From Candidatus Electrothrix yaqonensis (lineage in GTDB: Bacteria > Desulfobacterota > Desulfobulbia > Desulfobulbales > Desulfobulbaceae): a stretch of DNA of 32,000 nucleotides. The notes under the pieces were generated by a model. The model did no database searches and had not been told where the DNA came from. It saw nothing but the letters and a program-made list of their open reading frames with translations. The DNA is taken from contig CP178758.1 of the NCBI GenBank assembly GCA_047651235.1, positions 3,706,688-3,738,687 of the forward strand. The letters run 5' to 3'. Position numbers and translations under genes: made by a program. Positions 1 through 32,000 of this stretch are shown piece by piece (positions within the stretch are counted from its first letter, which is position 1; every line of letters starts with the position of its first letter).

Positions 1-1513
1 TCTGCGGCGGCAGGTTCCAATACGGTGACCCTGACCTTTGATGCGGTGGTGAATGCGCCGACCGGCACGGCGGACGAGTATCTGAATTCGGCCCAGATCA
101 CGGCTTCGGACCAGTACGATCCGGATTCCGATCCGGATTCGGACGAAAACACGGACGATCTCGGCGACGGTCTTCCGGACGACGACGAGGATACGGCGGC
201 GGTGATGCCGGAGAGCGCGGATCTGAGCCTGGTCAAGGTGGTGAACGATACAACGCCTGCCGTGGGCGACACGGTGACCTTCAGCCTGACCCTGACCAAC
301 GACGGGCCGGACACGGCCACGAATGTTGCGGTGACGGACGTTCTTCCGGGCGGTTATACCTATGTTTCCGGGAGCATGAGCGGCGGGGACGGGCAGGATC
401 AGAGCGGCGATCCGACCCTGGTGTGGACGGTGAACAGTCTGTCTGCGGCGGCAGGTTCCAATACGGTGACCCTGACCTTTGATGCGGTGGTGAATGCGCC
501 GACCGGCACGGCGGACGAGTATCTGAATTCGGCCCAGATCACGGCTTCGGACCAGTACGATCCGGATTCCGATCCGGATTCGGACGAAAACACGGACGAT
601 CTCGGCGACGGTCTTCCGGACGACGACGAGGATACGGCGGCGGTGATGCCGGAGAGCGCGGATCTGAGCCTGGTCAAGGTGGTGAACGATACAACGCCTG
701 CCGTGGGCGACACGGTGACCTTCAGCCTGACCCTGACCAACGACGGGCCGGACACGGCCACGAATGTTGCGGTGACGGACGTTCTTCCGGGCGGTTATAC
801 CTATGTTTCCGGGAGCATGAGCGGCGGGGACGGGCAGGATCAGAGCGGCGATCCGACCCTGGTGTGGACGGTGAACAGTCTGTCTGCGGCGGCAGGTTCC
901 AATACGGTGACCCTGACCTTTGATGCGGTGGTGAATGCGCCGACCGGCACGGCGGACGAGTATCTGAATTCGGCCCAGATCACGGCTTCGGACCAGTACG
1001 ATCCGGATTCCGATCCGGATTCGGACGAAAACACGGACGATCTCGGCGACGGTCTTCCGGACGACGACGAGGATACGGCGGCGGTGATGCCGGAGAGCGC
1101 GGATCTGAGCCTGGTCAAGGTGGTGAACGATACAACGCCTGCCGTGGGCGACACGGTGACCTTCAGCCTGACCCTGACCAACGACGGGCCGGACACGGCC
1201 ACGAATGTTGCGGTGACGGACGTTCTTCCGGGCGGTTATACCTATGTTTCCGGGAGCATGAGCGGCGGGGACGGGCAGGATCAGAGCGGCGATCCGACCC
1301 TGGTGTGGACGGTGAACAGTCTGTCTGCGGCGGCAGGTTCCAATACGGTGACCCTGACCTTTGATGCGGTGGTGAATGCGCCGACCGGCACGGCGGACGA
1401 GTATCTGAATTCGGCCCAGATCACGGCTTCGGACCAGTACGATCCGGATTCCGATCCGGATTCGGACGAAAACACGGACGATCTCGGCGACGGTCTTCCG
1501 GACGACGACGAGG
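1..1513 (+). repeat. Perfect in-frame tandem repeat with a 441-bp (147-aa) period. At least 3.4 copies are visible, and the array continues upstream of the window.
   Basis: The unit starting tctgcggcggcaggttccaatacggtgaccctgacc recurs at nt 1, 442, 883 and 1324. The translated copies are identical. Identity ends near 1513, where ...gacgacgacgagga is followed by caatgtc instead of tacggcg. Confidence 0.95.
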
Positions 1514-4488
1514 ACAATGTCTGTGTGACCCTTGCCTCCCTGCAACTGATCAAGCAGGTGGATCTGACCACGGATACTGCTCCGGAAGATGCAAGCAAGG
1601 ACGATATCATAACCTACACATTCAGGGTGCGGAATACCGGTGCTGAAACGCTGACGGACGTGACTGTAAGCGACCCGCTGCTCACCGGCTTGAGCTGTGA
1701 TCCCATTCTTTCCCTTGCCCCGGGTACAACGGTGGACTTCAACTGTACAGGGGGCAACACGTATACGATTACGCAGCTAGATGTGGATAATGGCTATATC
1801 GACAACACGGCTACAGCCACGGGAACGCCGCCGTGCGGGCCTGATGTGACCTCTTCCGTCGTAGCCCGCGTGAATATCGGCACTACTCCGACCTATGCCG
1901 TAGTGAGTTCATTCAGTGCGTATTTAAATGATAAAAATCAGGTGGTGCTGGAATGGAAGACCTCCAGTGAAACCGGTACGGTCGGTTTCATGCTGGAGCG
2001 GCAGAATGAGCGGACCGGCAGATATCAGCCGGTCACGAAAAAAATACTGCCCGGTATGCTGACTCCGCCGCACGGCGGCATCTACCGCCTTGTGGATACA
2101 AGAGCAAAAGCGGGTAAGCAATATACCTACCGGGTTGTCGAAGTAGCGGCCAACGATCAGGGCACGGTTTCCGGGCCGTACACGGTGCAGGCCGATGAAC
2201 CTCTGCCGAAGAACAGCCGGATGTTTTCCGGCGGGGCCGGAGGCTACACCCTGACGCATCATAAATTTTCCGGCAGACAGTTCAGGCGTTTTACAGCCCG
2301 CAGTAAAGTGCTCCGTAAATTCGCTGCAAAGCGGAAAAACAGGGCCGGTACCGTGCTGAAGATTCCGGTCTCCCGGAACGGTTTGGTGTATTTGAGCGCT
2401 GCGGAGCTGGCAGCCGCCTCCGACCTTCCGGAGAAGCGGGTGATCAGGCAGGTGAAGTCCGGAAGATGCCGGCTGACCCTGGCAGGGAAGGCTGTTCCGC
2501 TGCTCAGGGCCAATACCGGTTCCGACCTCTGGTTCTACGGCCGGGCTCCGGAGCGGAGCGACATCGGACAGAATATCTACCTTCTCGATTTCGGGAAAAA
2601 AGGCAAGAAAATGAAGAGTACGCGGGGCCGGGCAAAGAAGGAAGTCTCTGCGGAGCAGTCCTACCCCGCCCGTGTGCGTGCAGAGGAGAATCTGCACCCC
2701 TTCCACCTGTATATCAATACTCCGGTGCATGATTTCTGGGCCTGGGAACTCCTGTTCGCTCATGATGCCGCCGATGATCCGGCGGGCAGTACTGCTGTTC
2801 ATCCTGTTGCCGCGCCGTATCTGACAGGGGAGGGCGATGCGGCGGTTACGGTCAACTTGGTCGGAATGACAGGCCGTGGACCTGCCGGAGTGCCGCTGTA
2901 CAAGGTGACAGTCTTTCTGAACGGCACGGATATCGGCACGGCGGAATGGTCGGAAAAGGGCGACTATCAGTTCCGGGCCGATATCCCGGCTGCTCTGCTG
3001 CGTGAGGAGGGCAATGAAGTACAGGTCGTTTCGCAGCTGAACAGCGGCGTGACCTACTCGCTGATCTACCTAGACTCCATTGAGCTGGAGTATCTGCGCA
3101 GCTACGAGGCGGTCGATGGAGAGCTGACCTTTTCCGACGCCGGATATGACAGCGTGACGGTCCGGGGGTTCAGCAGCAGCAAGGTGCTGGCCCTTGATGT
3201 GACAACGCCGGATGCGCCTCGGCGGGTACGGACCCTGCCCGGTAAAAATCAGGCCGGAGAATATACGGTCACTCTGCTGACCGAGCCGGGGCATACGTAC
3301 TTTGTCACGGAAAATCTCAGCCCTGTCTTTGCCGGAGAGCTGAGTGCGGACACGCCGTCGCGGCTGCGCAGGCGCTATAACCGGGCTGATTATCTGATCA
3401 TTGCGCCGTTGCATCTGATGGAGTCGGCACAGCGGCTTGCTGATCACCGGGCATCTGAAGGCCTGAAGGTCATGCTTGTCGATATCGAGGATGTGCAGGA
3501 TGAATTCAGCCACAGCCTGGCGGCTCCTGAAGCGGTGCATGACTTCCTGTCCTATGTCTATACAAACTGGATTCAGGTGCCCCCGCATGTGGCTCTGGTC
3601 GGTGCCGGATCCTATGATTATAAAAACTACCTTGGTTACGGCTATCCCCTTGTGCCGGCCAAGCTGGCAGCAACCCCTGACGGTTTCTTCCCGTCCGACA
3701 ATGTCCTGGCGGATGTTGTCGGCAATGACGGGGTGCCTGAATTTGCGATAGGTCGGATACCTGCGGTGGACAGCACCGAGCTTGACCGCTATACTGAAAA
3801 ACTGATACACTTTGAACAGGATCAGGCGGAACGCGACACCGGTACGGTAATGACGCTGGTGACGGATATGCCTGATCCGTCTGCCGGAGATTTTGCGGCC
3901 GGTGCGGACAGAGTTGCGGAACTGGTGTCGGCACAGGGAGTTGCGGTCAACCGGCTTGCCGCAGATGCGCTGGGTGTGAACGGGACGCATGACGGGATTA
4001 TCAATGCGCTGCAGCAGGGAGGCGGCATTCTGCATTATATCGGTCACAGCTCGATGGTGGCCCTGGGCCGGAGCAGTGCGCTGCTCACTGCAGATGAAGT
4101 TGACGCCATGCCCGATATCGGTGTGCCTATGCTGATGGTCAGCATGACCTGCTCTGCCGGGGCCTTCGGCTATCCGCCCATGGACAGTATCGGCGAGACC
4201 GCAGTGCTGCGGGCGGACGGAGCAGCGGTGGGCTTTTTCGGGGCCTCCGGTCTGTCCGAAAACCATCTTGCCGACATAATGGCGAAAGGCTTCTACCGCA
4301 GCCTGTTTGATCCGGAGAATGTGAACCCGAGGATCGGCGATGCAGTTGTCGGCGCGAAACAGTATTATTCTGCTCAGGGCGGGGAACGGTCCGTTCTGGA
4401 TATTTACAATCTGCTCGGTGATCCGGCACTGCACGGGCCGGTTGCAGTACCGGACAATAAACCAACGGACAAGATCAGGACGGATTGA
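1..4488 (+). CDS. Large secreted/surface protein, 5'-truncated by the window edge. It contains tandem DUF11-type (conserved repeat domain) modules with Asp-rich thrombospondin-type-3-like inserts, an Fn3-like domain, and a C-terminal peptidase C25 (gingipain-like) domain.
   Basis: Frame 1 is open from nt 1 to TGA 4486-4488, so the M at nt 25 in the ORF track is a caller artefact. LVKVVNDTTPAVGDTVTFSLTLTNDGPDTATNVAVTDVLPGGYTYV is a DUF11-type signature. DPDSDPDSDENTDDLGDGLPDDDED is TSP3-like. The C-terminal part (ADYLIIAP...GRIPA...HYIGHSS...SMTCSAG) fits the C25 His/Cys dyad context. Confidence 0.85.
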   Translation, partial: SAAAGSNTVTLTFDAVVNAPTGTADEYLNSAQITASDQYDPDSDPDSDENTDDLGDGLPDDDEDTAAVMPESADLSLVKVVNDTTPAVGDTVTFSLTLTNDGPDTATNVAVTDVLPGGYTYVSGSMSGGDGQDQSGDPTLVWTVNSLSAAAGSNTVTLTFDAVVNAPTGTADEYLNSAQITASDQYDPDSDPDSDENTDDLGDGLPDDDEDTAAVMPESADLSLVKVVNDTTPAVGDTVTFSLTLTNDGPDTATNVAVTDVLPGGYTYVSGSMSGGDGQDQSGDPTLVWTVNSLSAAAGSNTVTLTFDAVVNAPTGTADEYLNSAQITASDQYDPDSDPDSDENTDDLGDGLPDDDEDTAAVMPESADLSLVKVVNDTTPAVGDTVTFSLTLTNDGPDTATNVAVTDVLPGGYTYVSGSMSGGDGQDQSGDPTLVWTVNSLSAAAGSNTVTLTFDAVVNAPTGTADEYLNSAQITASDQYDPDSDPDSDENTDDLGDGLPDDDEDNVCVTLASLQLIKQVDLTTDTAPEDASKDDIITYTFRVRNTGAETLTDVTVSDPLLTGLSCDPILSLAPGTTVDFNCTGGNTYTITQLDVDNGYIDNTATATGTPPCGPDVTSSVVARVNIGTTPTYAVVSSFSAYLNDKNQVVLEWKTSSETGTVGFMLERQNERTGRYQPVTKKILPGMLTPPHGGIYRLVDTRAKAGKQYTYRVVEVAANDQGTVSGPYTVQADEPLPKNSRMFSGGAGGYTLTHHKFSGRQFRRFTARSKVLRKFAAKRKNRAGTVLKIPVSRNGLVYLSAAELAAASDLPEKRVIRQVKSGRCRLTLAGKAVPLLRANTGSDLWFYGRAPERSDIGQNIYLLDFGKKGKKMKSTRGRAKKEVSAEQSYPARVRAEENLHPFHLYINTPVHDFWAWELLFAHDAADDPAGSTAVHPVAAPYLTGEGDAAVTVNLVGMTGRGPAGVPLYKVTVFLNGTDIGTAEWSEKGDYQFRADIPAALLREEGNEVQVVSQLNSGVTYSLIYLDSIELEYLRSYEAVDGELTFSDAGYDSVTVRGFSSSKVLALDVTTPDAPRRVRTLPGKNQAGEYTVTLLTEPGHTYFVTENLSPVFAGELSADTPSRLRRRYNRADYLIIAPLHLMESAQRLADHRASEGLKVMLVDIEDVQDEFSHSLAAPEAVHDFLSYVYTNWIQVPPHVALVGAGSYDYKNYLGYGYPLVPAKLAATPDGFFPSDNVLADVVGNDGVPEFAIGRIPAVDSTELDRYTEKLIHFEQDQAERDTGTVMTLVTDMPDPSAGDFAAGADRVAELVSAQGVAVNRLAADALGVNGTHDGIINALQQGGGILHYIGHSSMVALGRSSALLTADEVDAMPDIGVPMLMVSMTCSAGAFGYPPMDSIGETAVLRADGAAVGFFGASGLSENHLADIMAKGFYRSLFDPENVNPRIGDAVVGAKQYYSAQGGERSVLDIYNLLGDPALHGPVAVPDNKPTDKIRTD

Positions 4489-4784
4489 TGGTGCAGCTCG
4501 ATAGTATTTACAGACAGGCCGACAATATCGTCACCCGCAGGATTATGGATGAAACCCTGCTGGTGCCCGTTTCCGGTGAGCTTGCCTCCATGGAGGAACT
4601 GTATACCCTCAATGAGACCGGGGATTTCATATGGCAGGCGTTGGACGGCGTTCGTCCTCTTTCCGAGATCAGGTGCCAGCTTGAAGAGCAGTATGACGCA
4701 CCGGCAGAGGAGATTGAAGCGGATCTGCTGGAAATCATAAGCGGGCTGGCCGATGCCGGGCTGGTTACTTCTGTTGGAGGATGA
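4488..4784 (+). CDS. PqqD-family protein (RiPP recognition element / peptide chaperone)
   Basis: About 98 aa, and the motif run IVTRRIMDETLLVPVSG...LYTLNETGDFIWQALDG..PLSEI...L.EQYDAP.EEIEADLLEII..L...GLV is typical PqqD architecture. ATG 4488 overlaps the upstream stop (TGATG), with an alternative TTG at 4485. Its stop overlaps the rSAM start (ATGA at 4781-4784). Confidence 0.85.
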   Translation: MVQLDSIYRQADNIVTRRIMDETLLVPVSGELASMEELYTLNETGDFIWQALDGVRPLSEIRCQLEEQYDAPAEEIEADLLEIISGLADAGLVTSVGG

Positions 4785-5941
4785 CGACTTTGGAAACAGA
4801 CTGCACCGGCAGAGAACCTGATAATTCTGATGATCTGGCTCGTTATTTTGCCAGAGCTGCGCAGGCGAGGACACCGCTGGCTGCTACGTTCGAGCTGACC
4901 CGGCGGTGCAACTTCCGTTGTGTCCACTGTTATCTTGGTGATCAGCAGGCAATTCGTCAGCATCGCCATCAGGAACTGGACACGGACAGCGTTATCAGGC
5001 TGCTTGATGAGATGGTGGAGGCCGGAACCCTGTTTCTTACCCTGACCGGAGGGGACCCCATGCTGCGGCCTGATTTTGTCAGGATTTACGCACATGCGGT
5101 CCGCATCGGTCTGTTGGTTTCAGTGTATTGCAACGGCTCACTGATCACAGAGGAGATTACAGAGGTATTTGTTCAATATCCTCCAAGGATCGCTGAAATT
5201 ACTTTGTACGGTGCAACCCGGAAGACCTTTGAGACGATAACACAGCGCCGGGGGAGCTATGCAGACTGCATGAAAGGTATTGCTCTGCTGCACAGGGCAA
5301 AGGTGCGGCTGCGGCTGAAATCCATGGCCATGACGCTGAATTACGAAGAACTGCCTGCCATGCGGAAGATAGCCGGGGATTTGGGCCTGTCATTTCGGCA
5401 TGACTGCTCCGTCATTCCCGCTCTTCCTCATGAAGATAATGGCAGTCGGATAAACATTCGGGATACCGGAAAAAACGGCCTGCGGGAGACCTTGGGTTTC
5501 CGCCTTGAACCTGAGCAGGCTGCGGCAGTGGATTTCGGGGCAGCCGAAGTAAAGAAAAAACTGCAGGAGCTGACGGCTGAGAAAGGAGCTGCTGCAGAGC
5601 CGTCAACAAAATTGTACCAGTGCGGGGCAGGGCAGGCATCATACCATATTACCTCGTACGGCAGAATGCAGCCCTGTCTCATCACGCTTCGGCCTTCTGT
5701 TGATCTCGTCGCCGGGGAACAGCGAATTGCAGACGGTTGGAATACGTTGTGCGCACAGGTTGAGGAACAGACAGTAACAACTGATTTTCCCTGTATCGAA
5801 TGCAAGGACAGCAAGTTATGTACGGGCTGCCCAAGCAGATTCTTTAGAGAAACAGGCTCGCCGGAGGAACCGCCTTCCTTTTATTGTCATTATGCGGCAT
5901 GCCGCAGGCGAGGAAGCTCAAAGGAAACAGGGCTTCAATAA
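4781..5941 (+). CDS. Radical SAM enzyme with a C-terminal SPASM-like Cys-rich domain (peptide-modifying maturase type)
   Basis: Contains the CNFRCVHCY (CxxxCxxC) cluster motif, then LTLTGGDPMLRPD (SAM-binding GGE-like motif). C-terminal Cys clusters are YQCGAGQASYHITSYGRMQPC and CIECKDSKLCTGCPSRF...YCHYAAC. Translationally coupled to the PqqD gene. Confidence 0.85.
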   Translation: MTTLETDCTGREPDNSDDLARYFARAAQARTPLAATFELTRRCNFRCVHCYLGDQQAIRQHRHQELDTDSVIRLLDEMVEAGTLFLTLTGGDPMLRPDFVRIYAHAVRIGLLVSVYCNGSLITEEITEVFVQYPPRIAEITLYGATRKTFETITQRRGSYADCMKGIALLHRAKVRLRLKSMAMTLNYEELPAMRKIAGDLGLSFRHDCSVIPALPHEDNGSRINIRDTGKNGLRETLGFRLEPEQAAAVDFGAAEVKKKLQELTAEKGAAAEPSTKLYQCGAGQASYHITSYGRMQPCLITLRPSVDLVAGEQRIADGWNTLCAQVEEQTVTTDFPCIECKDSKLCTGCPSRFFRETGSPEEPPSFYCHYAACRRRGSSKETGLQ

Positions 5942-5960
5942 AATACAGCTTACTGAGATT

Positions 5961-5981
5961 ATTCCTACCTTAGGAATTTTT
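5961..5981 (+). promoter_or_regulatory. Small AT-rich hairpin followed by a T-run, between the rSAM gene and the candidate precursor ORF. It may be a weak attenuator or an RNA processing/stability element.
   Basis: attccta (5961-5967) pairs with taggaat (5971-5977) around a 3-nt loop, followed by ttttt. The stem is short and weak. Confidence 0.2.
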
Positions 5982-6040
5982 GAAGAAAAAGTCAAAAGCT
6001 CGGAGCATTCGATACTGAGCGAATAAATGGAACAGAAATA

Positions 6041-6229
6041 ATGAAAGAACAACAACACGGCACAGCTCCTGTTAAGCAGCAGGAGGAGACCGAAGGAATC
6101 GTGCAGAAACAGCCTTATGAAAAACCCCGGCTTGACAGGGTGAAATTATTTGCCGATCAGGTCTTGGCTTCCTGTTCAGGGGGGGCAATGGCTCCTCCAT
6201 GCGGCATTTTTGACCCTCTTGCATCATAA
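6041..6229 (+). CDS. Candidate RiPP precursor peptide (62 aa)
   Basis: The ORF is ATG to TAA: MKEQQHGTAPVKQQEETEGIVQKQPYEKPRLDRVKLFADQVLASCSGGAMAPPCGIFDPLAS. It has a hydrophilic leader with YEKPRL (YxxPxL), a V-L-A site before a Gly/Cys/Pro-rich tail with 2 Cys, and a C-terminal Ser. It lies between the rSAM and kinase genes. No strong SD is visible, so the call rests on context. Confidence 0.6.
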   Translation: MKEQQHGTAPVKQQEETEGIVQKQPYEKPRLDRVKLFADQVLASCSGGAMAPPCGIFDPLAS

Positions 6230-6239
6230 CAGGCTTGAT

Positions 6240-7175
6240 TTGAGCAACGCAGGGCATCCTGTTGTAGACAGCGTATACAGTATAGGGGGGGTATTTGTTA
6301 CGCTTAACTCGGAACGTTATCTGGTGCCGGAAGACTCTTCCGCTGCAGAGAACAGTGTCTTTGTTTATCCTGCAACTGCAGAATATGCAGCTGCTTCAGC
6401 TGCAGTCCCCTGTATTTATGTATATATAGCTGCTTTACAGCAGAGATCTTCTCCAGCAGTAGGCGAAAAAATATTTTCTCAGCAGCGGGCATGTCTCTAC
6501 AGGGCTGAAAACGGCTACATCCAACAGTATTATCTGGATGATAAAAAACAGGAGATCCTCTGGAAACTCGCAATTGACCATGAGTTTTCCCGGTTTAACT
6601 ATTTTCTCTGCGCAGATAAGGTTAACCGGGAGGAGTCGGTCCGGCTTGATCCCTGGAAACTGGCATCCACTCTTTTTCTCTTGCAGCACAGTTTTATCAA
6701 TCACCAGGGCCTGATCATTCACGCTGCCGGAGGCTCTGTTTCCGGGAAAGGGCTGGTCTTTTCCGCTCCTTCCGGCACCGGAAAATCCACCCTCAGCAGG
6801 CTGTTGCTGCACTCTCCGGATAACCGGCTTTTCAGTGAAGAGCGTCTGATCATCCGCTCTGTTGAGAACAAGTGGCAGGTATGGGGAACCCCCTGGCATG
6901 GGGAAGGGAACATTGCCCGAAATGAATCCGCCCCGCTCTCCGCGCTGGTTTTTCTCCGACAGGCCCAGAAAACAGAAATTACCCGACTGTCTCCGGCGGA
7001 CGGGCTGCACCGGCTGGTGCAGACAGCGTCCATTCCTTGGTACAGTAAGCAATGGACAGAAAAAGGGCTTGCTCTCTGTGAACGATTGATTCAGGATATC
7101 CCGATCTTCGAGCTTGCCTTCCGGCCGGACCGGACTGCAGTGCAGGCTGTGGAGCGTCTTGCAGCGGAGTTGTAA
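6240..7175 (+). CDS. HPr kinase C-terminal-domain-like P-loop kinase (HprK-related kinase family)
   Basis: GLIIHAAGGSVSGKGLVFSAPSGTGKSTLSRLL resembles the HprK G.SG.GKSE P-loop region. The size and the PqqD-neighbour context are as in HprK-related kinase families. The start is uncertain. The ORF track begins at TTG 6150, overlapping the peptide ORF. TTG 6240 is the first start after the peptide stop. Confidence 0.75.
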   Translation: MSNAGHPVVDSVYSIGGVFVTLNSERYLVPEDSSAAENSVFVYPATAEYAAASAAVPCIYVYIAALQQRSSPAVGEKIFSQQRACLYRAENGYIQQYYLDDKKQEILWKLAIDHEFSRFNYFLCADKVNREESVRLDPWKLASTLFLLQHSFINHQGLIIHAAGGSVSGKGLVFSAPSGTGKSTLSRLLLHSPDNRLFSEERLIIRSVENKWQVWGTPWHGEGNIARNESAPLSALVFLRQAQKTEITRLSPADGLHRLVQTASIPWYSKQWTEKGLALCERLIQDIPIFELAFRPDRTAVQAVERLAAEL

Positions 7176-7210
7176 ATTCTAAACTCAACGGAAAAGTGAG
7201 GCAGGGGCGT

Positions 7211-7780
7211 ATGGAACACAATTTTTTTCTGCTGCGGATATTTTTTCCTCTCTTCCTGTTCTGCTTTTCTCCGGTTGCAGCAGCAACAGAACTGCTCTCA
7301 GAGTCATTTTCCGCCTGTGAACTCCCTGAAAACTGGGAAGTGGAAAATCTTGGCGGTGACTGTCGCTGGATATTTGACAGCAACAGGCAGAACGAGACCG
7401 GCGGAGAGGGTTGTTATGCGATGGCCAGCAGTGAGGACTGCAGTTCAGGGACAAGCATGGATACAGTACTTTTCGTTTCTCCTGTTGACTGCTCCAGGTT
7501 GACAGAAACAACTCTTTCTTTTCAATACGATGCGTATGAACAGCTGAATGCCAGCACCTTTGCTGTAGAAATTTCTCTTGACGAAGGAAACGACTGGTCT
7601 CAAATCTGGGTTAGAAACCAGTCCGATCCCGGACCAAAAACAGCTGTCTTGGATATCAGCGCAGAAGCAGACAGGCGACCTTCCGTGTTGATCCGGTTTC
7701 GCTATACAGCTTCTGCAAAGGATTGGTGGTGGCAGGTTGATGATGTACAAATTTCCGGCAAGAAAGGAAAGAACAGGTGA
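7211..7780 (+). CDS. Small secreted protein with a choice-of-anchor-J / MAM-like beta-sandwich domain
   Basis: GAGG lies 9 nt upstream of ATG 7211. Signal peptide: MEHNFFLLRIFFPLFLFCFSPVAAATE. The body (LPENWEVENLGGDCRW...LSFQYDAY...FAVEISLDEGNDWSQIW...VLIRFRYTA...WWWQVDDVQI) follows the pattern of that domain class. The assignment is from memory of the family pattern only. Confidence 0.55.
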   Translation: MEHNFFLLRIFFPLFLFCFSPVAAATELLSESFSACELPENWEVENLGGDCRWIFDSNRQNETGGEGCYAMASSEDCSSGTSMDTVLFVSPVDCSRLTETTLSFQYDAYEQLNASTFAVEISLDEGNDWSQIWVRNQSDPGPKTAVLDISAEADRRPSVLIRFRYTASAKDWWWQVDDVQISGKKGKNR

Positions 7781-7829
7781 ACTGGCTCCTTTTTCTGCCT
7801 GCGATGATCAGTCGGCAACAGCAGCCTCT

Positions 7830-8306
7830 ATGAGTGTGTCATCCGTTATCAGTATCCGGGATCAGGGTGCGCTTGATCTGGTACGCTCTCTGCTGAAACA
7901 GGGAATATCTGTCCGCATCCGGGTTTCCGGCAGCTCTATGCGGCCGCTGCTCAGCGGTGGAGAAATCATTGAAGTGGCTCCCCCTGCAGCCCGATCACCC
8001 AAAATTGGGGAGATCCTTTTGTTCTATGATCAGCAGGGGAACCCGCTCGTTCATCGCCTGATCAGACGTCGTTGTTGCAACAAGGTCCTTTATCTGCAGA
8101 CCAAGGGTGATGCCTGCGCAGGTTGTGATGGTTTTATTCCGGCAGGGCAGGTTCTCGGCCGTGTTCAGCGTATCATTATCAAGCATAATACTATTGATCT
8201 GCAGCACCCGGTCATGCATTTTCGTTCCTTCTTTATTGCTCTCCGAAGTCTGATATTGTATTATTATCTGCAGTTCTGCAATAGACTGTCTTCTGCATCT
8301 GATTAA
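7830..8306 (+). CDS. S26-family signal peptidase I, ER/archaeal (SipW-like) type
   Basis: VSGSSMRPLLSGGEIIEV carries the catalytic Ser motif (GxSMxP). GNPLVHRLIRR carries the conserved His of Ser/His-type S26B enzymes. There is a C-terminal hydrophobic segment, FFIALRSLILYYYLQF. Alternative starts at 7737, 7740 and 7743 would overlap the preceding gene. Confidence 0.7.
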   Translation: MSVSSVISIRDQGALDLVRSLLKQGISVRIRVSGSSMRPLLSGGEIIEVAPPAARSPKIGEILLFYDQQGNPLVHRLIRRRCCNKVLYLQTKGDACAGCDGFIPAGQVLGRVQRIIIKHNTIDLQHPVMHFRSFFIALRSLILYYYLQFCNRLSSASD

Positions 8307-8585
8307 GTATCAAATTACAGCCGGTCTTTTTGTAAATAGCTGGCCGAATATAATTGATAGCTCCAGCTTGACTACCGAACCTCTTTTTCAGCATTTTTAC
8401 AGCGCCAGAAGTCTCGGTTATTAGGGTGGACTGCTTGTTCCAAGGTCTTCCCACAACAGTTTCAGAAGAGCGAATTACATGCGGTAAGACACCCTCCTCT
8501 CCTTCTACAATTTACAACCAGCTTTATTTCCGTTATAATTTCATATTAGAGGAGCTTGAAAATTATTCGAGACAGGGAGGAAAAA

Positions 8586-9344
8586 ATGAAAAGTCCGTCG
8601 TTCATAAACTGCAATGTAATATTTTTGACTGTTCTGCTGACTGTCTGTTTTTGGGGGACGACAGCCGCCGAAGCGCAGACCGGTTCTATAAAAGGTTATG
8701 CGAAAGATAAGGACAGTGGGGACGGTATACCGAATATACATGTGCGGGTATGCATTGATCCATGCCTTAAGCAGAGCGATTGGATTACCGAGGCAGAAGA
8801 TACACAGACGGAACCTGTCGGATACTATGAAGTGACGGGACTTCCTGCAGGAACATATAAAGTGAGATATCTCACGTATAGCATTGATACTCCTTCGTAT
8901 GTGGCTCAATGGTACAACAGCTTGGATTATGCTGATGCTGAAGATGTAGATGTTAAAACCGATCAGGCTGTTAGCCTGGACGATGTGCTGCTTGAGCAGG
9001 GTGTAAGCATTACAGGGACGGTGACAGATGCCGACTTTGCCCCTATTGCAGAGGTGAGAGTATATGCGTACAAGGAAGGTGACAGGGATAACTGGGTGGC
9101 CTCTGCTATAATAACTGAACCGGACACAAATTACACTCTTTCCGGTTTGGCTCCGGGGATCAACTATAAAATATATTTTATGGCCGACGGGTATATCAGC
9201 GAGTGGTATGATGATAAACGCGGTTCTGTCGAATCGGTTCCTGCCGGTGCTGCTGATGTTCTTAGCGGCACTACCGATATCGATACTGTCCTGAATAAAC
9301 GAGTATCTCTTGTGCCGGTATATTATCTGCTGTTACTGAAGTAG
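8586..9344 (+). CDS. Secreted protein with repeated carboxypeptidase-regulatory-like (CarboxypepD_reg) beta-sandwich domains
   Basis: A strong SD (GGGAGG) precedes ATG 8586. Signal peptide: MKSPSFINCNVIFLTVLLTVCFWGTTAAEAQ. Two modules are visible: GSIKGYAKDKDSGDGIPNIHVRV...YYEVTGLPAGTYKVRY and ITGTVTDADFAPIAEVRVYAY...NYTLSGLAPGINYKIYF. Confidence 0.7.
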   Translation: MKSPSFINCNVIFLTVLLTVCFWGTTAAEAQTGSIKGYAKDKDSGDGIPNIHVRVCIDPCLKQSDWITEAEDTQTEPVGYYEVTGLPAGTYKVRYLTYSIDTPSYVAQWYNSLDYADAEDVDVKTDQAVSLDDVLLEQGVSITGTVTDADFAPIAEVRVYAYKEGDRDNWVASAIITEPDTNYTLSGLAPGINYKIYFMADGYISEWYDDKRGSVESVPAGAADVLSGTTDIDTVLNKRVSLVPVYYLLLLK

Positions 9345-9355
9345 AAGGAAATATA

Positions 9356-9384
9356 CTGATTATGTTACGCAGTTTGCGAGACTG
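9356..9384. repeat. Solo terminal inverted repeat of a TTACGCA-ended IS family
   Basis: ctgattatgttacgcagtttgcgagactg resembles the left ends at 9496-9520 (aactgatgttacgca) and 13686-13710 (attaggagttacgcagttggcaaaaatctg). Confidence 0.5.
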
Positions 9385-9495
9385 TAGCCTGTTGCTGAAA
9401 CATGAGATTTATTCTCTGCGCAGAGCGATCCGTGCGGCACGGGTTCCCCACCCTTGACCGGGCCATCGGGTCCGGACTTGACATAGAGAACAGAA

Positions 9496-10463
9496 TAAGT
9501 CTATAACTGATGTTACGCATTGGCGCCAAATATATTATCTTGGAGGCAATGAATACAAAATATATTGACCTCTACACGGATTATCTTGCCGTGACGTTCG
9601 GATACGCCACGGCAACCGGCCTGTCGGACATGCTGCGGATGGCGAGTATACCTCTATGGATTTATGGAAACAGGTCAGACCGGTCATCCGCGAAGTGGAA
9701 GCCGATGACGGTGTGCTGATATTCGACGATACCATTCAGGAAAAACCGTGAATGGATGAAAATGACCTTATCTGTCGGCATTCTGATCACTGTAAATGGA
9801 AAAACGCCAAAAGAATCAGTCTACTGAACTGCGTTTATCATGTCGATTGGCTTGAGCTGCTGCGTTCAATGGTTAATACTTGTATGAGGAACCGACTGCG
9901 GTTTACCCGGATTCTGTCTGATTCATGGTTCAACTCTGTTGAAAATATGGAGCATATCGAACTCGGACATAACAAGGAGTTCATCGGTGCATTGAAAAAC
10001 AACCGACTCGTCGCGTTGACTGAGGAAGACCGTAAAAACAAAAACCGTATAGATCAGATCAAATGGTCAGAACAGGAAGCCGTTATCGGTTGGCTGAAAG
10101 GACTGAAGTTTCCAGTTCGTCTCGCCCGGCAGATCTTTACAAACAAAGACGGAAGCACCGGCATCCTGTATCTCGCCTGCAGCCAAGTTTACGACAATCT
10201 ATAGAAAACGATGGAAAGTCGAGGTGTTTCACAAGTCATTGAAGTCGAATGCGGCGTTATCCAAGTCTCCTGCGCGCCGTGTAAATGCGCAGGGCAATCA
10301 TATTTTTGCCTCCATTGTTGCTGTGTTTAAAATGGAATGCCTAAAAATCAAAACAAAGATGAACCACTTTGCCCTGAAGTCGAAGCTCTATCTGAAAGCC
10401 GTCCGTTCAGCATTTGATGAGCTTCAGAAACTCAGGACTGCGTAACATCAGTTGTTAACTTAT
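9496..10463 (+). mobile_element. Decayed IS4/IS701-superfamily insertion sequence with a frameshifted, internally deleted DDE transposase
   Basis: Terminal IRs match 22/25: ataagtctataactgatgttacgca (9496-9520) against the reverse complement of tgcgtaacatcagttgttaacttat (10439-10463). Transposase fragments occur in three frames: LIFDDTIQEKP, DENDLICRHSDHC, ILSDSWFNSVENMEHI, and RKRWKVEVFHKSLKSNAALSKSP (a YxxRWxIExxFKxLK-type motif). Confidence 0.7.
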
Positions 10464-11738
10464 CGATCTTTTTTTCTGTCATTTACAGCACAGGTTTTCT
10501 CCGCAGGAGCTTCTTTGCTGCTTAATGTTATGATCGCTCGAATGTTGGGTGTCTCAGGAACAGGTCTTTTTTTTCAAGGTATGATGATTGCCGGTATCGG
10601 CTCTGCTGTTGCCCGCTTGGGGATGGATAATGTTATCACACGCTTTATAAGCGTTTATTTTTCCGAGAATGATTTTGACAACATGGTACGTGTTGTACGT
10701 ACCGGGCTGAAAGCAGGCTGTGCAGTGACTTTTGTTCTTTTCTTTCTGTATGCAACGGTCAGCCTGCTGACCCCTTTTTCTTCTTTTCAGTTTATGGTAT
10801 TATCCATACCATTTCTGACTTTTTCAGCTATATATTCCTCGGCGTTGCGCGGCATCGGAAAAGCAGTATTGTTTACCCTTATACAGAGAGGTTTCGTCCC
10901 GACTGTCTTTATCCTGCTCTTACTTGTTCATAATGTTTTACAGCAGGAAATGATTCCGGAAAAAAGTTTTCAGCTTTATTTCGTGGCATCTTTGTTGGTC
11001 GCAATATTTTCCTGGGCTCTATGGAGATTTTTTTTATCAGGTCGCGATTCAAATTCAGCAAAGCATTTCAGCTCAGATCATTTTACCTGGACTACCCTCT
11101 GGCAGGGAGGAGTTCAGCATACCTATGTGGTCTCTCTCCTGAACTTGGCTGTATTTCCTTGGGCAGGTATTTTCTTTCTCGGAATATTTTCCAGTCCTGA
11201 ACAAGTTGGTCTTTACGGAGTTGCTTGGCGTCTGGCAACTCAATTATCTTTAATCCTGATCGCTTCAGGAAACGTAGCTGCACCTGAATTTGCGAAACTC
11301 CATGCACAGGGGAAAATACGGCAACTTGAAGCAGCTATCCGAAAAACCTCACTGACTGTTCTGCTTGTTTCTGCCGTTTCGGCCTGTATAATGATAGGTG
11401 CCCACCGGGAAATCCTTGCTTTGTTCGGAAAAAAATTCATAACAGCTTCTGGTGTTTTTTTTATCATATTGACAGGACACATAATCCGCTCCTCTGCAGG
11501 GAATACAGGAATGCTGCTCATGATGACAGGACACGAGCGGGAGGTGAAAAAAACGCTTCTTATCTCGTCATCAGTTCTGATTTGCTGTACCATTCTGCTT
11601 AGTTGGATATGGGGGGCGCCGGGAGCAGCTTGGGCCAATACGATTGCTTTGAGTGTACAGAGCGGTTGTCTTATCTACTATTGTATTGCAATTCTTCATG
11701 TAACCCCGCTTCCTTATTGGAAATATATATCTCCTTAA
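10452..11738 (+). CDS. Polysaccharide biosynthesis flippase (Wzx / MOP superfamily). The native 5' end is displaced by the IS.
   Basis: A 428-aa polytopic membrane protein. The N-terminal ...LLLNVMIARMLGVSGTGLFF and the late ...LLMMTGHEREV... region are typical of Wzx/PST-family proteins. The only upstream in-frame start is TTG 10452, which lies inside the IS terminal repeat. The first ATG codon is codon 27. Confidence 0.7.
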   Translation: MLTYRSFFLSFTAQVFSAGASLLLNVMIARMLGVSGTGLFFQGMMIAGIGSAVARLGMDNVITRFISVYFSENDFDNMVRVVRTGLKAGCAVTFVLFFLYATVSLLTPFSSFQFMVLSIPFLTFSAIYSSALRGIGKAVLFTLIQRGFVPTVFILLLLVHNVLQQEMIPEKSFQLYFVASLLVAIFSWALWRFFLSGRDSNSAKHFSSDHFTWTTLWQGGVQHTYVVSLLNLAVFPWAGIFFLGIFSSPEQVGLYGVAWRLATQLSLILIASGNVAAPEFAKLHAQGKIRQLEAAIRKTSLTVLLVSAVSACIMIGAHREILALFGKKFITASGVFFIILTGHIIRSSAGNTGMLLMMTGHEREVKKTLLISSSVLICCTILLSWIWGAPGAAWANTIALSVQSGCLIYYCIAILHVTPLPYWKYISP

Positions 11739-11761
11739 AAAGATTCTGCTCACAGGATTAT

Positions 11762-12502
11762 ATGTACCTCTCAGATACTACAGATATAATAATTAAACCG
11801 GTACGTTTATTTGAAAAAGAATTTACATTTATCCTTGATAAGGAAATTAAAGATATTGTAAAAAATATTAACGATAAAACATTATGGATCGTCACCTTTA
11901 ATTTTCAAATGCTTGGGAAATGTAGTGAGGATGAAGGATATTTATCGTTACTCTCGTCAGCTGATCTTTTTACATGTGATGGAGCTCCTATTGCGTGGAT
12001 TGTTACTTTTCTCACGAGATATAAAGTTCCTCGTATTACAGGAATACAAATAGTAGAATATATAATAAAGAATACAACCAAATCTTTTGGTATTATTGGA
12101 GGAAGATCACATACAGCAGCACTTTCCAATATGAAAGTGGATTTTAGTCGAGTTCTATTTATTTTTAACGGAGATATTAATCACAATTCTAATAAGACAA
12201 TAAGTAATTTCGCAGATTCTATCAAAGCAACAAAACCAGAATATGTTTTTGTTGCACTCGGAATAGAAAAACAGGATATTGTATGTAAATATTTAAAAGA
12301 AACTGGAGTTAAATCGATTTATATAGGAGTTGGAGGTACGTTTGAAATATTAGCTGGTGAGCAAAAAAGAGCTCCAGAATGGATTTCAATTATAGGAATA
12401 GAATGGTTCTTCAGATTTATTCAAGAACCAAGAAGATTATTTAAACGATATTTTATAGATTACCCTAGAGGCATTTATTTTTATCTAAAAAATCGTCTTT
12501 AA
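11762..12502 (+). CDS. WecB/TagA/CpsF-family glycosyltransferase (GT26)
   Basis: About 246 aa from ATG 11762. Motifs are DLFTCDGAPIAW, FVALGIEKQDIV, and APEWISIIGIEWFFRFIQEPRRLFKRYF (the family C-terminal signature). The longer ORF from 11603 overlaps the wzx end and is GC-shifted. Confidence 0.75.
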   Translation: MYLSDTTDIIIKPVRLFEKEFTFILDKEIKDIVKNINDKTLWIVTFNFQMLGKCSEDEGYLSLLSSADLFTCDGAPIAWIVTFLTRYKVPRITGIQIVEYIIKNTTKSFGIIGGRSHTAALSNMKVDFSRVLFIFNGDINHNSNKTISNFADSIKATKPEYVFVALGIEKQDIVCKYLKETGVKSIYIGVGGTFEILAGEQKRAPEWISIIGIEWFFRFIQEPRRLFKRYFIDYPRGIYFYLKNRL

Positions 12503-13684
12503 CGATTGGATATATTTTTCCTCTCTATCTTTTTGCCAAGCGACGGCTTCCTTAAAAGCAGCATCATTTCTTGTATTAGTATGATGAATAACAGAAGATA
12601 TCTTTTTCGCAAAACTTATATGATCTTTAACTACTGCAACAAAGCTTGGAGGAGAATTTATCCCCCGAAAGGCTTGTTCTGTTGCAACTATAGGTATAGC
12701 ATAATTAACAGATTCTACAGATTTGATCTGTACTCCTGATCCAAGAATTGAAGGGATTGCAATGCATTTAGATGATAAAATAAATTCATCAATATTTTCA
12801 ATATAACCATGATAAGTAATATGACCACCGCAAGGTATAATTTTTTCTGCACCTTTCCCAGCAATACCTATTTTTATATTAGGCAATAGCGGTACAACTC
12901 GGTTAAAAAACCATATAAGACTCTTTCTGTTTGGCTCCCAAAGCCAATTTCCAAATAAACATATATCTCTTACAATAATAGATTGATAGTAAAATTTCTC
13001 TGATAGAATCTTCTTTTTTACAAATGGAGACAAAGTAATCGTATTTTTTTTATCGATATTTTTATATGTTTCTATAAACAGATGTCGATCTTTTTCACTT
13101 ATAAAAGTCGCTCCGTTATTAGGTGCAAAATTCATTCTCTTTTCATATTCCTTTATTTTCTTTGATTCTCTCAAGTAAAGTTTTTTTATCACCCCTTTTT
13201 TAAAATATGCCAAATCAGAATAAACAGATGGTTCGAAATTATGATTAATCAAATAGTATTTTCTATGCATTTTATTTTTCTTTATACACCTTTCTTGGAG
13301 AGTCCAGAGCATTTGCCCGTGATCAACAATCATTAAGTCATATTCATTTAATGATAATAGAGAATCAAGTATTTTTTTATATGATATAGAAGTATATTTT
13401 GCCATACTAAATGGAATGTCTTTTACAATCGATTTTACCACCCATGATAACGAGATAAGAAAAATATTTTTTGTTTCGATATTACGATAACCAGCTATGT
13501 AGATTCTAACATTTTTTTCTTCTCTAAAAGAAAAATCATTCTTTTTTTCTTTTCTTCTATATCCGACCAAATCTATAGAATACCCTTCTTTCGCAAGGCT
13601 TTTGACGAGTGTCGATGTATAAATCTCTCCGCCTGTAGAAAGCTGAGGGATAACAGTTGTTAGCATGATAATTTTTTTCATCAT
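12485..13684 (-). CDS. Glycosyltransferase, GT4-like (GT-B fold)
   Basis: The N-terminal KIIMLTTVIPQLSTGGEIYTSTLVKSLAKEGYSIDLV and the C-terminal PSILGSGVQIKSVESVNYAIPIVAT are typical GT4/GT1 motifs. Its 3' end overlaps the convergent GT26 gene by 18 nt. Confidence 0.7.
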   Translation of the reverse strand: MMKKIIMLTTVIPQLSTGGEIYTSTLVKSLAKEGYSIDLVGYRRKEKKNDFSFREEKNVRIYIAGYRNIETKNIFLISLSWVVKSIVKDIPFSMAKYTSISYKKILDSLLSLNEYDLMIVDHGQMLWTLQERCIKKNKMHRKYYLINHNFEPSVYSDLAYFKKGVIKKLYLRESKKIKEYEKRMNFAPNNGATFISEKDRHLFIETYKNIDKKNTITLSPFVKKKILSEKFYYQSIIVRDICLFGNWLWEPNRKSLIWFFNRVVPLLPNIKIGIAGKGAEKIIPCGGHITYHGYIENIDEFILSSKCIAIPSILGSGVQIKSVESVNYAIPIVATEQAFRGINSPPSFVAVVKDHISFAKKISSVIHHTNTRNDAAFKEAVAWQKDREEKYIQSLKTIF

Positions 13685-13685
13685 T

Positions 13686-14517
13686 ATTAGGAGTTACGCA
13701 GTTGGCAAAAATCTGGTAACATAGCTGCATGAACAAAGCTAAGATAACAGATTACGATTACATAGATTTTCTGATAGGGACGCAGAAAGTCTATAGCTGT
13801 ACGGAAGCCGGGCGTGTTCAACCCGATGAAACAGGCGGTCCGTCGCATGATGCCTTCACCCGGCAGCTGCATCGGCTTTTTCCGACTACAGACCGGCTCT
13901 GGTCGGAAGTTAGGGATCATGTTGAGTTCTTTCAGAACAATTTGATATTGTTCATCTTAAAGGTTACGGCATGATCAAGGTATTCAAGAAAGTCACAAAA
14001 GACGATGACTTTGAATACCGGGCCACTAATGACCTGATGCGGCTTAAATATGCTGAGATCAGTTGGATGATTGAAACATATCATCGCGGCATTAAACAGT
14101 TCTGCGGCATTGAACGCTGTCAGGCCTGTTCAGAGAGAGCGTAGCGAAATCATATCGAGATGGCTTTACGGGCCTTTCTTCGGCTTGAATATCATTGCTT
14201 TGCTAAAGGAATCTCTTGGTTTAAGGCAAAAATTTCTGACTGTTACGGATTTAGGGGAGGGGAGCAGCCAGCCCTAAAAACCTTTAAATGTCTGTCAAAC
14301 CTGAAAAATCAGTGCGTTATCTTCAGCCAGTCTGGTCTATTGAACCCCTCAAGCTTTAATCCTAATCGGTTGATTTAAGGATGTTCTATCGGGGGTCCCC
14401 TAAATCCGTAACAGTCAGAAAAATTTCAATTGTCAGAGATGCTGTCAGAGCATATTTGGCAAAGCCAATTTATACCCTCGAACCTATCAATCTTTATGCA
14501 ACTGCGTAACTCCTAAT
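13686..14517 (+). mobile_element. Decayed, internally deleted IS4/IS701-superfamily element related to the one at 9496-10463
   Basis: Perfect 19-bp terminal IR: attaggagttacgcagttg (13686-13704) against the reverse complement of 14499-14517. Transposase fragments include YDYIDFLIGTQKVYSCTEAGRVQPDE...SHDAFTRQLHRL and IETYHRGIKQFCGIERCQA. The element abuts the GT4 start codon (13682-13684). Confidence 0.7.
14236..14418. mobile_element. 183-bp MITE-like element nested inside the IS remnant, flanked by an 8-bp target-site duplication
   Basis: Terminal IRs are ctgactgttacggatttagggg (from 14236) and its reverse complement ending at 14418. AAAAATTT occurs immediately on both sides, at 14228-14235 and 14419-14426. 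Confidence 0.75.
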
Positions 14518-14613
14518 TATATTAGAGTTATTCCTGAATAACTTCCGAGTCCCCAAAAACAGCCACTTGAAAAACGAAAAATGGGCCTGTAATCTTATAC
14601 AGGAACAACTCTA

Positions 14614-15312
14614 TTATAAAATGAATATCTTTTTTAAAAATTTAACATAATGTTTATTGGAGAACAACATATAGGATTCACCTTGATTTAACATCTGTTT
14701 TTTGTATGTAGATGCATCAATGTTCATTATATTTTTATCTATATCAAAAAAATCTTCAATTTTTTTAAAATTACCTTCTATCAAGTCTTCATATTTAGTG
14801 TTTATATAATCTCTATTATGAATCTTAGCTTTTAACTTAAATAAGTTAATTCTGTAAAAACTTCTAATTTTGAAAAGGATGTATTCAGATAATACAAAAT
14901 TGATAGTAGTATTGTTTGAATCTCCTTGAAAAGAAGACCAAATATTGCTTTTCAAAGCTCTTCTATGTGATGCATACTGAGCTATAGAATTTTTTCGTGT
15001 AATAAGAATTATTTTATAATTCTTATTTGATATAATATAATCCATAACTTTTCTATTATGATTGAAAAATAGCTTGAAACCAAAAAAAGACGCATTTGTA
15101 TTATGACACGTTTGTTCCTCTACGGCCTCAAGAAAAGAAATAGGGCTTAAATCTCTCTGATACAGAGTATAAGGTATATTAAAGATATCGCTAAAGATTT
15201 TCTTTGGATGGAATAACTCCGCATGACAGTATATTTCTGGTATAGAATTAAGTATGCTCATCAGCATATTTGAACCTGTTCTGGCTTCACTTATAATTAC
15301 AAATTTTTTCAT
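14614..15312 (-). CDS. Sulfotransferase (Stf0-like, PAPS-dependent)
   Basis: N-terminal 5'-PSB-type loop: FVIISEARTGSNMLMSIL. Later motif: ILITRKNSIAQYASHRRA (the Stf0-type R..N...Q..S motif). About 232 aa and AT-rich. Confidence 0.65.
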   Translation of the reverse strand: MKKFVIISEARTGSNMLMSILNSIPEIYCHAELFHPKKIFSDIFNIPYTLYQRDLSPISFLEAVEEQTCHNTNASFFGFKLFFNHNRKVMDYIISNKNYKIILITRKNSIAQYASHRRALKSNIWSSFQGDSNNTTINFVLSEYILFKIRSFYRINLFKLKAKIHNRDYINTKYEDLIEGNFKKIEDFFDIDKNIMNIDASTYKKQMLNQGESYMLFSNKHYVKFLKKIFIL

Positions 15313-15314
15313 TA

Positions 15315-16181
15315 TTAATGAGATGATAAGAAATCAGTTATTATGTTTAAGTATCTATCACAATTCATTTTTTCCGCATATCCTTTTACATCAGGATACC
15401 AACTAAGCCTTTCGTCTTCTATATTAAAGTCTTCTTTGAATATAGAATTATAATTATTGAACGGAATGCCGATTTTGTTCATATACAATGAAAATTCTTC
15501 TATAAATTCTTTTTTCTTCTGAAAGAAAAATACTTTTCCTCCATAAGAATTACATTGTTCAATAGAATATGCATTACATATTAACCAGATAAAAATGAAA
15601 GACATAAAGGCACTTTCTCTTTCAATGCAAGAAAAATCTTTTTTTACATGAAAATCAAGTATTTCTTTTAATTGATCGTTTATATTAAAAAGATTTTTCT
15701 TAAAAAGAAAAAATTTAGCTCTCTCTAAAAAAGGAAAAACCCCACTTTTTATCTTGAAATTAATCATAGAATTCCATACACTTACAGGATTCCTAATTAT
15801 ATGTATAGGTATAAAATTTTTATCTTTAGCGAAATCTTTAAGGATAAAATGACATCTATTTGTCTGGTAACCTATAAAATCAGGTTGCTCAGATAAAATA
15901 TTTGTCAATAACGAAAAAAAACTATAATTAGGAAAGAAACTGTCCCCACGATGACACATGAATATATTTATGATTTCATCAGATAAAAAACTATAATCTT
16001 CCCATAATTTAATACCATGGATTGGATGAGCATCTTTTGAAGAATGTAAGATTTTATCGCATATATCCTGATGGCAAGGCTCATAAAGAAATAATCTATT
16101 CTTATTAGAATGCTTAATCAAATGCCATATAATAGTCGTTCCAGATCTGAAGTATCCATTTATAATAATTTTTTTTTTCAT
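15315..16181 (-). CDS. Sulfotransferase family protein (PAPS-dependent)
   Basis: 5'-PSB loop: IIINGYFRSGTTIIWHLI. 3'-PB-like motif: IHIIRNPVSVWNS. It sits 2 nt upstream of the other sulfotransferase on the same strand. Confidence 0.65.
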   Translation of the reverse strand: MKKKIIINGYFRSGTTIIWHLIKHSNKNRLFLYEPCHQDICDKILHSSKDAHPIHGIKLWEDYSFLSDEIINIFMCHRGDSFFPNYSFFSLLTNILSEQPDFIGYQTNRCHFILKDFAKDKNFIPIHIIRNPVSVWNSMINFKIKSGVFPFLERAKFFLFKKNLFNINDQLKEILDFHVKKDFSCIERESAFMSFIFIWLICNAYSIEQCNSYGGKVFFFQKKKEFIEEFSLYMNKIGIPFNNYNSIFKEDFNIEDERLSWYPDVKGYAEKMNCDRYLNIITDFLSSH

Positions 16182-16295
16182 ATAGACTCTCTATTTTATC
16201 TTTTTTTTATTTTTGTAAAATTTCAACAGATCATACTATAAAGGCTGTACTGACAGTAGAAAAAAAGTATTGTTCATCAATCTAAACGTAACCAC

Positions 16296-16865
16296 TCACA
16301 GGGTACTCCGCTCATGCAGGCTGAGAATCCGATTTCTGTCCTCTGAAACAGCAACGCACAGCATCGGTAAGAACCTCGAAAGTCGATCTGCCCCGGAGCC
16401 TGCATGTCTGCCGCAGTGAAAGAATCCGTTCAACCCGCTGGTTTCTCTTGTCGCTGTTCGTGCCCTGAGAACGTTTCCGCCACAGCACATCGAAGCGGAT
16501 CATCCGTTCCGCCGCCGCCCATTTCCCGCAGACGGCAGGTTCCGGATCACCGCGCTCCGCCAGTCCGCCCGGCGGATCAGGTCTGCTGCTTTTCGGCCTA
16601 TTTCTTACACCCTGTAGCCCCGTCGCTGACCAACCAGGATACCGTTCCAGCCTTCCGATCAGCTGTTCAAACGCCTCTGCGGAGTGTTTCGGATGAATCA
16701 TGAAAAAAGCGGTGCACCGGTTCGCCGTCACCCATAATCAGTTGAGTTTCCTGCCGGTTCTCCGGGTTGTTTCGTCTGCATGCCCGATGCCTCCGCTTCG
16801 TGCGGCATCCCGTATGCTTTCATAATGCGGTTCGACAGCCGCCGAAGCCCAGTCAATTCAGCTTA
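16296..16865 (-). pseudogene. IS66-family-like transposase remnant (5'-truncated and frameshifted)
   Basis: Minus-strand translation across frames gives ...GIGHADETTRRTGRKLNWLWVTANRCTAFFMIHP.... It continues ...WRKRSQGTNSDKRNQRVERILSLRQTCRLRGRSTFEVLTDAV. These resemble the IS66 DDE-core and C-terminal motifs (haDET...WLWV; R.nslf..s..G......i.sl..Tc.l.g). It forms a GC-rich block inside the AT-rich locus. Confidence 0.5.
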
Positions 16866-16870
16866 TACCG

Positions 16871-17557
16871 TCAGGAACCACTGTTTTCTGCCGCTACCCT
16901 GTGAGGGGTTACATCCGAACTAACCGCAATAAATGTTTCCGGCATAAAAGTAACCCGACAGGCTATGATTGTAGAGTTAGGGAAATATGCAGATAATTGT
17001 CGTTTAGACAAGAGGTTAAATTTATTAAATTCACCTGCAAACCACATATATTTTTTTTGTATATGATTAAAACGAACAATGCTTCCCACCTTCAGATAAG
17101 CATTCCCCGGCAGCCAACTCACAAAGGGCAGGCGCAAATGGAATTCAAAAGGATACCAACGGTTAGGCGTAGTAATAAAATATTTTTTTGCCACTCTCAT
17201 CACTTCGGAAGCGAATTTTCTTTGGGCTTCAGCCCCTCCTACATGTTCAATTACCGCATTACTGTATGCAACATCAAAATATTGATCAGGCCACGGCAAA
17301 TTAAGTGCATCTGCAGTTTGTGCGTTTACGCCCGGATATTTTTTTCTTATATTTTTTATATGTTGGGGGGAAAGATTTACTGCTGTAACATTTTTTTTCC
17401 AAGGGTAAATGTCAAGAAACTGTATCCCTTCTGAATATTTGGTTCCAACCTGAGATCCAATATCAATTACACGAGTCGTTTCGTCAGGTCGAATCCTTGA
17501 AAAAAACAACTTGTTTTTTTTCTTTCTACTGATTTCAGAAAACTTTGTAAAAAGCAT
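16871..17557 (-). CDS. Class I SAM-dependent methyltransferase
   Basis: Motif I-like VIDIGSQVG, FDVAYSNAVIEHVGG (Methyltransf_11-type post-motif II/III), and about 228 aa. Confidence 0.65.
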   Translation of the reverse strand: MLFTKFSEISRKKKNKLFFSRIRPDETTRVIDIGSQVGTKYSEGIQFLDIYPWKKNVTAVNLSPQHIKNIRKKYPGVNAQTADALNLPWPDQYFDVAYSNAVIEHVGGAEAQRKFASEVMRVAKKYFITTPNRWYPFEFHLRLPFVSWLPGNAYLKVGSIVRFNHIQKKYMWFAGEFNKFNLLSKRQLSAYFPNSTIIACRVTFMPETFIAVSSDVTPHRVAAENSGS

Positions 17558-17574
17558 CGTTTTGTCTATTTCTC

Positions 17575-17681
17575 TTAACCTACTGATTTACGCACACGAA
17601 TAAAAAGTCAAAGAGTACGACACAGCGAAAACGTGAAGTCTGCCGATTCTACGTTTTGGGTGCGTAACATCAGTTAACTTA
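17575..17681. mobile_element. About 100-bp miniature remnant carrying both ends of the TTACGCA-ended IS family
   Basis: Left end ctgatttacgcac (17583-) and right end gtgcgtaacatcagttaactta (17660-17681). The right end is nearly identical to the right end of the IS at 10439-10463 (tgcgtaacatcagttgttaactta). Confidence 0.55.
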
Positions 17682-17712
17682 GAGGCTGTTGACATTTAAC
17701 CTAACCATTAAG

Positions 17713-18984
17713 CTACTTAGAAATTGTGCGAGCTCTACTATAGGAAAGCTCATTTTCGGCAGGCGATGATTTAGAATTTTTAGCTGAATAAAAAAATAAA
17801 AGTATAAAAGGTGATAGACCAACAAAATTGATTGCAGATTCACTCATCATTCCGGTACAAAGTGTAGAAAATAAATATACAGCAAGAACGTAATGCTCAG
17901 TTTTATTTTCTTGATTCGAAAAACGAGTGAAAAAAATATACATCATTACAAACATATAATAAAACATCCCTATTAGGCCTGTTTGGCTAATTAAAGCTCC
18001 GAAATAACTCTCTCCAATCTCCTCCCTGTTTAACGTAAGTTCATCAAGTTTTGCAAAGTTACCTGCATTACCGATACCTATTCCAAATGGATCTTCTAAT
18101 ATCAAATGAACCGCTGAAACAAGGCCGCTAGCATGTTTTGATGCGCTGTAATAATTACCATACGATGCTGTATTAATCAATATATATGATGAAATTACAA
18201 CGAAAAGGATAGAAAAGAATGCAATGACTCTTGGACGAACTTTTTCAGAAAAATTAATATATACCCCCAATATAACAGCAAGAACACCACCCTTACTAAA
18301 GGTTAGTAATAGAGATAGCAAAAAAACTATTGATATAGTATATTTTTTTTGAAAGAAAAAATATAGGGTTGGATATGCAAGTATATGCGCTATAATAGTT
18401 GGCTGGGCAATAAAAAACGAAACAGCCCTTCTTTGCACACCAGACCCTATTAACAAAAAATCCCAAGTATACCAACCCCTAGGAACCCCATTACTTCCAA
18501 GCCAGTTCGCCAATCCTTTACTATGTACAAACTCATCATATCTAAGCCAATACCAAAAAGCATTTCCATTATAATGAAAATATATGATCTCCGCATAATT
18601 ACTAATCATCAAGGCAAAAAGAAAAAAAATTAAATAATTATGAGCTAATCTGTAGTTAAAGTTACCATTTACCTTATAAAAAGAAGCTGCTATAATAGAA
18701 GATATTATAATAAGCTGCCTTAATGAAAGAAGAGAATGCATTCCATACGACATCCAGTTTACACAACAATACAAAGTGTATACTATAGACAATAAATACA
18801 GATATTGATTTTTTTTAACCTTGAAAAACTTTACAGCTCCTGTTAAGATCAGAATGAATGCTATCCCCTCTTTCAAAGAAAGAGCTACTTGTGTATAATC
18901 AGAAAGAAAAACATTAACTATTGGTGCTGCTATATTTTGCAAGAAACATGCTGCTGTAAATACAATAAATGCGAATAGCTGCAT
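17713..18984 (-). CDS. O-antigen polymerase/ligase-like polytopic membrane protein (Wzy-like)
   Basis: 423 aa, with at least 10 hydrophobic segments, very AT-rich, and located among GT, Wzx and modification genes. There is no soluble domain. The assignment rests on topology and context. Confidence 0.5.
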   Translation of the reverse strand: MQLFAFIVFTAACFLQNIAAPIVNVFLSDYTQVALSLKEGIAFILILTGAVKFFKVKKNQYLYLLSIVYTLYCCVNWMSYGMHSLLSLRQLIIISSIIAASFYKVNGNFNYRLAHNYLIFFLFALMISNYAEIIYFHYNGNAFWYWLRYDEFVHSKGLANWLGSNGVPRGWYTWDFLLIGSGVQRRAVSFFIAQPTIIAHILAYPTLYFFFQKKYTISIVFLLSLLLTFSKGGVLAVILGVYINFSEKVRPRVIAFFSILFVVISSYILINTASYGNYYSASKHASGLVSAVHLILEDPFGIGIGNAGNFAKLDELTLNREEIGESYFGALISQTGLIGMFYYMFVMMYIFFTRFSNQENKTEHYVLAVYLFSTLCTGMMSESAINFVGLSPFILLFFYSAKNSKSSPAENELSYSRARTISK

Positions 18985-19081
18985 AACTTAAAGAATGTAA
19001 GCGTTGTTATTTCGATCTCTCAGACGGATTTTGTTTATCGATACTAATCGATTATCTGAATTTTTCTATATAATATATTTT

Positions 19082-20152
19082 ATGCTCTCTGCTATAGTAA
19101 AAAGAAAGTCCCCCCCCCCCCCTTATGTTCTCTTGCTTTTGACTGCTGCTTTGAGCATATTACTCTATGTATCATTATGTCGCAGCAACATGATTGTTAC
19201 AGCAGACAGGAAGGCTGACAAAAGGGCTCAAAATATATTAGAGTGGTTATATATATTGCCAACTAAAAAAAACAACAAAATACTATCAGGCCAACATGGG
19301 TGGAATAACGCAGCACTCATATACAAGGAAACCGGCTCTTGGCCAGCCATACTTGAGCTTAGTCTATGGAATGGAAAAGCAGGGTTTAACAGGTGGCCAC
19401 ATGCGAAAAAAAATCGTGAGGTTCTGAAAGAATATTGGGACAAAGGCGGATTAGTCAGCATCCATATGCCGGTACCTAATCCGATAAATAAAACTAGCCA
19501 GCTCGACAGAACAAATTTAAAAGATGATAAAATTTCCCTTTGTCTTCAGGAAGGTACCGTTTCAAACAATAATCTTAACCAATGGTTAACAGTTTTTACT
19601 TCTCATATTAAATGGTTGGAGTTAAACGGAGTTATTGTTTTCATTAGACCCTTACACGAAATGAACGGAAGCTGGTTTTGGTACGGAAAAAAAGATACAG
19701 ATATCTACATAAAACTATACAAATATCTGTTTGAGTTCTTGGTGATAAAATCAGACCTTCATAATATTTTATTCGTATACTCTCCAAGCCTGATGCACAA
19801 TAATTTAATCAACTACTACCCTGGGGATGAATATGTTGATATTGTAGGAGCGGATATATATCGAACTCCTCCTATCCGCAGTGAAGATATGGAAGCGTAC
19901 AACCTATTGTCTTCCTTGGGAAAGCCATTTGCAATTACAGAGCTGGGTTGGAATTCACAAAAGAATACGCCAGCCCCCAACACGCAAAATGCATATAAAG
20001 ATATTGTCTTATCAATAAAAGAAACGGTACCTCGGACTGTTTGGTGGAATTCTTGGACGGATAGCCGAAACCCTGCTTTGCAGAAAGAAATAAAAAAATT
20101 GTATAGAGACCCTTGGGTAATAACACGAGATGAAGTCAACTGGAAAAAATAA
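19082..20152 (+). CDS. Glycoside hydrolase family 26 (beta-mannanase-like) with an N-terminal signal anchor
   Basis: VFIRPLHEMNGSWFWYG is the GH26 acid/base Glu motif, and PFAITELGW is the nucleophile Glu context. From ATG 19082 the N-terminus reads MLSAIVKRKSPPPPYVLLLLTAALSILLYVSLC (signal-like). The ORF track starts at TTG 19004. Confidence 0.75.
   Translation: MLSAIVKRKSPPPPYVLLLLTAALSILLYVSLCRSNMIVTADRKADKRAQNILEWLYILPTKKNNKILSGQHGWNNAALIYKETGSWPAILELSLWNGKAGFNRWPHAKKNREVLKEYWDKGGLVSIHMPVPNPINKTSQLDRTNLKDDKISLCLQEGTVSNNNLNQWLTVFTSHIKWLELNGVIVFIRPLHEMNGSWFWYGKKDTDIYIKLYKYLFEFLVIKSDLHNILFVYSPSLMHNNLINYYPGDEYVDIVGADIYRTPPIRSEDMEAYNLLSSLGKPFAITELGWNSQKNTPAPNTQNAYKDIVLSIKETVPRTVWWNSWTDSRNPALQKEIKKLYRDPWVITRDEVNWKK
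19110..19122 (+). repeat. Homopolymeric C13 tract inside the 5' end of the GH26 gene
   Basis: aag tcc ccc ccc ccc cct tat has 13 consecutive C encoding SPPPP, in an otherwise AT-rich gene. Confidence 0.95.
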
Positions 20153-20199
20153 GTTGTACCTGTTTTCCGAGCTAACTTCATCTTCTTCCGCTGCTACGG

Positions 20200-20553
20200 T
20201 TAAAGAGGTTGGATCGATATCCTTTCAACAATGGAGTTCCATATAAGTGCAGTCATTTCCACATAAACTTCTCGATCTAAACTCATAGCTGTTAACGCTG
20301 TTGCGTAACCAGAATCTCCAATATCAACATGAAGAAGAAACTGCTTTACCCCGACATATTCTGTGTCGCTGTTACATTCAATTTGTACCATATATGCACT
20401 TGCATTTCCACTTGCTAACGTTGGAACTACACCTGTACCGACAACCTTTCCACGGGAACATTTATTGGCAGCTAACGCCGGTGTAAACACACAGGCCATA
20501 ATCGCAATAGCTGCTACAATCACCGAACCTACTTTCAATACAACACGTTTCAT
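20200..20553 (-). CDS. Small secreted protein of unknown function (117 aa)
   Basis: GGAGG lies 7 nt upstream of ATG 20553 on the minus strand. Signal peptide: MKRVVLKVGSVIVAAIAIMACVFTPALAANK. It lies 59 nt downstream of the STN-repeat gene on the same strand. Confidence 0.6.
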   Translation of the reverse strand: MKRVVLKVGSVIVAAIAIMACVFTPALAANKCSRGKVVGTGVVPTLASGNASAYMVQIECNSDTEYVGVKQFLLHVDIGDSGYATALTAMSLDREVYVEMTALIWNSIVERISIQPL

Positions 20554-20612
20554 TTTTTCGCCTCCTTTGAAGGGGATGTATGTACTTAAAAAAACAGATA
20601 AATATTGCATTT

Positions 20613-21596
20613 TTATTTGCCATCCAGAATTTCGTTATCATCGGCAAGCCGTTTTTTATAATCTTTGTCCTGCCGGACATGCATTGCTCTGAGCTCACCC
20701 CGTGTCATACCGCCATCCAGAATTTCGTTATCATCGGCAAGCCGTTTTTTATAATCTTTGTCCTGCCGGACATGCATTGCTCTGAGCTCACCCCGTGTCA
20801 TACCGCCATCCAGAATTTCGTTATCATCGGCAAGCCGTTTTTTATAATCTTTGTCCTGCCGGACATGCATTGCTCTGAGCTCACCCCGTGTCATACCGCC
20901 ATCCAGAATTTCGTTATCATCGGCAAGCCGTTTTTTATAATCTTTGTCCTGCCGGACATGCATTGCTCTGAGCTCACCCCGTGTCATACCGCCATCCAGA
21001 ATTTCGTTATCATCGGCAAGCCGTTTTTTATAATCTTTGTCCTGCCGGACATGCATTGCTCTGAGCTCACCCCGTGTCATACCGCCATCCAGAATTTCGT
21101 TATCATCGGCTATACGTTCTCTATATTCTTTATACTGCTGTCTCTGCATTTTCTTCACTTCCTCCAATGTCATCCCCTCCCCCTCGGCGTCCTGCAGAGA
21201 GGCAGAATCAACCTGGTCATCAGGCAGGGCAGCACCAGCCCGAACAAATTTTTTCGCGCCAAAGGTCTTGACGATTATTTTCTTTTCACTCCTGAAGACC
21301 TGAATACTTTTATTATCTTCACTGAACAGCCGGTTAATCGCTTCGGACAGTTTGACGTCCTTATAACTGCCGCTCACCTTCTTGTCCGCCAGTTTCTGAT
21401 CATAGAAAAGAACAACACCTGCCTGACGGGAGATATCCCCTAACACCTTGTTCAGGCTTTCATCCTGAAAACGAACAGTCACGGGGACATCCAACCAGTC
21501 TGATTTATTTTCCGCTGCCGACAGACAAACAGTAGGTGCAAACAGACAGCTAATAATCAACATTATGATAATTTTATATTTTTTCAGCTTCAGCAT
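20613..21596 (-). CDS. Secreted STN-domain (secretin/TonB N-terminal short domain-like) protein with C-terminal 31-aa tandem repeats
   Basis: From ATG 21596: MLKLKKYKIIIMLIISCLFAPTVCLSAAE (signal). Next comes VTVRFQDESLNKVLGDISRQAGVVLFYDQKLADKKVSGSYKDVKLSEAINRLF...IQVFRSEKKIIVK (STN-like). Then five identical GGMTRGELRAMHVRQDKDYKKRLADDNEILD units run to the stop codon. Confidence 0.65.
   Translation of the reverse strand: MLKLKKYKIIIMLIISCLFAPTVCLSAAENKSDWLDVPVTVRFQDESLNKVLGDISRQAGVVLFYDQKLADKKVSGSYKDVKLSEAINRLFSEDNKSIQVFRSEKKIIVKTFGAKKFVRAGAALPDDQVDSASLQDAEGEGMTLEEVKKMQRQQYKEYRERIADDNEILDGGMTRGELRAMHVRQDKDYKKRLADDNEILDGGMTRGELRAMHVRQDKDYKKRLADDNEILDGGMTRGELRAMHVRQDKDYKKRLADDNEILDGGMTRGELRAMHVRQDKDYKKRLADDNEILDGGMTRGELRAMHVRQDKDYKKRLADDNEILDGK
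20620..21112 (-). repeat. Perfect 93-bp tandem repeat: 5 full copies plus a partial sixth, and a degenerate ancestral copy upstream in the gene
   Basis: The unit ccatccagaatttcgttatcatcggcaagccg... starts at 20620, 20713, 20806, 20899, 20992 and 21085. The copies are identical by eye. The sixth diverges after tcatcggc. Confidence 0.95.
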
Positions 21597-21739
21597 ACCT
21601 GTATGTCTATCTGCTATAATTACCATTGAATATCCACAGCCATTTATTTTCATTAAACTATATCTCAAGATTGGAGTCAAGAAAAAAACGCGGTTTCAGC
21701 CGTTCTTCTCTTTATTGTTTTTCATGGAATAACATCGGA

Positions 21740-23017
21740 TTACAATGTTCCGTCTGTCAGCCTGCTATCCAGTACATGCTTGACATCATAGATTACGGCA
21801 AGCGGACGGCTGATGCGCTCTATCTTTTCTCTGCCGAACTCTGCAAATTCTCGGTGGGCCACAGCCAGAACAACTGCATCATAATATTGTTCCGGCAGCT
21901 CATCAATCATGGTTACCCCATAATACTGTTCCGCTTCCTTCGGATCAGCCCACGGATCATGCACCTCTATATTGGCACCATAAGAAGTCAGCTCGTTAAT
22001 AATATCTGTGACCCGCGTATTGCGCAGATCCGGACAGTTCTCCTTAAAGGTCAGACCGAGGATGAGAATCCTGGAATCCGCCACATGGATGCGCTTTTTG
22101 AGCATCAGCTTGACGACTTCCGAGGCGATATAGCTGCCCATATTATCATTGAGCCGCCGCCCGGCCAGAATCATCTCCGGATGGTAGCCGACCTGCTGCG
22201 CCTTGTGGGTCAGATAATACGGGTCAACACCGATGCAGTGCCCGCCCACCAGACCGGGCCGGAAGGGCAGGAAATTCCACTTTGTACCTGCGGCCTTGAG
22301 CACCTCCAGGGTATCAATGCCAAGACGGTTGAAGATCAAAGCAAGCTCGTTGATCAGGGCAATGTTGACATCACGTTGCGTGTTTTCAATGACCTTGGCC
22401 GCCTCAGCCACCCGGATGCTGCTGGCCTTAAAAGTGCCTGCCGTGATGATCATACCGTAGAGCTGATCAACAAACTCCTCAATCTCCGGGGTGGAGCCGG
22501 AGGTCACCTTGACGATGGTCGGCAGCCGATGCTCATGGTCACCGGGATTGATCCGTTCCGGACTGTATCCGGCAAAAAAATCCCGGTTAAAACGCAGCTC
22601 GGAAACCTTTTCCAAGATCGGGATACAGACCTCCTCAGTGGCTCCGGGATAGACAGTGGATTCATAAATCACCACATCCCCCGGTTTCAGCACCTGACCG
22701 ACAGTATACGAGGCGCTTTCCAGCGGATGCAGATCAGGCCGCTTATTGGCATCAATAGGAGTGGGAACAGCCACAATAAAGACATTGCACTGGCGCAGGT
22801 CTTCAATCAAGGACGTAAACGAAAGATTTTCCGCTGCAGCCAGTTCTTCAGCACTGACCTCACGGGTTGTATCAAGCCCCTGCTGCAGTTCCGCAATTCG
22901 CTGTTCTTTCAGGTCAAAGCCGACGCAAGGCATTTTCTTGCTGAATTCCACCGCCAGCGGCAGGCCAACATAACCGAGGCCGATTATGGCCGGTCTGGTT
23001 GAGGTAAGATCAGGCAT
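21740..23017 (-). CDS. Nucleotide-sugar dehydrogenase, UDP-GlcNAc/GalNAc 6-dehydrogenase type (TviB/WbpO/CapL-like)
   Basis: N-terminal Rossmann motif [24 protein letters not shown]...[15 protein letters not shown]. Also [23 protein letters not shown], and the catalytic Cys context [15 protein letters not shown]. Confidence 0.85.
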
Positions 23018-23102
23018 GTTTTTGCGACGTTAATTTTTGATGTTGAGATGTTGAATTGCATTGGATTGGTATTTACCGCTGCAGATCAGGCGGAAAGAGA
23101 AG

Positions 23103-23783
23103 CTACACGCCTCTCCCGATATCCGGCCAAATCCGGGTATGCAGCTGCAGCTGCAGCCGGACCGGCAACTGCTCCTGCAGAATCAGTTCCGCTACCCGGG
23201 CCGAAGCAAGGCGGTTAACAACCGGCGAAAAAAGCACCGGCACAAGTCCGGTCAGACCGTGCTGCCAAACAATATTTATTGCCCAAACAGCATCTTCCTC
23301 TGAGTTGAGAACAAATTTAACTTCATCACGGCTGCCCGCGTTTTTCCGTTTTTCCAGCAGAGCAAGATTATCCCATTCGTTCCGTTTAGCCATCCCGGAG
23401 TCAGGGCACTTGATATCCAGAATTACTCCGACTCCGACCGGTACCCGGGCGATGTGCAGACTGCCGCTGGTCTCCAGCAGTACTTCCCGTCCCTCGGCCA
23501 GCAGTTTATCCATCAGCGGATACGCTGCTTCCTGGAGCAGCGGCTCTCCGCCGGTGATTTCCACCATACTGCCGGGAAATTCCGCTACCCAGGAACAAAT
23601 CTGCTCCTGGCGCATCAGCGTTCCTTCTTCCTCCCAGGTATAGCGGGAATCGCAGTAGGAACAGCGCAGATTACAGCCGCAGAGCCGGATAAAGGCACAG
23701 GGCAGTCCGGCGCGGGTAGATTCTCCCTGGATGGAGTAAAACAGCTCGGAAACACGCAGCAGATGATCTGCAGATTCAGGCAC
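23103..23783 (-). CDS. queE: 7-carboxy-7-deazaguanine synthase (radical SAM)
   Basis: LRVSELFYSIQGESTRAGLPCAFIRLCGCNLRCSYCDSRYTW is the canonical QueE N-terminus. About 226 aa, overlapping queD by 8 nt. Confidence 0.85.
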   Translation of the reverse strand: MPESADHLLRVSELFYSIQGESTRAGLPCAFIRLCGCNLRCSYCDSRYTWEEEGTLMRQEQICSWVAEFPGSMVEITGGEPLLQEAAYPLMDKLLAEGREVLLETSGSLHIARVPVGVGVILDIKCPDSGMAKRNEWDNLALLEKRKNAGSRDEVKFVLNSEEDAVWAINIVWQHGLTGLVPVLFSPVVNRLASARVAELILQEQLPVRLQLQLHTRIWPDIGRGV

Positions 23784-24147
23784 CGTAATAAATTACGCCG
23801 CTGGAGTCAGTCTCCCGTACTTCAACGCTGTACAGCGCATACCGATCTGTGCTCAACCCGTCTGTAAGCTCCTCAAAAAGGAAACGGGCAATGTGCTCGG
23901 AGGACGGATTGCGATCCTGAAAGGCTGGATGCCCGTTCAGGTCGCAGTGGTCCAGTTCATCAACGACTCTGTTGACTTCTTCTTTCAGCACCTTGAAATC
24001 AATCCCCATCCCCAAGTTATCCAGCTCCTGAGTACGGACTGTCACCTTGACCTTCCAGTTATGGCCGTGCGGTTTTTCACAGTTTCCCGGATAATCCCGC
24101 AGATGATGGCCGCCGGAAAAATGCGTTCTTATAAAAATATCAAACAT
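23776..24147 (-). CDS. queD: 6-carboxy-5,6,7,8-tetrahydropterin synthase
   Basis: FSGGHHLRDYPGNCEKPHGHNWKVKV (Zn-binding His and catalytic Cys motif of QueD/PTPS), and 123 aa. Confidence 0.85.
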   Translation of the reverse strand: MFDIFIRTHFSGGHHLRDYPGNCEKPHGHNWKVKVTVRTQELDNLGMGIDFKVLKEEVNRVVDELDHCDLNGHPAFQDRNPSSEHIARFLFEELTDGLSTDRYALYSVEVRETDSSGVIYYGA

Positions 24148-24322
24148 GATTGGCCTGTATGCCCTCTATGATAATATCATAAAAATCGTTATCTGCTGAC
24201 TAGCTGAAAACTACGTAGCAGAAAGTCACCTGTTTTTCAATTATTTTATGCAGCAGTCGGCAATTTTGCAGGCGAATGCGCAATGATAATCCCTGCCGTC
24301 TCGACCTGAGCTTTCCATCAGT

Positions 24323-25195
24323 TCAACCTGCTTTGCCGAAAATTTTCGGTACAGTATACGGAACCTGAAGATACTCAAGCACCTTACCCGTTTTATGATA
24401 ATTATGCTTATGGAAAAAACGGGAAAAGTTGAAAGATATACCGATATAGCCACTTCTTTCCCTGTCTGTTTCAGATGTATCATATCCCCGTGAAAAGTAG
24501 CCTGCATGCAGCTCCGTCCATTGCAGCCAGGAGTCTTCCAGCTCGTCAAAACCGGCAAGTTTGACAACCAGCGCATAGTACATATTGGAGTAGTCATCAA
24601 AAATACCGTTGACAGGTACATTAAAGGCATATTCGACGCGGAAGTCTATTTTGCGGTCCAGGTCCGGGTAGTATTCCATAAGCATGCCGGTCAGCGCACC
24701 GAGGGTATTCATCGTCATATCGCCCCAGTCAAAGCCCTGCGTTTCACTGGTCGCATCATCAAGTTCCATAACTGCCTGCACTGTCCACGCCGACAATACA
24801 CCGTAACTGCGGGCGGTTTCCCTGTCGTACCCCCAATGTTTATACAGGCCGATAAAGGCCTCGGAGAGGGTGCAGGTGGCCCAGAAATGGCCAGCCTTGT
24901 CCGCACCTCCGTATTTTGAATCCTTTTCAAACCAACCTTCGTCGGAAAAGTGAAAATCGCCGGAGCCGTAATCCCAATCAGCAAGACCATACAAGGTAAT
25001 AAAGGCAGCTGCAGCGATATTGGTGTACAGGGCTTTTTTCTCCTTGGGTAGACTGCCCCACCAGCCAGCATATATATTGTCGGCTACCCGGTCGGATTCC
25101 GTTGAATCCGGTATATTGCTGCTGCATGCCCGGGAAGCAGGCAACGGCAATATAACAGCAGCACAGAACAGGATATAGCGGACGCATCCTTTCAT
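24323..25195 (-). CDS. Lipoprotein, DUF2279-like
   Basis: From ATG 25195: MKGCVRYILFCAAVILPLPASRACSS (lipobox-like). GGADKAGHFWATCTLSEAF and GFDWGDMTMNTLGALTG resemble the DKxGH and GFSxxDLxANxxG motifs of DUF2279. The assignment is from memory. Confidence 0.5.
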   Translation of the reverse strand: MKGCVRYILFCAAVILPLPASRACSSNIPDSTESDRVADNIYAGWWGSLPKEKKALYTNIAAAAFITLYGLADWDYGSGDFHFSDEGWFEKDSKYGGADKAGHFWATCTLSEAFIGLYKHWGYDRETARSYGVLSAWTVQAVMELDDATSETQGFDWGDMTMNTLGALTGMLMEYYPDLDRKIDFRVEYAFNVPVNGIFDDYSNMYYALVVKLAGFDELEDSWLQWTELHAGYFSRGYDTSETDRERSGYIGISFNFSRFFHKHNYHKTGKVLEYLQVPYTVPKIFGKAG

Positions 25196-25894
25196 TATTT
25201 CTTCAGGCCGGAAGAGGGTACTTGATTCAGCTATAAGCTGTCTATTGGACAGTAATATAGAAGGGGCCGACGATTTTCCTGTCATGGAAACAAGTATATG
25301 CAAATACCCCTGATAGCCCGAACTTATTTTTTTGTTTCTGCTGCAAAGAAAAAGTTGTTTTTTTATGAAGAATAGAGTAAAAATATTTGTACTATATCTA
25401 TGCCTAATATTGAAAACTGAATTTTATTCCAATTTCAAAGGCAGGCCGACTGACGAAAAAAGGCAGCTGAAGCTTGAGGAGATATCACCAGATTTTTTTG
25501 GGGATATAAGTTTCAGCTGCCTTTCTTTAATGAAACCCCACAATGTAGTTTCTGTCAATTTCATTTTTTTCGCAGCATTCGGAGAAAGGTGGAGGCACAA
25601 TCGAAAGTTCACCATGTCACCGGCTGAGGTCATGCTGCTGCTGATTCTGTGCTATCGTTCAGGATATCGTATATTTTAAGCAGTTTACAAAGGTTATGTG
25701 CCGGTTATACTGATATTTAACTGGATTGAAAAAAAACTGGCACGCAGAGTGCCCCGAAGGTCAAGTCAACGCAGGGACTCCTTGTTCATGTCTACGGGAA
25801 ACTGGCTGCCGTAATGCTGATACTGACACTGGTTTTCAACTCTTAGCCTGATTCGCATAAGCAGGAAACAGCAAACGAGAACAGCATCAACAAT

Positions 25895-26647
25895 CAGGGC
25901 TGTTCAATTCTATAAGAGCTTGTGTTTTCAAGAGGTATGCAGTAATTGATACAGAAAAACTTTACACGAGGATTCTGCATGCTGTTTTTTTGCTGAACAC
26001 AATCAAAGATCATCGACGCGGGCAGGGCCGGCGATATGAGCTTACGCATATTCTTCTGTTTTCGATCATGGCGATCCTGAGCGGTTCGGATTCTTATCGC
26101 AAAAATCTGTTCGTTGATGCGCATCGTGAAAGGCTCAATGAATATTTCGGCCTGGACTGGAAAAAAGCTCCTGCATATACAACGATCCGCACTGTCATTC
26201 TGAATACTTCCGGTTCGGAACTTGAGCGGATTTTCAGGGAGCACGGCAAAGCTCTCGCGGAAGAGGAACCGGACGGAGAATTTATTCATTGCGACGGCAA
26301 AACTCTCCGGGGAAGTTTCGATAACATGAAGGATATTAATCAGCTTCAGATATTGAGTGCTTTTGCTGGCGACCGCGCCGTCGTTCTCGGCCATGAAGAA
26401 ATCAGGGAGAAAAGCAATGAAATCCCGGCGGCGCGGAAACTGATGAAAGAACTCGGTTTATCCGACCGCATTTGACCGCTCCCGAATTCGTTGCAATCCG
26501 CACATATTTGCGAAACTGAGAAGCTTTGCTCTCAATATTCTTCGTAAGAACAAGGTGAAAAATGTCAGCCGGGAGCTTTTCAGGAACTGTATGGATATAA
26601 ATCGTCTGTTTGATTACGCCGGGATTTTCTAGAATTGAACAGCCCTG
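25895..26647 (+). mobile_element. ISAs1-family IS remnant (internally deleted transposase)
   Basis: Perfect 18-bp terminal IR: cagggctgttcaattcta (25895-25912) against the reverse complement of 26630-26647. The ORF IKDHRRGQGRRYELTHILLFSIMAILSGSDSYR...IHCDGKTLRGS... matches the ISAs1 (H-repeat) N-terminal half. The C-terminal tail ...NILRKNKVKNVSRELFRN... is in another frame. Confidence 0.7.
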
Positions 26648-26657
26648 CATCAACAAT

Positions 26658-26690
26658 AAAGGGAGCAGGATGATTCCAGCTCCCTCTTTG
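26658..26690 (-). terminator. Possible intrinsic terminator of the coiled-coil/PPC gene
   Basis: The minus strand reads gggagc-(12-nt loop)-gctccc followed by tttattgtt, about 30 nt after the stop at 26722. Confidence 0.35.
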
Positions 26691-26721
26691 TGGTGAACGG
26701 CGAATATAAAGTTACCAGTAG

Positions 26722-27810
26722 TTACTGGACTGACAGTTGAAAAGTGCCGTATTGGGCAGACGAATAGCTTGTCGTCTCAACAGTATAGGTTCCAGGATCC
26801 AATGTGCGGATAATTTTGGCGTTCCAGTCACATCCTCCGTCATCATCGGAAAAGACAACTTCGCCGTCTCGTCCGCCAAGATGCAGAAAAAGGTAGGGAT
26901 CGGATAGCGTACCGGAGCCGGAGCAGGGGCTGCCATCCATTTCAATGGTGATTGTGGCAGGACTGGCTATGGTGAACGTATAGTAGCGAGCACCGTGTGG
27001 CTGTCCTTCCCTGTCAGACCTACTGTCAGACGTGCATTCACCGTCATCAACCAGTTCACCTGTTACTGTGTTACCAACAGCAATCATCTCAAGGCACGCA
27101 TCCTCTATCCCATGATAAGAATCAACCCTTGCTTTGAGCGCAGCCAAAGCAGCGGCAAGACTGGTTAATTGCTTCGATTGATCATCCACCTGATCGCTGA
27201 GATTATCCTGCTGATTGCTGAGCGCAAGAACGGAAGAGTTGATCGAGCCAAGCTGTACATTCAGAAGGATGATATCAGCCAACAGTGCATCAATACCGAC
27301 GGCATTGTCATTAATAAGAGTACGCAGTTCCGACACGCGGTCATTTAATTCGGTCGCCAGTGCACTGCCCTGTGCCACCAGATCATCTATCTGGGACTGT
27401 ATATCGCCAAGTCGCATCTCAAGAGCCGCAATATCTTCCTGATGCTGTGCAGTCAATGCACCAAGGTCACGGCGCAGAGTTTCGATATCACCCTCAGCCG
27501 CTGCTATTCGTATAAAAGCATTACTTATGTCCGCCGAGTTGAGTGCAACCTGGGCGGCAACATCGGCCAGATCTGCCTCGACAGCGTCAATACGTGCGTT
27601 AATCGCATCGGTTTCAAATTTCAGCTCGCTGATAGCTCCTTGGTTCGCTTCAATCAGGCTCCGATTTTCAGCAATTACCCCTCGGAGTTCATCAAAAGGA
27701 TTTCCAGGGTGAGCATTGGCGTTGGCATTGCTGTTGGCAGCCAGACAAGGTTGTGAACTGAGCAGTAATGCGGCGGCAAAGGTGGTTAAGATAGCTTTTT
27801 GGGTTTTCAT
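26722..27810 (-). CDS. Secreted protein: about 210-aa Ala/Leu/Asp-rich coiled coil plus a C-terminal PPC (bacterial pre-peptidase C-terminal)-like beta-sandwich
   Basis: GGAGGT lies 7 nt upstream of ATG 27810. Signal peptide: MKTQKAILTTFAAALLLSSQPCLAANS. It contains a long heptad-like region (IDAVEADLADVAAQVALNSADISNAF...). The C-terminal ARYYTFTIASPATITIEMDG...DPYLFLHLGGRDGEVVFSDDDGG...LDPGTYTVETTSY...GTFQLSV has the PPC-type pattern. Confidence 0.65.
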   Translation of the reverse strand: MKTQKAILTTFAAALLLSSQPCLAANSNANANAHPGNPFDELRGVIAENRSLIEANQGAISELKFETDAINARIDAVEADLADVAAQVALNSADISNAFIRIAAAEGDIETLRRDLGALTAQHQEDIAALEMRLGDIQSQIDDLVAQGSALATELNDRVSELRTLINDNAVGIDALLADIILLNVQLGSINSSVLALSNQQDNLSDQVDDQSKQLTSLAAALAALKARVDSYHGIEDACLEMIAVGNTVTGELVDDGECTSDSRSDREGQPHGARYYTFTIASPATITIEMDGSPCSGSGTLSDPYLFLHLGGRDGEVVFSDDDGGCDWNAKIIRTLDPGTYTVETTSYSSAQYGTFQLSVQ

Positions 27811-28560
27811 GCGAAATACCTCCAGATGTTTCACTTTATATTATAACGCCAAAGAATCGTTGTTGAATAACTATGTCTTATAGTATTCTATTCTGTTTGC
27901 AGGAAACAGAGCTGACAGTGACGCTGAATCGGGAGGTTCTTCCTGAACAAAGAGAATAAATGACTAAGGTCAGGAAACCAGCCAGTACGGCTGGCAGAAA
28001 TAATGCGGGTGAATACCCTTTCTACGGAGAGCATAACATACCTCCCGGTACAAATTGAAAAAAGCAGGCAGCCCGGCTGTCTCCCTCCTGGAGACCCGTA
28101 ACTTTCCGACACCGCTTCGCAGCGGTTGTGGCTTTGTCAGCTTTCCGTTTTTGACCGGAAAGCACGGCACCTGCTTACTGAATAAGCACTGCCATAGTTA
28201 TGATTATTATTGTTTGTGGTCGGGTTAAAATTTTAATACTTTTTTTCTTGTGTTACTCTCCAATTAAGATACAATTCTTTTGATTCCGGGTCAAGGAAAA
28301 AAGGGGAAATTCGAACTGTTTTTCAGGCAGCAGGGCCTTTGAAAGGCCAAACAAACTTATCTTCCGGTACCACTCATTATAAGCTCGAATTAGAGTGGTA
28401 AAATCAATAATTTGCGTTTATTCTTTTGAGAGCGGTCAGTACTCGGACAGTGCCTGCTCAACAGGTTTCCCCCACCACCAATGTACCCGCAGTATCTGGT
28501 AACGGCAGGCTACCCATTGACTATCATGATATGCGGTTTTAAGAAAAAAAAGGAAAAACA

Positions 28561-30795
28561 ATGGAAAAAAAAGAAGATAAACAACAGAAAGACTCAAAAC
28601 TGAAAGAACAGGCCAAAAAACAGCAGGAGGCCATTGCTGCCGACAAAAAAAATGAGCAGCTGGAGTATGATCTCACCTCGCCGGAATGGTACCTGAACCG
28701 CGAATTGACCTGGCTGGAATTCAATCGCCGGGTTCTGCATGAAGGCCAGGATGAACGGACCCCGCTTCTGGAGCGGATCATGTTTCTGGCCATTGTCGGC
28801 AGTAATCTTGACGAATTCTACATGAAACGTATCGGCGGCCTGAAGCAGCAGGTTGGGGCCGGAGTGCGCAAACTCACGGTAGACGGCCGGACCCCGGGTG
28901 AGCAGATCGATGAATGCTATGAGGTGGTGCGCGGTATTCTGGTGCAGAAAGAAAAACTGGAGCAGGAACTGTTCACCAAGCTGGTCGGAGAGGGGATCAG
29001 GATTGCTGAATATCAGGATCTTGCTGCTGATCAGCAGGAAGAGGTGGACACATACTTTCTGGAAAATATTTATCCGCTCCTCACCCCGCAGGGCATGGAT
29101 CCGGCCCACCCTTTTCCTTTTATCTCCAACCTGTCCATCAACCTGCTGGTGGTGACCAGATACCAGCATGACAATCATCCGTTTCTCAACCGGATCAAGG
29201 TACCTACCGGCGTGGGGATTCCCCGTTTTATCCGGGTGGGACGCGAGCATCTTTATATCCGTTTTGAGGATCTGATCGCCAATAACCTGAGCATTGTTTT
29301 TCCCGGCCTGCTGATCGAATCCTGTGAATTGTTCCGGGTCACCCGCAATGCAATCACTGAACAGGACGGGGCCAAGGCCAATGATCTGCTGGCGGTGATT
29401 GAAACGGCACTGCGGGACCGGAAATTTGCCGAGATTGTCCGGCTGGAGGTCGGTTCCGAAATGACGGCATCCCATCGGGGCATGCTGGCTGCAGAACTGG
29501 GCATTGATGAGGAAAAGGATGTTTTTACCGTGGAAGGAATCATCGGTAAACGCGATCTCTTTGAAATTGCCTCGCTTGACCGGCCGGAGCTCCATTATCC
29601 GGTGCACCAGCCTCTGGATCATTTCCGGCTTTCCGGGGACTCGCCGAATATTTTTCATACCATCCGGGAGCAGGGCGCCATGCTGCTCCAGCATCCCTAT
29701 GAATCCTTTGATACCTCGGTGCAGCGTTTTCTCCGGGAGGCCAGTCGAGATCCCAAGGTACTGGCCATCAAAATGACCCTGTACCGGACCTCGGCAGGTT
29801 CCCGCATTATTCCCTATCTGCTCGATGCGGCCCAGAATGGCAAACAGGTTGCCGTGGTGGTGGAGCTTATGGCCCGTTTTGATGAGTCCGCCAATATCCG
29901 CTGGGCCGAGAATCTGGAAGAGGCCGGGGTGCATGTTACCTACGGCGTGGTCGGCCTGAAAACGCATTCCAAGGTGATTTTTGTGGTGCGCCGGGATTTT
30001 GACGGGCTGCGCCGCTATGCCCATATCGGTACCGGTAACTATCACGCAGGCACGGCCAGAATGTACTCCGACTTGGGCATGATCACCTGTGACCGGATCA
30101 TTGCCCAGGACCTTACCGAGCTGTTCAATTACCTGACCACGGGCTATGCGCCGGAGCGTAATTACCGCAAGCTGCTGCCCTCGCCGAGAATTCTGAAAAA
30201 GGCCCTGCTGGAAAAGATTGACCGCGAGATCGGGAACCACAGTGCAAAGACACCCGGCAGAATTCAGTTCAAGACCAATGCTCTGGAAGATAAGGATATT
30301 ACGGCTGCCCTGTACAAGGCGTCCATGGCCGGAGTGCAGGTGGACCTACTGATTCGGGACACCTGCCGGCTGCGTCCGGGCATTCCGGGGCTGTCGGAGA
30401 ATATCCGGGTGATCTCCATTGTGGGCAGATTTCTGGAACACAGCCGTATCTATTATTTTCAGAACAACGGGGATGAGGAGTATTTTATCGGGTCTGCGGA
30501 CATTATGAAGCGTAATCTGGAGGATAGGGTCGAGGTCATCACTCCGGTGGAGCCGCAGGAGCTGCGCAATGAGCTGCGGGAGTTCCTTGATGTCCAGCTT
30601 GCAGATCAGCGGAGTGCCTGGGAAATGCAGGCGGACGGCCGGTATATTCAACGCAGAAGCAAAGAGGAGACGGAAATAAGCAGCCATGAAACCCTGATCC
30701 AGAAGGCGGAAAAACGCTTTTTTGATGCCCAGCTTCTGGTCAAAATGGAGAGAAAACGGATTATGAAGCGCAAAAAGGGGAGAAAGAAAAAGTAA
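28561..30795 (+). CDS. ppk1: Polyphosphate kinase 1
   Basis: WYLNRELTWLEFNRRVLHEGQDERTPLLERIMFLAIVGSNLDEFYMKRIGGLK is the canonical PPK1 N-domain. The two PLD-like C-domains are present (KTHSKVIFVVRRD; RFLEHSRIYYF). 744 aa. Confidence 0.92.
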   Translation: MEKKEDKQQKDSKLKEQAKKQQEAIAADKKNEQLEYDLTSPEWYLNRELTWLEFNRRVLHEGQDERTPLLERIMFLAIVGSNLDEFYMKRIGGLKQQVGAGVRKLTVDGRTPGEQIDECYEVVRGILVQKEKLEQELFTKLVGEGIRIAEYQDLAADQQEEVDTYFLENIYPLLTPQGMDPAHPFPFISNLSINLLVVTRYQHDNHPFLNRIKVPTGVGIPRFIRVGREHLYIRFEDLIANNLSIVFPGLLIESCELFRVTRNAITEQDGAKANDLLAVIETALRDRKFAEIVRLEVGSEMTASHRGMLAAELGIDEEKDVFTVEGIIGKRDLFEIASLDRPELHYPVHQPLDHFRLSGDSPNIFHTIREQGAMLLQHPYESFDTSVQRFLREASRDPKVLAIKMTLYRTSAGSRIIPYLLDAAQNGKQVAVVVELMARFDESANIRWAENLEEAGVHVTYGVVGLKTHSKVIFVVRRDFDGLRRYAHIGTGNYHAGTARMYSDLGMITCDRIIAQDLTELFNYLTTGYAPERNYRKLLPSPRILKKALLEKIDREIGNHSAKTPGRIQFKTNALEDKDITAALYKASMAGVQVDLLIRDTCRLRPGIPGLSENIRVISIVGRFLEHSRIYYFQNNGDEEYFIGSADIMKRNLEDRVEVITPVEPQELRNELREFLDVQLADQRSAWEMQADGRYIQRRSKEETEISSHETLIQKAEKRFFDAQLLVKMERKRIMKRKKGRKKK

Positions 30796-30895
30796 TCCGG
30801 TCAGATGTGCTGATCCACGGGGTGGAAAAGTCCGCCAGATCGGAACATAACCTGCAATGGTTTTTAATTTGTCTTTGATCAGGCTGATCTGCGCC

Positions 30896-31424
30896 TAGGA
30901 ATGAAAATTTAATAACAACGGAACTTGCTGACAGGTCATTGACAATTTCATAGTTGCGTTTATTCTCATCCGGTTATGAAGATAAAAACATATTCTCCTG
31001 AGATAGAAACGCGAATGCGTAATTTTTACGGCAGCCTGTCTGAAAAAGAAGAACGAATTCGCAAACCGGGCGGGGGACGTAAATCCGTCCTCTCGACCGC
31101 CGTCGGCCTTGATGACGCATTTTTCGCAGTGCTGAAAAAACACACGGCGGGTTCGCCTATGGACTGTACGATATATACAGTAATATCGGTCATATCACAT
31201 TAGGGGCAAGCGGTGACACCTCCGAGTTCGGGTGCGCCTGTATTCGGAACTGGTGGACGACACATGGAAAATCTGAATTCCTCTTCGAGACAGGCCGCAA
31301 AACGGCTGACGGTTTTAAAGAAAATATGAAAATTCAATTCGACGAGTTTCTGCCGAAGTGGAATTATGCCGCTGTTCCGTCAGGACGGCTTTGAATCCCG
31401 TAGTTATTTAATTCCCGTTCCTAA
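30896..31424 (+). mobile_element. ISAzo13-like IS remnant (heavily deleted transposase)
   Basis: ORF fragment ...SLSEKEERIRKPGGGRKSVL...LKKHTAGSPMD (the RKPGGGRK and TAGDPM motifs of ISAzo13-type transposases). A frame-shifted C-terminal fragment reads ...DEFLPKWNYAAVPS (WNY..P tail). The degenerate left IR taggaatgaaaatttaataaca (30897-) resembles the right-end ttaggaacgggaattaaataact. Confidence 0.55.
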
Positions 31425-31451
31425 ACACTTAGGAACGGGAATTAAATAACT
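31402..31451. repeat. Perfect 23-bp-arm palindrome with a 4-nt loop
   Basis: agttatttaattcccgttcctaa (31402-31424), acac, ttaggaacgggaattaaataact (31429-31451). The arms are exact reverse complements. Confidence 0.95.
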
Positions 31452-32000
31452 GCCGCATTTCGTGGAAGCGATGCCCGTCATTATGTGCATCTCGATCAGG
31501 CAAACGTACCAGTTATTAAATCCTCATTCCTTAGTGTAGTTTTTCTCTGTAGATTTTCCTCCGCTGTCACACCAGGCCGCTTCCCGTCTTTTGCGCCCTA
31601 TAATTTTTTTCAGCCTTCCTTGTTCCTTCTAAACCTCCTGACAACGAAATTTCCTGCCCCCGAAAAAATGCGTAAGCGAAAAATGGCGTTTTTTAGAAAA
31701 ATATTCAGATTTGATGAGGAAAGAAGAAGTTTCCACTGTGCAGAACCTGTTAAAAATATATATGAAGATCCGATCTAACTGCTTGAAACAAAACAGTTGA
31801 TATAAAAACCAACAGGTCGCTCCTCTAACTTCCTTAACCTAAAAACCTTGTCCCTTCAGGGGCTGAGGCTTTACTCTTCTCTATTGAAGGTTATCGGCAA
31901 ATCAGGCTCAATCCTTTTTGACCGCTTCCTATCCGTTCAGGTAAAAATAGAAAATAAAATATATCTTTTCACCCTTTCTTTTCCAAAACTGAAAATACGT

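Follow-up and report, generated by a model that had tools for sequence, protein, structure and literature searches.

The window, by which we mean the whole stretch of 32,000 nucleotides from the cable bacterium Candidatus Electrothrix yaqonensis (YB6) that was analysed, carries towards its left end a short peptide gene flanked by genes for a PqqD-family protein, a radical SAM (rSAM) enzyme and a kinase, with peptidase genes on either side (Table 1). Since the reading frame of the giant surface-protein gene that opens this series is still open at base 1, that gene extends past the left edge of the window. The peptide itself comprises 62 residues, MKEQQHGTAPVKQQEETEGIVQKQPYEKPRLDRVKLFADQVLASCSGGAMAPPCGIFDPLAS, exactly as translated in an earlier, sequence-only reading of this DNA, and the features singled out there are all present, that is, YEKPRL, V-L-A, two Cys, one Asp, a terminal Ser and 19 residues after VLA. 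The N-terminus MKEQ is common to the homologues and thus supports ATG 6041 as the start codon.

Table 1. Features of the peptide locus in window coordinates
Feature	Position	Strand	Remarks
3' part of giant repeat-rich surface-protein gene	25..4488	+	four DUF11/CLIPPER repeats; C-terminal Peptidase_C25
Peptidase_C25 domain	nt 3391-4431 = aa 1123-1469 of listed ORF	+	PF01364
Stand-alone PqqD-family protein, putative RiPP recognition element (leader-binding chaperone)	4485..4784	+	PF05402 at 1.1e-16; start overlaps C25-gene stop
Radical SAM / SPASM maturase	4781..5941	+	PF04055 at 3.3e-22
Precursor peptide gene	6041..6229	+	62 aa plus stop; start ATG 6041
Leader motif Y26-E-K-P-R-L-D-R-V-K-L-F-A-D-Q-V-L42	6116..6166	+	lasso-type; YxxPxL at -17..-12 if cut follows L42
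Hypervariable core A43..S62	6167..6226	+	C45 (6173-6175), C54 (6200-6202), C-terminal S62 (6224-6226)
ScmC-family (PF27840) HPr-kinase-like P-loop kinase, 311 aa	6240..7175	+	start TTG; NCBI call P0003
Secreted choice-of-anchor J domain protein	7196..7780	+	N-terminal signal-like hydrophobic segment; NF038128 at 1.9e-10, above cut-off
S26/S24-like serine peptidase (SipW/archaeal type), candidate leader peptidase	7737..8306	+	SM-x-P, HR, GDA motifs
Secreted CarboxypepD_reg / SdrD_B protein	8556..9344	+	PF13620 at 6e-16; conserved downstream of cassette

A peptide gene under purifying selection in a syntenic cassette

A protein sequence search with the window peptide showed that an identical protein is already on record (P0001), and a second protein, P0002, is 87% identical to it and derives from a locus in which the order of rSAM, peptide and kinase genes is kept. 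When the window peptide was used as a single sequence, the search returned only the peptide itself and one close relative, and the family was revealed only by a profile built from syntenic loci: a word-index search with a profile of 16 syntenic peptides yielded 93 distinct relatives, the best of them at E 1.7e-21, and a full HMM search yielded 474 clusters (at 50% identity) at E <= 1e-3. One further match to the peptide profile, the 1823-residue protein P0224, was set aside as a false positive, being an unrelated PYKSPDIEGISL repeat protein. Scans against NCBIfam and Pfam matched the window peptide to no named precursor family, and an NCBIfam scan of nine relatives was likewise without such a match.

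Homologous ORFs of 50-63 aa are located after the rSAM gene and before the kinase gene in 14 of 14 cable-bacterial loci, which were retrieved with a 15-sequence, cable-only kinase alignment, and in five loci of other lineages (L017, L019, L020, L021 and L022; hereafter the distant loci), which bears out the earlier proposal of a conserved precursor-like peptide adjoining PqqD, rSAM and kinase genes. Synteny of the enzyme genes extends across phyla: the order of the cassette is kept in one MAG each of Gammaproteobacteria and Acidobacteriota and in three metagenome contigs. Every cable-bacterial locus recovered, from both genera, carries the cassette. In one of the loci (L015), a transposase-like ORF sits between the peptide and the kinase.

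For 17 leader codons compared over 25 loci, the nucleotide entropy at codon positions 1, 2 and 3 is 0.88, 0.54 and 1.53, respectively, that is, the pattern of a frame translated from the plus strand. An ORF on the minus strand, 6072..6257, was considered as a gene in its own right and rejected, because the codon-position entropy fits the plus-strand frame. A scan of the surroundings of ORF 6041..6229 for a promoter or terminator of its own yielded nothing convincing. Taken by its conservation, ORF 6041..6229 is a real gene under purifying selection. It had been supposed that automated annotation could miss this gene on account of an overlapping kinase ORF, but NCBI annotates both the peptide and the kinase (ACL93V_17170, ACL93V_17175). 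TTG 6150 is indeed where the longest ORF of the kinase frame begins; NCBI and the homologues, whose N-termini begin just before a YSIGG motif, nonetheless place the start at TTG 6240, so that the kinase does not overlap the peptide ORF. A literature search turned up no description of a system composed of such a peptide, kinase, rSAM enzyme and C25 protease.

Leader and core of the peptide

All members of the family share K-x2-Y-E-K-P-x-L-x2-V-x-L-F-A-D-Q-V-L, and the span from the Tyr to the Leu of QVL is exactly 17 residues, without indels, in 93 of 93 relatives. In lasso leaders, YxxPxL spans positions -17 to -12 (PMC10368454), and the family profile is in register with such leaders: it scores at least 5 bits in 16 of 36 real lasso precursors, as against 2 of 3600 shuffles, and the profile alignment places ...DTL/G of chaxapeptin on ...QVL/g of the family. 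The lasso-like positions that are conserved are Y-17, P-14, L-12, F-6, V-2 and L-1, and the residue aligned with lasso +1 is Gly, Ala or Ser in 71 of the 93 members. At the aligned position -2, where the lasso criterion calls for Thr, the family has Val and rarely Thr; Val or Ile at this position is, however, found in phosphorylated lasso peptides (PMC10368454). The YxxPxL motif recognised in the sequence-only reading is invariant in the family, with the whole of Y(-17)...L(-1) in register with real lasso leaders, and, as judged from these alignments, the lasso analogy of the leader is stronger than that reading had claimed.

Leader and core may be divided either after L42 or after A43. The register with lasso leaders argues for a cut after L42, that is, one residue before the AXA-like site V-L-A from which cleavage by a type I signal peptidase had been predicted. 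This prediction stands only in part: nearly every member has Val at -3, but at -1 the residue is small in only 73 of 93, and the leader, which is rich in Lys, Glu and Gln and devoid of the hydrophobic core of a signal peptide, does not resemble a substrate of type I signal peptidases (S26).

The fixed features of the core are two or three invariant Cys and, usually, a C-terminal Ser; the rest is hypervariable, with a Cys loop of 5-10 residues and a tail of 5-13 residues among the 93 relatives. The two Cys of the window peptide, C45 and C54, belong to this invariant set, and their spacing is C-x8-C and not C-x10-C as had been given. Conservation of the C-terminal Ser, likewise anticipated, is seen in 84 of 93 relatives, compared with 13.6% Ser across the cores overall; nine of these 93 close relatives lack it, and about a quarter of the more distant relatives end in neither Ser nor Thr. 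A conserved acceptor residue does not emerge from the family alignment of the core: the position of the Asp that had been put forward as acceptor is not conserved among the relatives, and just 22 of the 93 carry an Asp or Glu anywhere in core positions 7-9, where the window peptide has neither. The hypervariability of the core argues for a secreted, diversifying product, involved in antagonism, signalling or kin recognition, over a cofactor.

Enzymes and peptidases of the cassette

The PqqD-family protein gives weak matches to the PqqD, lasso B1-type PqqD and ScmD models, all under the respective cut-offs. Its counterparts in 13 of the 14 cable-bacterial loci share 60-71% identity with it, the remaining locus (L005) being cut off at its contig end. 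In the rSAM enzyme, both the CX3CX2C motif (C43, C47, C50) and seven C-terminal Cys (C281, C299, C338, C341, C347, C350, C369) are invariant in 16 orthologues, a pattern indicating a complete SPASM domain. Its nearest solved relatives are SkfB (5.5e-22), PqqE (2.9e-19) and CteB. No characterised maturase family is matched above cut-off, the best NCBIfam matches being generic (AhbD, NirJ), so that thioether formation is only the most likely guess as to its activity.

Matches to PF27840 are recorded among precomputed annotations for the kinase P0003 and its homologues, and an Electronema orthologue is named ScmC in UniProt. Searching PDB sequences with the kinase profile yielded generic P-loop matches only, with HPrK at E 0.22. 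The relationship to HPrK and PEPCK comes to light through structure prediction combined with a fold search: the AF2 model (pLDDT 92.4) matches PEPCK (E 5e-7) and the HPrK/P structures 1knx, 1kkl and 1jb1 (E about 2e-4) in Foldseek, and the kinase is thus predicted to adopt the HPrK/PEPCK fold. All 110 sequences compared retain H161 and K182 and have an acidic residue, Asp or Glu, at each of positions 200/201, with Glu at both in the window kinase; the spacing of 21 residues from His to Lys is that of PadeK and ThcoK. By alignment, then, the kinase carries the His-Lys-acidic-acidic catalytic tetrad of the lasso kinases, in which a His-Lys-Asp-Asp motif is conserved and which act on the linear precursor by phosphorylating its C-terminal Ser (PMC9266682). 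At least one lasso kinase, BsfK, targets an internal Ser, and a B1 chaperone speeds up the lasso kinase (PMC10368454). In phosphorylated lasso clusters, the kinase is accompanied by a predicted nucleotidyltransferase (PMC9266682, PMC10368454), and an NTP_transf_5 gene is also present in one of the distant loci.

Two types of peptidase are linked to the cassette. The giant protein matches Peptidase_C25 (PF01364, 1.3e-65) and DUF11 (3.2e-80) in Pfam, and its C25 domain could be aligned with gingipain R, with the catalytic His (YIGHSS) and Cys (MTCSAG) retained. A giant protein ending in such a domain is encoded directly upstream of the PqqD gene in 14 of 14 cable-bacterial loci and in L017, L020, L021 and L022, and the C25 domain, which had been overlooked in the sequence-only reading, is the most widely conserved protease partner of the peptide. 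The S26-like peptidase, the true start of which is probably downstream of 7737, scores 41.2 bits (1.5e-10) with TIGR02228 against a cut-off of 51.85 and has no N-terminal membrane anchor; its motifs SM-x-P, HR and GDA are common to the homologues in L019, L020 and L021. Its gene is found in 12 cable-bacterial loci and three of the five distant loci, and is absent from the other two within the flanks read.

The choice-of-anchor J gene is an accessory one; it was found in L002-L004, L009 and L013-L015, which are all of Electrothrix type, and is absent from the Electronema-type loci. Homologues of the CarboxypepD_reg/SdrD_B protein are encoded downstream in 11 cable-bacterial loci, and in L022 a downstream gene gives weak matches to CarboxypepD_reg/SdrD_B domain families. 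NCBIfam, Pfam and neighbouring-gene comparisons revealed no transporter gene within the cassette of the cable bacteria.

Proposed pathway, alternatives and related systems

We consider it likely that ORF 6041..6229 codes for the precursor peptide of a RiPP yet to be characterised, made by a cassette that comprises the C25 surface protein, PqqD, the rSAM/SPASM enzyme, the precursor and the ScmC-family kinase, and usually the S26-like peptidase. In the pathway that we infer, the stand-alone PqqD protein would bind the YEKPxL leader in the manner of lasso B1 proteins and present the core to the rSAM/SPASM enzyme, which would most likely use the Cys thiols to form intramolecular thioethers like those of sactipeptides or ranthipeptides. 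The ScmC-family kinase would then add a phosphate to the C-terminal Ser, in the way known from PadeK and ThcoK for phosphorylated lasso peptides, and the leader would finally be cut near Q-V-L/G or Q-V-L/A. Candidates for this cut are the soluble S26-like peptidase and, if it takes place after export, the C25 protease at the surface. Points against this proposal are the generic family matches of the rSAM enzyme, the lack of a conserved acceptor in the core, the relatives that do not end in Ser, the internal target of BsfK, and the two distant loci without an S26-like gene in the flanks read; moreover, a cytoplasmic peptide would need a route to an extracellular C25 protease, and the cable-bacterial cassette encodes no transporter.

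The same precursor and cassette could also serve another chemistry, in which the Cys form a disulfide or a metal site, the rSAM enzyme introduces a C-C or C-O cross-link, an epimerisation or an MftC-like C-terminal change, or the phospho-Ser is an intermediate on the way to dehydroalanine and subsequent Cys addition. We regard this as unlikely, albeit worth serious attention, since the rSAM enzyme scores against the MftC (1.1e-23) and PqqE (2.6e-15) models about as well as against those of sactisynthases, has PqqE as its second-closest solved structure, and acts on a core without a conserved thioether acceptor in the company of a stand-alone PqqD like that of the PQQ and mycofactocin systems. 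Its nearest solved relative is nevertheless the thioether synthase SkfB, Cys are the sole invariant core residues, as is typical of sacti- and ranthipeptide substrates, and the cassette lacks the lyase or cyclase of a lanthionine-type route. The resemblance to the PQQ and mycofactocin architecture, a stand-alone PqqD with a SPASM rSAM enzyme, could furthermore be taken to mean that the peptide is the precursor of a cofactor or metal ligand for the cell's own use, for example a dithiol Ni/Fe ligand for electron conduction in cable bacteria, which would accord with the two invariant Cys, with the presence of the cassette in all cable-bacterial loci recovered from both genera, and with the lack of an exporter in it. 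This is improbable in view of a core that varies in sequence, loop length (5-10) and tail length, whereas cofactor precursors have fixed cores, and of some genomes that hold at least two divergent precursor copies; moreover, the cassette occurs in Acidobacteriota and Gammaproteobacteria MAGs, neither of which is cable-bacterial, and is therefore not specific to conduction.

That the peptide is a conserved small protein which escapes enzymatic modification, for instance one that inhibits or regulates the C25 protease next to it in the manner of a pro-peptide, appears highly improbable. The tight linkage to C25 across phyla is, to be sure, the most constant feature of the neighbourhood, but PqqD, rSAM enzyme and kinase are linked just as tightly, a conserved leader followed by a hypervariable core is the signature of a RiPP, and lasso leaders, to which this leader is similar, bind PqqD-type domains. 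It is scarcely credible, finally, that the peptide is a lasso precursor served by a cyclase and a B2 protease encoded elsewhere in the genome. A lasso-type leader in register, the preference for Gly, Ala or Ser at the aligned +1 position, a B1-like PqqD, a lasso-type kinase and a C-terminal Ser are indeed all there; yet a search of the window ORFs, the gene and Pfam tables of the distant loci and the neighbours in the cable-bacterial loci revealed no lasso B2 protease or lasso cyclase, the asparagine-synthetase-like cyclase and the transglutaminase-like protease being encoded in 0 of 19 loci. Asp or Glu at core positions 7-9 is the exception, Val, rarely Thr, stands where lasso leaders have Thr(-2), and an rSAM/SPASM gene is invariably there instead.

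The proposed thioether-bridged, phosphorylated RiPP shares features with several known systems. With the phosphorylated lasso systems (paeninodin PadeA/PadeB1/PadeK, ThcoK, SyanK, BsfK) it has in common (i) YxxPxL at -17 to -12, F(-6) and the Val(-2) variant, (ii) a stand-alone PqqD-type RRE, (iii) an HPrK-like kinase with the same tetrad spacing, and (iv) a precursor ending in Ser. It differs from them in having neither the B2 protease and lasso cyclase nor a conserved Asp or Glu at core positions 7-9, its constant partners being the rSAM/SPASM enzyme, invariant Cys, the C25 protease and the S26-like peptidase. In sactipeptide and ranthipeptide maturases (SkfA/SkfB, CteA/CteB, PapA/PapB), the RRE is an N-terminal fusion. 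The present system would share with these a SPASM rSAM maturase, Cys-containing cores and, putatively, leader-guided modification, but is set apart by a separate PqqD RRE, only two to three Cys, the lack of CxxxD-type repeats, and an added kinase and C-terminal Ser. The PQQ (PqqA/D/E) and mycofactocin (MftA/B/C) pathways likewise combine a stand-alone PqqD-family chaperone and a SPASM rSAM enzyme with a short peptide; their precursors, however, have fixed cores and yield cofactors, in contrast to the hypervariable core found here, and the PqqD and rSAM scores are below the cut-offs of these families.

The SynChlorMet (SCM) cassette (ScmC/ScmD/ScmE/ScmF, TIGR04248-04251), for which, as described in TIGRFAMs, we know of no identified precursor, similarly contains an HPrK-like ScmC-family protein, a PqqD homologue and SPASM rSAM proteins. 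The present cassette contains a single rSAM gene where SCM has two, includes C25 and S26-like peptidases in addition, and scores far under the cut-offs of all four models (ScmC 34 vs 125, ScmD 24.9 vs 100, ScmE 61.9 vs 400, ScmF 65.2 vs 400). It is tempting to speculate, with due reservation, that the peptide belongs to the founding family of a new RiPP class, in which a lasso-type leader/RRE/kinase module is joined to a SPASM rSAM enzyme and a surface C25 protease to give thioether-bridged, C-terminally phosphorylated products, and which may also supply the missing substrate of ScmC/SynChlorMet-type cassettes.

In any event, the peptide gives a widespread, as yet uncharacterised rSAM/PqqD/HPrK-like kinase cassette a definite substrate that can be put to the test. 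Leader, chaperone and kinase of lasso type appear to have been reused as a module with an unrelated core chemistry, which bears both on the evolution of RiPP pathways and on engineering by leader swapping. Cable bacteria have no pure cultures, and hardly anything is known of the chemistry of what they secrete or exchange between cells; all those sampled here possess this conserved yet hypervariable peptide locus. For genome mining, Y-E-K-P-x-L-x5-F-A-D-Q-V-L, followed by G-x-C and with Ser at the end, offers a handle on further members.

Conservation and status of the precursor gene

The central claim of the sequence-only reading, namely that the 62-aa ORF between the radical SAM and kinase genes encodes a RiPP precursor, is well supported, with several details corrected. 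The reported translation is exact (MKEQQHGTAPVKQQEETEGIVQKQPYEKPRLDRVKLFADQVLASCSGGAMAPPCGIFDPLAS), and an identical protein is already recorded as hypothetical protein ACL93V_17170 of the cable bacterium Candidatus Electrothrix sp. YB6; hence, automated annotation has not missed the gene, contrary to the earlier suggestion that it could. The two Cys are spaced C-x8-C rather than C-x10-C. Nucleotide entropies of 0.88, 0.54 and 1.53 at codon positions 1, 2 and 3 (17 leader codons, 25 gene copies) indicate purifying selection on the leader in the + frame, and this pattern excludes the antisense ORF at the same site as a true gene. Most precursor homologues carry a Shine-Dalgarno-like GGAG or GAGG 6-12 nt 5' of the gene, whereas the window copy has only a weak GGA. 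Since no promoter or terminator of its own is evident around the ORF, the gene appears to be operon-internal.

A genome scan with the kinase alignment yielded 15 loci, 14 of them from Electrothrix, Electronema or Desulfobulbaceae MAGs. Small ORFs between radical SAM and kinase genes, which the earlier reading had proposed to look for in relatives, are indeed present: in 13/14 loci an ORF of 50-63 aa lies directly 5' of the kinase gene. The fourteenth locus (L015, Candidatus Electrothrix laxa) has kept the peptide, but the cassette is split by a 583-aa transposase-like ORF between precursor and kinase genes. Residues K23, Y26, P29, L36, A38, D39, Q40 and the second Cys are invariant across 16 aligned syntenic peptides, the profile of which retrieved 93 distinct proteins (50-80 aa; best E-value 1.7e-21); at E <= 1e-3, a full HMM search across 1.84 billion cluster representatives returned 474 clusters. 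Several genomes encode more than one divergent precursor copy. A tandem pair occurs in E. gigas, and a Desulfobulbaceae MAG (L008) encodes two precursors and two kinases. In the Electronema-type loci (L006, L007, L010, L011, L012), the PqqD and radical SAM genes flank an additional precursor gene, the product of which has a short C-x3-5-C loop.

Features of the window and of related loci (locus handle before the colon)
Feature	Coordinates	Strand	Remarks
Giant repeat protein, C-terminal Peptidase_C25 domain	25..4488	+	1.3e-65
Tandem DUF11/CLIPPER repeats	25..~1800	+	within C25 gene
ORFs created by C25 repeats	399..761; 840..1202	antisense	100% identical to each other
Stand-alone PqqD-family protein	4485..4784		PF05402, 1.1e-16
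Radical SAM enzyme	4781..5941		CX3CX2C and all seven SPASM Cys invariant, 16 orthologues
Precursor	6041..6229	+	ACL93V_17170
Rejected ORF	6072..6257	antisense
ScmC-family kinase	6240..7175		Pfam PF27840 (ScmC), precomputed annotation
S26/S24-like serine peptidase	7737..8306		SM-x-P, HR, GD motifs retained
150-aa ORF	9752..10204	+
Flippase	10452..11738
WecG/TagA glycosyltransferase	11603..12502
E. gigas tandem precursors	L004:4563-4736; 4817-4969
Desulfobulbaceae MAG precursors	L008:2711-2887; 4791-4967
E. laxa transposase-like ORF	L015:3220-4971
NTP_transf_5 gene	L020:7463-8629		PF14907

Leader, core and candidate cut site

The segment from Tyr to the Leu of Q-V-L spans exactly 17 residues in 93/93 family sequences. 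It is followed by G (52), A (10) or S (9), and the first Cys lies two residues beyond that position in 75/93. Two Cys are found in 80 sequences and three in 12, with an inter-Cys loop of 5-10 residues and a tail of 5-13 residues beyond the last Cys. The importance attached to the C-terminal Ser is borne out: it is the last residue in 84/93, compared with a Ser content of 13.6% over all core residues, and is absent in about 10% of close relatives; 115 further representatives end in Ser (78) or Thr (8), among other residues. Non-cable members follow the three-Cys pattern ...YEKPxLxxIELxA[ED][EQ]VLxxGCK...C-x2-4-C...GS. The proposed Asp acceptor did not hold up, acidic core residues being without positional conservation (Asp or Glu at core positions 7-9 in only 22/93), and no conserved acceptor residue was found in the core.

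In lasso precursors YxxPxL occupies positions -17 to -12, and some phosphorylated lasso peptides have Val or Ile at position -2 (PMC10368454). Scored with the family HMM, 16/36 lasso precursors from the supplement of that paper reached >= 5 bits, versus 2/3600 shuffles, and 19/36 reached >= 4 bits, versus 5/3600. No gaps interrupt the alignments, and the register is kept, with chaxapeptin ...YEAPSLIEVGEFSEDTL↓G lying over family ...YeKPrLkaVsLfADQVL↓g (arrow, cut), so that the lasso likeness suggested earlier for YxxPxL extends to the whole leader. By analogy with this register, L42 would be the last residue of the leader and A43 (G in most relatives) the first of the core, which places the cut one residue before the previously suggested V-L-A↓S; the cassette proteases differ from the lasso leader protease B2, which makes the lasso-derived position a candidate only.

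Cassette enzymes and proposed pathway

The precursor gene is constantly associated with genes for PqqD, a SPASM radical SAM enzyme, an ScmC kinase and a C25 protein, and catalytic motifs are intact in four of four enzymes. The solved structures closest to the radical SAM enzyme are SkfB (5.5e-22), PqqE (2.9e-19) and CteB, and no characterised maturase family matched it above cut-off. The kinase is recorded as the 311-aa ACL93V_17175, starting at TTG 6240. In a 24-homologue alignment N-termini begin just ahead of a common YSIGG motif, and 6150..6239 encodes no conserved residues; therefore, contrary to the earlier proposal of an overlap from TTG 6150, the kinase gene is separated from the peptide gene by ten bases. 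Its AlphaFold model (pLDDT 92.4) matches PEPCK and HPr kinase/phosphorylase structures, and across 110 homologues H161 and K182 never vary and only Asp or Glu is found at positions 200/201. PadeK, ThcoK and other lasso kinases have the same 21-residue His-to-Lys spacing and line up with its L-x-S-[DE]-[DE] segment. In these lasso kinases the His-Lys-Asp-Asp tetrad is essential, and the linear precursor is phosphorylated on its C-terminal Ser (PMC9266682), a reaction accelerated by the B1 chaperone (PMC10368454).

The S26-like peptidase scores under the TIGR02228 cut-off and is devoid of an N-terminal anchor; 12 cable loci and the distant loci L019, L020 and L021 have a homologue alongside the cassette. 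The upstream C25 gene, overlooked in the sequence-only reading, has a listed start at GTG 25, but its frame is open from base 1; hence, the window cuts the gene short, leaving the N-terminus and signal peptide outside. The domain keeps the gingipain catalytic His and Cys. A giant C25-ending protein is encoded 5' of PqqD in 14/14 cable and 4/5 distant loci, with lineage-dependent N-terminal repeats (DUF11/CLIPPER, SdrD_B or Calx-beta) and, in L017, a signal-peptide-like N-terminal segment. The window protein contains at least three near-identical tandem repeats of ~147 aa (TLTFDAVVNAPTGTADEY...SAAAGSNTV), which suggest recent expansion or assembly collapse.

In the most likely pathway, PqqD would bind the YEKPxL leader, the radical SAM enzyme would join the Cys in cross-links, most probably thioethers, and the ScmC kinase would phosphorylate the terminal Ser. 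The leader would then be removed around Q-V-L↓G/A, either by the S26-like peptidase, which is soluble, or by the surface C25 protease following export, much as NisP acts on nisin. The cable-bacterial cassette contains no exporter gene. Both the hypervariable core and the presence of several paralogues suggest a function that diversifies and is probably exerted outside the cell.

Place among known systems

The cassette resembles phosphorylated lasso peptides in leader, chaperone, kinase and C-terminal Ser, and one distant cassette (L020) has, 3' of an S24-like peptidase gene, an NTP_transf_5 gene comparable to the predicted nucleotidyltransferase beside the kinase in such clusters (PMC9266682, PMC10368454). 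A lasso peptide itself is rejected, however, as none of the 19 loci has a gene for a B2 protease or C cyclase, and Thr(-2) and a conserved ring acceptor are missing as well. The predicted core chemistry is rather that of sacti-/ranthipeptides, so that the cassette would work like a hybrid of the two. Compared with the NCBIfam SynChlorMet system, it falls below equivalog cut-offs and has one radical SAM gene instead of two; the broader Pfam ScmC family does include its kinase. We consider the system a radical SAM/RRE-dependent RiPP with lasso-type tailoring, of predicted chemistry and function. The peptide has no match among NCBIfam or Pfam models, and UniProt automatic naming calls one relative 'RiPP' and one Electronema kinase 'ScmC'. 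The full-text literature searched, mostly outside subscription journals, yielded no account of precursor or cassette, and prior description is possible. For genome mining, the family is a strong lead that can be tested directly.

A 150-aa ORF separating the cassette from a block of polysaccharide-biosynthesis genes (flippase, WecG/TagA glycosyltransferase) looks, by eye, like a transposase fragment. In the metagenomic gene call P0122 (268 aa, 1016-nt contig), a precursor-like N-terminus (…PYERPQLGSIRLFADQVLGHCRFIAPCMPIAPIKS) is fused to the kinase, probably owing to an error in sequencing or gene calling or to loss of the stop codon. P0224 (1823 aa; 1e-10 against the peptide profile) is a false positive, an unrelated long protein with ~20 PYKSPDIEGISL repeats that should be filtered out of searches based on the leader motif.

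What the first reader, a model, noticed from the sequence alone, without database searches (positions are those of the whole stretch)
19082..19125. C13 homopolymer at codons 10-14 of the GH26 gene: likely slipped-strand phase-variation switch
**Seen.** There are 13 consecutive C (19110-19122) in a strongly AT-rich gene. They lie just after the basic n-region (KRK) of the predicted signal anchor and encode SPPPP.

**Established.** Homopolymeric tracts of this length in the 5' coding region are classic contingency-locus switches in surface-glycan genes (for example in Neisseria, Haemophilus and Campylobacter).

**Inference.** A change of one C would frameshift the hydrolase. That would toggle a glycan-trimming or chain-length activity of this locus ON and OFF.
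Basis: partly seen in the sequence, partly recalled or inferred. Interest (0 to 1): 0.62.

Follow-up and report, generated by a model that had tools for sequence, protein, structure and literature searches.

The report
Slippery poly-C tract gating secreted hydrolase
A run of 13 Cs sits inside the export signal of a sugar-cutting enzyme in a cable bacterium's surface-polysaccharide island, and two public read sets disagree on its length (13 vs 14), so it is probably a random on/off switch of a known type, though not yet proven.

Summary
C13 (19110-19122) is the longest G/C homopolymer in the 3.74-Mb genome, which is Ca. Electrothrix yaqonensis YB6, a cable bacterium. It forms codons 10-14 (TCC CCC CCC CCC CCT, SPPPP) of a GH26 hydrolase. 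The gene lies in a low-GC, strain-specific Wzx/Wzy polysaccharide island.

The upstream ATG (19082) is the likely start. All homologues carry a signal peptide there, and Met37, the database's start, lies 5 residues before the catalytic domain.

Lengths 10, 13 and 16 give the 355-357-aa exported enzyme. All other lengths stop after 18-46 codons and leave no in-frame start upstream of the tract.

CCC is the rarest proline codon in the island, and the Pro4 is not conserved.

Key new evidence: Logan contigs from two runs of the same culture match the genome exactly, except that one has C13 and the other C14. The C14 run also fails to assemble through G10 and T15 tracts, so a platform artefact is not excluded.

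Verdict: a probable slipped-strand contingency switch (about 0.58). It is a new member of a known kind; the closest precedent is Gardnerella nanH3. A link to YB6's unexplained sheaths is speculative.

The parts
19110..19122 (+). C13 homopolymer. It forms codons 10-14 (TCC CCC CCC CCC CCT = S-P-P-P-P), between the n-region and h-region of the signal peptide.
   Evidence: It reads C14 in the Logan contig of SRR31704082 and C13 in that of SRR31704081.
19082..20152 (+). Full-length GH26 glycoside hydrolase gene (356 aa) in the ON frame.
   Evidence: Pfam PF02156, E 6e-49. Best solved relatives are Bacillus GH26 beta-mannanases 2qha, 3cbw and 2whk (E about 1e-41), aligned from residue 44. The RPLHEMNG (E193) and AITELG (E287) motifs are invariant in the alignment.
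19082..19189 (+). Signal-peptide or signal-anchor coding segment (residues 1-36): n-region KRK, Pro4, h-region YVLLLLTAALSILLYVSL, then C-R-S-N.
   Evidence: It aligns with the signal peptides of all homologues. Maximum Kyte-Doolittle mean over 15 residues is 2.69, matched by 0.23% of open island windows.
19190..19192 (+). Met37 ATG. This is the start chosen by the database gene calls (320-aa product), and it would give a signal-less enzyme.
   Evidence: P0001 is 320 aa. The same 320-aa call was made on both the C13 and the C14 Logan contigs.
18985..19081 (.). 97-bp divergent intergenic region between the Wzy-like gene and GH26. There is no Shine-Dalgarno sequence before either gene. A TATAAT lies at 19069-19074.
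   Evidence: Direct reading. Promoter-like sites are listed.
17713..18984 (-). 423-aa polytopic membrane protein, a candidate Wzy-type polymerase, transcribed divergently from GH26.
   Evidence: ORF. No Pfam or NCBIfam hit even at E 5. The assignment rests on position and hydrophobicity only.
16871..17557 (-). SAM-dependent methyltransferase.
   Evidence: PF08241, E 1e-12.
14614..16181 (-). Two adjacent genes with weak sulfotransferase similarity.
   Evidence: PF13469 E 0.003 and PF00685 E 0.01, both below the curated cut-offs.
10452..13684 (.). Wzx-type flippase, WecG/TagA/CpsF (GT26) glycosyltransferase, and GT1/GT4-type glycosyltransferase.
   Evidence: PF01943, PF03808 and PF13692.

Best explanation
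The C13 run is a hypermutable slipped-strand tract inside the signal-peptide-coding part of an accessory, secreted GH26 hydrolase. The gene lies in a horizontally acquired Wzx/Wzy polysaccharide island of Ca. Electrothrix yaqonensis YB6. Gain or loss of one C during replication moves ATG 19082 out of frame with the catalytic domain. Lengths of 3n+1 (10, 13, 16) make the export-competent enzyme (ON). Other lengths make an 18-46-aa peptide (OFF). In the OFF state only leaky internal initiation at Met37 could occur, and that product would lack an export signal. A clonal filament population would therefore contain heritable, reversible subpopulations with and without the periplasmic or extracellular hydrolase, and so with differently processed surface polysaccharide. 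Shown here: the tract, the frame logic, the start-codon argument, the intact catalytic motifs, the glycan-locus context, and a C13/C14 discordance between two read-set assemblies. Inferred: that switching occurs in vivo at a useful rate, that it is reversible, and that it is maintained by selection.
For: The tract is the longest G/C run in the genome. Codon use is atypical: three consecutive CCC codons where CCC makes up 4.5% of Pro codons in the island. The Pro4 is absent from all homologues, so the protein does not require it. There is no alternative in-frame start upstream in the OFF states. Signal peptides are conserved in the homologues, and Met37 abuts the catalytic domain. The catalytic Glu motifs are intact. 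The locus encodes Wzx, GT26, GT4, a methyltransferase and weak sulfotransferases. The closest homologue (44% identity) also sits in a polysaccharide cluster with a sulfotransferase. The Logan contig of SRR31704082 is identical to the window over 2,950 bp apart from one extra C in the tract (C14). The SRR31704081 contig is identical over 5,936 bp with C13. In the C14 contig, 13 other homopolymers of 7 or more bases are unchanged, and a G8 is unchanged in another contig of the same run. A documented precedent has the same architecture: the Gardnerella nanH3 poly-C of 8-14 next to the signal peptide of a secreted glycoside hydrolase. Other G/C tracts of 8-9 in this genome lie upstream of secreted surface-protein genes.
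Against: The two runs probably represent one DNA source sequenced by Nanopore and Illumina, so C13 versus C14 may be a platform or stutter artefact. In the C14 run, contigs stop 5 nt before a G10 tract and inside a T15 tract, which shows that the run handles long homopolymers poorly. No second strain or metagenome allele exists in the searched collections. MutS and MutL are intact, so slippage is not boosted by a repair defect. G9 tracts also occur in housekeeping genes such as the aconitase-family gene. The island is riddled with IS remnants (earlier notes), which is compatible with decay rather than regulation.
Confidence: 0.58

Rival explanations
1. Incidental liability. The tract is real and intrinsically unstable, but it is a neutral or mildly harmful by-product in a recently acquired island battered by IS elements. 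The GH26 gene drifts between intact and frameshifted states on its way to becoming a pseudogene, and the variation has no adaptive role.
For: The island has low GC, contains an IS66 fragment and other IS remnants, and was not found in 40 relatives by DNA or 60 family genomes by protein. The island's genes lack Shine-Dalgarno sequences. The genome tolerates G9 tracts in housekeeping genes. Only one tract of this length exists, so there is no large set of phase-variable genes.
Against: The gene is otherwise intact, with invariant catalytic residues and a well-formed signal peptide. A perfect 13-mer built from the island's rarest Pro codon is hard to retain without either recent expansion or selection. 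The placement, in the 5' coding region of a secreted enzyme in a glycan locus, is the classic contingency arrangement.
Confidence: 0.24
2. Technical discordance only. The tract has one stable length in the culture, either 13 or 14, and simply encodes a short Pro spacer or a fixed frameshift. On this view the C13/C14 difference comes from basecalling, library stutter or low-coverage assembly.
For: The genome was built from Nanopore R10.4.1 reads with one round of Racon and one of Pilon. The C14 run gives only 1-3-kb contigs, which end at G10 and T15 and at three ordinary positions, indicating low effective coverage. The other run matches the assembly at every tract over 22 kb, as expected if it fed the consensus.
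Against: The only difference in 6,033 bp compared for the C14 run is at this tract. PCR stutter and Nanopore errors usually shorten long runs, whereas here the variant is one base longer (my own knowledge, not tested here). G/C runs of 13 nt are unstable in every bacterium where they have been measured (established knowledge; for 8-14 C).
Confidence: 0.1
3. Translation starts at Met37, as in the database gene call. The tract would then lie in the 5' untranslated or promoter region, where its length modulates transcription of GH26 or of the divergent Wzy-like gene. This would resemble the Bordetella fim promoter C-stretch.
For: Gene callers chose the 320-aa Met37 product on the genome and on both Logan contigs. 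Neither ATG has a Shine-Dalgarno sequence. A minus-strand promoter-like site (TTTACT-18-TATATT, 19101 to 19072) starts 8 nt from the tract.
Against: A product starting at Met37 would lack the export signal that every homologue has. The frame is open for 63 codons upstream of Met37 in AT-rich DNA and encodes a canonical n-region and h-region (p about 0.002). The tract lies outside the -35/-10 spacer of the minus-strand site, so length changes would not alter that spacing.
Confidence: 0.05

Closest known systems
Gardnerella piotii nanH3 sialidase poly-C tract (bioRxiv 10.1101/2020.09.16.300947)
   Same: Both have a poly-C run (8-14 C there, 13-14 here) in the first ~100 nt of the gene for a secreted glycoside hydrolase, next to the signal-peptide region. 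Only some lengths are in frame, and the others give peptides of about 40 aa. Automated annotation then reports a protein that lacks the signal peptide. The same happened here.
   Different: In nanH3 the tract follows the signal peptide. Here it lies inside it, between the n-region and the h-region. The enzyme there is a sialidase that acts on host glycans in a human-associated actinobacterium. Here it is a GH26 inside the organism's own polysaccharide-synthesis island, in an environmental filamentous Desulfobulbaceae. Length variation within colonies was shown experimentally there, but not here.
Neisseria opa genes (CTCTT repeats in the leader-peptide coding region), and poly-G/C tracts in Neisseria, Haemophilus and Campylobacter glycan genes such as pgtA
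   Same: In both, a repeat in the 5' coding or leader-peptide region sets the initiation codon in or out of frame, giving stochastic ON/OFF of a surface-related function (PMC2193922, PMC5953494).
   Different: Those organisms are host-adapted pathogens or commensals with tens of such loci. The targets there are adhesins or glycosyltransferases, not a hydrolase. Here there is a single long tract in a free-living sediment bacterium.
GH26 genes embedded in polysaccharide-synthesis clusters: Actinoplanes missouriensis wpsE in wps-1 (PMC13390465) and Paenibacillus polymyxa pepM (PMC7445874)
   Same: wps-1 combines GT26 (WecG/TagA/CpsF), GH26, a Wzx-like transporter, an O-antigen-ligase-like protein and predicted sulfation. 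This island has the same set of functions, as does the locus of the closest homologue.
   Different: No homopolymer switch is reported for those genes. Sequence identity to the window's GH26 was not measured. The authors of the wps-1 paper state that no Wzx/Wzy pathway involving a GH26 has been characterised, so the enzyme's role is unknown in all cases.
Bordetella fim2/fim3 promoter C-stretch
   Same: Both are poly-C runs of about 13-15 nt associated with a surface structure.
   Different: The Bordetella tract acts through promoter spacing. Here the tract is within the reading frame, and no promoter spacer contains it.

Membership tests
Slipped-strand (simple-sequence-repeat) contingency locus | A repeat tract long enough to be hypermutable (G/C homopolymer of about 8 or more) | tested here: met
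   C13 is the longest G/C run in the genome.
Slipped-strand (simple-sequence-repeat) contingency locus | The tract is placed so that a one-unit change switches expression (5' coding region or promoter spacer) | tested here: met
   Lengths 10, 13 and 16 give 355-357 aa. Other lengths give 18-46 aa. There is no upstream in-frame start in the OFF states.
Slipped-strand (simple-sequence-repeat) contingency locus | Tract length varies within or between clonally related populations | tested here: inconclusive
   Contigs from two runs of the same culture show C13 versus C14 and are otherwise identical. A platform artefact is not excluded.
Slipped-strand (simple-sequence-repeat) contingency locus | Reversible, heritable ON/OFF phenotype | not testable with these tools
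   This needs single-filament genotyping and a phenotype assay.
Slipped-strand (simple-sequence-repeat) contingency locus | The repeat is not required by the protein (not conserved, atypical codons) | tested here: met
   The Pro4 is absent from 12 homologues. CCC accounts for 3 of 66 Pro codons in the island.
Glycoside hydrolase family 26 (clan GH-A) | Match to the family profile above the curated threshold, over the whole domain | tested here: met
   PF02156 scores 167.4 bits against a cut-off of 20.2, covering profile positions 3-311 of 311.
Glycoside hydrolase family 26 (clan GH-A) | Two catalytic glutamates: acid/base in the H-E-x-N-G motif and nucleophile in the T-E-x-G motif | tested here: met
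   E193 (RPLHEMNG) and E287 (AITELG) are invariant in alignment A1 and align with the same motifs of B. subtilis mannanase 2qha. Assigning catalytic roles to these motifs rests on my knowledge of GH26.
Glycoside hydrolase family 26 (clan GH-A) | Demonstrated hydrolytic activity and substrate | not testable with these tools
   The substrate is unknown. The best solved relatives are beta-1,4-mannanases.
Sec-type N-terminal signal peptide or signal anchor | A positively charged n-region followed by a hydrophobic h-region of about 10-20 residues, at the position of the homologues' signal peptides | tested here: met
   KRK is followed by YVLLLLTAALSILLYVSL. The 15-residue Kyte-Doolittle mean is 2.69, and the segment aligns with the homologues' signal peptides.
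Sec-type N-terminal signal peptide or signal anchor | A recognisable cleavage site (AXA-type or lipobox) | tested here: inconclusive
   V-S-L-C/R-S-N is neither a canonical lipobox nor a clear AXA site. No signal-peptide predictor was available, so a cleaved peptide and an uncleaved anchor remain equally possible (direct reading).
Wzx/Wzy-dependent polysaccharide locus | Wzx flippase and glycosyltransferases present | tested here: met
   PF01943, PF03808 and PF13692.
Wzx/Wzy-dependent polysaccharide locus | Wzy polymerase recognisable | tested here: inconclusive
   The 423-aa polytopic protein has no family hit at E 5.
Wzx/Wzy-dependent polysaccharide locus | Priming phosphoglycosyl transferase and chain-length/export proteins (Wzz/Wzc/Wza) | not tested
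   None was seen among the ORFs scanned in the window. The rest of the genome was not searched for them.

The most novel reading that the evidence does not exclude
The GH26 switch governs the abundant extracellular sheaths that distinguish strain YB6. The strain-specific sulfotransferase/Wzx/Wzy island would make sheath or surface polysaccharide, and the exported GH26 would cut or release it. Stochastic ON/OFF filaments within one clonal culture would then explain why sheathed filaments and empty sheaths coexist. This would be the first contingency locus described in a multicellular, electrically conductive bacterium. It would also give a genetic handle on sheath biogenesis, which the describing paper lists as unknown.
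Probability: 0.1. Interest if true: 0.75.

Novelty: new member of a known kind. Interest (0 to 1): 0.42.

Why it matters
Phase variation by homopolymer slippage is textbook biology in host-adapted pathogens, but it is hardly documented in free-living sediment bacteria. I found no paper in the searched library that links it to cable bacteria. If real, it would mean that a 'clonal' cable-bacterium enrichment is genetically heterogeneous for a secreted polysaccharide hydrolase. That is relevant to phage or predator evasion, filament bundling, and possibly the unexplained sheaths of YB6.

There is also a practical point. The deposited and automated gene calls start at Met37 and so drop the signal peptide, which is the same annotation trap described for Gardnerella nanH3. 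The hypothesis can be tested immediately with reads that are already public (PRJNA1160179).

Tried and rejected
- **Read pile-up:** I did not use read laying, because its run ids must come from that tool. For pre-2026 runs it lays only Logan contigs, which I had already obtained through the look-up of encoding contigs.
- **Other alleles:** a scan of JGI metagenome contigs for the tract flanks with a 4-30-nt gap found nothing. There was no DNA match in 40 relatives, no protein match in 60 genomes of the family, and no protein above 48% identity in the 5.8-billion-cluster database. No second strain exists to compare.
- **Homologue tract:** the C10 upstream of a Fibrobacteres GH26 (L019) is intergenic, 68 nt before the ATG, in a GC-rich genome. 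I rejected it as non-homologous coincidence.
- **Failed look-ups:** two look-ups failed on wrong start guesses.
- **G/C controls in the C14 run:** G/C-tract controls of 9 or more bases could not be obtained in SRR31704082. The genes were found only in SRR31704081, or the contig ended at the tract.
- **Run technology:** I could not establish which run is Nanopore and which is Illumina. The accessions appear in no paper or held supplement, and the positions of contig ends were ambiguous.
- **Simulation:** a Markov simulation timed out. I replaced it with an empirical six-frame null.
- **Rejected readings:** I considered a lipoprotein reading (V-S-L-C is not a lipobox) and a TTG start at 19004, which lies only 20 nt from the divergent gene's start. 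Neither has support.
Full report
**1. The observation**

The window shows 13 consecutive C at 19110-19122. The first ATG of the frame is at 19082, and the frame runs to 20152. It encodes MLSAIVKRKSPPPPYVLLLLTAALSILLYVSLCRSNMIVTADRK.... The tract is read as TCC CCC CCC CCC CCT, which is codons 10-14, S-P-P-P-P.

The product is a GH26 glycoside hydrolase. Pfam PF02156 matches at E 6e-49 over profile positions 3-311 of 311. The gene has 38% GC in a genome of 51.3%, and it sits in a 26-38% GC island at about 12-20 kb of the window.

In the whole genome (3,738,687 bp, one contig) the G/C run-length counts are 385, 56, 12, 6, 1, 1, 0 and 1 for lengths 6 to 13. C13 is therefore the longest G/C run, and it lies beyond the tail of that distribution.

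**2. Organism and data**

The window's polyphosphate kinase is 84-87% identical to those of named Candidatus Electrothrix species. The genome's size (3,738,687 bp) and GC content (51.31%) match exactly the closed genome of Ca. Electrothrix yaqonensis strain YB6, GenBank CP178758.1 (PMC12093952).

That genome came from a 13th-generation clonal enrichment culture. It was sequenced with Nanopore R10.4.1 (149 Gb raw) and Illumina NovaSeq (7.7 Gb). It was assembled with Flye and polished with one round of Racon and one of Pilon. The data are under PRJNA1160179.

The paper stresses that YB6 forms abundant extracellular sheaths, both empty and filament-containing. Their composition and biosynthesis are unknown.

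**3. Which start codon?**

The database's own gene call (P0001) is 320 aa and starts at Met37 (ATG 19190), downstream of the tract. Automated calls on two Logan contigs made the same choice. Three lines of evidence argue against Met37:
- In an alignment with 12 homologues (31-45% identity), every one has an N-terminal hydrophobic signal peptide where residues 1-36 lie. Met37 is only 5 residues before the first invariant residue, D42.
- The solved Bacillus GH26 mannanases align from residue 44 onward.
- The upstream extension has a KRK n-region and an 18-residue h-region, with a Kyte-Doolittle mean of 2.69 over 15 residues. Among all six-frame 35-codon windows of the island, which include real membrane proteins, only 0.23% are both open and this hydrophobic.

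Neither ATG has a Shine-Dalgarno sequence, and neither does the divergent neighbouring gene, so ribosome-binding sites do not discriminate. I conclude that ATG 19082 is the functional start and that the tract is coding.

**4. Switch logic**

I modelled tract lengths 9-17:
- C10, C13 and C16 give the 355-357-aa protein.
- C9, C12 and C15 stop after 18-20 codons.
- C11, C14 and C17 stop after 44-46 codons.

In the out-of-frame states, the GH26 frame contains no start codon upstream of the tract. The first candidates are TTG codons inside the h-region, and then Met37. At best, a signal-less cytoplasmic enzyme could be made.

Both catalytic motifs, RPLHEMNG (E193) and AITELG (E287), are invariant in the alignment, so the ON product should be active.

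**5. Is the homopolymer needed by the protein?**

It is not. No homologue has a proline run at this position. CCC is also the rarest proline codon in the island (3 of 66) and accounts for 2 of 17 in the rest of the gene. Three consecutive CCC codons flanked by TCC and CCT are therefore not a codon-usage accident. The run is either a recent slippage expansion or is maintained as such.

Four prolines in a row should also make translation depend on EF-P. That is established knowledge and was not tested here.

**6. Genomic context**

The neighbours are as follows:
- a Wzx-type flippase, a WecG/TagA/CpsF (GT26) transferase and a GT1/GT4-type transferase;
- two genes with weak, sub-threshold sulfotransferase similarity;
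- a methyltransferase;
- an IS66 fragment;
- a 423-aa polytopic membrane protein with no family hit, transcribed divergently from GH26, with 97 bp between the two starts;
- a TviB-like UDP-sugar dehydrogenase further downstream.

The locus gave no DNA match in 40 relatives and no protein match in 60 genomes of the family, so it is accessory and probably horizontally acquired.

The closest homologue (44% identity) comes from an uncultured proteobacterial MAG. It also lies among methyltransferases, GDP-sugar epimerases, glycosyltransferases and a weak sulfotransferase. The Actinoplanes wps-1 cluster shows the same combination: GT26, GH26, a Wzx-like protein, a ligase-like protein and predicted sulfation. 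Its authors note that no Wzx/Wzy pathway with a GH26 has been characterised.

**7. Tract-length evidence**

No other allele exists in the metagenome, genome or protein collections searched.

Exact-protein look-ups did find the locus on Logan contigs of two runs, SRR31704081 and SRR31704082:
- The SRR31704081 contig is 100% identical to window 14713-20648 and has C13.
- The SRR31704082 contig is identical to window 17367-20315 except for one inserted base, which makes the tract C14. C14 is the OFF state, giving a 45-aa peptide.

Controls in SRR31704081 covered 22 kb in five contigs. All of it is identical to the genome, including G11, G10, G9, T15 and many shorter runs. The exact-protein match adds the C9 tract.

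Controls in SRR31704082 covered 6,033 bp in three contigs:
- The only difference from the genome is the C-tract.
- Thirteen other runs of 7 or more bases in the same contig, and a G8 elsewhere, are unchanged.
- One contig stops 5 nt before the G10 tract and another stops inside T15.
- Three of the six contig ends lie in ordinary sequence, which indicates low effective coverage.

The paper describes just one Nanopore and one Illumina dataset for this culture, so the two runs are probably those two datasets from one DNA source. I could not establish which is which.

The discordance therefore has two possible explanations. It could reflect a mixed C13/C14 population, which is what a contingency locus predicts. 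Or it could be platform-specific homopolymer error. It also means the true majority length in the culture, and so the ON or OFF state of the deposited allele, is uncertain by one base.

**8. Background mutability**

MutS and MutL are both present and intact, so a repair defect does not drive any instability.

The genome's other G/C runs of 8 or more are a mixed set:
- G11 lies between convergent genes.
- G10 lies about 136 nt upstream of a radical-SAM haem-related gene.
- One G9 encodes KKGGG in an aconitase-family gene.
- One G9 lies at the 5' end of a transposase gene.
- One C9 encodes SPPPS in a secreted FecR-domain protein.

Three further tracts lie upstream of genes for secreted repeat proteins:
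- T9G9 lies 113 nt upstream of an 848-aa protein that looks like a DUF11-type repeat protein by eye.
- A G8 directly after a TTGACA lies 498 nt upstream of a 986-aa protein with FG-GAP-like and thrombospondin-type-3-like repeats, again judged by eye.
- C9A9 lies 207 nt upstream of a signal-anchored TPR-like protein.

The strain may therefore have a small set of candidate contingency sites at surface-protein genes. I did not test this for enrichment.

**9. Comparison with known systems**

The closest documented case is Gardnerella nanH3. There, a poly-C of 8-14 lies about 100 nt into the gene for a secreted sialidase, immediately after the signal peptide. Its length varies within colonies, and frameshifted alleles are annotated without the signal peptide. 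The Neisseria opa genes carry their repeat inside the leader-peptide coding region.

The present case has the same mechanism and nearly the same architecture. What is new is the host, a multicellular sediment cable bacterium. The target is also new: a GH26 embedded in the organism's own polysaccharide-synthesis island. No paper in the searched library combines 'cable bacteria' with 'phase variation'.

**10. Verdict**

My probabilities are:
- a genuine slipped-strand ON/OFF switch of an exported GH26: 0.58;
- an incidental unstable tract in a decaying accessory gene: 0.24;
- a purely technical length discordance with a stable tract: 0.10;
- a Met37 start with a promoter or UTR effect: 0.05.

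The finding is a new member of a known kind and is of moderate interest. The speculative link to YB6's sheath phenotype (about 0.1) would raise the interest considerably. It can be tested with reads that are already public.

Noticed in passing
window 19190 (Met37); Logan loci L091-L094: The database gene call and the automated calls on both Logan contigs start GH26 at Met37 (320 aa), which drops the signal peptide. The start should probably be re-annotated to ATG 19082 (356 aa).
   Followed up: yes
window 20613-21680 (- strand): The secreted protein just downstream of GH26 ends in five identical copies of a 31-aa (93-bp) tandem repeat. The SRR31704081 Logan contig ends where this repeat array begins (about 20648). 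This is a second potentially length-variable feature beside the C-tract.
   Followed up: no
genome C1:556439-556456 (outside the window): A T9G9 pair fills a 17-nt spacer between TTGACT and TAGAGG. It lies 113 nt from the start of an 848-aa secreted protein on the minus strand that looks like a DUF11-type repeat protein by eye.
   Followed up: partly
genome C1:670950-670957 (outside the window): A G8 directly follows a TTGACA hexamer, with TACTCT 17 nt further on. It lies 498 nt upstream of a 986-aa secreted protein with FG-GAP-like and thrombospondin-type-3-like repeats, judged by eye.
   Followed up: partly
genome C1:1425098-1425106 (outside the window): A C9 on the coding strand encodes SPPPS about 40 residues into a secreted FecR-domain protein. 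This is a smaller copy of the arrangement seen in GH26. It is unchanged in the SRR31704081 contig.
   Followed up: partly
genome C1:2526644-2526661 (outside the window): A C9A9 pair lies 207 nt upstream of a 245-aa signal-anchored protein built from TPR-like repeats.
   Followed up: partly
genome C1:30336-30345 and 2540793-2540807: In run SRR31704082, contigs stop 5 nt before the G10 tract and inside the T15 tract. The cause could be low coverage or length heterogeneity at these tracts too.
   Followed up: partly
L019 5912-5921 (Fibrobacteres MAG): A C10 run lies 68 nt upstream of the start of a distant GH26 homologue. It is intergenic, in a GC-rich genome, and probably coincidental.
   Followed up: yes
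window 16312-16731 (- strand): An IS66-family transposase fragment lies inside the glycan island (NF033517 domain hit, E 5e-11, far below the full-length cut-off). This is consistent with a mosaic, horizontally assembled locus.
   Followed up: no
window 10452-20152; L082/L083; Actinoplanes wps-1 (PMC13390465): A module of GH26, GT26 or other glycosyltransferases, methyltransferase or sulfotransferase, and Wzx/Wzy-like genes recurs in a cable bacterium, an uncultured proteobacterial MAG and an actinomycete. It may represent an uncharacterised class of pathway for sulfated or methylated polysaccharide that includes a dedicated GH26.
   Followed up: partly
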